A stretch of 64,000 nt of DNA. It comes from Chlorokybus atmophyticus. Lineage: Eukaryota; Plantae; Mesostigma and Chlorokybus algae. Both the position numbers and the translations under genes were made by a program. The first letter of the stretch is position 1; every line of letters begins with the position of its first letter. Positions 1 to 64,000 of this stretch are shown in pieces. The notes under the pieces were generated by a model. The model was not told where the DNA came from, did not search any database, and saw only the letters and a list, made by a program, of their open reading frames with translations. The stretch is taken from assembly GCA_009103225.1 (NCBI GenBank), contig RHPI01000797.1:681064-745063 (forward strand). Reading direction: 5' to 3'.

Positions 1-2824
1 AATGTGGGTCAACTGCGTACACATCACGCATTGCATATATACGTGGGCATAATGTGGGCCACTTGCGTAGGACCGTTTGAACAACAGTTATACGAAGCGC
101 GTTTGTACTGGGCGTTTTCAGCTCATAGCGTTGTATTTGCTCATTGGCGCAGAGTGCACAATCGTGCAGCCTGCAACCCCATGTTGAGGTAGTGTGTTAT
201 TTTCTTTTTAAGTACGGTGCCATTTCACATGCTGATGCATGCCATGCAAAATGCGCATACACAGATGCGGCATCTTTGCATGCGCAATCTGTTGCGGCTT
301 TGCACACTATGCTTTATGCATAGCCATCTTCAACCATTATAGCCCACGACTGTACGCTCTCTCATCACACTTTTGTCGATGTCACCTACTCTATATGTCC
401 GCAGCGCGTACGTCTCCTCCGCAGCAGCCAGGGTTCCACCGTCTTTGCAAGTTGCAAAAACGCCGCCACATCCGTACACATGGTGCGTGCGTGCGTGCGT
501 GCGTGCGTATGCATGTTGTTCATAATAAGGTCAATAAATTGTTATGCGTTAAGCACACATATTCATTAGAATACACATGCAGCAATACACCAAATATCAA
601 ACGTAACATGATGATCATACCTTTTACATCTAGATTTGCTTTACCAATTGTACATCTGCTACATCGCGACCACCACTGTATACAGCTCGTAGCGCTCACA
701 ATAGATGCCACCCGTTGTGCGCATGTATTCTTGTGCATAATGTTTATGGTCACTGCCATGCTCAAAGCACACACATACAAATACACATGCGCAAATGCGC
801 GTAGTATCCAATGCAACATGACTAACCGATAGGCAGGCTACCTTCACATGTATTACTGCTGTATCAAATGAATATTTTCCATATTGTAATCACCATTATA
901 ATAACTATAATTTTTATAATCATTGGGCGCCACCCATTTTGCACTTGTATTGTTATTAGTATGATTGCATACACATACACAATTTGCACTATGGCTTAAT
1001 TCAGTGCATGCTACGCAGTAACAATTCATTGTCACACATACATGACAGCGCACATACTCAACATTACACACACACATGCTGGTAAGCGCATATTGCTTAG
1101 CTAGCGTGTGCATGTTGCTTGACTTGTATGCACGCTATGCATGCTTGAGTGTTACTGTTGTTGTTCGTGTGTGTGCACAGACTGCATGTGTGCAACATGA
1201 CCCATGCCCTATGCATGTTGCATTTTTTGTACACACACTCTCACAATCCCTCTTGCAACTTTTGTTCACCACGCACCGCCGCCCCGACGCTGCGAGCGGC
1301 CTGCCTCTACCCTGCCTCCCTGCCGCCAATTTTTGACCGCCAACGCGACGGATGACGCGCGGCGCGCGCGCATGCTTATCAGCGCCCTGGTGTGCCGTCG
1401 GTAGGCTTCGAGTTCGGACGCATGGTATGCATTGGGCTTCACCACTAAGCAGGTGGTGTCACCCAATGCATCCATCCGAATAATAAAACTCTTTGGCTTC
1501 CGGGCCGGCTTCGGCAGCGCGGTAAGGCAGCGCGGTAAGCTTTCATGAAATTTAGATGCCACGTGGCGGCCGAACGAACATACAGACTGACCAAACGCTG
1601 TTTACAACGCTAGGGATAATAAGCCGTCGGCCAAGCTTACGCAGACTCTGCTTGCCAAGCAGCCAGCCGGCACCCGCAAACATAGTTGAAACTCGCTCAT
1701 TAGATATCATGGGATGCCAATGTTCAAGAACAAATACTGCCAACCATGCCTGTACATGAATTACTGCCCGTCCGATGCTAGCATGGCGTCCGCCTCCGTC
1801 GTCAACGTCGCCATCGCCGGCCCCCACCCTGGCACGGCCGCCACAGCAGCCGCTCCGCGCTCCAGTATGGCGAGGCCCTGCGCACGCTGTAGGGCGCAGG
1901 CGTTATTTGGTTAGGGTTAACCGCTAGACTTGCTTGTTTATCAATGGCCACAGGACTTCAGAAACGTACGTTGATGTATCAGTACCGAGCAGTTGACTTT
2001 TTCTCCGTGTCTGCAACCGCGGCTCCCGCCGTCAGTGAGCCACTCAATGAACTTGAGCTTCGCAGCTGGCGCGCGCACGGCAAGATACGACGTCATCATG
2101 CCGCGACCGGTGCAACCGGAGGTGCTGCCTGGACTGGCCCTCCACAGATGTCCGAACTGTCTGCCTGAATGTACATCGCACATGCTGGTTCTGTCGACTA
2201 TTGGTTGCCCGCCACTGTTAGGGTTTCCGTCCACTAGCCCTGTAAGCGTCGCCATCCCGTCTTAAAGTAGACTTTAGACGTCGACACGTCGACAATGACC
2301 TGCCCAGTAGCCGTCAAAGTCCACCGATTGTCGGCGACTTGGCCGACTTCGCCGTCGGAGAAGGGCCTTTTCACCACTTGTTTTACCCCACTGTAGTACC
2401 ACCGGCTTTGAGGCGGTGTGACGGCCGTTCCACCGGCTGCCAAACATTTGCGAGAGATGGTCGCTTTTCTTGCCGTCTCGCCTGCATATGGTAAGAACTT
2501 TAAGTGCAAGTGGACCGAAACCCTTATGCAAGTCAGCTTCGGAAGGGTTCTCGTCGTCCATTGACCGAAGCCCTGTCGGTGCATTCTAGCCAACTGGTAG
2601 ATGGAACAGTTGGGGTGTCGAAGTTCTTCGACTCGAAGAGGCATCGTATCCGTCAGTAATTGTTTCGAAGTACATGTTGTGATGTATGTAGGCTTGTGCG
2701 GGTGAACTCGGACAACATGCCGCGGGTGCATGTCCCGTACCACGACGTGGTCGAACAGGTGTGCAATGCTGTAGGCCTTGGTGTCTGATACATTTATGCC
2801 TTAGCAGGCGGCGGCGGCGGTCAC

Positions 2825-5799
2825 ATGGACAGAGGCGTACTGTTCAGCGCGTCGCTCCCCCTCGCTGCTGAACTTGCTACGCAGAACAGGCGGCGTACGC
2901 TCAGTCCGGACGGCCGCCTGCTTAATGTTGATGCCATTGAGGTGGTCCTGGAGGCCGTGGTCGACGGCAGCGATGGGGCGGCTGCCGGCGCCTGCGGGGC
3001 GGTATTCCGGACGGCCGTGGAGCAGTTTGTGCAGCGGTTTGGCGAGCGCCTGCATGTAGTGGAGCCTGGGCTGCAATGCTGGCGCGTTGTGGTGGATGAC
3101 GCCGCCAGCGTGGAGGTGCTGGTGTACAAGGAGGACCTCATGGAGATGGTGTCGCGAGCGGAGGAGGAGGAGGAGCGGCGTCGCAAGCGTAATGTCCGCG
3201 CACCATCAGCGCCATCTCCTCACACGTTCGCACGCCCACTGCATTGCAATCACTGCAAGGTGATGGGATGGGGAGACCACCCAGTAGCAGGCTTCCGCTA
3301 CCACTTCATTATCCCCCACCCCGTGCATGGCGCCTCGGCTGCCATCGGCTGCTGCCCCGCCTGCGCCTCACAAGTACCAGCGTCTTCCCCTCGCGCATCG
3401 CCAAGCTCACTCGTCAGGTGTGATGTGACGCGACATGCATATGCACTGTGTGTGTGTGTGTGTGTGTGCGCTTCTTTCTTTGCTCGCATGCATGCAATGA
3501 GTGCGACACAACTCGTGCATTATACCGTATACTCCGTGACGTGGTTGTCCTCATAAAAATACGCTTTGCACGGGTGCATCAAACGATCCTCTGCGGTTGT
3601 CTACTCGCTGCGCTTTGCACATGTCACCAAAAGCGTCAACACGTCTGTGCTTGTTCCGTCGCATGGGATTGTTACTCGCTTGCCAATCACACAACATGAT
3701 GGTTCATTGCTCCCTCCTGATGTGACAACAAAGTGATGGCTCGGTGCAGGGTGTGCAAGGTCTGCAAGGTGTTGTGGCTGCCGGCGTCGCTGTCGTCGCT
3801 GACGTGTGAGAGCCACCTGCTGCACGGGATGCTGCACGGGAACGGCTTCGGGCATCTGCTGTGCACAAATGGGCGGGAGGGCGGGTCCCCGCGCCTGTCC
3901 GGCACACAGCTGATGGAGCTGTGGGACCGCCTCTGCGCCACCGTGCATGCTCGACAGGTCAGCGTGGAGGACGTCGCGCGCAAGCGGCTCCAACTCAGCT
4001 ATGCTTGCAACAACAACAACAGCTTCACCTGCGAGTACCGCCTCTTGCATGCGGCCGCCTTCGGGGCGCCCTGGTACGCCCGCTGGGGATACACCTTTGG
4101 TCGCGGCTCCTACGGCATCACGCAGCGCTGCTTCGCCACAGCCGTGGACCTCGTGCGCTCGGCCCCGCTGCAGGCCGTCCTGCACGACTTCGAGGAGCTT
4201 CATGATCATGATGTGCGAGGAAACACTCGCTCGCATGATGACGCCAGCGGTGTGACTCCTGTGATACGCATGTATATTGCGTATGCCGCCCGAAGCGTGC
4301 ATCTGAAGAGCTCGCAGACCCTCGCCACGTTGGGGGAACTCTTGCGCTACATGATGCATCTCAAGGACGAGGCGGTCAAGATCGACGCCAACAAAAACTG
4401 TAACGAGCAGTTGTCTATGGCGGCAGCGGAAACAACAATGAAGAGGCCATGCAGGTGGTCCTCGACGAGGGTGGAGCTGGCAATGCTGGCGGTGGTGGGC
4501 GTGCTGGTGGCAAATGCGGCGACCAAGCCGCTGATGACACGTCAGGAGCTGCGCGAAGGCGCGCGCCCGCACGTCGGCGACACAGGCCTCCTCGACCATG
4601 TCCTCAAGGCCATCGCCAACCGCGTTGTTGGGGACGTCTTCGTCCACCGCGTCTTCAATGTCCAGACCAGAGTCCTCGAGTACCAACTCCAAGACCCCGC
4701 CACAGCGGCCATGGCTGAGCCGTCGCTGTCGGCCCCGCCATCGTCCTCAACAACCATCTCCTCTTTGTGCTCCAGCGAGCAGGTGTGGCGCGACATGCTC
4801 CTCCTCTACAAGCACGTCCTCGCAAGCTACGCCCCGGCCTTACATGCCGCTCCGAGCAAATTCTCCCCGCTGGTGGAAGCCGCTCGCATTATCCTCGACA
4901 CCAAGCATCTCCTCAAGGACTACTACAACCACCGCGGGGACATGCACGTACCCGCGCTGGCAGGGCGCGACAGCGACAACAACAATAACACCTCCCCACA
5001 CCCGGAGCATCTTCAGTTGGCATGCACAGTGCTCTTCGGCAACCAACACAGCGGATCTCTAGAGGCCCTGCCGCGGCAGCGTCACACGGTCCCGCCCTCG
5101 GAGCTGATATCCGTGCCGGCCCACGCGAGCATTGGGGAGCTCAAGTGCGAGGCCGAGCGCGCATTCAGAGGCGTGTACCCGGCCCTGCGCTCCCTGCGTG
5201 TGGGCGCTGTGGTTGGGTTGGAAGCCCTCGGGGACGCCGCGCCCGCAGAGTGGGTGCTCAAAGCTTTCAGCTCTAAAGATGCGGGTGAAAACAACAACAA
5301 CGACTCGTCCTCCTCCTCACCCTCGCCGGTGTTGGTGTTGCACGCGTGTGGGGAGGATGTGGACCCGCCGTGGCGCTACGAGGGTGACGACCCGGGCAGC
5401 TGGACGGTGCGTTGCAGGTGCGGGGTGCGTGACGATGACGGTGAGAGAATGGTGTATTGCGGCGTGTGCGAGTTGTGGCAGCACGCACGCTGCAACAATA
5501 TTGATGACAACGTCTGGCCCACGCCCCCACCTCCACAACTTGTTTGCTCCGACTGCCTCGCCTCCCTCTCCATCGCCGTTGAGCCCGCCCCCGCCATCAC
5601 CCCCGCCTCCAACAACAACGATACCGACCCCCTGAACGCCAACCACATCAAGCCCAGCATCTTCGACTACATCCACAACACTGACACTCTGAACGCCACC
5701 ACCAAGCCCAGCACCTTCAACTACACCCACAATATTCACAACAACAACGCGCTGCTGAAGCGCATGGCCTGCATGTTTGACGGCATGTTGCGCTGCTGA
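2825..5799 (+). CDS. MS1/MMD1: PHD finger protein, MALE STERILITY1 / MMD1 (DUET) family; exons 2825-3417 and 3750-5799
   Basis: Exon 1 encodes HCNHCKVMGWGDHPVAGFRYHFIIP. Exon 2 encodes HLLHGMLHGNGFGHLLCTNGREGGS..LSGTQLMELWDRLC, WYARWGYTFGRGSYG and LREGARPHVGDTGLLDHVLK, and ends in a PHD finger (CRCGVRDDDGERMVYCGVCELWQHARC..CSDC). The GT (3418) / AG (3749) junction keeps the frame (AG|G = Arg). Confidence 0.9.
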
Positions 5800-6759
5800 G
5801 AGAGTAAGGGCGTATGCTCTCTCCCTCCAACTCACTGTCACCCTTCTCCCCTCTTCTCCTGCTTCTCTTTCTTCTGCTTCTGGCTGGTTCTGGTGAACAA
5901 CATTGTTGGCGTGTACCCGCCCCCGACATTTGCTTGAGTTGCACGCGTAGCTTCGCACGACACACATCCGAGTCAATAGAACAACTGTACTGTGCATGCT
6001 TCCCTCTAGATGGTAGTAGGTACTGTAGCAGATGCATCACATACAGTTGTAGAGATAGAATGCAGGGGTGATGTGGGCCCTGAGCACTGCTGAACCGGCT
6101 CACGCTCACGCCCACACCACGTTGCAGGCTACCCAGGTCCACAGCCTACAGAGAGAGATATTATATAGTATAGCAAAAACTGCAACGGTGTGCTGGTCAA
6201 CCCGATTTGCTGACCACACTCCGTTTTAGCTACCAACAAGACATGATGATTAATACGCTGTGTAAAGCTATTCTTTCTCTTCTCTTCCCTGTTGTTTCTC
6301 ACCCAGTCTGCATGTCGACATCATGCCTCATAATGTGTTTTCATGTCGTGGAGCATGACATGTTTGAGGCTGTGGTTGTCAGGAGGCATGTTGCTGGTGT
6401 GAGCTTTGTTTGGCGCGCGCAAGGACAGTGTGCAGTGTGCTACTTTTGCTTTCTGCACACGCATCACGACATTGACCCGCTTGCATCAAGCCACACCAAG
6501 CCTTCTCACTGCGTCCCTCCTTAACCACAGCCTTCTGGAGTGCATTCAGCGGCCTTTGACTGTTGTTGGATGGCTGCTTCTGTGGGAAGCAGCATGCAGA
6601 GGTCTCAGTCCTGCCTTGCCCAAATTGCCTGTGAGCTCTTATGCGTGCTGAACACATGACGTGGCGGATTGTTTGTACACACTTCACAACCCATCTCAAC
6701 TACTTACTACCTTCTGGTGACACTTCAGTCACGCAATTGCAACACACGTGTGTGCCACA

Positions 6760-8287
6760 TGTAACCATAGCATCTACCAGGCCAGTGTGGTGAGTGCATG
6801 CGTGTTTGCAGACAGAAGCAGGCTAGTTGCAGTTGTGGCGCGGGCAGGCAGCACACAGTTCCGTTGGAGAGCACCTGTTATTGATACGCCAAGCTTGCAA
6901 GCAAATCCGCCAAACAGTGTGCAGTCTGATTGTGGCGACTGCGGTGCCACCCAGTGGGGGGGTCATCATGCTCCTGCGAGTGTGTGTGTATGTGCGTGCG
7001 CACTCCCGCGCGTGCATGCGTGTCGGTACGTGCATACATGCATGCCTGCGTATCTCGCTGTGTGTGCACGTGCGTGTGCGCTTGCTTGCGTGCATGTGAG
7101 TGTGTAAAGGTATGTGGCGTGTGCGCTTGCGCGCTTGCATGGGCGTTTGTACGCGTGCATCTGTGTGCGTGCAAACATATATGCGTGCGCGTGCGTGTGC
7201 GTGGTGATCAATCCCCTGTGCACCCCAATACATGACCTCATGCGACTGGTCCATGCAACTGGGCTATCGCCAACTTGCGCAGTAGTTACGACTTGCCAAG
7301 TTTCCCAAGATAGAGTGCAGGTGCATGAGTACCACCCATGCACTTGCGCCTTCACTGTAACATCAAACACCACCATGTGCCCGGCACACAAACATGTTGC
7401 TGCTGGCTTTTGTGCGAAGCATGGCATAACAGCTAGACTGCATTTGGCTTATGAGACAACAACAACAACAACAACAACTCACGTATGCTCGCCGTAGCTG
7501 CCCAGTCCCTACGGTCCCCACTGACCGCTCCTTAAGCGCAACCAACTAAGACAAGAGAGCTTCCTCGCCAGCGTAGCTGTTGGTAGCTATGTGCTTGCGG
7601 CAGCAAGTAACGCTGTTGATACTCGCGGTTAGCGTCGCTGAGGCCACCTGTGTAAGCTGATGTTGTCATCATGATCAGCGCATATTGGGTACTACTGAAC
7701 ATGAATATTGCGAGAGAAGCGAAGTGTGGGAACTTGCTCCTCCGCATGAGTGTGGGGCGACCGCGCACATGCGACGCATGCCAACGTAGCCTGCTGCAGG
7801 GAAAGCCTCTGTTGTTGTTGAGGTGTGCCGGCAGCATGTGGTGTATTCAAGATTGGAGTGCATTCATGAGACGAGAAGCCGGCGGCCAAGGCGTCTACAT
7901 CCGCAGTCCAATTGGCACACCAGCTTGTCCAATCGGCGCCTTGTAGTTGGCCCGCCAGCTGAAGAAAAGCGGGGAAATACATGGTGATTGTGTGCATGAA
8001 CGTGAGCGCGCACACAATGACACGCATGTGCGCGCGCACGCACACACGCGCGGATGCGCGTGCGGATGCACAAACAGAGAGAAGCCTTGTATGTAGCGCA
8101 TCACATCGCCAACGCACACCAGCCAGGCCTGGGGAGTTAGGTTGTAGTGGAGCAGCGGGGTGGAGGACCTGTGCACTGCAGGATCAGAGCGCTGGCAGCG
8201 CTCTGATCCTATGATAATGTGATCTCCTTGTCGTGCTAGTTTTAGGCCCCGCACACACACACACGCACACACACACACACACAGGGG

Positions 8288-8331
<44 letters not shown>

Positions 8332-8750
8332 ATGGGAGCAGGAACCTCCCAGTGTGGTGCTTTTCTGAACAGGTGCGTAGACAAGGTGGTACAGTATCGT
8401 GCGCAAATCAACTAGGACAGACTCGATTGCACTGACCAGCACTGCAAAGTGACATGGAACGGGAGACTGATGGGGCCAAGACAGGAGACTGTTGGCACTC
8501 AAGCTGCTTATGTCTCACCTGAGTTGTGTCTTTCCCAATGTGGGCCATGCAAGAGGCGCAAGCACGTTGTTGATATGCGTGCCGAGACTGCATGCATGGT
8601 GAACAGAGAGGCACAAGGCTAGCATGATGGTCGTTTGCTTGGAAGACAACAGACTGCATGCAACCATCTGTGTAGCACTGACACGGCAAATGACACGTTT
8701 TTCTTACGGGCCTGAATACCCCCCACCCCCGGAACAAAAGGGCGGCGCAT
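6760..8750 (-). pseudogene. Putative decayed multi-exon gene of unknown family
   Basis: A series of exon-like blocks bounded by GT/AG (e.g. SLLSWPHQSPVPCHFAVLVSAIESVLVDLRTILYHLVYAP; NLTPQAWLVCVGDVMRYIQGFSLFV; LAGQLQGADWTSWCANWTADVDALAAGF), separated by CA/GT-repeat introns like those of neighbouring genes. Downstream blocks carry in-frame TAG, TGA and TAA. No family recognised. Confidence 0.3.
8180..8210. repeat. Perfect 15-bp inverted repeat with 1-nt spacer
   Basis: AGGATCAGAGCGCTG-G-CAGCGCTCTGATCCT, read directly. Confidence 0.95.
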
Positions 8751-8883
8751 CAGTAGATCTGAGTCGTGGTGGGGAAGGTGACCAGCGGGGCGGCACGCAG
8801 CAGCAGCAGGGCGCCGCTCCCGCCTCCTGATCTCGCCAGCCACCCCGCCGCCTCTCTCTCGCTCTCTCTCTCTCTTAAGGATC

Positions 8884-9130
8884 GTAGGCCTGCAGCCCAG
8901 GCCGCCTAAGCCTACGCCGCAGCCTTGTAGGCCTGCCGGGGTGTCCTCTGGGCGTCCTCTGGGCGTCCATCTGTACAGGTTGTAGGCCTGTCTCTAACCT
9001 GTGTCTAGAAAAGCCGACAAGATGTAGCTAGGTCTAGGCCTACAACGGTTGGTAGTACAACCCATCGCGATGGTAGGCCTAGGCCTAGGCCTAGGCATAG
9101 ACAGCCTGCAGGCTTCCGGTAGGGTTTAGG
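8884..9130. repeat. Cluster of short palindromes (AGGCCT x7, (CCTAGG)3, CCATCGCGATGG, AGCCTGCAGGCT) ending in a telomere-like TAGGGTTTAGG
   Basis: Motifs read directly at about 8886, 8929, 8984, 9037, 9075, 9081, 9087; 9062-9073; 9103-9114; 9120-9130. Confidence 0.8.
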
Positions 9131-10139
9131 ACTCCCGTAAGCACACAATCTCAAGTAACCACGGGAACCAACGTGCATCAGGCAAATTCCTCCCCTATCC
9201 AAGCAGTATCACACTCGATGTAAGCACCCGCCATAGCTGCCATATGTGATCTCAGCGAGGGTAAAGATGTTGAAATGCATTATGCTTTTACGTTTGTTGT
9301 GTACACGTATACATATGGTATAGAGACGGATAGATCATGCACAGCTATGCATAAACTTACGCATATAATTGGCAAGATAACAAGACAACATGGGCAAACT
9401 TAAGTATATAAGGGGCCTAGGTTAGAAGCTTTGATGTGCTATGTGCAAATGCAAAGCGGTGCAGTGGGCAAGGCAGTGGGTACGAGCAAGCAGGCAGCAC
9501 AATCACCAACCAACCCACGTGTTGCAACAAAGGCACTAAATAGACCCTTAGCGCCTCCATTACCACGAACACACAGTAGAGTAAAGCAGAGCAAGAGAGG
9601 GTTAGGTATGGCGGGGCGGTGTGCTGTGCTATGAGATTCATGACATTTGCGCCGCTTGTGGCATTGTGTGGTCGCTATGATCTTGCATCCGATGCAATAA
9701 TACATGATGCATTATGATAAGGTCGTTAGGTGTGACGCAGCAATTGCCTGCAATCGAACAACTCAACTGCAAACTTATACCATGCATACACGGCACTCAC
9801 GACGGCATGACATAGGTCAACCCACATTAGGTCACGTCAATCATGTTAGCAATGCAATTTGCCAAAATGACTTGCATGCATGATGCTTTTGTTGTCACAC
9901 AGATGGATAAGTGCATCAACATATGCAATCTTTTAAAAACGCTATTACTTACAATGCTTAAGAGCAGAGCTAGCAATTGCGACGTATAACTTGTGGTAGC
10001 AATCGTTGCAGTGCTGGCATCGCATGCACACCAGAATAGTTTTATCAAGCTGGATATAACATCAACCCCAGGCTGCCTTTCACCTGTATCTCACCGCAAA
10101 ACTTTACAAGACACCTCTAAAGCTGCGCAGCGCGCGCTC

Positions 10140-10140
10140 A

Positions 10141-10179
<39 letters not shown>

Positions 10180-10569
10180 NNNNNNNNNNNNNNNNNNNNN
10201 NNNNNNNNNNNNNNNNNNNNNNNNNNNNNNNNNNNNNNNNNNNNNNNNNNNNNNNNNNNNNNNNNNNNNNNNNNNNNNNNNNNNNNNNNNNNNNNNNNNN
10301 NNNNNNNNNNNNNNNNNNNNNNNNNNNNNNNNNNNNNNNNNNNNNNNNNNNNNNNNNNNNNNNNNNNNNNNNNNNNNNNNNNNNNNNNNNNNNNNNNNNN
10401 NNNNNNNNNNNNNNNNNNNNNNNNNNNNNNNNNNNNNNNNNNNNNNNNNNNNNNNNNNNNNNNNNNNNNNNNNNNNNNNNNNNNNNNNNNNNNNNNNNNN
10501 NNNNNNNNNNNNNNNNNNNNNNNNNNNNNNNNNNNNNNNNNNNNNNNNNNNNNNNNNNNNNNNNNNNNN

Positions 10570-10617
<48 letters not shown>
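10140..10617. other. Assembly gap (N 10180-10569) flanked by (TA)n and (CT)n microsatellites
   Basis: N run with dinucleotide repeats on both sides. Confidence 0.98.
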
Positions 10618-10621
<4 letters not shown>

Positions 10622-11474
10622 TTTGTATGTGTACAAAAGTACGCACGCACGTGCGCCTGCATATGTAGCGGATGAATTCCCTCGATTCCACCTCCAGATG
10701 TGCTGTACATCAGGTTAACTTGCACATCATACAACTCGGGTCACAACCGTCAGATTGTAAAGTACAATCACACTCTATTTCGCGGTTGCCTGGACGACCG
10801 GTGGATGACACTGGTTGTGTGTACGTACCATGCGCATAGTAACGTAGGTTACACCCCCGTCATCAGATGTATGTTTGTCTTACAAGAATCCATCCATCAC
10901 AGGGGTTACTTTCCCAATGCTTGAAAGAATAATAAACATTTCATGATCAAGGCATAAAATAATGCTAAATGAGGGTATTCCAAAGCTACGTCAATACACA
11001 CTGTTGTGCATCACGTGGCATTTGTATACGTAGTACCATTCATATTAGAAGTGATGAATTACTACAAGCTACCGGTTATAACGCGCCGACTATTGGAACA
11101 TGTTTGCACAGACCAACCACATGGGAGACGCGGTGGTGATTGCGCCACTGATCGCTAGCAGCATCTTACATGCAAATATGCAGTCAAGCCAGAATATCAA
11201 CACACAAGAATTAGCACGCGGGGGCTTCAAGCCAAGAGCACCGCGACCAGGCTGTTATGACCCTGATTAAGTGCACATGCATAGATTGTGGGCAACAACG
11301 CCGCCCTCAAACCATTGTCAGGGGTAGCAAGCACGACCACTCGACCACTGACCCTACACCCCCTACCATAACACTGCATGTCATTGTCACAGCTGCAATG
11401 GTTGTTGTCAGGCGCGAATCATAAAAGCAAATTGTTTTCATGTCAACAAGCCTCACCACGAGTTGCTTACTCTC

Positions 11475-16293
<4,819 letters not shown>

Positions 16294-16644
16294 GCCGCCT
16301 CCCCACTGCGTGTGCACATGCGTGTGTGCACGGGGTGGAGGCTGAAGGTCAACCTCAGCGGGTGGCACGCATCCGGCAAACTGTTGGTCGCGCACACAGA
16401 CCCATACTTTATCACACACTATGAGATAGACGTACATACATGTACGTGCGTGCGACTGAATTGGTGCGGATGGGCCAAATTCATTGGAGGACATAATGCA
16501 GAGGGGGGCTACAGATGGCATGTGTGCTTCCTTTAGCTAACATATACATGCAACGCGGGATCGTACCATTGCCGTGCGCGTGTGCATGTGTGAGAGTAGG
16601 TGCCGTGCCTGCGTGCATGATGGGGGCGCAAGCCACTCACTTAC

Positions 16645-16790
16645 CTTTCACTGCCACCGGTGGCGCTGGTGTTGCTGATACTACTGCAGCTGCAGCCAGG
16701 ACAACCACGACTAGACCACCTTCATGACTGTATTACGCCTCCTACCGCTGAACATCACCCAAATGGCATGCGCATGGCGCCGCCGCCGCG
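16645..16790 (-). promoter_or_regulatory. Probable non-coding leader exon of PHO1 carrying two overlapping uORFs
   Basis: Donor AAG|GTAAGT at 16644 and acceptor CGCAG| at 16306, 12 nt before the PHO1 ATG. uORF1 16775-16755 (MRMPFG*) and uORF2 16755-16711 (MFSGRRRNTVMKVV*) share a TGATG junction. Confidence 0.55.
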
Positions 16791-17333
16791 TCAAGGTCGT
16801 CACTTCACTCCGCGCCCCTTTGCAAAGAATGAAAGGAAGGGTTTACAGTCCGCCAAGGCGAGAAAAATATGGATTCACTGACTTCATTTGAGATGGGAGG
16901 CGTGTAGGAAGGTACTGCTGTACGGTGCAGATCAATGCAGTAATGAGTGATGGTAGAAACTCGTTCCGGATGAGGCCGATAGATTATTGCAAGTAAATCC
17001 TCGTAAACCGTAACAGAAATGTGCAGGGGCAAAGTATTGCGTGTTGCCTTGTGCGAACAAAGTCGGCGCGACGTAAGGTCGACCACATGACTGGCGAGAC
17101 GTATCTGGTGACCGACCCACCGTCGTCCCAGTCACAAGCAGCGTTGTGCAACTTGCGTGGTCGGAACTTCCGGCCCGGACTGGTCAGCCCGATGTGTTGA
17201 GCTCGCAAATGTGTCCTTCTCGGCTACACTTCGGCTACTGTACTGTACTGCACAGTAGTGTAGATGGTCGTGCCAAACAAGATGGGTGGCGGTTCCGCCG
17301 GTCAGTGCGGTTAACACAACACTACACTCGGTA

Positions 17334-17773
17334 CAGCCTTACCCTGTTATAAGAATCACGTTTATCCTACAGCATTGCATTCCACTAAAGGGGTAATTCT
17401 CTTTTTGCTCTTCAAAGAATTGTACTCTCTTAACGTTCAAGAGAACAACTATGCAATAAATGAGGGATTTTGTTGTTACCGTTATGCCACGGCATTACAT
17501 GCTGACGTGGCACCTATATTTATTCATGAAGTACACTTTAATCAAATAATGATCATATAATTTGTTTGTATCGAAAGTATGCTATTATTGAAGAGTTCCC
17601 TCGTTACAGGATTGGCCCGACTAGAATTTTTGAGTGAATTCTTTAGTCTTATTACGTAGGAGAATATTGTCTTAAGCTGCAGTATATGCATGTAGTACGA
17701 TCGGCCTTTTTAGACATCATGATCTTAACGGGGTTAATCTCTTGAACTGAAGTCTCTTAACGGTGTAAGACTG
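17334..17773. mobile_element. 440-bp AT-rich MITE with imperfect ~20-bp TIRs and TA flanks (Tc1/mariner/pogo type)
   Basis: Left TA|CAGCCTTACCCTGTTATAAGA. Right TCTTAACGGTGTAAGACTG|TA (reverse complement CAGTCTTACACCGTTAAGA). The interior is non-coding and AT-rich. Confidence 0.7.
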
Positions 17774-18479
17774 TAGTATACCTCGTTGCAGCATATGCAA
17801 TGCCACTGACGCGAGGTTTAAACATGCACCAAACATGCACACATGCAACCATGACAAGCACACAAGGTATAGCAATGCAACCACATTTATGAAAGCATGC
17901 ATTATCTCATAAGCACATTTAGTTGAAGAAGCGCACACTCAACCAAGGAAGTATAGTAACAAATTGCAAACAAGCAACCCATGAAGGGTTGGGCTATGCA
18001 TAGCCCACATATGTGCAAAGTGGTGGCAAAGGCATGACAGCTGTAGCAGCGTCCAGCGGCGGTGGTACCTGCAGACGCAAGAGAAGGAGGAGGAGGAGGA
18101 GGAGAAAGGTAAGTAGAGGTGAGACCACGAGGCATGCATGGCAAGGACGACCACGACCATGACGATGGCAACGCGCAGCCCCACGAATTGCCGCCGCCGG
18201 GGGCATCTTATCTCCTGTTCACGCAATGCACAAGCAAACTGATGCAAAGCGAAATGGCCGCAGGCGTTACGGCAGCGTAGTTATGCCATGTTGCAATACT
18301 TAGCAAGTCACAAAGTCATACAGAGCGAGTCGCACACAGTCACATACGACGGGCATTGTATGGACATGCTCCCCGCAGATCGTGCACCCATCTGTGCTCA
18401 CATGTACTCATCATTCGCTGGTAATCATAATGTGGTTTGCGATAAGACTGAACAGCTGTCGCCATGTGCCATCAACAAT

Positions 18480-20050
18480 GAAGCCAGGCTTAGTCCACAT
18501 GACAGCACGCAAGCACAAGGACAACCGCATCTTTTATAGCCCATGCCATGCATGTTCAAGCAACAAATGCATCTCCTGCAAAACGCCCTTTACATGTGCT
18601 TAACCGCATTAAACGTAAGCACTGAGATACCACCACATTAAGCTTGACATTGCGGGCAATGTTGGACTCCACATGTGGGCCCCTCATGACAGGGATGTTG
18701 GCAAACTTAGATTCTCCGGATTTGCTATATAACATGATACAGACACCCACATCAACAGTCTGAAAGATCTTCTTATCTTGATACGAGACCTGTGTGCCTT
18801 GTGCTGTCATAGCCAATGCTAGCATGTTCTGTGGATAGATACCACCAGCCAGAGCAGTGGCAAACCAAAAACATGACATGCGCAAATGCAGGCAAATCAG
18901 CAACAAGTCATCAACATAATGGACAATGCCAATGGCTATATACTACATTAACATTGGCCTATGCACCAAAACTTTCAACAAACGTAGCCAGTTCAACTTA
19001 ACGGAGGAGGTTGTTGACAAGTTGCTGAGATAGACCCCCGCGTTGTTGCCCATCGGGATGCCTATGACTTGCTTGTGCAACCTGTCAGCTGCATCTGGGA
19101 CATACAATTTGCGCACAACGTATGTCAGCAAGACATGCAAAGCATCCGGTGTGAACACTTTCATTGCCGGGCAAACTTTGCTGTTCAGCCATCCCTACAG
19201 TCTCAACTGCCCACCTATGCTCACTTTGCCATTAAGCATAGATATATGCAGAATGGTGACACATGACGAACTCAATCATCAACAACATCACCACAAGGCT
19301 ATATGGACAAGTAGCAAGCAAGTTTGCAAGCATTCATCAAAAACCGCACACAAGTTCAATACTGACAGCCCGGCTGTAACAGTTGCAAGCAAGAACAGCA
19401 ATAGCAACAGCAAAAGCAATGGGCTGGCTCGGGCCCTGAAGCATTAAACTTTGTTGAACAATTGCAAGCAATGCAAGCACGAGCGTAGAGGCAAAGGAGC
19501 AGGCTAAGGAGGAGGTAGGCAGGCAGGCACTAGCAGCGGTGAAGACCGCTGGCATATGGGACACAAGCGCCATGCGTTAGCAATTGCCAAGTGCGGACAG
19601 TGCCAGTTGTGGCGGCACTTGTGTCATGTTGGTAAAGGACTTGAGCTAAGTTGTCTTGGGATATGAATATATGCAGGGCAATGACAGGTTGTGGGCTGGT
19701 TGCAGGCATGAGGTAGTTGGATTTGCTTGTGGAAGCATATTCAGACAATAATGTCTGTTGGGTTCTGTGATGGGAAGGTAGATGAGGAAGTTCTCAAGTG
19801 AGGGGAAGTGCATTTGGCGAGCTATAGTCAGTGTAACCGGACATTTGTGTAACCCCGATTTGGTGGGTGTATTCGGGGCTTTTTTGGGAGTTGTGAGTGG
19901 AGAAGGACTGATGGAAGTAGTGGGCAGTCCTTGTGGCAGTCATGAGCTGATCATGGAGACAATCTACTCAATATTAAAGGCGTGGATTGGAGCTGGAGCT
20001 GGAGGAGAGCAAGTGCAAGTAGCTTTGACCATGGTCTAGTGCATTTTTAA
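18480..20050 (-). mobile_element. Degenerate Penelope-like retroelement reverse transcriptase
   Basis: Motifs in the correct order on the minus strand: possible GLHKCPV (~19850), KQVIGIPMGNNAGVYLSNL (GIPMG 19062-19048), HYVDDLLLI (YVDD 18918-18907), and a thumb-like GPHVESNIARNVKLNVVVSQCLRLMRLS followed by a frameshifted HGMGYK. Stops and frameshifts throughout. Confidence 0.7.
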
Positions 20051-20405
20051 TTGGTTGTCCTAGATTAAGACATGTGTTATTGAGTTGTTCATTGTACAAG
20101 TAGTATGACTGAACAGATGTAGCTATCTGGTCAGCAAGTTACCATACCAAGTTACAAGTGCCATACAAGTGCCACAACACCAGTGCAATACATCTTCGTG
20201 TGTTGTATGCAATTGGTGCCCTAGCTGAGATTGTTGTTGTGTGAGTGTGTGATTGGCACATACCATCGTGCCCTGCTCAGCACGTACATCTACAAGGAGG
20301 TCATCATTATCAATCTCGTATAGACTGTTCACTTGCTAATCAGATCCAGGGACTTCGGTGGTTGGTAAGATCGGTGTGTGGTTGACGAGATAGTGAGTAG
20401 GTAGC

Positions 20406-21560
20406 ATGGCTAGAGTGTTTAATCTCGTAGAGGATGACACTAGCAGCACCAACACATCATTGTCATTTGGTGGGAGGCCAGGAACATTGTCGTTAAGGGA
20501 GTTTAATGTGAAGTTCAAGGCTGAGTATTTGCAATGGGAGACACGAGACCGATCATGAATAGAGGAGAAGACATTCCGACTTATCTCATGATACTTGAAG
20601 CACGAGGCATACACCGTTTCAAACGGTGCTCGTAAGTTAAGGGCAAACGTCACCGAAAGGGAGCTTGCAGCAGCTGGCACAGTGGAGGAACGCGTGTTAA
20701 GGTCGGGAGGAGCGCCGGCATCGACAACATCAGCTATGGAGAATATCTACAAGAGGTTGAAGGAAGTATTCAAGCCCATGACAGCTGAAAAGATCAAGGA
20801 GCTGATTCTATTTCGGAGGAGAGAGGGCGAGACACCCAAGATAATGTACATGAGGATGTACCAACTGGTAAGGACACGGGGTACTCAATCTTGAAGGACA
20901 AGGCAGCCGCGATCATCTATGTGGAGCAGCTGGAGCGACACCTATTAAAGGAGGCGAAGATTGCTATGGCGGGACAAGGATTGTTGAAGGAGTACTCGTT
21001 GCAACATGCGTTTGAGATGGCGGAAGCGGTGCAGCACGCGGTGGAGTATTAGAGGACTATCCTAGCTCTGAACACAGGGGAGACCAGAAACAAGGACATG
21101 AAGTAACCACTGACGATCACGGTGAGGGTGGTGATGGCGATGACGACACCAACGGGGCGGAGCTGCTACACGTGCGGTGCAGCCGACCACATTCAACGCG
21201 ATTGTCCGAGGAGGGGCAGCAGCTCAAGGGAGGCTCAAGTTGATCGGTGTGGACACTGCGGGAAGACAGGCCACATGATGGATGAGTGTTGGAGCAAGCA
21301 TCCGGAGCTGAGACCAAGTGCGGGACGAAGACGAGCGGGGCGGATGCCGATGCAGCAGGTGATGATGGCGCGAGGGAGTGCCGCGGACACGACGCCGACG
21401 ATGGAGGCAGTCACGACCAGCAACGAGGCTTCGGCGGAGGCCGCGGTGTTGCGCCACGCAGTGAAGGAGTTGAAGGCGGCTTTGGAGCAGCTGCAGACGC
21501 GGATGCAAGGCATGCCATTCGAGTACGAAGCTTACTTGGTGTGGCTAACACGGCGCGCAG
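20406..21560 (+). mobile_element. Degenerate retrotransposon gag with two CCHC zinc knuckles
   Basis: CYTCGAADHIQRDC and CGHCGKTGHMMDEC. The upstream frame from ATG 20406 (FGGRPGTLSLREFNVKFK...) is broken by in-frame TGA codons and a frameshift near 20880. No pol or LTR pair recognised. Confidence 0.75.
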
Positions 21561-23111
21561 CTGACGCGGTTGGCGAGCTCGTGCCCGACAAGGGGGGTGA
21601 CTGCAACACGCGCGAGGAGCTTGTTCGGACCAGCACGGAGGTGTTGAAGGTTGAGGAAAAAGTGCAGGTGTGTCATGTGAAGACCATAACTACCCCACCG
21701 TGTTGGTCATGCATGCACTTCCAGTGGCAGATGCAATCACCTGCACAACGGCCTTTGATCAGCGGCCCGATCCTTGGCGCGGCAGCAACAGCGGCAGCAG
21801 ACTCAACGGACTCCCCCTTCTCCTCCGCCCACGTCACCGCCTCCACCCACAACTGCGTCGCACATCCGGCTGCGACTGTGTTGTTAGGGTGTGCGCCCAT
21901 TGGCGCGCAGCATGCATGCGCACTGCACGCCGCACTTCCTTTCGCAATGCCATCACTGCGTCGTGTGCGTCACGTGTGATGCATGGTGTGAACATGCATG
22001 TTGTGAACAGCCTCGTACTTATCCTGTACACAGCCTCGTGCTTATTCTGTACATTGTCTGCAAACCATTCATGCTGGCTCAGCAGCATACCCCTTCTATA
22101 CAATGCCGAGTGCAATTGCCACGCATAGTACCAGGCACGGCATGCAAGCATGCATTGCGCCAGTGCTCGAGCCAAAGATGTAACAGAAGGCAACTTACGA
22201 GGCTAGCCTCGCGCAATGGCATTGACAACTATGTGCACAAAGGCATAAGCACCCAACCCCACCACCCAACCCCACCAGCAGCACCTAACTGCCACCAACC
22301 TCTGACTGCCAACGCCACCACTACCACCCTGCACTGTGCGGTGCAGTGCTGACGTTGGCACTGCACCGCAAGGATTGGGGTAGAGTACCGGCCAAGGAAG
22401 CAGCATGAGCTGCAGAGCGGAGAGTGGCGGGAGAGAGGGAGAGCAGGAGGGAGTCGTCGTGTTTGCTGTGGACTTGCTTGCCGTTAACACCAGCGACTAA
22501 CAGCAGCCCATGTGGGCATGTGCATGCATGTCTAACGGGGAAGGCTAGTTGGTGTAGAGTAGCGTAGTAGAATAGCCCGGTGGCAACAACGGTGAGATGT
22601 ATACTAATGTGAGCGACATGCTAGAGTGATATGCTTATTGCATGCGTGTGCACAACAGCGCGTCATATATATCCTGTACACTTCAAGCCAGGTCCCGAGT
22701 TCCCGAGTTTGGTTTGTGCATGCTTATGGATTGTGAGAGAACACAAGTGCAAGGGTAATTGTCAGCACATCTAACTTGCGGTAGCCCAAGTTTTGCACCA
22801 TTCTTGCTCAAATACTGTGTCCTTGTACTTGTGTTGGTGTGCGACACACTACCAAGCATGTCTGGTTGCGTGTATGCGTATGTGCTAGCATCATTGCACC
22901 ACTTGCTTTCGCACACAACCACTTATCCAGCGACTCCACCAGGTTACTTTACCCTCCAGTCTTATCAACAGCCTTGCATTTTTGGTGTGCCGGTAAGGTC
23001 GTGGCAGCAGCCTTGTTGATGCAGGTGCCATTACGCCTCAGTGCTGATTTGAGCTGGCTTGAGGCACGAGGCGCATGCATGGGACAGGCCATGAACATGC
23101 GTATGCCTTGG

Positions 23112-24880
23112 TCAGGCTCCAGGACGCTGTAATCGCTGGCGCTCCAACTCCAGCTGTGACAACACCGTTGTCAGAAGCAATGGAAGTAACAATGCAGCAT
23201 GTGAACATAGTTGAACGAACTGCTGACCAGCCAAAGGAAAGCGTTCTGGCCGCACCACACAATCATCCACCAACGCATAGTTGCGATGAGCAAAGGCACA
23301 TCAAGCAACATGTCAACCGTTCCTCTGTGCAACTAATGCTCTTTTGCAAGCACTTGCTGCATGCAAACAAGCGCGCAAAATGCGACTGAAGAAGGCTACA
23401 ACCCAGCTCTACATCTGTTCAAATCAACGTTCAGAAACACTGCACTCAAGCGTTGGTGTTTATGAAGACTGGTCCAACTCAAGCAGCCACGTGCTGGTTG
23501 CTTGATAGATAGAGAACTTGCTAACACCTGCTCGAGAAGAATGATCCAAACCAAGACCCATGCATCGCAACGGGCAGTTTGTGGTGTGACAGACCAATGA
23601 ATACATGCTAGCTGCTGCTGCTTCTGCATATTCATTCCCACTTACCACTTTTCGCACACGCGCCAGAGTGCCGGACGGCCCTCCAGAGCACGACTCGGCT
23701 GTGTACGGGCTCTGAATGCGCACCTCGTCCATGACCACTATGGTGGTCTGCTCCCAACGCACTGGCAGACTACCACCACACGCAACAAACCTCAGCCGGC
23801 ATGCATGCGCACAACTAGGGACATGACACACACATACGCGTGCGCGCGCATGCAGGCACTCTCCAAGTTATCCAACAACGCAAGAAAGCAAGATCTTGCT
23901 GTTGGTTGCACTTACGTCTTTGACAATGCGTCAAAAACCTCTTGCGCTTCTGACGTTACATTGACACCAAAACGCTCCGCCTCCACCTCTGCTTGCCTGC
24001 AAGTAAGGTACAGCATCCTCAGCATCACTAGGGCCAATCAAATGCTCCAACACAAGAATATAAGCCGCAGTCACTCCATGCAAGGCTTCAAGACTTGCAT
24101 GAACTTCATTTACACAGACTGTTGGTTTGCGCCTAGTCATATTTATCATGCGTTGCAAACTCTCTTGCTAGCTAGGCATGACGTGCAAACAAACCAACAT
24201 GATACGTATCGATGGTACATATTGCTGTTTATGCAAATATTATATTAAGATACGCACCTCACAGCAGCTTTTTCCCGCTGACGCAACCTGTTTATGTCCA
24301 TAGCAGGGACCCGCAAGTTGACGGGCTCCACTGGCGCGGACAGCATGGTCACCTCCTTAATGAAGTTCGCCTTGAGTATGCGCATGTTTTTTGTGCCGGG
24401 CTTGCTGCCTGCATCCTGTGCTGTGGCAGTTAAGGGCATACACGCACAACGGCGCTGAAGGGCTTGTGCTGGACAGTGGAGCTTGCAAGAGAGAGACAGC
24501 AGCAACTCAACTGCAACCCGTTTAGCCTGAAAACAGTCTGGTATTCCTCTTGCGCAGCATCAGCCCCATCAATGCATCTTGTATACTGCAACACGAAGTG
24601 TGTGTGTTCTAGACGAGTGCGCCAAGCTACAAGCTACAAGTGGAACTTGCCACTACTGACGTCAGATATGACAAGCAGAAAACATGGCTGGCAAGCATGT
24701 GCATGATCTTAATGAGCGTAGGGCACAAAAACGGATCTACTGTAAAGGGCGGATATGAAGCACAAGGCAGTTGGTGGACTTGTCGAAGGTGAAGACTTCC
24801 CCCTGGATGTCGTCGCCCAGGGTGGTCTTGACGGCCACCCTGCAGCCCACCATCCAGTCTCCTCCAGCTCCAGCCTCCAT
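23112..24880 (-). CDS. LSM12: LSM12 homolog (Lsm domain + anticodon-binding AD domain), 5 exons
   Basis: MVGCRVAVKTTLGDDIQGEVFTFDKSTNCLVL|QDAGSKPGTKNMRILKANFIKEV..PAMDINRLRQREKAAVR|QAEVEAERFGVNVTSEAQEVFDALSKT|LPVRWEQTTIVVMDEVRIQSPY..LARVRKV|LELERQRLQRPGA*. Confidence 0.92.
24418..24756 (-). other. U12-type (minor spliceosome) AT-AC intron, LSM12 intron 1, 339 nt
   Basis: 5' end |ATATCCGC; branch CCTTAAC ending 11 nt before the 3' splice site; 3' end CAC|. Only this junction restores VLQDAG in frame. Confidence 0.88.
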
Positions 24881-25432
24881 CCTCCCCGCCTTCAGCACGT
24901 CTTTTGCCAATTAACCCCTGTGCTCAGGCTGCTGGGTTCTGGTTGCTCAATTCAACGCTGCGCCGCACCCCGCCAGCAGCCTGCTTGATGAGGCCACCTC
25001 CGTCAGGCCGCAGCGTCCGCCTTCTCCACGCCTCCGGCTCCGACGCTTCCCTCCCATCCCGATGTGGGGGGGAACCGGGAAGGGGGGGATCCAACAACCA
25101 CTGAAACAACCCTTTCCTCCCTTACCTCGCCCGCCACGCCCCCGCCCACATCGCCACCCACGCCGCCGTCCCGTTGCTTTGGCGCCAAAGACCCTAGCAC
25201 ACAAACAGACGCCGGTTAGCGCACGGCTAAGGCTTAACCGCCATTCTCTGCTGGATTGCGCGTTTTCACAGTCAATTGCGGCGTCCAATTTGCAATACCG
25301 TTCAAAGTCAAAGTTAGTTGACAGCAGTTGTGAGGACCACTACGGCTGGGGCACAGGCGGCGGCGGCAGAGGAGGAGGAGGCGGAGGTGGACGGGGAGGT
25401 AGAGGAGGAGCTGGTCGTGCAAGAGGTCACGG

Positions 25433-28400
25433 ATGGCGTCCGCCTCCGTGATCTCGCAGTTCTTCATTCTTTCACCGCGTGGCGACACCATCATCTCCCG
25501 AGACTGTAAGCAAGCTGCACTGTTCACATCTTTCAAGCTTGTAATGGAATAGCAAACCTTGACGCTGCTTTCTTTTTATCCAGAAAGGCTATAGTATAAT
25601 TCGCGCAAAAGCCATGCACAGCATCATGGAAATGGACACTGTTGTCTTCGTCTGCTCAGTCATTAGTGCTGTCAGGACTTCATGCGTCACAGTGATCATT
25701 CAGTTTTGATTTGCGATAGGCTGTTTGGTTGATGGGCATTGCTGTGTCAACACTTTGGGTTCATCTGCTGTATTCAAGGATGCAACTGTGCCAATGATAC
25801 TGCATGAGACTGTGCCTTGAATTTGTTGCAAACTGGGTGAGTGTCTGTGCATTGTTGGCGATCGCAGGTCATGTTTGGTTACTCTGATCATGACGACACA
25901 ACTATGCTGTTGTGCTTTTGCTAATAGCTCAAGTGGTGCATCCGCTTGGCAATTGTTGTATCATCCTTCCTCACCCAACTCAGTACTTTTACTGCATGCA
26001 TAGCAACTATCATCCCCCACAACAGATAGAGGGGACATCCCGCGCTCAAGCTCCGAAGTCTTTTTCCGCAAAGTCAAGTTTTGGCACGCTGACACCGGCG
26101 AAGAAGCCCCACCCGTCTTTGTAAGCGTCACTTTGCATGCATTCACGTAGCTGTCAGTGCATGCATGTCTCTCTGTGTGTGCACTCGCATGTGGGTGTTT
26201 GCAAGCGTACTCTGTACACATGTGTGCGCACAACGCGTGCGTACATGTCTTTGTGTTGATGTGCGCGCATGCACATGTGCGTACGTCAACTCCAAGTGCC
26301 TGTGTACCCAGCGGATACACAGGTGCCTGTGTGTACGCTCGTAGACAAGCACGTGTATGTTGACTCGTTGTTAAGTCGCCTTGTAAGTCTTTTATCCTTT
26401 TCATGAGCAGATTGTGGATGGCGTGCACTACCTGCACGTGAAGTTGTCCAACTTGTTGCTCGCGGCCACAACGCGGGCCAACGTGTCTCCGTCGCTGATT
26501 CTGGAGCTGCTCAACCGCATGGCTGGTGTCATCAAAGACTACTGCGGGGTCCTCTCCGAAGACGCCATCCGCAACAACTTCGTGCTGGTGTACGAGCTTC
26601 TTGACGAGATCATCGTGAGTGAGTTTTACCACTTGCATGGCAGTGTCTTGTTCATCTTGCAGCAACTCTGACAGCGACTAGGACTTGTGCTGTAATGTTC
26701 GCACAATCTATCCTAATCATCTAGTTGGGGATTGCAAGTGAGGGCGTGTGTGTATGGCAGTCGCTGCACACAATGCAAAGGGTTATATTAGGCTGGTCAG
26801 TGTATGTTGTGGAACATGGCTGTTCGTATCATATGATGGGTTGTTTGTGATTAGACGAGGTGACGCTATCCATTGCTAACTATTCACTGCTGACTGATGA
26901 GAAATTATAGCAAGCAGTGCTGTATGTTTGATGTGGGTATGTGTGCCGCAGGATTTTGGGTACCCGCAGACGACTTCAACAGAGGCGCTCAAGGCATACG
27001 TGTTCAACGAGCCCGTGCCAGCAGAGCCCCCTCCTAAGCTGCCCGCCGCTGCGGCAGGCATATTCAATGTACAGCTGGCTTTTGTGTATCACCGAATGAA
27101 AACACTTCTTGCGTGCATTCTTACTGGACACTTTCGGCCCTTTTCTAATTTTTATCCTGTTTGTCAGCAATTGAAAAACAGAGCGCCGGTGACGGCCGTG
27201 ACCAAGTCGGTCATCGCCAACGAGCCTTCGGGGAAGAAGCGGGAGGAGATCTTTGTCGATGTCATCGAGAGACTTTCCATCACATTCAACTCTTCAGTAC
27301 GGACACTTGCAAACCTCATGTGTGCATATATGTACTACAAACCTTGTGAGTATGTCACCAAGCCCTCTGTCCATGCAGGGCTACATTATGACATCGGAAG
27401 TGGACGGGATGATACAGATGAAGAGCTATCTCTCCGACAACCCTGAAGTCAGGATCGCTTTGAACGACGACCTCGTGGTTGGGAAGTCATCGCGAGGTTA
27501 GAGTTGTTTTCTTTCCGGCAGCACAACCTGCTTGACACAAGCACACGTAGCCAACACATGTGCGGTGGTTGCTTGGCTCCTGCTTTGCCCAATTGCTCTG
27601 TTATTAACATATTGCGCCATCTAAGGGCGTCCAGGTACTACATAATGTAGTGGCCAAGTACTCAAGTTGAGTGCCTAGTAAAGTTGGCTTACACAGTTTA
27701 TGTTGTGGAAGTGCTTGTTGTCAACTCCCACTTGCAGAGTCTATGTGACCAATTAGTAAGCGTGCAGGTGCTCAGGTTCTCACCTAAGTCAGTGTAGGGT
27801 ACAGGAGTTACTGAACATCAACATAGTATATGTGTAATTCAGTGTGTTGATGAGTACGCAACAGGATAGAGCTCTAGCCCAACCAACGTTATTGTGTGGA
27901 CAGGGCCTGCGTGGAGTTCGGCTGGAGGGGTTGTGGCGCTTGACGACTGCAATTTTCATGAAAGCGTGCGTCTGGATAGCTTTGAAACCGAACGAATTAT
28001 CGCTCTGGTATGCCTCAACTGCCCACAGTGGCCCCCTGCTCTGTGAGTAGCAGATGGCGTTCTGCTGATTGCATATAATGCTTGCTTTGCATCAGTACCC
28101 ACCCGATGGAGAGTTTGCCGTAATGAACTACCGCATCACGCAAGAGGTGAAGCCGCCGTTTAGGATATACCCTCATATAACCGAGGCGGGCGACTTCAAG
28201 GTACAGGAATGTAGTTTCGTTTGTCTTTGGTGGTGCGCGTTGACTTGGTAGCGCAGCATTCAGCTCACATTGCGCTGTTCGCCTCAGTTTGATGTGGTGA
28301 TCACCCTGCAAGCAGACTTTCCCTCCGCACACGCAGCTGCTGGCGTGATTGTGCGCATACCCATGCCCAAGACCACAACAAGGTGGATTAAGATGGCAAT

Positions 28401-29072
28401 GCAAAGTATGGGCTTGGAACAGCCGCTGGCATGTGTGTTGACATATTTGTTATGGTGTCCTTAACCTTAACTGTTCATGTACTGGCCTTTAGGGTGAGCT
28501 GCGATACTGGCGGTGCGTCTGGCCAACGGACGGAGTTCAAGGAGGCGACTAAAGTTGTGGAATGGGAGTTTAAGAAGGTTGGTTACCATCCAGTGCACTG
28601 GCATACAAGTGCTGGTCTTTATGACAAACACCTTGATCATGTGTTCGAGCAGGCACAGGGCGGGTCTGAACACTCATTGCGCATCAAAGCGACAAGCAGT
28701 CAGCAAAACACCGGTACGCTGTTGTTGTTCGCCTAGAAGCTTGTGTAACAGCTCTATCGACTGCTGTTGACAACCTGTCTGTCAATTTTGCATGCAGCGA
28801 ATGTGAAGAAAGAAATAGGGCCCATCAGCATGAACTTCTCAATACCCATGTACAGCGTGTCCAACTTGCAGGTGAGATTGACTGCAAGCGCTTTGGTATT
28901 AGTGTTATTGGCAGGTTGTGGCTGTGCACATTAGTCTGGGAAGGGACACAAGCGATGGTCGTGTTGCTGGCAGGTGCGGTATTTGCAGATAATGAAGAGA
29001 TCCAAGAACTACAACCCTTACAGATGGGTGCGATACGTCACAATGACCAGCTCCTATGTGTGCAGACTGTAA
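25433..29072 (+). CDS. AP4M1: AP-4 complex subunit mu (13 exons)
   Basis: [132 protein letters not shown]. All junctions are GT-AG. Confidence 0.95.
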
Positions 29073-29735
29073 AGTAACGATGTTGTAGTGTTGACTGCTG
29101 TTTGTGCACTGACCATCGGTTTGGCAACGGTGTGGCAGCTCTGTGCAATTGGTGTATGGCTGTTATTCGTTGTCCAGTCATATGTTTGTTCAGACCAATA
29201 GCTGGGGCAAGCGCATAAACTGCAGTTTTTCTGCGCATTGTTGCTTGGCTTTATGCACGCACAATATGCAACCACCACATTGCGATGTGTTTGCTATAAC
29301 CAAAGCTTGGCACCACTGGTGCACCAGTCCTTTTGCGACCGGTGTGGACTGAAAGCCAGTGTCGTGAGGAGGCCGCCAGTTCCAACTTCTTATGTGGAGT
29401 GCAACCTGGGGTTAGAGGCAATAATCTTCTACAAGCTGGTAAGGTACTGTAGTTACATTGTTCCGGATGGTAGCGGGTGCACTGCTGCTTGTGGTGCTTC
29501 ACATTGAACCCTGCATTTACCACAAGCAATACTTACGTGCGACGGATTGTGCTATGCTGCACCATGTTGCATTTACACAGTGTAGCGAAGACATGGATTG
29601 TATACATGGCAGTCTTGGGCGCATGCGCTATTGCTTGTATTGTGGCGCGAAGCAGTGCATTCATTGTCTGGTATGCGTATGCATGTGTCTTGCCACAGAT
29701 AAGCTGCCCTTGCTTGCAAACAATGTACTCACCTC

Positions 29736-32700
29736 TCAAGTAACGCTGGCCAGCAGTGACTTCAGTTTCTTCATTTTGTTGTCCTGTTAAGCATAGCCAC
29801 AACGGTCAGGTCTCATTTAAACTGTAAATACTAAAGCTGGAGGGCTTCTCTTCGACGTCACGCACCTGCTGAAGAGCCACCATCCTTTGTGCTGCCTCTT
29901 GAAGCTGCGGCTCGCATCTCTGCTGCACCTCTTCCAGGTACTTCTCTTGTTGGCGTTCTGCAGGTAATAAAAGTCCAGAGTTGACATCAATAAGGAGCAT
30001 GTACTTATTGCTCTTTATCTTGACCAACATCATCAAACAACGGTTCTAGATTGCTTGCGTGTGTATATGCATGGTGCGTACTGTGCTTTTTAGTTTGGAG
30101 CAGCAGGGTTTGCGCAGCATCTTCACACATTGTCTTAAGCTGCCCGTACTCCTGCATTTTCTTGTCATACTCCGCCTTGAATCGCACCACAAGTTCTTGA
30201 ACACTGGCGCCATGCTCTGCACAAGCAAACACGTCCTTCATGAGGGTGGTCGGACAGGTATGGTGCAAGGTTGCCTTTGATGTCACAATCAAGTACCTTG
30301 CAGTTGCTTGTCCAAACCATGTAATGTCCTCTTTGCCTGCCGGAGTTGGTTCTCCCTGCGAATGCAACATGTTGGTTCTGGTTAAGTTCACATGTGATGC
30401 AGTCAGCATACGTTTGTTCATGAACAGCTGTCTCGGTGCGTTCCAGCTGGTCTTTGACAGCGCCTTGCACCGCTGTTATGACACCATTCATGCGTGCTTG
30501 GTTCTCCTTTCTGGCCTTCTTCTTGATCTTGTTCAGCATGGCAACCAAGGCCACGACCTCACCCCTGATGACAGCTGTGGAGATTAGTGTAGCGCACGAT
30601 ATGCACATGAGGTGCTCATAACGCAGATAATGGAAGCTTGGCTGAGCGCGGAAGAGTTAAATACGCAGCTTGAGCTTACCCTTCCCCTTCGCCATCCAAA
30701 ACAAGCTCTGCATTGCAATGTCCTCAGTCAGTCAGCGCAAGGTATGTTCTGGCCATTGCATCAGTACTACAGTAACATCTTACTCGCCTTTGAGTGTTGA
30801 GCTGCCATTGGATGTCTGTGCAACATCGTTGTCTTCATCGGAACTGGACATCAGTCTTTTCCGTTTGATTGTCAATGGAGATGAAGAGAAAGCCTTCATG
30901 ATTGGCAGCGTTCTTGCTGAAAAATCCACTCGTAGACCTGCGGCATGTATACTTGGTGCAAAACGTTCCTCGCTGTGGTCTTCATCGGACTCACTCCCAC
31001 TGCCAGCATCGTTGCGCAATGTGGGCACGCTTGGGCTGTCTTCCCGCGCCCAATCTTGTGGCACGTTAGGGATCAAGCATGATCATGTGATGGGTGTTGG
31101 TTTGGATGTCTGTCAGCAACTTGACAGCAAACACTGACATGACATATACATCCAACAAGCATCACAGCTGCTGACGTGACATGCCTCGCCCAACACGACC
31201 ACAACAACCAGAGAGGATATTGGTAACTGGAAGGTGGGATGTGCAGTGGGAGCGACAGCACTGGTGTTGATGGCAGATCTCAGCTGCAAGCCGGGCTTCT
31301 TGCGGGATGGGCCGCGCTCTACAACCGGAAGGGGACTGGACAGTGTGTCGGGTTGTGAAGGCATGTTGTCAAATAGTGGTGCCCGAGCAGGACCTGCTTT
31401 GCTTCGCTTGTGTATCAAGAAGTGATTTGAACAATCATGTGCATCCTGCCTGCGCTTGCCATCTGGGACATCTTGGTACCGGTTCTCCTTTTCAGCCTCG
31501 TCAGCATCACCATGTTGTGCTGTCTTCAATGGTGACAACGCCTTGTGTGGGTGACTTCGCAGAGAGGCAGTCTTGGCTTGCTGCTCCGTGTGCCGTGCGC
31601 CAGCACTTGCAGAAGCAGCCAAGTCGCTAACAGATTGCGCAGATTGCGCACTGATTGGCCGCTGCTGGTCATGTTGTGGTTGTTTGCCACCGGGTGGGGA
31701 AGGAGGGGAAGGCCACTTGGCCTGTAGCTCCGCTTGCTCAGTTTCAGCCCCTTGGAATGTTACCAGATCATCTGCAGGCTGTGCAGTGGTGGTGCGGAGA
31801 TGATGCTCTTCGTTGGGTGCATCATTGCCACAAGACTGATCTTTGCCTGTTGCCTGTTGTTGGATGTGCAAGCTTGCACAGATCTGTGTCGCCTTCAAGC
31901 TTACTGCACCTGATTCAGAGACCATACGTACTTCGCTGAATTTTGTGGTGCGCACAGCTGTGTTGACCGTAGCTGCATTATCGGTCAAAGGCCAGTCCAC
32001 TGTGTGGCCTCTGCTGGCTTGCTCGAACAGTGTAGAGGCGGGTGGTGCCTGCCGCTCAAGGACTTTTAACTGAGAGTCCTTGATTGCAGGTTGCTCTCTA
32101 GCAGCATGGGACGGTTCTGCTCGGCTTGCACCAACTGTGGCAGGTTCATCCGCGCATCGCACATGATCGGACACAGTCGTTTGATGCATGTGGAGTTGAC
32201 TGGCGTCTGGCTCAGGCGGGGTACTTGCTTGCGTAGGCACCTCCGCTGCATGTTCTGGTGTTGCACATAGTTGATCAATGTCTAGCTGCGTTGCTGGCGC
32301 ATCGTCAGCTTGCAGATCAGGCCTGTTTGTTTTGGGTGGTGCATCGCGCGGCAAGTCACGGGGTTTGCTGCTCGGTGTCTGCACTGGTAGTTTGCTGCGT
32401 TGCAGTGCAAACTTGCCAGCGCGAGCCGCTGTGCTTGGCTCTGAGTCCTTTCGCAAGGCTGACCTGGGCGTGCTTTTGCTGCGTGCTCTGGCTCCCAACG
32501 TGCTCCTCCTCTGCCTGCTTGTGCTGCGCACAGGCTTAACCGCAGGTGCTGTCTCCTTGCTGGTCTGGGCTTCGGTGGCTGCGCGCTTGAGAGCTGCAGC
32601 TATAGATTGCCGAGCTTGTGTAAAAGCACCACTATGTAGCGAACTGGAACCCGGTGCAGCTGGCGTAGCCACAGGCTTGCTACGTGCCTTGTCATCCAGC

Positions 32701-35700
32701 TTGGCGTCAGAGTTTGCTGCCGTTCTGATTGGACGAAGCGTAGGTTGCTGGTTGATGACAACGGCTGGCTCAGCTTCTGATGGTATGTCGTTGTCTTGAG
32801 TTCCGCCAGCAAGAATGCTGTCCAGCAAGTTGGTGGTCGCTGGCTTTGGCTTCCCAAATGCATCAACTGATTGCACAGAGGTGCGCGGCTGCTCGACAAT
32901 GTGTTGGCTGGAAACAGGCTCAACAGCCTGGGCTGGCCTGTCCGCTGGCTGACCATGGGTACCTGCAGTTGTTGGTTTGGGCAAATCATTGAGACGCGGT
33001 GACCTTCGCTTGGGCCGGGCGAAGATGTCAGCAACAGCGCCAGTAGCAAATATCCTGCTTGGCCGCCCTGACTTACAGTGCTCGCCACCTTCTGGAGGTG
33101 ACACCTTATCTGGTGCAGTCCTTGCCGAAGTTGTGCCAGCTTGTGGTGGATGCTCGGCGGTTGGCGGAGGAGGAATTGCGAACTTCCTCGATCGTCCACG
33201 GGGCCGTCGCTGTTGAGTCATAGGGACAGGCACAGCTGGCTGGTCAGCTGCAAGACCTTGCACGTTTGCGCCCTTGCGAGGAAGACTCGGTGGTGCAGTG
33301 ACCTGAGGGATGTCAGCAGGGCTGCGTTGTCCGTCAATATGTGCACCGGCATGCTCTGCTGAGGGTAACATGTCATGAGCTTCGGCAACATGGTGAGCGG
33401 TCGGCAAGATAATTGGTGGTGATGGATGGCAGGGTTGTGAGGCGTCAATCAGTAAGTCATCACCTCCGGCAGGTTCTGCAGGAGCAGGCGCAGTTGTTTC
33501 CTTCTGCACATCAGACTTGTCTACAACTGTATTTCCTTGAGTCAGCGGCTCCACCGGGTTGCTGTCAGGCTCTATGGTGTCACGGTCTGCAGATAAAGCC
33601 TGCTCCGTTTGCAACAACACCACAGACAACCGCTCGCTGACAGTAGGCTTGTGTGTTGGTTTCAGAGTCAGAGCTGGCATGTGCGAGCTTCGGCGGAGGC
33701 GCGCGGGTGCTGGCATGATGCCCACAGAGCATTTGACGCCAACCAGGCTGACATCACTGGTTTGAACAGCAGCACTTGGCGAAAGCAGTAAGATGGCATC
33801 TGCACCATCAGCTTCCTTAGGCACCCGTATTTCCTGCACGTAAACACCTTGTGTTGAAAGGTGCTCACGTGAAACAGTAGTAGTAACACCTGTTTCTCAA
33901 ATCTTTGGCTCACCCGTTTCAACATTTGCTGGCGTATGCGAGGGACAACCATCCGCGCTATTGCAGCTGCATCTGTTCGCGATATACACTGTAAGCAAGT
34001 TTAGATGATGTGGATGTGGACAAGACCACTGACCAGCATCGGTTCAGTGTTTGTTGCCAGGTCTGTGACATGCTGCATGCAAGTCATTGAGCCCTTGCAG
34101 TCAGAGAACTCACCTGTTGGAGCCGTCTCTATCCTAAGCAACCGTAGATCGGTGTCTGGTGCTCCACCCTGTGCACAAGATCTATTGGGCTTGGACCTTA
34201 TGCGTAAACTCTAGAAGCTGCAGCTTGAACTGAAGCAGCCATTGTCAAGTCCACACCTGATTGCAGTTGACGAGTTGCTCTGGTACTTTGCGTAGAAAGA
34301 GTTCAAGCCCATTGGGTGAGTGCTCTGCCAACAAGTCGCGATGTCATGCGAGTCCGTATCAAACACCAGCAGAATTTTGTGCACGCATGACCGGCCCCCT
34401 TCCAGTACGCTGCAGGCAAACTATTGTGCAAATGCTGTGAAAGGTTGAGCATGGTGGTGCATACCTTGTACTGCGAGCACCTGACTGTACAGTACATCAA
34501 CAGCATAGGGCGAGTCATCTCCATCCTCCTGTGTATGGGCATTGTGTCCCAATGTCACTGCGGTGTCCGCTATGTGGCCAACACTGGTTGCAGCTGCCAT
34601 ATGCTGAAAACCGCCTTACCTGAACCTTGGAAGCTTGAACACGCAAGGTCAGATGGTCGGCGCCAAAATCTATCCACTTGTCTGTTCCCAATGCCTCAAA
34701 GTCTCCAAATGCAGCTCGCAGCGCCAGGAAGGAGTTCACCCTGACAGAGTTGTTTGTGTTTAACACGTGCTAGCTACTGATGCACAACTATAGATCTTAC
34801 GCAAAAAGGAGTGTACAAACAGGTTGGCTAATTGTGTCATGACTGGTGACACTTACGTTGCCTTCTCTTTCTGTGCAGCATTTATCCCGTTGACGATGTT
34901 CCTCAGTGCTTGCACCAGTCTGGGCTTCTTAATCTCAAGAAGCTTGTGAAAAGCCTTGCGCGCTTCTGAAGATGTGAGTATATCTTTCCGCTGCAACAGG
35001 TCCTGCTGTCTTCTTGACAAACGGTACAGCAGTTCTGCAAGGCTAGCTTGCAGGTTGTAATCTCCACAAGCAGGAAGAATCTTGAACACTGAAGCACTGC
35101 GAGTTGAGGCCTCACTTCAATCAAGGTCAAGAGTTTTTCGCATTTCTACAGCTGTCCGTCTGTGCGCTTACACTGGACAACAACCCACAAGCCCCGTTGG
35201 CTACATGCAAGGGATGCCAACATGTTGGCAAACAACAGTGTTGACGTCAATTGCCCCTGGTTGCACTCCCCACTCCCCTCCTAGAGTTGCGAAAACACGT
35301 ACTTGGGTTTGATGTTCTGAAGCAGCCACTCCTGGTTCCTTGGTGACTGTGTGACAAGCTCTATCAGCGTGTCTGCCACAGCTCGTCGTAGTGCGAAGTC
35401 TCTCTGCTGCAGCAGTACTAGCGGTAGCCGTGCGATGAACACATCCCCCAACTTCGTCTTGGCTGCAAGCGCACAAGGGTGATGTCATACTAGGCATCCA
35501 GAATTTCAATGACAATGGAAGCAACAGGGAATGTAGCAAAATGCCACTGGCATATGCAGGGTTATTGCGAGTGCCTTGCAACATGAACATCTATGAACAC
35601 TTCACGACAAGGCCAGCCATAGCTGCCAGCATCGCGCAACATGTCACCTTCCGTTGTCTGGCACAAGTCTTCTACAGCATTGAGCACACTTTCCGCGGCA

Positions 35701-36079
35701 CTCAAAGCCTGGACGTTGCCGCTGCTCCGTGCCAGAAGTGTGTCGAAGGTTTCTGCAAGGACTTGGACAATGTTTGCGTCCAGCAGCAGCTTGCCAGCAG
35801 ACGCTTTCAGAGATAAATTGGACACGGCTTTCAGGAGACGCCTCAAGAGTCCATAGTCACTGTTAGATCGCCGCTGCGCCTGCATATGCATATGCAAAGC
35901 ACTCACAGAACGCTTGATAGTATACAGTGCTTGCCAGTGTCTGCCAACCCCCAGCTGTCACTGAAGTTCAGAAGCCTTACCGCAGCAATTGCGCCTGTCA
36001 GCCGACGTACACAGGAAGCATTGAGGGTCACCGGTTCATTCTTCTCAAGCGCAACCACCAGATCTGGCAGCTGCTCCAT
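29736..36079 (-). CDS. SYCP2-like: SYCP2/Red1/ASY3-type meiotic chromosome axis core protein (ARM-like + PH-like + long disordered linker + C-terminal coiled coil)
   Basis: ILPACGDYNLQASLAELLYRL resembles the SYCP2 ARM motif (ILDAGDYDLQVGITEALCRM, from memory). VNSFLALRAAFG..KWIDFGADHLTL resembles the SYCP2 PH domain (VFTFPC..FWIDFN). A ~900-aa S/P/T/A-rich exon (33839-31113) follows, then coiled-coil exons ending DNKMKKLKSLLASVT*. Some middle exon boundaries (33990-34260, 30600-31150) are unresolved. Confidence 0.72.
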
Positions 36080-38966
36080 GACTTCCACTGGGATGTCACC
36101 GGGGCTTCATCCGACGTGGCGCTGAATAGCAAGAGTCTTGTTGGTAGCCGGTACACATTATACATGGGTAACTTTCCATCAAGCAGCTCAGCTGTGCTTG
36201 ACTGCAATCATTAACAGCGTTACAGTAGTGCTGTGCACGTGCACAGCATGTTGTCCAGCATGTGATCACATACTGCACTGCGCTTGGGTACATGGCACTG
36301 TACTAATGATGAAGACGTTGTCGACGACTCTCACAAGAATAAGGTGAAATCTGGGGCACAAACACTGGACGTTGCAACAAACGTGTGCAATAGCACTAGT
36401 GCTGTGTCCCTCTCTTCCCCGCAACACTGCACTCATTTAGCACGGCAGGGTTCACTGGTACACTACAAGAACGTCCAACAGCCAATATCAAGTTGACACA
36501 GAAGGCCTTCATACATGTCACCTCTAGTCTGCATGCATGCAGCGCACGTGCGTGCTGTCATCAGCTTCACTGGCAGCAAGGCCGTCACAGCCACTGACGC
36601 CCGCAGCGCACATGCACAACCATGCACGCGCAGAAGCCCAAAGTACCCGCAATTCCAACCAAATAGCGCTAAGCTAGCGAGGTCTTCACAACCGCCACCA
36701 CCACCGCCGCCGCCGCCACCGCCAGCACAGCCACCACTGAGCACCACCGTCACCGCCAGCACAGCCACCACTGAGCAGAGAGTACGCCAGCATGGCGGGC
36801 AAAGCGCCACGGTCAACAATTGGACACGGACCGAAGTCTAGTCGGTCTTGATTCGCAATGTTTGCGCGAGAGGTAAGAATGACACCAGTCACGAGCTGTC
36901 GTTTGTAATGACGAGGAAAACACTTAGCCGGCGGCAACAAGAGGTTGCATGGCGAGAGACAAAGCAGCGAACTGCCTACGTTTCGGTTTAGCTTGAGCTC
37001 AGCCTGAAGCTTGCCGCTGGCATGGTGGCGGGACGAGGCTGCGTGGCTTGCGTAGCTTTTCTTACCCCAGCTTGCTTAGGCTGGCATTGCATGGTGCAAG
37101 TGTGCAGCTCATAATGTGCCTGGTGTGGGTCTGCGGGGCAAGCGCTGGTGGTGACTGTGGTGCTGCGCAGCTTGGTCGTACTACTACGGCAGACACGTTA
37201 CATGCCGCTGGTTTTTGATGTATATAGCCTTATCAGCCCATACCCCGGTAAGCGGCATGCTGGTTGCCTTGCGTTGTTGCATGTTGGAGTTTGGCAAACG
37301 CTTTGCTGGTTGGGTCTGTTCTCAAGATCTCTCAGCACAACCTGCTGAAAACGTGACACTTGTTGATGTTGGCACAGCATGCTGATGTCAACAGCCAGTT
37401 TCAAAGCAAATGTATAGCAGATTAAGAGTCACCACACGCCGTATGTGGTAGTCTGCTGTAGTTTTGTAACCAACTTGCGTAGAAAGCCGAGTACTGGCAG
37501 TACTCTGATAGAAGGTTGCTCCCATTACGCTTCCAGAGACAACGGTTCGACTTGCCATGCACAGCTTACAAGCAACAGCTGCTTGACGCTGGCCAGCGAT
37601 GCCATCCACTGTGTATATTTTATACGTTCGTGTATGCGCCACTTTGTAGTTGAAAGACCCAGAACTAACTTGGTGTTGTCATGCTGCATGTACATGGTCT
37701 GGTTGGAGCAGCATTGTTAACAGATTTAGAGTCTCCACCAATGCACTTTACGCAGCCAATTGTACGTATATGCTCAGCCTGTGCTGTTGATACGTTACCT
37801 CGAGCCAAGTTTTCGCCTGGTGTAGGTACATGCACATGCGTGTGCACGCAATGCTGCCATTACACAACCATGAAACTACACATGCAGACAACTCAAGAAC
37901 AGCCACAAGCCAAACATTACGTGTGCTGGTAGCCATGCAGACAGCCAGCTTATGTGCCGCCATGTGTTGGATATGAAGCCAAACTGCGCGTAGACCTACT
38001 ATCCATGCAACCAAGGTACACTTAAGGTGCGGCAACCGCGCAAACTCGTGGTGCATTTATTTGTGTGTACTAAAGTGAGATGTTGACATCTGTACAGTGC
38101 AAGCCTGCCAAGCAAACTCAGAACCAACCAACGTCCTGCTGGTTGCAGCCCTGCTGCTATGACTGGCACCTCTGCACCTCCAGCCAGTCCACAACTAACT
38201 GGCGATCAGCTTGCAAGCGTTAGTTGCAGTATCATAGCCTTTATGCTGTTCACAGCGAAGATCATGTTAATGCTGTTCACTCTGCGCAGGTTTACTGAAC
38301 AGAGTCGAACTTGAAGCTGGCTGAGAAGTGCTTACCTCAGCAACGGACACAACACATGGAATGAGTTGATAATTGGACTAATGCCACTCCACAGACTGCG
38401 GTATGTCGAAGTGGTACACTGCAGATTGATGCCACGCAGCATGCGAGCAGCAGCACATGCAGTAGGTATAACCTGAGCGGCCGGCATGGGCATCGTCCGA
38501 TCAGCTGCATGGGCTGCTGCACGTTACAGACAGATCAATACGTATGTCCATTGCTGGTTGTTAGTGCTGTGTAAAGAAGTCCTAAATATCAATGTGTGGA
38601 ATGCTTGCAGATTGGGGACTTGGGCCAGCCCATAGTCCTTGTCTTAGTTGTGCTTGTCTCGGCTGCGGTTGTGTTTGGATTGACTGTGCCTATTGACTAA
38701 GTGTATGTGCATGCGTGCCATTGTGACCCACACAACACCCCTGTAATTTGTGCCTACACGAAAGTGCAAGCTGTTGGTGCGCGGACCAAGCAGCTGCTGC
38801 TATCCTTTGCATGCCCTTGGTCAAAGCAGTCTGCCACGAAGCGCCTGCCCTTGCCAGGCATGACTTTTCTTGTCATCACCCAGTACAACTTTTGCCAGCA
38901 GTTCACGCAGTGTCTACATGACGCAACTGGCATGCAAGTGACACTGGTAGCAGTCAGAGGGCTTGC

Positions 38967-41443
38967 TTAATCAAGGTCACCAATCAGCTCATGCTTGCTG
39001 ATGGGTTTTGCAGGGTCTGACCCAGCACTGTCGCTGGAGTGCACAGATTTTGACTTAACCCTCAGCTTCCCATCCCTATCAGGTCTAGACCTGGACCTAG
39101 ACCGCGACCTGGATTTGGATCTGGACCTGGACCTGGACCTGGACCTGGATCTGGATCTGGACCTGGACCTGGACCTAGATCTAGACCTGGAGTGAGATCT
39201 TGAGCGTGACTTCCTCCCACTCTCCTCCCGCGGTTGTCGCCTGCGTGGACTCCTGCTGGGACTCCTTCTTCTTTGAGGACTCCGGCTTCTTCTGGTATCT
39301 CTGCGGTAGCGAAAGGGGCTTCTATCAGCATCATCAGCGCCTCCTCCAGTGGGGGGCCCGAGGCGGCGGCGCAGTGGTGAAGCGAGACGCCCTCTGCTGT
39401 AGCGGTCCCTCTCGCCGCCACGTTTATCGTCTTCCGCGTACTCGTCACGATCATCGCGAGGCGGGGTTTTGTACCGGCGAGCATAGGAGAACTCCGTGCT
39501 AAAGCCTCGACCACGGCGGACACGACCGGAAGGAGACACTTGGCGAATCGGCGCGGGTTTGGGAGGCGGCTGAGGCTCCGCATTTGCAACAACAGCAGCG
39601 TCCTTGGCGGCACCTTTGTTGTTGTCCTCCTTCTCGGCATGGTCAGCATCGTGCTTAGACTTCTTCTTGTGCCTGAAGCAAACAGCGGACAATGTAACTT
39701 CGGATAGTGTATGCATGTCCAAGGGGCCATGGCGCATGTAAGGAGAGGCGGCTAGACGACAAGCTTACTTGTCTTTTTTGTCCTTTTTGCTTCGCTTCTT
39801 CTCCTTGAGCGTCTTCTTTGTCTTTTTGACCTTCTTCTCCTTCTCCTTCCTCTTCTTCCTCCTGCGCCTCTCTTCTTCGCTGCTGCTGGTGCTTACACTG
39901 CTGTCACTACCGCTGCATGCGCCAACACACAGTTGCCTCAGGGCAAGCATGCATGTGCAACAGCTCTTGACTTCAAGGCAAGCACGCATGAGCTTCAACC
40001 TCTTCAGGGAGTTATGTACCTGCTCGAGTCGGATTCGGACTCCGAGGACGAATGCGATACTGAGGACCTATCTGAATCCGACTCTGAATCAGAGGTGGAT
40101 TCTGACTCTGAACTCGATGCGTGCTTCTTCTTCCTCTTCTTGCTGTCCTTCTCGCTCTTGCCCTTGGATTTGCTCTTACTTTTACTCTTGCTCTTGCCCT
40201 CAATAGCAGCAACCTTCTTCTTCACCAGCTCTGTCACAACCATCATTTGAAAAAGCAAACCCAAGATTGCAAGCTCTACACTGCTCTCTGCCACTGGTTC
40301 AACAAACTACATGCCTTTGCCATTGTCAGTGGAGTCCTTCACCTCGCCGCAGTTGCTGATAACAACTGGCGCAAGCGGCTTGTCGCGCTTGTCAGTGGGC
40401 ACTTCGGCAATCTTCTTCACCACGTCCATGCCGCCAACAACCTTGCCGAACACCACATGCTTCCTGCCCAACAACATCAGCATCATGTGGAAAACACAAC
40501 AACTGCTCAATACAACATCTAGGTAAGCGTACCCGTCGAGGTGCGGGGTGGCTTTGAGCGTGATGAAGAACTGGCTGCCGTTGGTGTTCGGCCCCGCATT
40601 GGCCATGGAGAGCATGCCCTCACGGGTGTGGCTGAGCTCAAGACCCTTTGGCTCATCTGCAAACTTGCTGCCATAAACGCTCTCGCCTCCTGTCCCATCC
40701 TTATTGGAAAAGTCCCCTCCCTGGAAATGTGTTATGATATGCTCTTGGTACTGCAACTGGAGTGATATGGACTTGTTGCAAGCATGCAAGACCTGGATCA
40801 TGAAGTTGGGGATGACGCGATGAAACGGGCAGTGCTTGTACGCTAACGGAAGGCCGGTGACTTTGCCAACGCCTTTCTCGCCTGCAACACAAACCATGGC
40901 GTATTTGGTATAATCATGTTTGCCACTATGCATGAAGGCATTGACGGGTAGTAGACATGCAGAAACACTGCTCACCCGTGCATAGCGCCCGGAAGTTTTC
41001 CGCAGTCTTGGGCACAACAGACGCGTATAACTGCATATGTGAAGAGAAAAAGAAACGTTAGCAGCGACAATAACAAATAACTAGAAAGAAAGGTTGTTGG
41101 TTGGCAACAGTGTAAGCAAACGACATGCGCAGCACAACTACAACCGCAGCATGGTGGCTGTTGGGCATGACCACAACAGACACAAATGTCGTAGCAAGAG
41201 CAGTCAGTGCACGTAAATACCTTCACCACAAGCATTCAAAATGCAAGGTTCTGTGATACATGTCACATTGTGTGCAAGTACAAGTCTCAGGCCATTGCAT
41301 CCATGCTGCAGCAATACTGTGTGCAACATACATGCTATGACGATGCTATGACAATGCAAGGAACGAACCTGTATGACAATGCGTCCAGCAGGCTTGCCGC
41401 CTATCACAACGTCAAAGAAGACGCTGGGATCGGGCGGAGCCAT
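38967..41443 (-). CDS. Cyclophilin-type PPIase with K/S/E-rich and RS-repeat C-terminus (CYP63/PPIG-like)
   Basis: [81 protein letters not shown]. Final exon has an (SR)n tract encoded by a GACCTG-type hexamer repeat at about 39090-39195. Confidence 0.93.
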
Positions 41444-41639
41444 CTCGCCAGCGCCGCCAACACCCCTGCCGCCGCCGCCAACCAGCAACGGCTGTTCCCC
41501 GTCTGCAACGCTAACCCTACAATTGGGGCTCAGTTCAGAAGCTATGACCCCGTTTTGATGACCCTGATGGGTCCTTGAACCTCTCTCACCATTGGGGTCA
41601 CAACGCAAGGGCCCAAGCGGCGTCTGCTCTTCAGCTAGC

Positions 41640-44587
41640 ATGGCAGCGGCGGCGGTGGTGGCGGTGGAGGCTGGGACGACAGCCATGCTGTTGGTAGGGT
41701 CCTCGTTGCCATCATCGTCGTATGCCAGTCGTGCTTTGACGTCCCCGAGCTTGACCGCGCCGCGGCGGCCGCGAGCTAGGCGCAGGCGCTGGCATGGGTC
41801 CCACGCACCATCGTCCCCGGGTCAAAGGTGTGCAAGAGGCTTGGGTGCAGCGGAAACGAGCTGAGCTGTCTTGCGTGTGTGATACGTACAAGCATGAACA
41901 GTGTACATAATGTACTGTCAAAGATGCTTACACCAGGCTAATCATGCACGTTTGGTTGAAAGACAGTTGCAGCCTCATGCAGCAAAGCTTGCTGCATGAG
42001 GTTGTTGGACAAACCCCCCTCGGCATGGCTGCTTACGTAATGAACTCAGTCAATGTGTCTACTCTTCTTGACAACAACACAAAAGCGTCACAACCAAGCA
42101 TAGTGAGCACTGCCTGCATAATAACCAGCACCAGTGCTCATGCTTCAAGCCATATTCGTGCACTTGTGCCAATATTTTCCTTCGCCACCCCACGCCACCC
42201 CACCCACCGCCTCACCGGCACCCAGTTACACCCACCCACGCACACGCACGCACACACAGAGTCAACTCTCAAATAATACTGCAATGCAGTGGGTCCATGG
42301 GACCAATTGTTTGCGCTGGCGGCGTGCGCGACGGTGGAGGCAGGGAGGGCGGCTTCATGTTCGACTTCTCTGTCGGGGGGAAGGGGTCAGGGGCAGCCTC
42401 GCAATTTGCAGACATGGCGGTGCTCGCGCAACTACGGGTCAGTCGACCACAGCCAGACAGCGTGTCTTTGCACAATCACCGCATCTTGCTCAACGATGTG
42501 TGGCTTACCAACCAGGTGTATGCGTGCTCATGCTCGTATGCGCGCATGTGCGCTACACGCGTGTGAGAGTGTGCTTGTGTGCACTAGATGTCTTCTACAG
42601 GTCACCCGCATACCACACAAACAGGACTTGACATGTGCGCTATGTACGCTCTTAGTACTCTCCTATGCTACTGACCAGAGTCCTATCTTAAGTACTTGAC
42701 TACATCTGCGGCCTTTCTCTCATTCTGACTCGCGCAGGCGTTGGGCTGTGGGGAGGTGCTGTCGAGGCCGCGCGAGGTGCACTTTAGCGGCTCCACCAAC
42801 GAGGCTTACGAGTTCAAGTGCTCCAATGGCAACTTCTTTGTAAAAATAAACAGGTGCATGATCTGCCATTTGCTAAAACAACACGTGCGAGACAGATTTC
42901 TCAACAATTCCAAACCCAAATGCAGGCACTTTACTGCTGAGCAGCTCTTTGAGGGGGAGGCTGCCGGGTGAGCAATGAGCAAGAAGTCCTGCAACGTGTA
43001 TGTATGCACTGAGTGGGGTTGTGTGAGTGTTGTTGTGTCGTCTCAGACTCTGTCAGATTGCAGGCTATGATAGAGTCGGCCGGAGCATTGAAAGTGCCGA
43101 AGCCCCTTGCTTGCGGCGACCTCCCCGATGGTGCCGGCTCATACCTTGTCATGGAGCACATTGCCGTGAGGCCCTTTGGCATGGTACATACACACAAAGC
43201 ACACAATCACATGTTCTGAGCGCTGCTGTGTGGAACATGAAGCTGAGTCAGTGCCATCCAGTAGTGCTTACTCGAAAGCATTATGTGTATTCGTGTTATC
43301 TGGCCTTACACTGACAATGATGTGGTGTTGTGTGACAGATCCAACCGACTTCTCAGGAGTCTTTGGGGCGTCTTCTGGCCAGCATGCACGTGACGAGTAT
43401 TGGCACTCAGGAGCGGTACGGGTTCTCGTGCAACACAAGGTACGGCTGGCGTATGAAAACAGCTCTCATGCGCAATCTTTACACGTGATGTGCGAAACCC
43501 ACCCATGCTGCTGCTGCAGCTTAGGCATCATGCCTCTTGCGAACGAGTTGAATAACTCGTGGGCTGACTTTTTTATGGATCAGCGATTAGACCTGCGGCT
43601 ACAGGTTGGTTTACTGTTTTTTCCTATGTCAGTGTGTTGTGTGTTGCGTACTGCCTTACCTTGACAGCAACTTGGTCCTTTAGCTACTGTCACCAATCCT
43701 GCGTGTTGTATTGTGTTGTGTTGTGTGGCCGTGCAGCAAGTGTGCGAGCGGTTGGGTGAGGACGCCCGAGCGGACGAGTTGCGCGAGGCGTACGGCCGCG
43801 TGTGTTCCCGTGTGAAGGGCGTGCTCAAGGTGTGCGAGGCTGCCTGCCGCCCGTGCGTCCTGCACGGCGACTTGTGGGTGCGAAAGTGAGACGGGGATGG
43901 TGGCTGCGGTTATGTTGTGGGGTGGGGTTGATGTTGCTGATGTTGGTTGTGGGTGTTAGTTGGGCAACTCGGGGTTGAGCCGTGTGGGAGAGGTCGCCAT
44001 CTTCGACCCGGCGTGCTTCTATGGCCACTCTGAGTTTGGTGAGCAGGCTGGCATGATGGTTGTATGCACCGTCTGTGTTGCGGTCAATGATACACCGCCC
44101 TGATTGCATGTTGTGTACAGATTTGGCATTTCGAGACTGGCCAGTTCCAGGCCAGGGCTTTCCAGGCTTCTGTAAGTGTATACAAACTGTATGCATCCAC
44201 ACATGCTTTTGCTTTGTCTCTCCTGCTGATACCTGATAGACATGAACATGAAAAGCAACATCTGCAAGGCTACAAGCAGATGTCATTATTGGGTACCCTC
44301 CATACTAACTCGTAATCCTAAATGCAGCGGATGCGTTTTATGCAGCCTATCACGAGGTGCTCCCGCGTCAGGACGGCTTTGAAGTCCGTCACGCTGTCTA
44401 CCAGCTGTTTCATCTGCTCAATCACATGGCTATATGTATGTGCACCCGTGCTTGTTGTTCACTCGTCGTCAAGGTGAAAGGTGTTACTGCATCGTTTTGT
44501 TGAGCTGCGCACGTGTGAGCAGATGGAGAGCAGTACATGCCAGCGGTGCTGCAGACTATGCAGAGGCTGGACAAGGAGCTGTTGTGA
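41640..44587 (+). CDS. Fructosamine/ketosamine-3-kinase family protein with probable plastid transit peptide
   Basis: FFVKINR, LFEGEAAGLQAM, LKVPKPLACG..SYLVMEHI, LGRLLASMH, WADFFMDQRL, PCVLHGDLW, IFDPACFYGHSEFDLA, FYAAYHEVLPRQDGFEVRHAVYQLFHLLNH. The first exon is Ala/Ser/Arg-rich. Confidence 0.9.
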
Positions 44588-44972
44588 CAGCACTGGGGCT
44601 ATGCACCACACCCGAGATAGGGGATTGCCAAGGCATGATAGCTGCACAGTCCTTTCTAATTGTTGAAGCATGAAGAGTCATGTACACATGAGCATGTATG
44701 ATACAGCACCCAGTACACAATGCTGTGAATGTGGGTTCAGTGCCTGCCACTGAAGACTTCGCTCGTGCAAGTGGACTGATTCATGCCTCATATAAATCCT
44801 CGGCATCCGTTTTGATCAGTGTTGTGTCAACAATGAATCACGTGCATGTGTTACCTGCATCTGAGGCCTTGCAGAAAAGACACAGCAGCAACAACTCATG
44901 CCATAATCCGACAACCCAACGCAATGCAAGAGATGTACACAGGTGGAAATGCGGATGGGATACCCTGTCCAC

Positions 44973-47900
44973 TCAGTAATCTCGGGCGAGGAAGGCGGCG
45001 AGCTCCTCCTCCTCGTCGGTCTTCTTCTTGGCGCCCTCTCCGTCGGCCTTCTTCTTATTCTGGCGAGGGGGCTCGCTGCGGAACATCACGGGCTTCCCCG
45101 TCTTCTTGTGCACCGGCGCCTGCGCACGCTCCAGACTCCGCTGCACCCTCCGCTCCTGCAAAAGTCGATGCACCCAGGCCCGTGTCAGCAAATGATGCGA
45201 ACATGTGGGACTGAGTGCGACATTTGGGAGGCAGAGAGTGCGAACAAGCGGTGTCTAGATACCAGATGGTAACATAAGCGTGTGCTGTCAATGTGTGTAG
45301 CCACACGCGCACGCACACACGCATGCACACGAGCGCGAGCGCACACACACACACAGTCACGCACACACACATGATCATCCTCTCTCACCTGTTCTCGCTT
45401 CTGTGCTTCCAGCTTCTCCTCTCTGGTTCGCTGCCTCCTCTCCTTCTCCCTGTGCCTCTCCCCCTGCTCCACAACCTCCGCCGGTAGCGCGTCGCACGCC
45501 GCAAGGTGCTCCTCCAGCCTCGCCTCGATGTTGGTCAGCATCTGCAACGCCGACAGCGCCACGCTCGCGCTCGCCCTCTCACCCGACGATGTTGTTGTTG
45601 TTGTTGTGTTGTTTGCGTTGTTGCCTGAAGTTGTTGTTGATGTTGTTGTTGTTGATGCTGTGCTGCCCACCCCATCCGCGTCGAACCCGCAGCGCGCGTA
45701 CACCTCCGCCACCTTCGCAGTGAGCTCCTCCAGACTGGTCTCACGACGGTTGTTGCTGTTGTTGTTGGTGCTGCTGTTGATGTTGTTGCTGCTGTTGCTG
45801 GTATTGTTGTTGCTGTTGCCGTTGTTGTTGCCTCCAAGAATAACACCTCCACCCTCCTGCCCATTCGCCCTTATGTCCAACAACCTGCACGTTGGGACAC
45901 AGTGTTAATGTTGCAGCAACTCAACATGCTGCTATTGTTGTTGTTGTTGTGGCTTGCTTATTGTGACCATCATATCCACACACCTGCCCTTCTCTTCTTC
46001 TAGTTTGATGGCGTCCTGCAGCTGCCTTATCTGCGACGTGAGCGACTCGGACTCGGCGTCCATGCGCGCGCGGGTGTCGCGGTACTTGGCCTTGAGCTCC
46101 TCCAGGGCCTCCTCCGTCTCCTGGCAGTTCTGTATCAAGAACAAGTTCTGCTCCTCCAGCTGAGCGAAAACGTCCAGAAGCTGCCGAGGATGCTTGAAGT
46201 GCATCTCATCAACCACAGGAGGGTTTATGTTGCTGTTGGTGTTGGTGGTGGTAACGTTGTCTTTGGTCAAGTCTTTGTCTGTCTGTCCCTCTGATGCGGG
46301 CACATCTGTTGTTGCTATTGCGGTTGGCGCAGAGTCTGAGGGAGATGTTGTCTTGGAGCTTTGTTGGGTTTGTGCTGCTTGTTGTGCTTGTTGCGCTTGT
46401 TGTTGCATGAGGAGGAGCTGTTGTTGGACTTGTTGTTGGGCGGTCCAGAACTCGGGCGGCGTGAGGGCGTCAAGGAATGTGCGGTACTTGCGGCAGTCCT
46501 CAAGCTGCTCCTCGTATTTGTTGAGCTCGCTCCGGATCGCAGCTATCGCCGCTGTCAACCGCTTTATCTCATGCACCTGCAAGTCATGCACAATCGGTCA
46601 CTCGACACCACGCGGTGCTGCCACCACTATGTTGGCTACAGCACTGAAGCTACTGAATGCATCTGATGTAAGTTAACTGAGTGAAAGAACTCACAACAGC
46701 TCAACTGTATCACTAACAGTAGAACAACAGGGCTACTTGATCCATCAACTTCAAGTGCACTTGTTGATGACCGATATACATTGACATTGTGACACGCAAA
46801 CGCGCACCCACCCACCCACCCACCCACATTCACCCACCTTATCTTGTTTGGCCTTAGCCTCCATCTCCGCTCTCTTGATCGCCTCCTGTACCTTCTCATC
46901 ATTTTCCTTCAAGAACGCATCAAACCTCAGCGCATCCTCCTCTAGCATCGCCTCAGACTTCACGAGCGCCTCCTCTCTCTGCAAAGCCCTCTCCTCCAGC
47001 TTCCTTATCTCCGCCCTCTTAGTGTCCAAACTCATCTGGACTAGGAAGATCTCACGCTTCTTGGCTATGAAGTCGGACATGTTCTCCTTCTCTTTGCGAC
47101 GGTGAGAGTGAGCGCCCTCGCTGGTCATGGCAGCCTCAGCGACCAAGTCCCTGTTGTTGTTGTCGTTGTTGTGATGGTTATCTTTCTCCTTGTCTTTGTC
47201 GTTGTCGGCCTCTCTGTCCCATTGTTTGTAGAGTTGGCGTAAGGATACGGCGGAGCCGTCGGCGGCGCCGTCGCCGGCTTGGTCGAGCGTGCGGGCCATA
47301 CGAGAGGCAAACGTGGACTTGGAGGCAACACCACCCTTGGATTGGGTGGTCCCACCCTTAGCGCCCTTGGCGTCCTTCCTGATGTTGATGGGTGGGTGGG
47401 TGGCTGGGTGGGTGGGTGGCTGGGAATATGCAGACGTGCTTGTACAAAAGCACACTACAAACCTCAAACTCTTTCTCTCGCATGCGTGCGTGCGTGCGTG
47501 CGTGCGTGCGAGGATTGAAGCATGCGCGCATACACACACGCATGCTACATTGCATTCGGGTGTGTGCGCGTGTGTGTTACAGAGCAACTTGTCATGCACC
47601 GTTTGAGGCTTGCGGCGCGGTGAAAGAGTTGCGCGTCCGTGGGGACGGCGAAGGGGTTGGAGGCGAGCTGGCGCGCAGCGTTGGCGTCCAAGTAGCTGCG
47701 CAGGACGATGCGCGATCAAGTTCATGTCACAAACATAGACGGCTTACATGCGCGGGTGCAGGTGTGCACTGGGTGTTGTGTATATATGCATATACAACAC
47801 AAGTGTGCGAGCGCGCGTGTGCATGCACGTACTCGTCTTCGTCGTCCGTAGAGGCGTCATTGTCGCTTGTGCGGCGATCATCCTAACCGAAGCAACACAA

Positions 47901-48390
47901 AGTCAGATGTGATGTCGTCCTATCATTGAACAAAATACTTGCCTGCACGTATGACACAACATCACGGCCATTACCAACATGGCTCACTTACCTCAATGGT
48001 TGTGACGGTGCGGGCTTTGCTGGCCAAACTGTTCTGCGACTGGGGCCTCGACGCCTGGATCATGAGAAATGTACCCACTAGTCAGTTTGAGCGCTTTCAA
48101 ACCAATATATAGATATGAAATGTGTCACATGTGTAGTGCAGGTGTGCAGATCTACCTTGACTGAGGCAGCGTGGTGGTCAGTGTTGTCCGTCACCGTGCT
48201 GCGCATCGACACCGTGCGCGACAATTGGGGAACCACAGCAACACCACCTGTAAAGTTACAAGTAATGTTGCGACTGAGGTGATTCTGTACTGTGTCATAC
48301 ACACAGATTGTTTCAATCTTATAGCGTTCATTGATGGTATGTGCTCAACTCCTGTCACACACCTTCCGCCTCCACAGACCCAGACGTCAT
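44973..48390 (-). CDS. CFAP100: Cilia- and flagella-associated protein 100 (FAP100/MIA1, DUF4200)
   Basis: NPFAVPTDAQLF, KENMSDFIAKKREIFLVQMSLDTKRAEIRKLEE..LEEDALRFDAFLKEND, FLDALTPPEFW, FKHPRQLLDVFAQLEEQNLFLIQNCQETEEALEEL, LQMLTNIEARLEE, KKTGKPVMFRSEPP. The N-terminal exons are less certain. Confidence 0.9.
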
Positions 48391-48955
48391 CTTCACCGCT
48401 TGATCTATGCCAATGCAATCCTCAGCGCCTCTTTCTCCTCCTTGTCGTTCTCCTTCTCCTCCACCGCCGCCGCCGCCGCCGCGGGCACCGTCGCCACCTC
48501 CTCCGCTGCTGCCACGTGGCCTTGTTGTTATTTTTAGCTGTGCAAGTTGGATCAGAATCGAGTAAAGAGTTCTACGGCTTCGCGCTAGGTTCGGCGATCC
48601 GGGTCAAGCGCACAAGGGGCTTGCTTGTGCGTCGTTTTGCTTGTGCGAAGCCGCACAAGAAACGGGAGGCGCTGACGCTTTCTCGCCTAGTCAGCACGTG
48701 GCTGGCACGGCGCCGACCACCGACGGTCGATGGTCGGTGTCATTGCTATCTAACCAAGATATGAGACAAACCGACTTCCCTGCCTAGACAGCGCGGTTTC
48801 GTTTAGAGAAGGGGCCTTTTAGACTTAACCGCGGCAAGGCTGGCATTGTCAGTGTAGACGAGGTGGGCGGCGAGGTGGCTGTGCCGCGTGGAGGGAGGGG
48901 CGGAGGGGGAGGAGGGGAGGAGGAGGAGGCTTGACGGGTGAGGTGTTGGTTGCCA

Positions 48956-53171
<4,216 letters not shown>

Positions 53172-53684
53172 GGAGGTGTCGTAAGTCTGCACGTATAGGT
53201 TACTCATTGGTGTATTGATTGATTGATGGGGAGAGACTTGGTGAAACAAGAGGGTGATAAGTGGGTGAGCAGGTGGATTAGCAGTATGTTTGATGCATAA
53301 AGAGGGTATGCGAGTGGTTTCCTTGAGTCGCTGCTGTTGCACAACTGGAGTGTAATTTTGGAGGAGCCGTGTAGTGTAGATGTACCGAACGCAGTGTTCT
53401 GTACTGTCTGTATTGAACGGGTTGTGCAGACTGAGAAATCATAGCACAGTGCTACCCTGTTTATGCGCTTGCTTGATTTCTTCCTTGGGTTGCTGCATCG
53501 GCACATTGCATGCGCGCGCGTGCATACGCACATGCATGCGTGTCTGGCTGCATGTGGGTGGGTGTGCGCATACGTGTGAGAGTACGTAGAAGCACTCACG
53601 CTTGCTCGTGTGTCGTACTGTATTGTGCGAATACAACCCCCCCTTTCAAACAACCCCACCCACCCACCCCACCCACCTGAAAAA

Positions 53685-53837
53685 NNNNNNNNNNNNNNNN
53701 NNNNNNNNNNNNNNNNNNNNNNNNNNNNNNNNNNNNNNNNNNNNNNNNNNNNNNNNNNNNNNNNNNNNNNNNNNNNNNNNNNNNNNNNNNNNNNNNNNNN
53801 NNNNNNNNNNNNNNNNNNNNNNNNNNNNNNNNNNNNN
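53685..53837. other. Assembly gap (N run) followed by a short G run
   Basis: N run read directly. Confidence 0.98.
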
Positions 53838-54121
53838 GGGGGGGGGGGGTCATTCGCACAAATACGATACTGTTACCAGTGGTACCAACAACTCTAAATT
53901 GGACACTCTTGCAAATCATGCGTGTGTTCAACTGCTACCAACCTAAACTGCTGATTTCCACCAGCTATTATTCATGGCGTGGTGCGGTCACTGTGAAATA
54001 GCCACATGCTATTATCTGTGACGACACAGCGTGACGGGCAGTGCAGAACCTTTGGTAGACTGCGTGCCTTCCTTCCCACCACACGCGCGACACTACCCGC
54101 AACGCCACGTTCTCATCTCTC

Positions 54122-55355
54122 TCAGCCCAGTGTGGCGGCAGCGGACGCGGAGCTCACGATCGACATCATCTCCACCTCAAGCAATAGCGCCGCATTGGGC
54201 GGAATCCTGTACACAGAAAAACCACAGGCATCAGACAACACAACATGTTGTGGATGTGTGAGGATGTGACACGTACAGGCCGGGGAGCCCTCGGGTGGCA
54301 TACGCAAGCTCGGGTGGCACCCTGCAACTGGCCTTCTCGCCCACACTCAACTGTGTTGGGGTTGCGTATCATATGTCCATTGCATCAATGAGTGTCTGCT
54401 GCTGGTTGAGACACGATGACTAGCCTGTATGACCAGCAGTGTAAGGTGACTACTACTTCAGAAAAAACCTCACCTGCTGCGCAATATGGTCCCACGCTGC
54501 ACATGCATACAGACGTAAGCAAGTGAGCGTGTGAGCGTCATGTTGGATGTGAACATCGTGTAGTTTTGATGGTGTTGTTATCGTGAAGCTCTTGTATCAC
54601 TCTGTGGCCTTGTACGAGATTGTGTCTATCTGTTTGCTACTTGATTGCCAGCACATTACATGCCTGGTATGACGGCGCCGGTCTGAACGCGAAAGCGGAA
54701 TGGCACGCCGCGCGAGTATGAGCTGTCAAACACCGTCCCGTCCTCAAGCTGAAAAACGAGAATTCAACACACCACCATTACCACCACCACCACCACCACA
54801 ACAACAACAACAACAACGACATTGTCGGTAGTGACAATGCCAGCAACAGTTGAGGCAGTAGCAGCAACAACAATAACAACAACAGTGACGACCTTAACGA
54901 CGACAACAATAACAACAACTCAGTGCATCCCACCTTGCCGACGTAGTGCATGGCGACGGTCTCCCCCGCCCGCGCGTAGTACTTTCCGTCTCCCGCCCGC
55001 AGGATGACCACGTCCAGATCAGTGCCGGCCCCGCCGCCGCCACCGATACCACCTCGACCCATCACCTGCTTGGGTGCGGCAGCATGTTGCTGGTGCTGTT
55101 GTAGTTGTTGGTGTTGTTGTGATCGATGTGTTTGTTGTTGCATCTAGGCTCAGTTGTTGGCATCGTGGCTGTTGTTGTAGCTGCGGCTAGTTGTTGTTGC
55201 AGTATTGTAGGCATGATGTTTTTGTTGTTCACTGGTGGTAATGCTCTTCGTCTTGTTGTTGTTGGTATTGAAAGTGTGACACAGGTCAAGTTGACGCTTA
55301 CGCTGGCTCGCCCTTTGGACAGGAAGCCTCCCCTCTGCCTCACTGCGGCCACCAT
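54122..55355 (-). CDS. Single-domain FKBP-type peptidyl-prolyl isomerase (start uncertain: 55355 or ~55060)
   Basis: GDGKYYARAGETVAMHYVGK|LEDGTVFDSSYSRGVPFRFRVQTGAVIP|AWDHIAQQ|LSVGEKASCRVPPELAYATRGLPGL|IPPNAALLLEVEMMSI. Confidence 0.88.
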
Positions 55356-55743
55356 GGGGCGGGAACTCCCCCTCTCATAAAACTACAACTCTTTCGCTCT
55401 CTCCGCCTCACTCTCACTCACTTACTCATTGACTCGCTTCGACTCATCTTGTCAACATACGCACTCCTGCGCTCAGTGTGACTCTGTCCCCAGCGAACCA
55501 GCTCTCCAGCTCATTATCACCCTCTTCAGAACGGGTATCATCGCGAACAACCAATCAATGTCCCCCGGCAGCAGTTGGCTTCCTGCCAGCAGCACGCCGC
55601 CGCCTGCTTTGGCCTGGCTTGGCCTGGCTTGGCCCGCTGCGGTCCGGTCATGCGAGTGTCACGTGCGCCGATCTGCTGCAGGATCGGGCGATTGGGAATA
55701 CCGGCTGTGCATCCTGTTTTCAACGTATTTTGCATAACATGCA

Positions 55744-55891
55744 CATGTATGGGGTAGAATAGAGCGGGGCCCCTAGTATTAGTAGCACTTGTCACAAGGT
55801 CACTTGTGACAAGTGCTAACATGTATAGGGTAGAATACAGCGGGGCCCCTAGTATTTGTAGCACTTGTCACAAGATCACTTGTGACAAGTG
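55744..55891. repeat. Two tandem ~76-bp units, each with GGGGCCCC, CTAG and a 13-16 bp perfect hairpin
   Basis: TAGCACTTGTCACAAG-GTCA-CTTGTGACAAGTGCTA (55783-55818) and CACTTGTCACAAG-ATCA-CTTGTGACAAGTG (55862-55891). Confidence 0.95.
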
Positions 55892-57801
55892 ATCTTGTCG
55901 ACTCCTTGCTTTAGCAGCTCGACAAACCAGTTTTCAAGTGCATAAGCCTGCGGTAGACGCACAGCGATATCTTGTACTTTAATAGCATAGGACAAACACT
56001 AGCAGCAAACACATGTGCTGTAGCCGTCCGTTGTACCGCTAAGCAGATGTTATACCGCTGTGTAGTTTACTAGTGTCAATGTGCTTTGCTGCGTTTAGCA
56101 AACATCATGTAATACTTTAACAGTCCTCATTTTAACAATGTTAAGTTAATATACTGGCGATTACGACATGAGGAAAGAAACACCGTAGTAGTTAACATAT
56201 ATGGTGGTCTTGTGTACATAACGGCCCATGCTTGCAACATAACTTTTTGGATGGCATGTACACGGTCTAACTATTAAAGAATTGATTAACGTCTACGGTT
56301 CTCGTGTATGTGGTATGATATTTTTGAAACATTTGATAAGGTGTATATTATGGCACATGCGCGTCCTACTTCGTATAATATTTTTCACAAGGCGCAATTG
56401 CTCCAGATTAAATATTTACTTGTATATGCGTATGTTGATAGATTATGCTAGCAGTAATTGGTGCACACTGCTATAACATACTTAATAAATGATAAACTTG
56501 TTGAATATATATAGCAGCTGTAAGTTGTCTTTAACATACAAGTCACATGTATTATGCGTACGGTAACAACACTTCTGTTTTTGCGTCACATTTGTGTATA
56601 TGACCTATACGAGGCATGTACTCTTGGCTATAGTGTAAATATGATAGCGATTTTTATGTAATGGTCAAAGCGCGGTATTACAAGTTGTAACGCATCTGTT
56701 GAATGGTTTACCATACGAAACTAGCATGTAATGTGGCTAACTCAAAAAACGTTAATAATGTTTCAACCAAAACATGTGCCTTGATGGAAACGTGCATGCA
56801 CAACGTTAATCAAGCGCAATGTGCTATTTAATTTAAATCATATTAATGCATGAGTAATCATATTATATATATGAACAATAAGCAACGCACGTAACAATGT
56901 CATGAAGCACAGTCCTCAGCATAGTCTTAAACAATGCTTGCTGACATGCTTGCAAGCAAAACGATACGTGTTTTGTAGCCACGCTGAGAATATTGATTGC
57001 GATGGTTGGTAATACAACTGAAATCATGTAACGTTATATAATATGCTCTGCTACCACTCGTATACTGCGTCGAGACTACTGTATGTACCCGAACATGGTT
57101 CCCCACCATTACCCTCCACAAATGATTGATTCCCCACAAAATGACCTCATACTCAATTAAGTATGGGTTTATTATGAATAAGGCTTGGTATGGATTCACC
57201 CACCAGGTGCTGCTCTTGCAATGCTTAAGAGGATATCACACTTAAAGAGGGAACCTGCTCTATTTTAAATGCTTGCACTTGATTGCTTATTGCATACTTT
57301 ACTTTCTACATGACGGTGGTTGGAGTGAGAACTGTCTGATAGGTCAGCGTCCTCATCGTCTGTTCATAAGTGTGCTGTGTCTGCTGGTAATTTAGGCCCC
57401 TTTGCTTTACACTAATACATGACTTGATGAGCATGTCACGTGGCCTCCCAGGTTCAGCACTTGTGACAGGCCAATGGGGAATACAAGCACGTGCAGAGAT
57501 GCCACAAAGGTCAGGAAACCAAATTGCACAGCGTACTGGTCTTCCTGTCTACCAGCAATTGTCAGCTTGTGATTCAAACCATACCACCATCCCATGCGGT
57601 GCTATAAAGAAATGACAGGATGCTCTGCGCGAAGTACTACTTGAGACATACAAGCACACCTCTTACCTAAGTGCTCTCAATGCTAAATTTGAGGTTGTCA
57701 ATGCTGCGGGAACCACTATTTCAAAGCTGAATACACATTTGCTTTCACCACAAACGCGCGAGCAAGTCTCTTGCGACTCTGGTTGCCTCGCGCGGTATGT
57801 A

Positions 57802-60045
57802 CTATCTTTCCTCTGATCGTACCATGTCAATTGTGATAGCATATACTCGATTCCGCTTGATACCAGTTTCCTCGGCAACTTGCCGAGTAGCCTGCACATA
57901 TTGCCATGATCAAGGCCAATCCAGATTGCTCAGCTAGCACTAAAGTATGACTAACAATGCGCCAGTTGCCCACACAAACACTAGATGCAGTAGAGAACAA
58001 GGACGTCAGTACCTCTGATGCGCTCACACCTCCGTCAAACAAAGCGCGCAGGCGCTGAGCAAGCTCAGCATCTGAGACTGGCTCCACAGCATGCTCGTAT
58101 CCAGCGATCAACAAAGTAATCTCCCCACGCGGTGCATGCTCATCAAAGTGAGCTTTGGCATCACCTAAAGTCCCTCTCCAGAACTGTCAGATATTTGCAT
58201 GTAGTTAAGAATGACCGTATGCACCTTGCAAGGCCTGGCAACATGTACACGGCAAACCTCTTCGTGCAATTTGGTAAGCTCCCTTGCCACAACGCATTTC
58301 CTGACAGCCATAACTTTGTCAGTTGTGACAAAGCATGTAGTTAGTGTCAATGCAACAAGGAGAGCATTACCGCCACATACCTGTCAGGCCTGAAGGCTTC
58401 AGCAGCATTTTGTAGTGTCGCTTGCAGGCGATGCGGGGGCACATAAAATGCAACGGTTTGTTCCACCGTGGCAAACCGAGACAGCGTCTGCCGCCTGGCA
58501 GCCGCTGGTGCTGGTAGAAACCCACCTGACGATGACAACAACCACAACAAACACGTGAATGTCTGTATAAAATTGCAGCGACCATGAAAGCTACCGATCA
58601 TGCGTGCCTTCATCACCAGAGCAGGACTACCTACCAAACATGAACTCGCGCGTCGACAGTCCAGACGCCACAAGTGCGGACAGCACAGCTGATGGGCCAG
58701 GCACGCTGAACACCCTCACCCCTTCCTCAATGCAATGCTGAACCTGCAGAAGGTTCCCATTTGAGCTATAACCATTGAGAGCGCCAAGCTTGATGTGGCC
58801 AAGCATCCAGACATAAAAAACAGCAACCTGATCAGAATACAGAGGCTTACCAGCACAGCGCCAGGATCGCTCACACCCGGCATGCCCGCATCTGAAACCA
58901 GAGCAAGAGCCTGCCCCTGTTGCAACCTTTCCACAAACGCACTGCTTTTCTGCCTCTCGTTGTGCTCATTGCAGCTTATCAGCCGCGTGCTGATCGCATA
59001 GTGGTTCAAAAGCTTCACAGTGTGGCGAGTGTCTTCCGCAAGCACCGCGTCTGCCTCTCGCAAGATACGCAGAGCTCTGTGCAACAAGCAGTGAACACCT
59101 ATACAACAGATCACCAGATGCTGTATGCGTGGTCAATGGCATGCTGTCAACGAGGCAGTAGCAAAGCCCCGCGTGCAGACGTATTCCTGACTGGTACCTG
59201 AGTGTGATATCTTCAAGGTTTCCTATTGGAGTGGCAACCAGATACAGACCAGCAGCTAGAGGCCCCTGGAATGCAGGTAACCTCAACCGTCAGTGCTACT
59301 AGCTGCTGAACACAATGTGCGCCAGTAGCCGAAACACCACTGAATACGACATTACAACAAGTTGCTTGCGTCAAAACACGTTTATGCAAAGACAAGGCAC
59401 GCACCGACTGTGCGGTTTGCAGTGCAGCGACGGCTTTGAGATGATCAGCAATGCTGCTGGTCGTGTCCCCTGCTGTAGGACCGGTTCCTGTGCTGGACAA
59501 AGTCAGTCAGGTTGGAAGGGAGGGTTCAAGTGCGGTCCCAGCATGCTGCCTGACAACAACGACTGAAGGTACTGGCCCGCACTGCAACCATGCATGCATG
59601 CTGTACCTGTAGCCTACAGAACAACACGAGCGCAGCAGGCGCCATCTTCCACCGCTCAATTGCCGCGCTCTGGCATGCACGAAGGTGTCAAAGACAAATC
59701 ACACTGCGGCAACTGAAAGTAAAACAGGAGGTAGGCATGCAACTAAGCAGAATAAGGTAAACCAGCATTGTAATTGAATTTTCAGCAATAAAGCGGGCTT
59801 TGACGTAAGTACTTCGGTGTTGAAGTAACCCAACGCAGCTTGCAACAATCGCAACGTTGATGCAGCTTCATTTAGCTAAGGAAACCACAGCCAACAAGCG
59901 AATGCATTGCCCCGCAGCAGCATGTCCACCTGCAAGGTTGTATGCGAACAGCGCATGACGGCAGCAGCAGCCTTCTCCTCGTGCCGCTCCACTGCCTCCA
60001 ACCAGCCGAGGACAGTCTCCACGACACCCCCGCCGCCGCCGCCAT
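57802..60045 (-). CDS. rsmI: Organellar rRNA small subunit 2'-O-methyltransferase RsmI (tetrapyrrole methylase family)
   Basis: [101 protein letters not shown]. Transit-peptide-like first exon; exact termini uncertain. Confidence 0.92.
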
Positions 60046-60410
60046 GCCGGAGCCTAGCGTCACACTTCACGCAGGGACGTCGTCACACTATAGCACACCG
60101 CATCACGCACCTCTTGGTCACACGTGATAGGCGTCACGTACGGTGCAGTGTTTTGCCGCCAACGCCGGAGCTGATGCGCAGTGTGAGCCGTAAGATGACA
60201 AGCCTCGCTGTGCACATTGCAATGCAAACAGGGAGAGCACGCCGAAGTCCAGCCGTGGGCGTGCGCGGTGCAATCTTGCACTAAGATTGCGCGGGCGGGC
60301 GTCGGCGCTAGCAGTGCGCGACGCAGGTTATGTGCAGGACCCACATTACAGTGCAATCAATCGGAGGTCTCTTGCCACGGCGGCATTGTGGAGGTGGAGT
60401 GTGTGTGGCA

Positions 60411-63400
60411 ATGGCGGCGGCGGGGATGGTGTCGTCGTCGTCCGGGGCCGGCGTGGCTGCTGCGGGCCTGGAGGTGCTTGCGCCTGTCTGCGCGAACGGC
60501 TTGCCAGCCTGCGCCAAGAGCGCCGCAAGGCCGGCTGCCGGGGCACGGCTGCGGCTAGGCAGCAGGTGAGGATGAAACCCAGGCCCCGGGCAGGCGCTTG
60601 CGCAAATTGCATTGTGGGATCAAGTTTCAGAGTAGTGTCATCTTGTCTGAGTGTTTGCATGGATGACGTCCACCGACCACGGCCACGCTATCACACATTG
60701 TGCACAGTGCGCTGCCAATCGGGCATGCATGTCAAGACTGCGTTGGTTACGAAGTTGACACAATTGAATGCATGGCACTCTGCAAAGCTTCTTGCACCGA
60801 TCATGAGGAATTAAAAGCTGCCCGACCTCACAAGTTGTTGTGGTATCCAGACCTGCTGCATTCGTGCCAATAAGGTCGGCCAAGAGAGCCACAGGTAAGC
60901 CGTATACGCTTGCCTCCGCACCAATCAGGGTGGTGGTGGCGCCATGGACCCGGAATCCAACATGCGTCTTTCTGCTGCATGTGCCGCAGGTGCCGCACAG
61001 CGAGGTGTTACTCTTGCGACCGCCTCATCTGACGAACCAGAAGGCAGTGCAGATGCTCCCCGAGAAGAAGCTCCTGCAGGTGCGGACTCGTGAATGCCTG
61101 TGGCGACACTGACCTGCTCCACGGACGCAGACACTGCCCTCTCAGCTTGCACAACAACATGCAATGAGACGTCCTGATCTTCTTCTGAACTATGCAGATA
61201 AATGCATGTTTCGCGAAGTCACCGTGCAGTTCAGCCTGCAGCAACCCTGCATGTTTGGCCAGAAGTATGTTCTGGTTGGCTCGCACCCCGTCCTGGGTGA
61301 GTGGAGCGTTGATAAGGCCATACGCTTGAACTGGAGCGAAGGAGATGTATGGATAGCAGAGGCGGTGAGTTTACATCACAACCTGCAGATATATGCAGGC
61401 CTGATGGTTCGCAGTTTAAAACATTTGCAGCATTGCACGTTCAGCAGCCACTGCATGCGTTAGTGCATGCACATTTTATCTCGTCCAACAATATTTATTG
61501 CTTCTGTATTGTAAGCACATCAGGTTCTAGACAATGGTATGCAGGCTTGAACGACGTCATCATGTCTTGCCATCTTATTGGCAGCACCAAGCATACCTGG
61601 CTGCATGTCTTTGGCCAATGCACGTGCGGCTGTCAACCTGAGCCACATATGGTCCTCCATGAATTGCCCTGCAACGCTCAATGCTTGCTTATTACATTCA
61701 GGTGTTGCCAGCTGGAGACCATTGTGAATACAAGTACCTATTGCTGGATTGCAACGATCTGGTTGTCACCTGGCAACCAGGAAACAATATGTCCCTTGAC
61801 ATCCCAGATACAGCAAATGATTCCATCATTGCCGTGCTAGACACGTGGGATGGCGGTCGCTTTGACACTGCTGTGCTTGCGAAGCCATCACCCGAGGAAA
61901 CAGGTGCAGCTGATGCTGCAGTTGAAGCTCCCGGCTCAGAAGCTCCTGAGGTATTGATGATAGCTGAATTTGTATGGTGCTTGCACTGTTTGAGATGTCG
62001 GCAACCATGCAACAACATGCAACATCTTGTTAGGTCAAGGAGGCTGAGAATAAGGCTGTGGACGAGCTCACAAAAGAAGGGGTACGTACTGTGTTGCCAC
62101 TTGCAGCATTGCACGCGGTAACATCCGTCTCATGTTGGATTGTACAGGGTTCGTCTGCAGATACATCTGGCACCACAGAGTTCTTGTCGAATGAGGCTGC
62201 TGACACTGAATGTCCTGAAGAGGAAGCTGCCATGGCAGCAACAGAAACGCCTTTTGTACAGGAGTCTGCTGCGGTAAGCTGGGCCTTTTGAGCGCTGACA
62301 GTGAACGCATCCCCTTTCGTGTGCCTAATGCACTTGTTCTCTATCAGGCTGAGAAGGCAGAAGAAAGTGCCGTGGAAGAGGCCACCAAGGTGCGCATTGG
62401 TGGCGCGGTTGTGCTTGTAAGTGTTGACGCTGATGTATTATTGTTACCTGCAGGACCCCTCACAGTTATCAGGAGAGGCTGTGGACAACGAGCACCCTGA
62501 GGAAATAGCTGCTATGGCAGCAACCGAAACCCCATATGTAAAGGAAACTGCGGCGGTGAGTTCTGGTGCACTTCTGTGGACATCGCAAGCAGCGCTTGCT
62601 TGTCAGTCCATCAATCTGTTTGGTTGAGTGCATCCAAAGGCAAAGGCGGCACACTTAGTACTTTTGCCATCAGTCAGCAATGCTGAGGTGTACATCCGGA
62701 CAGCCTGCATAACGTCCTGTGTGATATCAGTGTCTTAAGCATTGTTAAGAGGCAGCAGAAGTCTGAGACAGCCGCAGGGCATGTGAAGTAGTAGAAATGG
62801 ACATTGTGATGGCACTCGCGCTTAGGAGCTAGATCTGGTTTTGTCCAGCAGCAGATGTAGCCGGTTGCCAATTGGGTGGGTCGCCACACTATTGCAAGCT
62901 GAGGTCGTGCCGCTTTGCAGGCAGAAAAGGCTGAAGAGGATGCGGTGTCTACTGCACAGGCTCACGAGGTAGATGGCAGACAGGTCTCACTGCTGCTTTT
63001 CCACAGACATGTTTTCCCATAGTGACATACAGAACAGCCAGCTGATGGTGGAAAGGAACGCTAGAATAGCGCATTTAAACGCACTGTCGTGCAGAGTCCG
63101 CAAGAGGAGGTCGCGCAAGCATCTGATGTCGCAGTGGAAGCAGCTTATGGGCCCACGGACGCTGTCGAAGATCTGAGTAAGCAGTCTTGTCAATATTGGA
63201 CGCATATTGGATCCATATTGGACGCATTACTGAAGGATATCAAGATGCCTGATCGGCTGACTGCTTGTGTGCTATGCGCTCCAGGTTCCAAGGAAATGCA
63301 ACAAAGTGTGAGCTCAAACTCCGATGTCACCGCCGCATCTGGCAGTCAAACGGTACGCTCATGCGTTGCAAGTTTCAGCATGTTAGCAATGTCACAATGG

Positions 63401-64000
63401 CCGCGAGCAGATCTGCGCGTCGGTTTGTTCTCCGTAGGTGTCGTATGCGATGCGAAGCGCAAGCTTCTAGGTCCGAGTAGTCCCCGCTTAGCCGATGTCG
63501 GTGTGCTTCTTTTGCAGATAGTGACCGATGTCAGTCAAGCACCAGCTGCACCAAAGCGGCGTCGCGCGCGCAAGGCAGACGCCACAGCTGGCAGCGGAGA
63601 CGCTGCCACCAATGGGGTCCTCCAGGATGCAACCCCCAAGCGACGCACGCGGAAGGCGACAGCTAGCAAGGCCTCCAACGGGGTAGACCCATCGGGGATT
63701 GATGCCGCGGAAGCAGACTCTAAGCCGAAACGACGACCTCGCAAACCTAAATTGGTAGATGCCGAGGCTGTCCTTGATGGACAGACTGAGACCCCAAAGA
63801 AACCTACAAGGCGGCGCACTGCGGCCAAGAAGGCCGCGAGTCCGGTCGCTGAGCCCTCCACCGAACTGTCTGTTGCCTTGGCTGCAGAACCGCCTGCGTC
63901 TTCTGCCATTGCAAAGGCACGAATTCAAAAAGATTTACAACAACAAAGAGAGTCTGAGAAGCTTTTGGACACGCGGTCATCTAGGCTTGCAGTCCGCCGA
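60411..64000 (+). CDS. CBM20 starch-binding protein with transit peptide, acidic repeat exons and a basic Lys/Arg/Pro-rich region (3' end outside window)
   Basis: VTVQFSLQQPCMFGQKYVLVGSHPVLGEWSVDKAIRLNWSEGDVWIAE|VLPAGDHCEYKYLL..VTWQPGNNMSL matches the CBM20 pattern. It is followed by E/A/T-rich exons and an open frame from about 63519 to the window end (PKRRRARK, PKRRTRK, PKRRPRKPK, PKKPTRRR). Confidence 0.8.

Follow-up and report, generated by a model that had tools for sequence, protein, structure and literature searches.

A probable AT-AC minor-spliceosome intron with an atypical 5' splice site in the LSM12 gene of Chlorokybus

Results

The LSM12 gene and its first intron

The first intron of LSM12 in Chlorokybus, a streptophyte of the class Chlorokybophyceae, is very probably an AT-AC intron that is removed by the minor spliceosome. 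The initial annotation of this DNA had proposed an AT-AC minor-spliceosome intron in the gene, and that reading is supported by the position of the junction on a profile of homologous proteins and by an orthologous AT-AC intron in Sphagnum. From these comparisons, we consider it highly likely that the intron is of the U12 type and descends from the streptophyte common ancestor or an earlier one.

The window, i.e., the whole 64-kb stretch of Chlorokybus DNA that was analysed, carries LSM12 on its minus strand. Pfam and profile searches were run exon by exon, while the full-length searches used the public Chlorokybus LSM12 model (P0001; jgi/Chlat1 Chrsp45S09069; 176 aa), which carries H at residue 42. 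Exon 1 alone matches the LSM12-type LSM domain (PF21166, LSM12_LSM; 1.9e-10, 40.7 bits with a cut-off of 29.5), and the C-terminal AD (anticodon-binding) domain was matched exon-wise in exons 3 and 4 (Table 1). In a word search with the stop-free ORF that surrounds exon 4, P0001 was the sole protein returned, at 100% identity. The ORF of exon 1 translates from the ATG at 24880 to MEAGAGGDWMVGCRVAVKTTLGDDIQGEVFTFDKSTNCLVL and, if read on, continues with HIRPLQ and a stop. The five-exon map is consistent with tblastn of P0001 against the window, the frame is intact in all five exons, and the protein shares 55-59% identity with plant LSM12 across its whole length.

A full-length word search of the protein collection returned the public model alone, in a one-member cluster, and thus no transcript-derived copy of Chlorokybus LSM12; a search of the same collection with the exon 2 ORF gave no shorter Chlorokybus LSM12 fragments. 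There is no Chlorokybus contig among the 17 loci of our metagenome scan.

Table 1. Features of the LSM12 gene in the Chlorokybus window
Feature	Position	Strand	Description and basis
Exon 1, coding part	24757..24880	-	Starts with ATG (24880); 41 codons and the C that opens the Q codon; Pfam, profile, tblastn
Intron 1	24418..24756	-	339 nt, phase 1, AT-AC, proposed U12-type; homologue profile and Sphagnum locus L012
Intron 1, 5' splice site ATATCCGCCC	24747..24756	-	U12 core ATATCC, followed by G (+7) and C (+8), both atypical
Intron 1, branch-site motif CCCTTAAC	24429..24436	-	Putative branch A (24430), 12 nt upstream of the final base of the intron
Intron 1, 3' terminal dinucleotide AC	24418..24419	-	Sequence ...GCAC; frame listing
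Exon 2	24258..24417	-	Opens with AG (end of the Q codon), continues DAGSKPGTKNMRILKANFIKEV...AAV and 2 further bases; profile from position 45, tblastn
Intron 2	23997..24257	-	Ordinary GT-AG, GTGCGT...GCAG; sequence, tblastn
Exon 3	23916..23996	-	Start of AD domain; PF09793 5e-4, tblastn
Intron 3	23770..23915	-	Ordinary GT-AG, GTAAGT...GTAG; sequence, tblastn
Exon 4	23646..23769	-	AD domain, PF09793 1.2e-11; 100% identical to P0001
Intron 4	23154..23645	-	Ordinary GT-AG, GTAAGT...ACAG; sequence, tblastn
Exon 5, coding part	23112..23153	-	LELERQRLQRPGA plus TGA stop; sequence, P0001, tblastn

The surroundings of the gene are as follows. On the plus strand, approximately 1.1 kb past the LSM12 stop codon, a 285-aa ORF (21122-21979) contains a CCHC zinc knuckle (PF00098, 7e-06) and is probably a retroelement gag. 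On the other side, a divergent gene (25435-26120, plus strand) lies approximately 550 bp from the LSM12 start, with exons reading MASASVISQFFILSPRGDTIISRD and ...YRGDIPRSSSEVFFRKVKFWHADTGEEAPPVF; Pfam gave no match for these two short exons, which by eye we take to resemble the N terminus of an adaptor-complex mu subunit. Farther away, positions 49730-51486 form an unbroken run of 1757 G (TRF period 1, 100% matches; the composition profile gives GC 0.89) that has the look of an artefact of sequencing or assembly, not of a biological feature. Within the gene, a permissive Rfam scan returned snoU109, an H/ACA snoRNA, in intron 2 (24117-24204, minus strand); at 24.8 bits versus a gathering threshold of 43 and an E value of 0.5, we took this hit as chance.

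Frame and homology at the intron 1 junction

All GT, GC, and AT donors were tabulated with their phases, as were all AG and AC acceptors, and the two exon ends were treated separately. Because the frame of exon 2 is open for 48 codons upstream, many donor/acceptor pairs are in frame on paper. With the AT-AC pair 24756/24418, the splice product would read ...GTGCTTC joined to AGGATGCAGG, in which C and AG form CAG (Q), giving LVL-Q-DAG (NCLVL-Q-DAGSK). The initial annotation had also claimed that the nearby GTAGAT donor causes a frameshift and that the GTGCTT donor deletes V-L-Q. The listing agrees on both counts: GTAGAT (24740) has no in-frame AG adjoining exon 2, and GTGCTT (24763) is in frame with the AG at 24416, with a product that lacks V-L-Q. 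Two further in-frame junctions, both GC-AG, use the donors 24768 and 24750; they were rejected, as their products misfit the homologue profile.

A homologue search with P0001 found 162 proteins, of which 120 were listed; the alignment and all counts given here are from those 120. Each of the 120 carries the LSM12 LSM domain and/or the AD domain, and the named ones are streptophytes. At residue 42, 103/120 have Q, with a clean x-x-Q in 93, while residue 40 is V or I in 106/120 and residue 41 is L or I in 105/120 of the listed homologues. For the profile, we used 30 well-modelled homologues, with the Chlorokybus protein excluded, and searched the ORFs of exon 1 and exon 2 separately. The exon 1 ORF aligned to profile positions 6-44, ending on L41 and with high confidence up to that residue, and the exon 2 frame aligned from position 45, which is Q. 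The two exons accordingly abut at 44|45 with a gap of 0 and no spare residue. Since the codon for the conserved Q at position 45 is made by joining C to AG, the terminal AC is required. Compared in terms of their predicted products, AT-AC is the sole junction that leaves both exons contiguous on the homologue profile.

Splice signals of intron 1

On the minus strand, exon 1 ends ...TGC CTT GTG CTT C at 24757, and exon 2 starts AG GAT GCA at 24417. These exon ends, the ATATCC at the start of the intron, the AC at its end, and a CCTTAAC branch motif near the 3' end are all present in the sequence as the initial annotation had read them, and so are G and C in place of TY at positions +7 and +8. 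The donor core ATATCC occupies the first six intron positions (24756-24751). The G and C that follow depart at both positions from the T and T/C of the consensus ATATCCTY (also ATATCCTT), where TY is a consensus preference and no absolute requirement of U12-type introns. U12 donors with one departure have been accepted in rice (GTATCCATCA), human UFD1 (GTATCTTTTT), and mouse Smyd2 (ATAACCTTTC) (PMC7367187, Table 1); two neighbouring departures, as in Chlorokybus, are less usual.

The branch-site motif CCCTTAAC agrees with the consensus TCCTTRAY at seven of eight positions and is the only CCTTRAY motif able to pair up with the ATATCC donor of intron 1. Its distance of 12 nt from the intron end falls inside the usual range of 10-15 nt, and the 3' end of the intron reads ...CCCTTAACTGCCACAGCAC. 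Rfam at gathering thresholds gave no hit of any family within the 64-kb window, and thus no minor snRNA gene.

The motifs alone are no rarer than expected by chance in 64 kb, and their weight lies in their exact placement. ATATCC occurs 13 times in the window with 12.65 expected, and simulated windows each contain approximately 3.5 complete ATATCC...CCTTRAY...AC candidates when introns of up to 3 kb are allowed. As estimated from the window's own frequencies, the probability of ATATCC lying exactly where LSM12 homology stops is approximately 1e-4, and that of CCTTRAY lying 10-15 nt before homology resumes is approximately 1.4e-3; the terminal AC lowers the value further. Together, an estimate from the motif frequencies of the window puts the coincidence of motif placement at the break in LSM12 homology at roughly 1e-7 or less.

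An orthologous intron in Sphagnum

One of the metagenome loci, L012, is 96-97% identical to the LSM12 protein of Sphagnum magellanicum. It encodes residues 1-41 at 340-462 and residues 42-176 contiguously at 1374-1778, and it therefore represents a transcript from which the downstream introns have been removed and in which intron 1 alone is retained. Exon 1 ends ...GTT ATT C, exon 2 starts AA GAA GGC, and a Q codon, CAA, is divided between them. The 911-nt intron (464-1374) opens with ATATCTTTCT and terminates in AC, with a branch motif, TTCCTTGAC, the A of which lies 13 nt from the 3' end. The lone retention of this intron fits the known slower and less efficient removal of minor introns (PMC4615840).

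The Sphagnum intron is the one orthologous intron that was read as DNA, and it matches Chlorokybus intron 1 in gene, position, phase 1 within the Q codon, and AT-AC ends; the comparison of intron positions with plant LSM12 that had been suggested at the outset thus places the two introns at the same site and in the same phase. The branch motifs are of the TCCTTRAC type in both and lie 12 nt (Chlorokybus) and 13 nt (Sphagnum) from the 3' end. The two introns differ in the donor, which is ATATCCGC in Chlorokybus (G at +7 and C at +8) and ATATCTTT in Sphagnum, and in size (339 nt versus 911 nt).

The metagenome scan returned other LSM12 loci. L013 (226-1343) is a plant LSM12 transcript with 61% identity to P0011 over the first 124 residues. 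It is spliced at the position of intron 1 (…CTC GTC ATC CAG GAG GGC), but its residues 122 and 123 stand 587 nt apart, and another, downstream intron is apparently retained there. L003 (4001-4498), L004, L006, and L008 are intronless LSM12 loci on metagenome contigs of 6-28 kb, with residues 9-174 contiguous and 47% identity; these probably derive from small-celled eukaryotes in which intron 1 was lost.

Alternative junctions and a decaying intron

We weighed several other readings of intron 1. The first is a U2-type GT-AG intron from GTGCTT (24763) to the AG at 24417-24416, with the product ...KSTNCL|DAGSK..., in which case ATATCC and CCTTAAC would be coincidence or relics. This pair is in frame, cryptic U2-type sites are used upon failure of minor splicing (PMC4615840), and up to seven public plant models have a deletion at the junction. 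These models are predictions and not transcripts, however, and in at least two of them (P0103 and P0114) far more of the protein is missing, so that they may be incomplete. The product would lose V40, L41, and Q42, which are conserved (V or I in 106, L or I in 105, and Q in 103 of the 120 listed homologues), and the exon 1 ORF fits the profile with high confidence right up to L41. Moreover, GTGCTT lacks the G at +5 that all five ordinary donors read in the region have (a small sample), and the Sphagnum orthologue has AT-AC at the same position. We consider a GT-AG intron very unlikely.

The second reading keeps the ATATCC donor and joins it to the AG at 24422-24421 as a U12-type AT-AG intron, whether predominantly or as an alternative 3' site; it would join ...CTTC to CACAGGAT and add one P (NCLVL-P-QDAGSK). 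The pair (24756/24421) is in frame, and U12-type AT-AG introns are known, a published tally having 11 human examples and 1 from Arabidopsis (PMC1557818, Table 2). The spacing from the branch A to this AG is 9 nt, which is less than the usual 10-15 nt, whereas AC lies at 12 nt. The profile leaves no room between L and Q, none of the 93 clean homologues has an extra residue there, and the orthologous Sphagnum intron terminates in AC, all of which make this AG highly improbable as the 3' splice site.

Third, a former U12 intron could be decaying, such that inefficient splicing yields mostly truncated product or the gene is an incipient pseudogene. Two adjacent departures from the donor consensus would suit such a state, as would the stop that ends translation six codons into the retained intron. 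On the other side, the five exons have an intact frame with 55-59% identity to plant LSM12; the ATATCC core, branch motif, 12-nt spacing, and terminal AC are all intact; and accepted U12 introns include some whose donor departs from the consensus at one position (PMC7367187, Table 1). We give decay little credence and retain the functional U12-type AT-AC intron as the preferred reading.

Public gene models at the intron 1 junction

In the 120 listed homologues, the junction is clean in 93 and disturbed in 27. The disturbed models comprise 12 with a read-through of H-I-L/F, 3 with a single H (Chlorokybus, Escallonia, and Cinchona), 5 with other insertions, and 7 with deletions; they include P0023, P0026, P0028, P0032, P0061, P0063, P0064, P0067, P0076, P0083, P0099, P0108, P0111, and P0115. 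H-I-L/F after the last residue of exon 1, found in 12 land-plant models, is what C|ATATC(C/T)T encodes. Because the third residue is L or F in 12/12 of these read-throughs, all 12 imply T at +7. Eleven of them, mostly from angiosperms, read H-I-L and imply the donor ATATCCT, whereas Chlorokybus has G at +7. The insert in the Sphagnum compactum model, HIFLSDLIGS, is identical in every letter to what the beginning of the L012 intron encodes, and the insertions in the models are therefore intron read-through. The read-through peptides suggest that intron 1 of angiosperm LSM12 is AT-AC as well.

Gene predictors do not cope with AT-AC introns, and the public plant LSM12 models are consequently broken at this junction in 27/120 cases. 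The initial annotation had anticipated that standard predictors would mis-annotate the intron, and they did so in the Chlorokybus model, by way of H42 and an AT-AG junction; it is one of the 27 disturbed models among the 120 listed plant homologues. Judged against the homologue alignment, the public Chlorokybus model is wrong at residue 42, with H for Q and an impossible AT-AG junction. That this model could be correct, with its intron bounded by AT (24754) and AG (24416), has next to no probability: it is the deposited model, and tblastn places it at 24880-24755 and 24415-24257, but an ATCCGC...AG intron suits neither spliceosome and is cut 2 nt inside ATATCC, H in this column is confined to visibly mis-predicted models, and the same one-residue artefact is repeated in the Escallonia and Cinchona models. 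Because the mRNA encoding H42 differs in sequence from the AT-AC mRNA, ambiguous read alignment cannot be the origin of the artefact. An H-I-L tripeptide after the end of an exon provides a cheap flag for annotation errors at AT-AC introns.

Discussion

Minor splicing, in which U11 and U12 recognize the intron, U6atac takes over the donor, and the 3' site is set by distance, is established biology. For Chlorokybus LSM12, we infer that intron 1 is removed along this route, and any effect of the odd donor is inferred likewise. The U11/U12 di-snRNP would jointly bind the donor, ATATCC, and the branch site, CCCTTAAC; U6atac would then displace U11 from the donor, and the 3' site would be chosen by distance, with AC located 12 nt past the branch A. 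Splicing would join ...CTT C to AG GAT..., giving NCLVL-Q-DAGSK. Owing to its G and C at +7 and +8, the donor is expected to form two fewer A-U pairs with both U11 and U6atac; with these pairs lost, splicing may be less efficient than with a consensus donor, an effect that the near-consensus branch site may offset. Unspliced LSM12 RNA would encode a 47-residue stub, with HIRPLQ as its six extra codons. The G and C at +7 and +8 may serve as a natural test of how much loss of pairing with U11 and U6atac can be tolerated given a strong branch site.

LSM12 is already known as a minor-intron gene in fly and vertebrates. In Drosophila, intron 1 of the four introns of CG15735/Lsm12a is a U12-type GT-AG intron, and the human orthologue also has a U12-type intron (PMC2831892, Table 2); retention of Lsm12a intron 1 is increased in a fly minor-splicing mutant (PMC12084885), and RT-PCR in a minor-splicing mutant showed that the fly LSM12 intron is handled by minor splicing. 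The animal and Chlorokybus introns are alike in gene family, in being the first of four introns, and in their proven (fly) or probable (Chlorokybus) removal by the minor spliceosome, and they differ in subtype, which is GT-AG in animals and AT-AC in Chlorokybus.

Among streptophyte algae, Chara braunii has 166 minor introns and Klebsormidium nitens 110 (PMC10639083), showing that the minor system reaches into these algae, so that the Chlorokybus intron is expected. Unlike Chara and Klebsormidium, Chlorokybus falls within the earliest-branching streptophyte group, and it is not mentioned in the accessible parts of the text and supplement of that survey. We found no literature that pairs Chlorokybus with the minor spliceosome and no plant list in the literature that names LSM12. 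Because Chlorokybus is a streptophyte, a minor spliceosome is expected, and the lineage constraint drawn from the intron in the initial annotation, away from Chlamydomonas-type algae, fits. The LSM12 minor intron of Chlorokybus is thus an expected inheritance, common to moss and, by protein signatures, to other land plants. What is mildly new is the G and C at +7 and +8 of the donor and the one-residue error in the public model.

The biological gain is small, namely one more minor intron in the earliest-branching streptophyte group. It fits a minor spliceosome that was kept toward land plants and lost in core chlorophytes, and it gives the LSM12 minor intron of animals a counterpart in the green lineage. 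Tentatively, we see a real but somewhat less than even chance that plants and animals received LSM12 intron 1 as a single minor intron from their last common ancestor, and that it has since changed subtype and tolerated drift of the donor in separate lineages (ATATCCGC in Chlorokybus, ATATCT in Sphagnum). If so, its persistence in the gene for a partner of ataxin-2 would hint that the dosage of LSM12 is set by slow minor splicing.

Follow-up and report, generated by a model that had tools for sequence, protein, structure and literature searches.

A Chlorokybus gene very probably encoding an ASY3-type meiotic axis core protein with an SYCP2-like N-terminal module

SYCP2-type proteins that combine ARM, PH and coiled-coil parts have been described across eukaryotes, including Marchantia and Chlamydomonas, the presence of ARM-PH together with a C-terminal coiled coil serving as the criterion for an SYCP2-type axis core, and ARM and PH were reported to be lost from ASY3 only in Spermatophyta (Tromer et al. 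2021, PMC8131943). In Red1 and SYCP2, closure motifs are located directly behind the PH domain (residues 346–362 and 395–414, respectively). Seed-plant ASY3 (793 aa in Arabidopsis) lacks ARM-PH, and its closure motif is located at the extreme N-terminus, within residues 1–50. In the genome paper of Chlorokybus, RED1 is listed as present; sex has never been seen in this organism.

We analyzed a window of 64,000 nucleotides from Chlorokybus atmophyticus, in which the axis gene occupies positions 29736–36079 of the minus strand and consists of 17 exons with approximately 1497 codons. Both gene ends proposed in an earlier note on this DNA turned out to be exactly right: the start codon is the ATG at 36079–36077, which is the first in-frame ATG past a stop at 36107–36109, and the stop codon is the TGA at 29738–29736. 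The gene is organized as follows.

29736..36079, minus strand: whole coding region, from the ATG at 36079 to the TGA at 29736; frames and phases agree across all exons, with zero in-frame stops
34857..36079, minus strand: exons 1–4 (36079–35981, 35879–35648, 35462–35303, 35096–34857), armadillo-like helical part of the N-terminal module
33914..34740, minus strand: exons 5–9 (34740–34620, 34528–34465, 34324–34257, 34168–34114, 33972–33914), PH-like (Spt16M-like) part
31221..33833, minus strand: exon 10, 871 codons, predicted disordered linker
31056..31220, minus strand: U12-type intron with AT-AA termini, 165 nt, skipped cleanly in the transcript of a relative
30680..31055, minus strand: exons 11–12 (31055–30788, 30707–30680), end of the linker, acidic and serine-rich
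30708–30787, minus strand: intron between exons 11 and 12, GC-AG
29736..30564, minus strand: exons 13–17 (30564–30412, 30355–30297, 30216–30082, 29957–29866, 29783–29736), putative C-terminal coiled-coil region

A single spliced contig of 6756 nt from a relative with about 93% identity covers exons 1–15 on the minus strand; its source is a sister lineage, and the RNA nature of the sequencing run is a guess on record. This contig skips 14 introns with consistent phases (12 GT-AG, one GC-AG and one U12-type AT-AA) and links the exons of the N-terminal part, the 871-codon exon and the helical exons of the C-terminus, which contradicts the possibility, raised in the earlier note, that the N-terminal exons belong to a separate transcript. 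The last two junctions, which lead to exons 16 and 17, were placed from sequence and homology rather than from reads. Past the stop codon, the transcript continues for about 2 kb. The U12-type intron has the 5' splice site ATATCCTC and a branch-like CCCTAAC at 31071–31065. AT-AC termini were ruled out by the loss of frame that they would cause, and the 165-nt AT-AA cut was chosen as the sole one preserving it. A gene end in which the last intron is not spliced out, with the stop at 29806, was judged less likely, since the 15 residues of exon 17 carry the family profile on with the expected spacing.

The N-terminal module, encoded by exons 1–9, has 366 aa. Four motifs that the earlier note had quoted from it are all located on the minus strand, in frame and within splice-site-bounded exons.

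35018–35065, minus strand: GDYNLQASLAELLYRL, exon 4
34662–34679, minus strand: KWIDFG, exon 5
34478–34507, minus strand: YAVDVLYSQV, exon 6
34281–34307, minus strand: LELFLRKVP, exon 7

When 1.84 billion protein representatives were searched with phmmer, the exon-4 segment, which carries GDYNLQASLAELLYRL, matched specifically ASY3-like proteins (E-value 1e-7 to 4e-4), and its only specific matches were residues ~170–260 of proteins from Diphasiastrum (KAJ7558258), Selaginella (XP_024532214), Calypogeia (CAM6083050) and Marchantia (MARPO_0021s0152/BBN01381), or unnamed fragments. At full length, these proteins have a C-terminal PF20435 (ASY3-like) match with an E-value of ~1e-12, and some bear the UniRef name "ASY3-like coiled-coil domain-containing". 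The newer Pfam family PF26290 is also present in the land-plant relatives. A land-plant family profile was built from five of them; further word searches, run with the N-terminal part of the Diphasiastrum protein and with the five-protein alignment, brought only one extra protein, so the alignment is shallow. Out of the 2475 segments obtained from the window in six frames, this profile detected exons 2, 3, 4 and 5 with E-values of 1e-11, 1e-6, 8e-20 and 0.01, respectively, and tblastn with the orthologues matched the same exons collinearly. Exons 2–4 map to profile positions 55–255, a stretch which is all-helical in the AlphaFold2 model of an orthologue. They are followed collinearly by exon 5 (264–295), exon 6 (304–321) and exon 9 (368–381), and exon 7 retains the family-invariant S...LE; the stretch of exons 5–9 corresponds to beta strands and a C-terminal helix in residues 258–367 of the orthologue model. 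Residue counts across the exon junctions 2/3, 3/4 and 4/5 agree exactly with the profile. At the level of sequence, the similarity of the N-terminal exons to ASY3-like proteins is greater than chance would give.

Comparison of the land-plant profile with the PDB gave a sole match, 5IWZ (mouse SYCP2 N-terminus, E-value 6.9e-5), in which SYCP2 GDYELQVGIVEALCRM and FWIDFNLGSHTLSFYI pair with CGDFqLQASi.EilyRL and KWVNiG..hLSFYI of the family. A profile of the exon-4 block, with the window exon as its first row, matched residues 213–282 of 5IWZ (E-value 3.5e-4). For the Diphasiastrum N-terminus, AlphaFold2 gave a model (pLDDT 74.5, pTM 0.75) in which 13 helices precede a beta sandwich and a further helix. 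With this model, Foldseek returned 5IWZ as the best match (E-value 1.2e-10, TM 0.58/0.65, 401 columns; runner-up 3.8e-4), so the structural comparison with the SYCP2 N-terminus proposed in the earlier note came out as expected on the orthologue; the fold evidence refers to Diphasiastrum, and the Chlorokybus exons were compared singly and unjoined.

Pfam searches with single exons (E-value up to 1 and 10) yielded noise only, with no SYCP2_ARLD, SYCP2_SLD, Red1 or ASY3-like match. PF18581 (SYCP2_ARLD) and PF18584 (SYCP2_SLD) were also absent from the five full-length land-plant orthologues (E-value up to 0.1), and both models appear to fall short of the plant lineage. Similarly, phmmer searches with exons 2, 4 and 5 did not reach 5IWZ/SYCP2 among PDB sequences. 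Homology of the N-terminal module to the ARM-like and PH-like parts of SYCP2, as claimed in the earlier note, is supported by the profile of the orthologue family and the predicted orthologue fold; the direct Pfam match to the two SYCP2 domains, which the note had suggested as a check, is the part that failed. As a separate observation, a language-model search with exon 4 placed at the top a chordate cluster with PF18584 SYCP2_SLD (score 0.90, 194 shared features), a lead only, and exon 5 yielded nothing usable in the same kind of search.

A short conserved motif immediately follows the PH domain.

33705..33740, minus strand: GVKCSVGIMPAP, candidate HORMAD-binding closure motif (residues 32–43 of the big exon, protein residues ~398–409)

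This motif aligns with ...RKVSIGLRVPLP, ...RKSSMGILIPLP and ...KTSIGIAVPLP of lycophyte and liverwort orthologues, in which S, G and P are invariant, and its position is nearly equal to that of the SYCP2 closure motif. The idea that GVKCSVGIMPAP may act as a closure motif is strengthened by this conservation and position. A profile of the post-PH motif found nothing in the PDB, and Pfam PF20435 had no match in the motif region of the window or the orthologues; owing to the latter result, no tool ties GVKCSVGIMPAP to the seed-plant closure motif. A literature search for a printed ASY3 closure-motif sequence found none. The K-x-S-hydrophobic-G...P-x-P pattern of GVKCSVGIMPAP may resemble the N-terminus of Arabidopsis ASY3. 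A tentative hypothesis, whose chances we place slightly below even, is that this pattern represents the ancestral streptophyte closure motif and is homologous to the conserved N-terminal motif of seed-plant ASY3. If so, ASY3 would have arisen by clean loss upstream, and Chlorokybus would keep in one protein the ARM-PH module, the ancestral closure motif and the coiled coil, possibly with a REC8-binding motif like that of Red1 (TTNLLDSIL). What seed-plant ASY3 kept and gave up has been called "a mystery" (West et al. 2019), which a short conserved motif in the closure-motif position of Red1/SYCP2 would help explain.

The disordered exon put at ~900 aa in the earlier note corresponds to exon 10, measured at 871 codons. 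A, P, S, T and Q are abundant in it (14% A, 12% P, 9% S, 8% T) and aromatic residues are scarce (0.1% Y, 0.2% W), with 10–30% hydrophobic residues per 50-residue block, and from this composition, which is typical of disorder, the long middle region is predicted to be intrinsically disordered. No Pfam domain was found in exon 10. When the 927-aa open segment of this exon served as the query of a word search, no homologue came up, nor did the query itself, and for this latter reason the axis protein is apparently missing from the searched collection. One weak candidate was noted within the linker.

32802..32837, minus strand: TTNLLDSILAGG, weak candidate cohesin-interacting motif (CIM), exon 10, a lead only

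The published CIM peptides of At ASY3 (residues 180–206) and Sc Red1 (546–569) both align best at TTNLLDSILAGG, with shuffle p-values of ~0.1 and ~0.5, and a search for a CIM counterpart in the land-plant orthologues by regex and alignment gave nothing consistent.

With regard to the C-terminal region, exons 13, 15, 16 and 17 correspond, in this order, to profile positions 1013–1058, 1086–1119, 1129–1155 and 1161–1168, and the residue spacing fits exactly both over exon 14 and at the 15/16 junction. In the orthologues, it is this part of the profile that Pfam PF20435 matches. Taken singly, the coiled-coil exons are weak (E-value 0.2–4 within the window), and no single Chlorokybus exon reaches the PF20435 gathering threshold of 25.7 bits, the nearest relatives scoring 46–48 bits. 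As regards the C-terminal coiled coil described in the earlier note, the helical exons lie on the same transcript and are collinear with the ASY3-like stretch, but per-exon similarity is weak and a per-exon Pfam match was not obtained.

The Chlorokybus protein and the bryophyte and lycophyte ASY3-like proteins have the same order of parts (an ARM-PH-like module, the K-x-S-hydrophobic-G...P-x-P motif, a linker that is both long and variable, and a C-terminal part corresponding to the ASY3-like coiled coil), 36–45% identity over exon 4, and collinear exon matches with equal spacing. The former is longer (~1497 aa versus 950–1226 aa) owing to the 871-codon linker, which has no detectable similarity to those proteins; in addition, its N-terminus is ~20 residues shorter and the coiled-coil similarity is weak. 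Mammalian SYCP2 (5IWZ) has a similar ARM-like and PH/Spt16M-like N-terminal fold and the motifs GDY.LQ....E.L.R and WIDF in common with it. However, identity is only ~16% (orthologue model versus 5IWZ), and SYCP2, which has SYCP3 as its partner, is apparently without the REC8-binding motif that fungi and plants have. Seed-plant ASY3 belongs to the orthologous family, since the land-plant relatives bear PF20435, a Pfam family built on ASY3; unlike it, the Chlorokybus protein has 366 folded residues ahead of the candidate closure motif. Budding-yeast Red1 forms homotetramers, and a sequence-level match between it and the Chlorokybus protein was not obtained.

Considering all these results, the Chlorokybus gene is very likely orthologous to plant ASY3, an axis core protein, and a member of the SYCP2/Red1/ASY3 family which has kept the full ancestral architecture. 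The SYCP2/Red1-type layout recognized in the earlier note is present in one transcript, with an ARM-like and PH-like module, the conserved short motif, the disordered exon and C-terminal helical exons. Its interpretation as an ancestral-state bridge between SYCP2 and ASY3 is also supported, but the pattern is not new: it was published by Tromer et al. (2021, PMC8131943), has been known since then, and current views are not overturned. The present gene offers an exact, transcript-supported model of an axis core protein at the streptophyte base, where it confirms that the ARM-PH module is older than its loss in seed plants. It also strengthens the case for hidden sex in Chlorokybus.

Based on the biology of this family (West 2019; Feng 2017; 2026 Corbett-lab preprint), the ARM-PH module would help position the protein on meiotic chromosomes, and the motif around GVKCSVGIMPAP would be captured as a closure motif by the HORMA domain of ASY1/HOP1. 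The linker may hold a REC8-binding motif. The coiled coil would form tetramers, either alone or with an ASY4-like partner, and these tetramers, joined end to end, would build the axis filament.

A different and rather improbable explanation is that this SYCP2/ASY3 descendant now has a non-meiotic role, such as that of a mitotic chromosome or kinetochore scaffold, comparable to KKT17/18 in kinetoplastids. Repurposing of the SYCP2-type family has been documented (Tromer et al. 2021, PMC8131943), and such a role would suit both an organism in which sexual reproduction has never been observed and the finding of a fully spliced transcript in the small, transcriptome-sized run of the relative, probably from a vegetative culture. 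On the other hand, conservation with the ASY3 orthologues of land plants extends to the closure-motif-like stretch and the putative coiled-coil part. Bulk cultures commonly transcribe meiotic genes at a low level.

Less likely still is a relic state, in which the gene would be decaying in a lineage without sex, transcribed yet free of functional selection. Decay might be read from the fast, mostly non-synonymous evolution of the linker (25 of the 33 changes listed for exons 10–11 relative to the sister lineage are non-synonymous) and from nine upstream ATGs in the putative 5' leader. Exon 10 is the fastest-evolving part compared with the relative's transcript (~7% plus in-frame indels), and 9 of its 11 listed changes are non-synonymous. 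However, fast-evolving linkers are normal in axis proteins, and the indels of the big exon total multiples of three. The ~1497 codons in 17 exons contain neither a stop nor a frameshift, every splice site is usable, and exon 4 keeps all family invariants (K, LP, CGD, Q, S, E and RL) intact. Furthermore, the folded exons diverge 2–3 times more slowly than the linker: divergence from the relative is ~3–6% in the folded and coiled-coil exons, and 7–10% plus in-frame indels in the linker. In exon 15, all three listed changes are synonymous.

Finally, a division into two adjacent genes, one for ARM-PH (36079–33914) and a separate one for the low-complexity and coiled-coil part (33833–29736), has a negligible probability, as it is suggested only by the look of the open reading frame track, in which the big exon alone stands out, whereas a single contig runs across the exon 9/10 junction (33914|33833) as well as every other junction that it covers, the reading phase is continuous with no in-frame start or stop dividing the two parts, and the orthologues share the identical fused layout.

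As three-frame translation showed, the minus strand at 29736-36079 carries a gene split into many exons. All motifs quoted in the earlier note were found in its open segments, and both proposed ends coincide with codons: the start is the ATG at 36079, the first in-frame ATG downstream of a stop at 36107-36109, and the stop is the TGA at 29738-29736. Matching DNA was detected in two public sequencing runs. X2 gave short contigs identical to the window, and X1 gave a single 6756-nt minus-strand contig from a relative (90-95% identical), which skips 14 stretches within the 6000 bases compared. After the 1-base shifts permitted by the comparison tool, 12 of these 14 stretches are GT-AG introns. 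Because the contig removes 14 introns, it derives from spliced RNA, although the run's RNA label is a guess on the record. The compared stretch stopped at 30100, and the remaining exon boundaries were thus placed from canonical sites and frame.

Features of the ASY3/SYCP2-type gene. Exons are from the X1 contig unless stated, and motifs are from open segments in three-frame translation; E-values are within the window, for an HMM of five land-plant ASY3-like proteins (A1).
36079-35981, minus: exon 1
35879-35648, minus: exon 2 (E-value 1e-11)
35462-35303, minus: exon 3 (1e-6)
35096-34857, minus: exon 4 (8e-20)
35018-35065, minus: motif GDYNLQASLAELLYRL
34740-34620, minus: exon 5 (0.01)
34662-34679, minus: motif KWIDFG
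34528-34465, minus: exon 6
34478-34507, minus: motif YAVDVLYSQV
34324-34257, minus: exon 7
34281-34307, minus: motif LELFLRKVP
34168-34114, minus: exon 8
33972-33914, minus: exon 9
33833-31221, minus: exon 10
33705-33740, minus: motif GVKCSVGIMPAP
32802-32837, minus: TTNLLDSILAGG in the disordered exon, weak candidate cohesin-interacting motif
31056-31220, minus: U12-type AT-AA intron (by sequence), 165 nt, cleanly skipped by the relative's transcript
31055-30788, minus: exon 11 (268 nt)
30708-30787, minus: GC-AG intron, skipped by the X1 contig
30707-30680, minus: exon 12 (28 nt)
30564-30412, minus: exon 13 (0.2)
30355-30297, minus: exon 14
30216-30082, minus: exon 15 (3); end (GT at 30081) from canonical site and frame
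29957-29866, minus: exon 16 (4), from canonical sites and frame
29783-29736, minus: exon 17, from canonical sites and frame

The phases of all exons agree with the frames holding the motifs. Exons 1-9 comprise exactly 1098 nt (366 codons) and exon 10 comprises 871 codons, in a gene of ~1497 codons. The N-terminal exons share the spliced contig with the downstream exons up to exon 15, which excludes their belonging to a separate transcript. The intron at 31056-31220 has no GT-AG solution; its 5' site is ATATCCTC, it ends in AA, a branch-like CCCTAAC lies ~10 nt before its 3' end, and only the 165-nt cut keeps the reading frame. Judged from these sequence signals, it is a U12-type AT-AA intron. 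Read-through to a stop at 29806 was also considered and is disfavoured, since the 15 residues of the last exon (..MKKLKSLL..) continue the A1 profile at 1161-1168 and thus favour the stop at 29736.

The spliced model was searched exon by exon. Single exons had no match in Pfam or among PDB sequences, and no homologue of exon 10 was detected. An exhaustive phmmer search of 1.84 billion representatives with the exon-4 open segment returned nine matches. Two were TPR proteins, each matched over eight stretches, which we regard as repeat noise; the other seven had a single match each at the corresponding place (residues ~170-260 in long proteins). Named matches were proteins of Diphasiastrum, Selaginella, Calypogeia and Marchantia, and the full-length ones carry a C-terminal Pfam PF20435 'ASY3-like' domain (46-48 bits, cut-off 25.7). 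In tblastn on the window, these proteins matched exons 2, 3, 4 and 5 in order. All 2475 open segments from six-frame translation of the 64-kb window were searched with the A1 HMM, whose underlying alignment is shallow (five sequences), and word searches added no depth. All its exon matches lie on the minus strand and follow the order of the profile, and residue spacing equals profile spacing exactly at 2/3, 3/4, 4/5, 15/16 and across exon 14. Exon-by-exon comparison showed that exons 6, 9 and 17 are also collinear with the profile, and exon 7 retains the S...LE that is invariant in the family. Having bryophyte and lycophyte proteins as best relatives fits a streptophyte alga. The precomputed annotation of four land-plant ASY3-like proteins (P0002, P0003, P0007 and P0016) includes Pfam family PF26290, which may be a recent model of the ASY3-like N-terminal module.

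The earlier note had assigned the N-terminal exons to the SYCP2 ARM+PH module. Pfam SYCP2 models run directly against the land-plant proteins gave no match, so formal Pfam membership does not hold, but remote homology and fold, seen through the orthologues, do. In a search of all PDB sequences with the A1 profile, the one significant entry was 5IWZ, the mouse SYCP2 N-terminal ARLD+SLD (E 6.9e-5; profile 90-307 to SYCP2 103-332), in which SYCP2 strings GDYELQVGIVEALCRM and FWIDFNLGSHTLSFYI pair with family motifs recognised in that note. A second profile (A2), confined to the exon-4 block and with the window's own exon as its first row, likewise had 5IWZ as its sole PDB match (E 3.5e-4). For the N-terminus of the Diphasiastrum protein, an AlphaFold2 model from the five-sequence alignment (pLDDT 74.5, pTM 0.75) has thirteen helices followed by a beta sandwich and a final helix; Foldseek placed 5IWZ at the top (E 1.2e-10, TM 0.58/0.65, 401 columns), followed by generic armadillo and DH/PH proteins from 3.8e-4. 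Independently, a language-model search with exon 4 ranked a chordate cluster with SYCP2_SLD first, which we treat as a lead only.

Plant ASY3 has been described as a protein that 'appears to entirely lack a Red1/SYCP2-like N-terminal domain' (West et al. 2019). Loss of the ARM and PH domains of ASY3 was later placed in Spermatophyta (Tromer et al. 2021, PMC8131943), and the Chlorokybus genome paper gives the core meiosis-specific set as present, RED1 included. Our literature search found no paper naming Chlorokybus together with ASY3. The proposed bridge between SYCP2 and ASY3 is correct but already published: the gene is a well-documented, newly described SYCP2/ASY3-family member that adds to a known kind, not a new pattern.

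A HORMAD-binding closure motif had been expected just after the PH domain. The candidate, GVKCSVGIMPAP (exon 10 residues 32-43, protein residues ~398-409), is indeed a linear motif that is conserved and lies where expected: its counterparts directly behind the PH domain are IGIRKVSIGLRVPLP in Diphasiastrum, TGVRKSSMGILIPLP in Marchantia, TGKTSIGIAVPLP in Selaginella and a shorter form in Calypogeia, with S, G and P invariant. Closure motifs have been proven in Red1 (346-362) and SYCP2 (395-414), where they occupy the same position. We infer that the candidate binds a HORMA domain. A K-I-S-I-G core similar to the candidate is presumably present near the N-terminus of Arabidopsis ASY3. Residues 1-50 of the latter protein bind ASY1.

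The composition of exon 10 is high in A, P, S, T and Q and low in aromatic residues, in agreement with the predicted disordered exon of ~900 residues. Published REC8-binding peptides of Arabidopsis ASY3 and yeast Red1 both align best to its TTNLLDSIL, with a score that is not significant; the surrounding TTNLLDSILAGG resembles the cohesin-interacting motifs of Red1 (..NILDTIFG..) and ASY3 (..DVLRSKLWEILG..), likenesses that are likewise not statistically significant, and no counterpart of TTNLLDSIL was found in land-plant orthologues. Divergence from the relative's transcript is ~7% in the linker (indels totalling multiples of three) and ~10% in exon 11, versus 3-6% in N-terminal exons 2-5 and ~3% in the coiled-coil exons. 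Of the listed differences, those in exons 10-11 alter a residue in 25 of 33 cases, and all three in exon 15 are silent. Such a pattern marks a functional gene whose linker is evolving fast.

The X1 contig continues for 2176 nt beyond 30100, only ~160 of which are needed for coding. The part beyond the stop (~27900-29735, minus strand) is either a ~2-kb 3' UTR or run-on into a neighbouring transcript. At the other end, the relative's transcript extends ~247 nt 5' of the start codon (36080-36338, minus strand). If collinear with the window, this leader contains nine upstream ATGs in 259 nt; an additional 5' intron is possible. In its many upstream ATGs, such a leader would resemble translationally controlled meiotic mRNAs.
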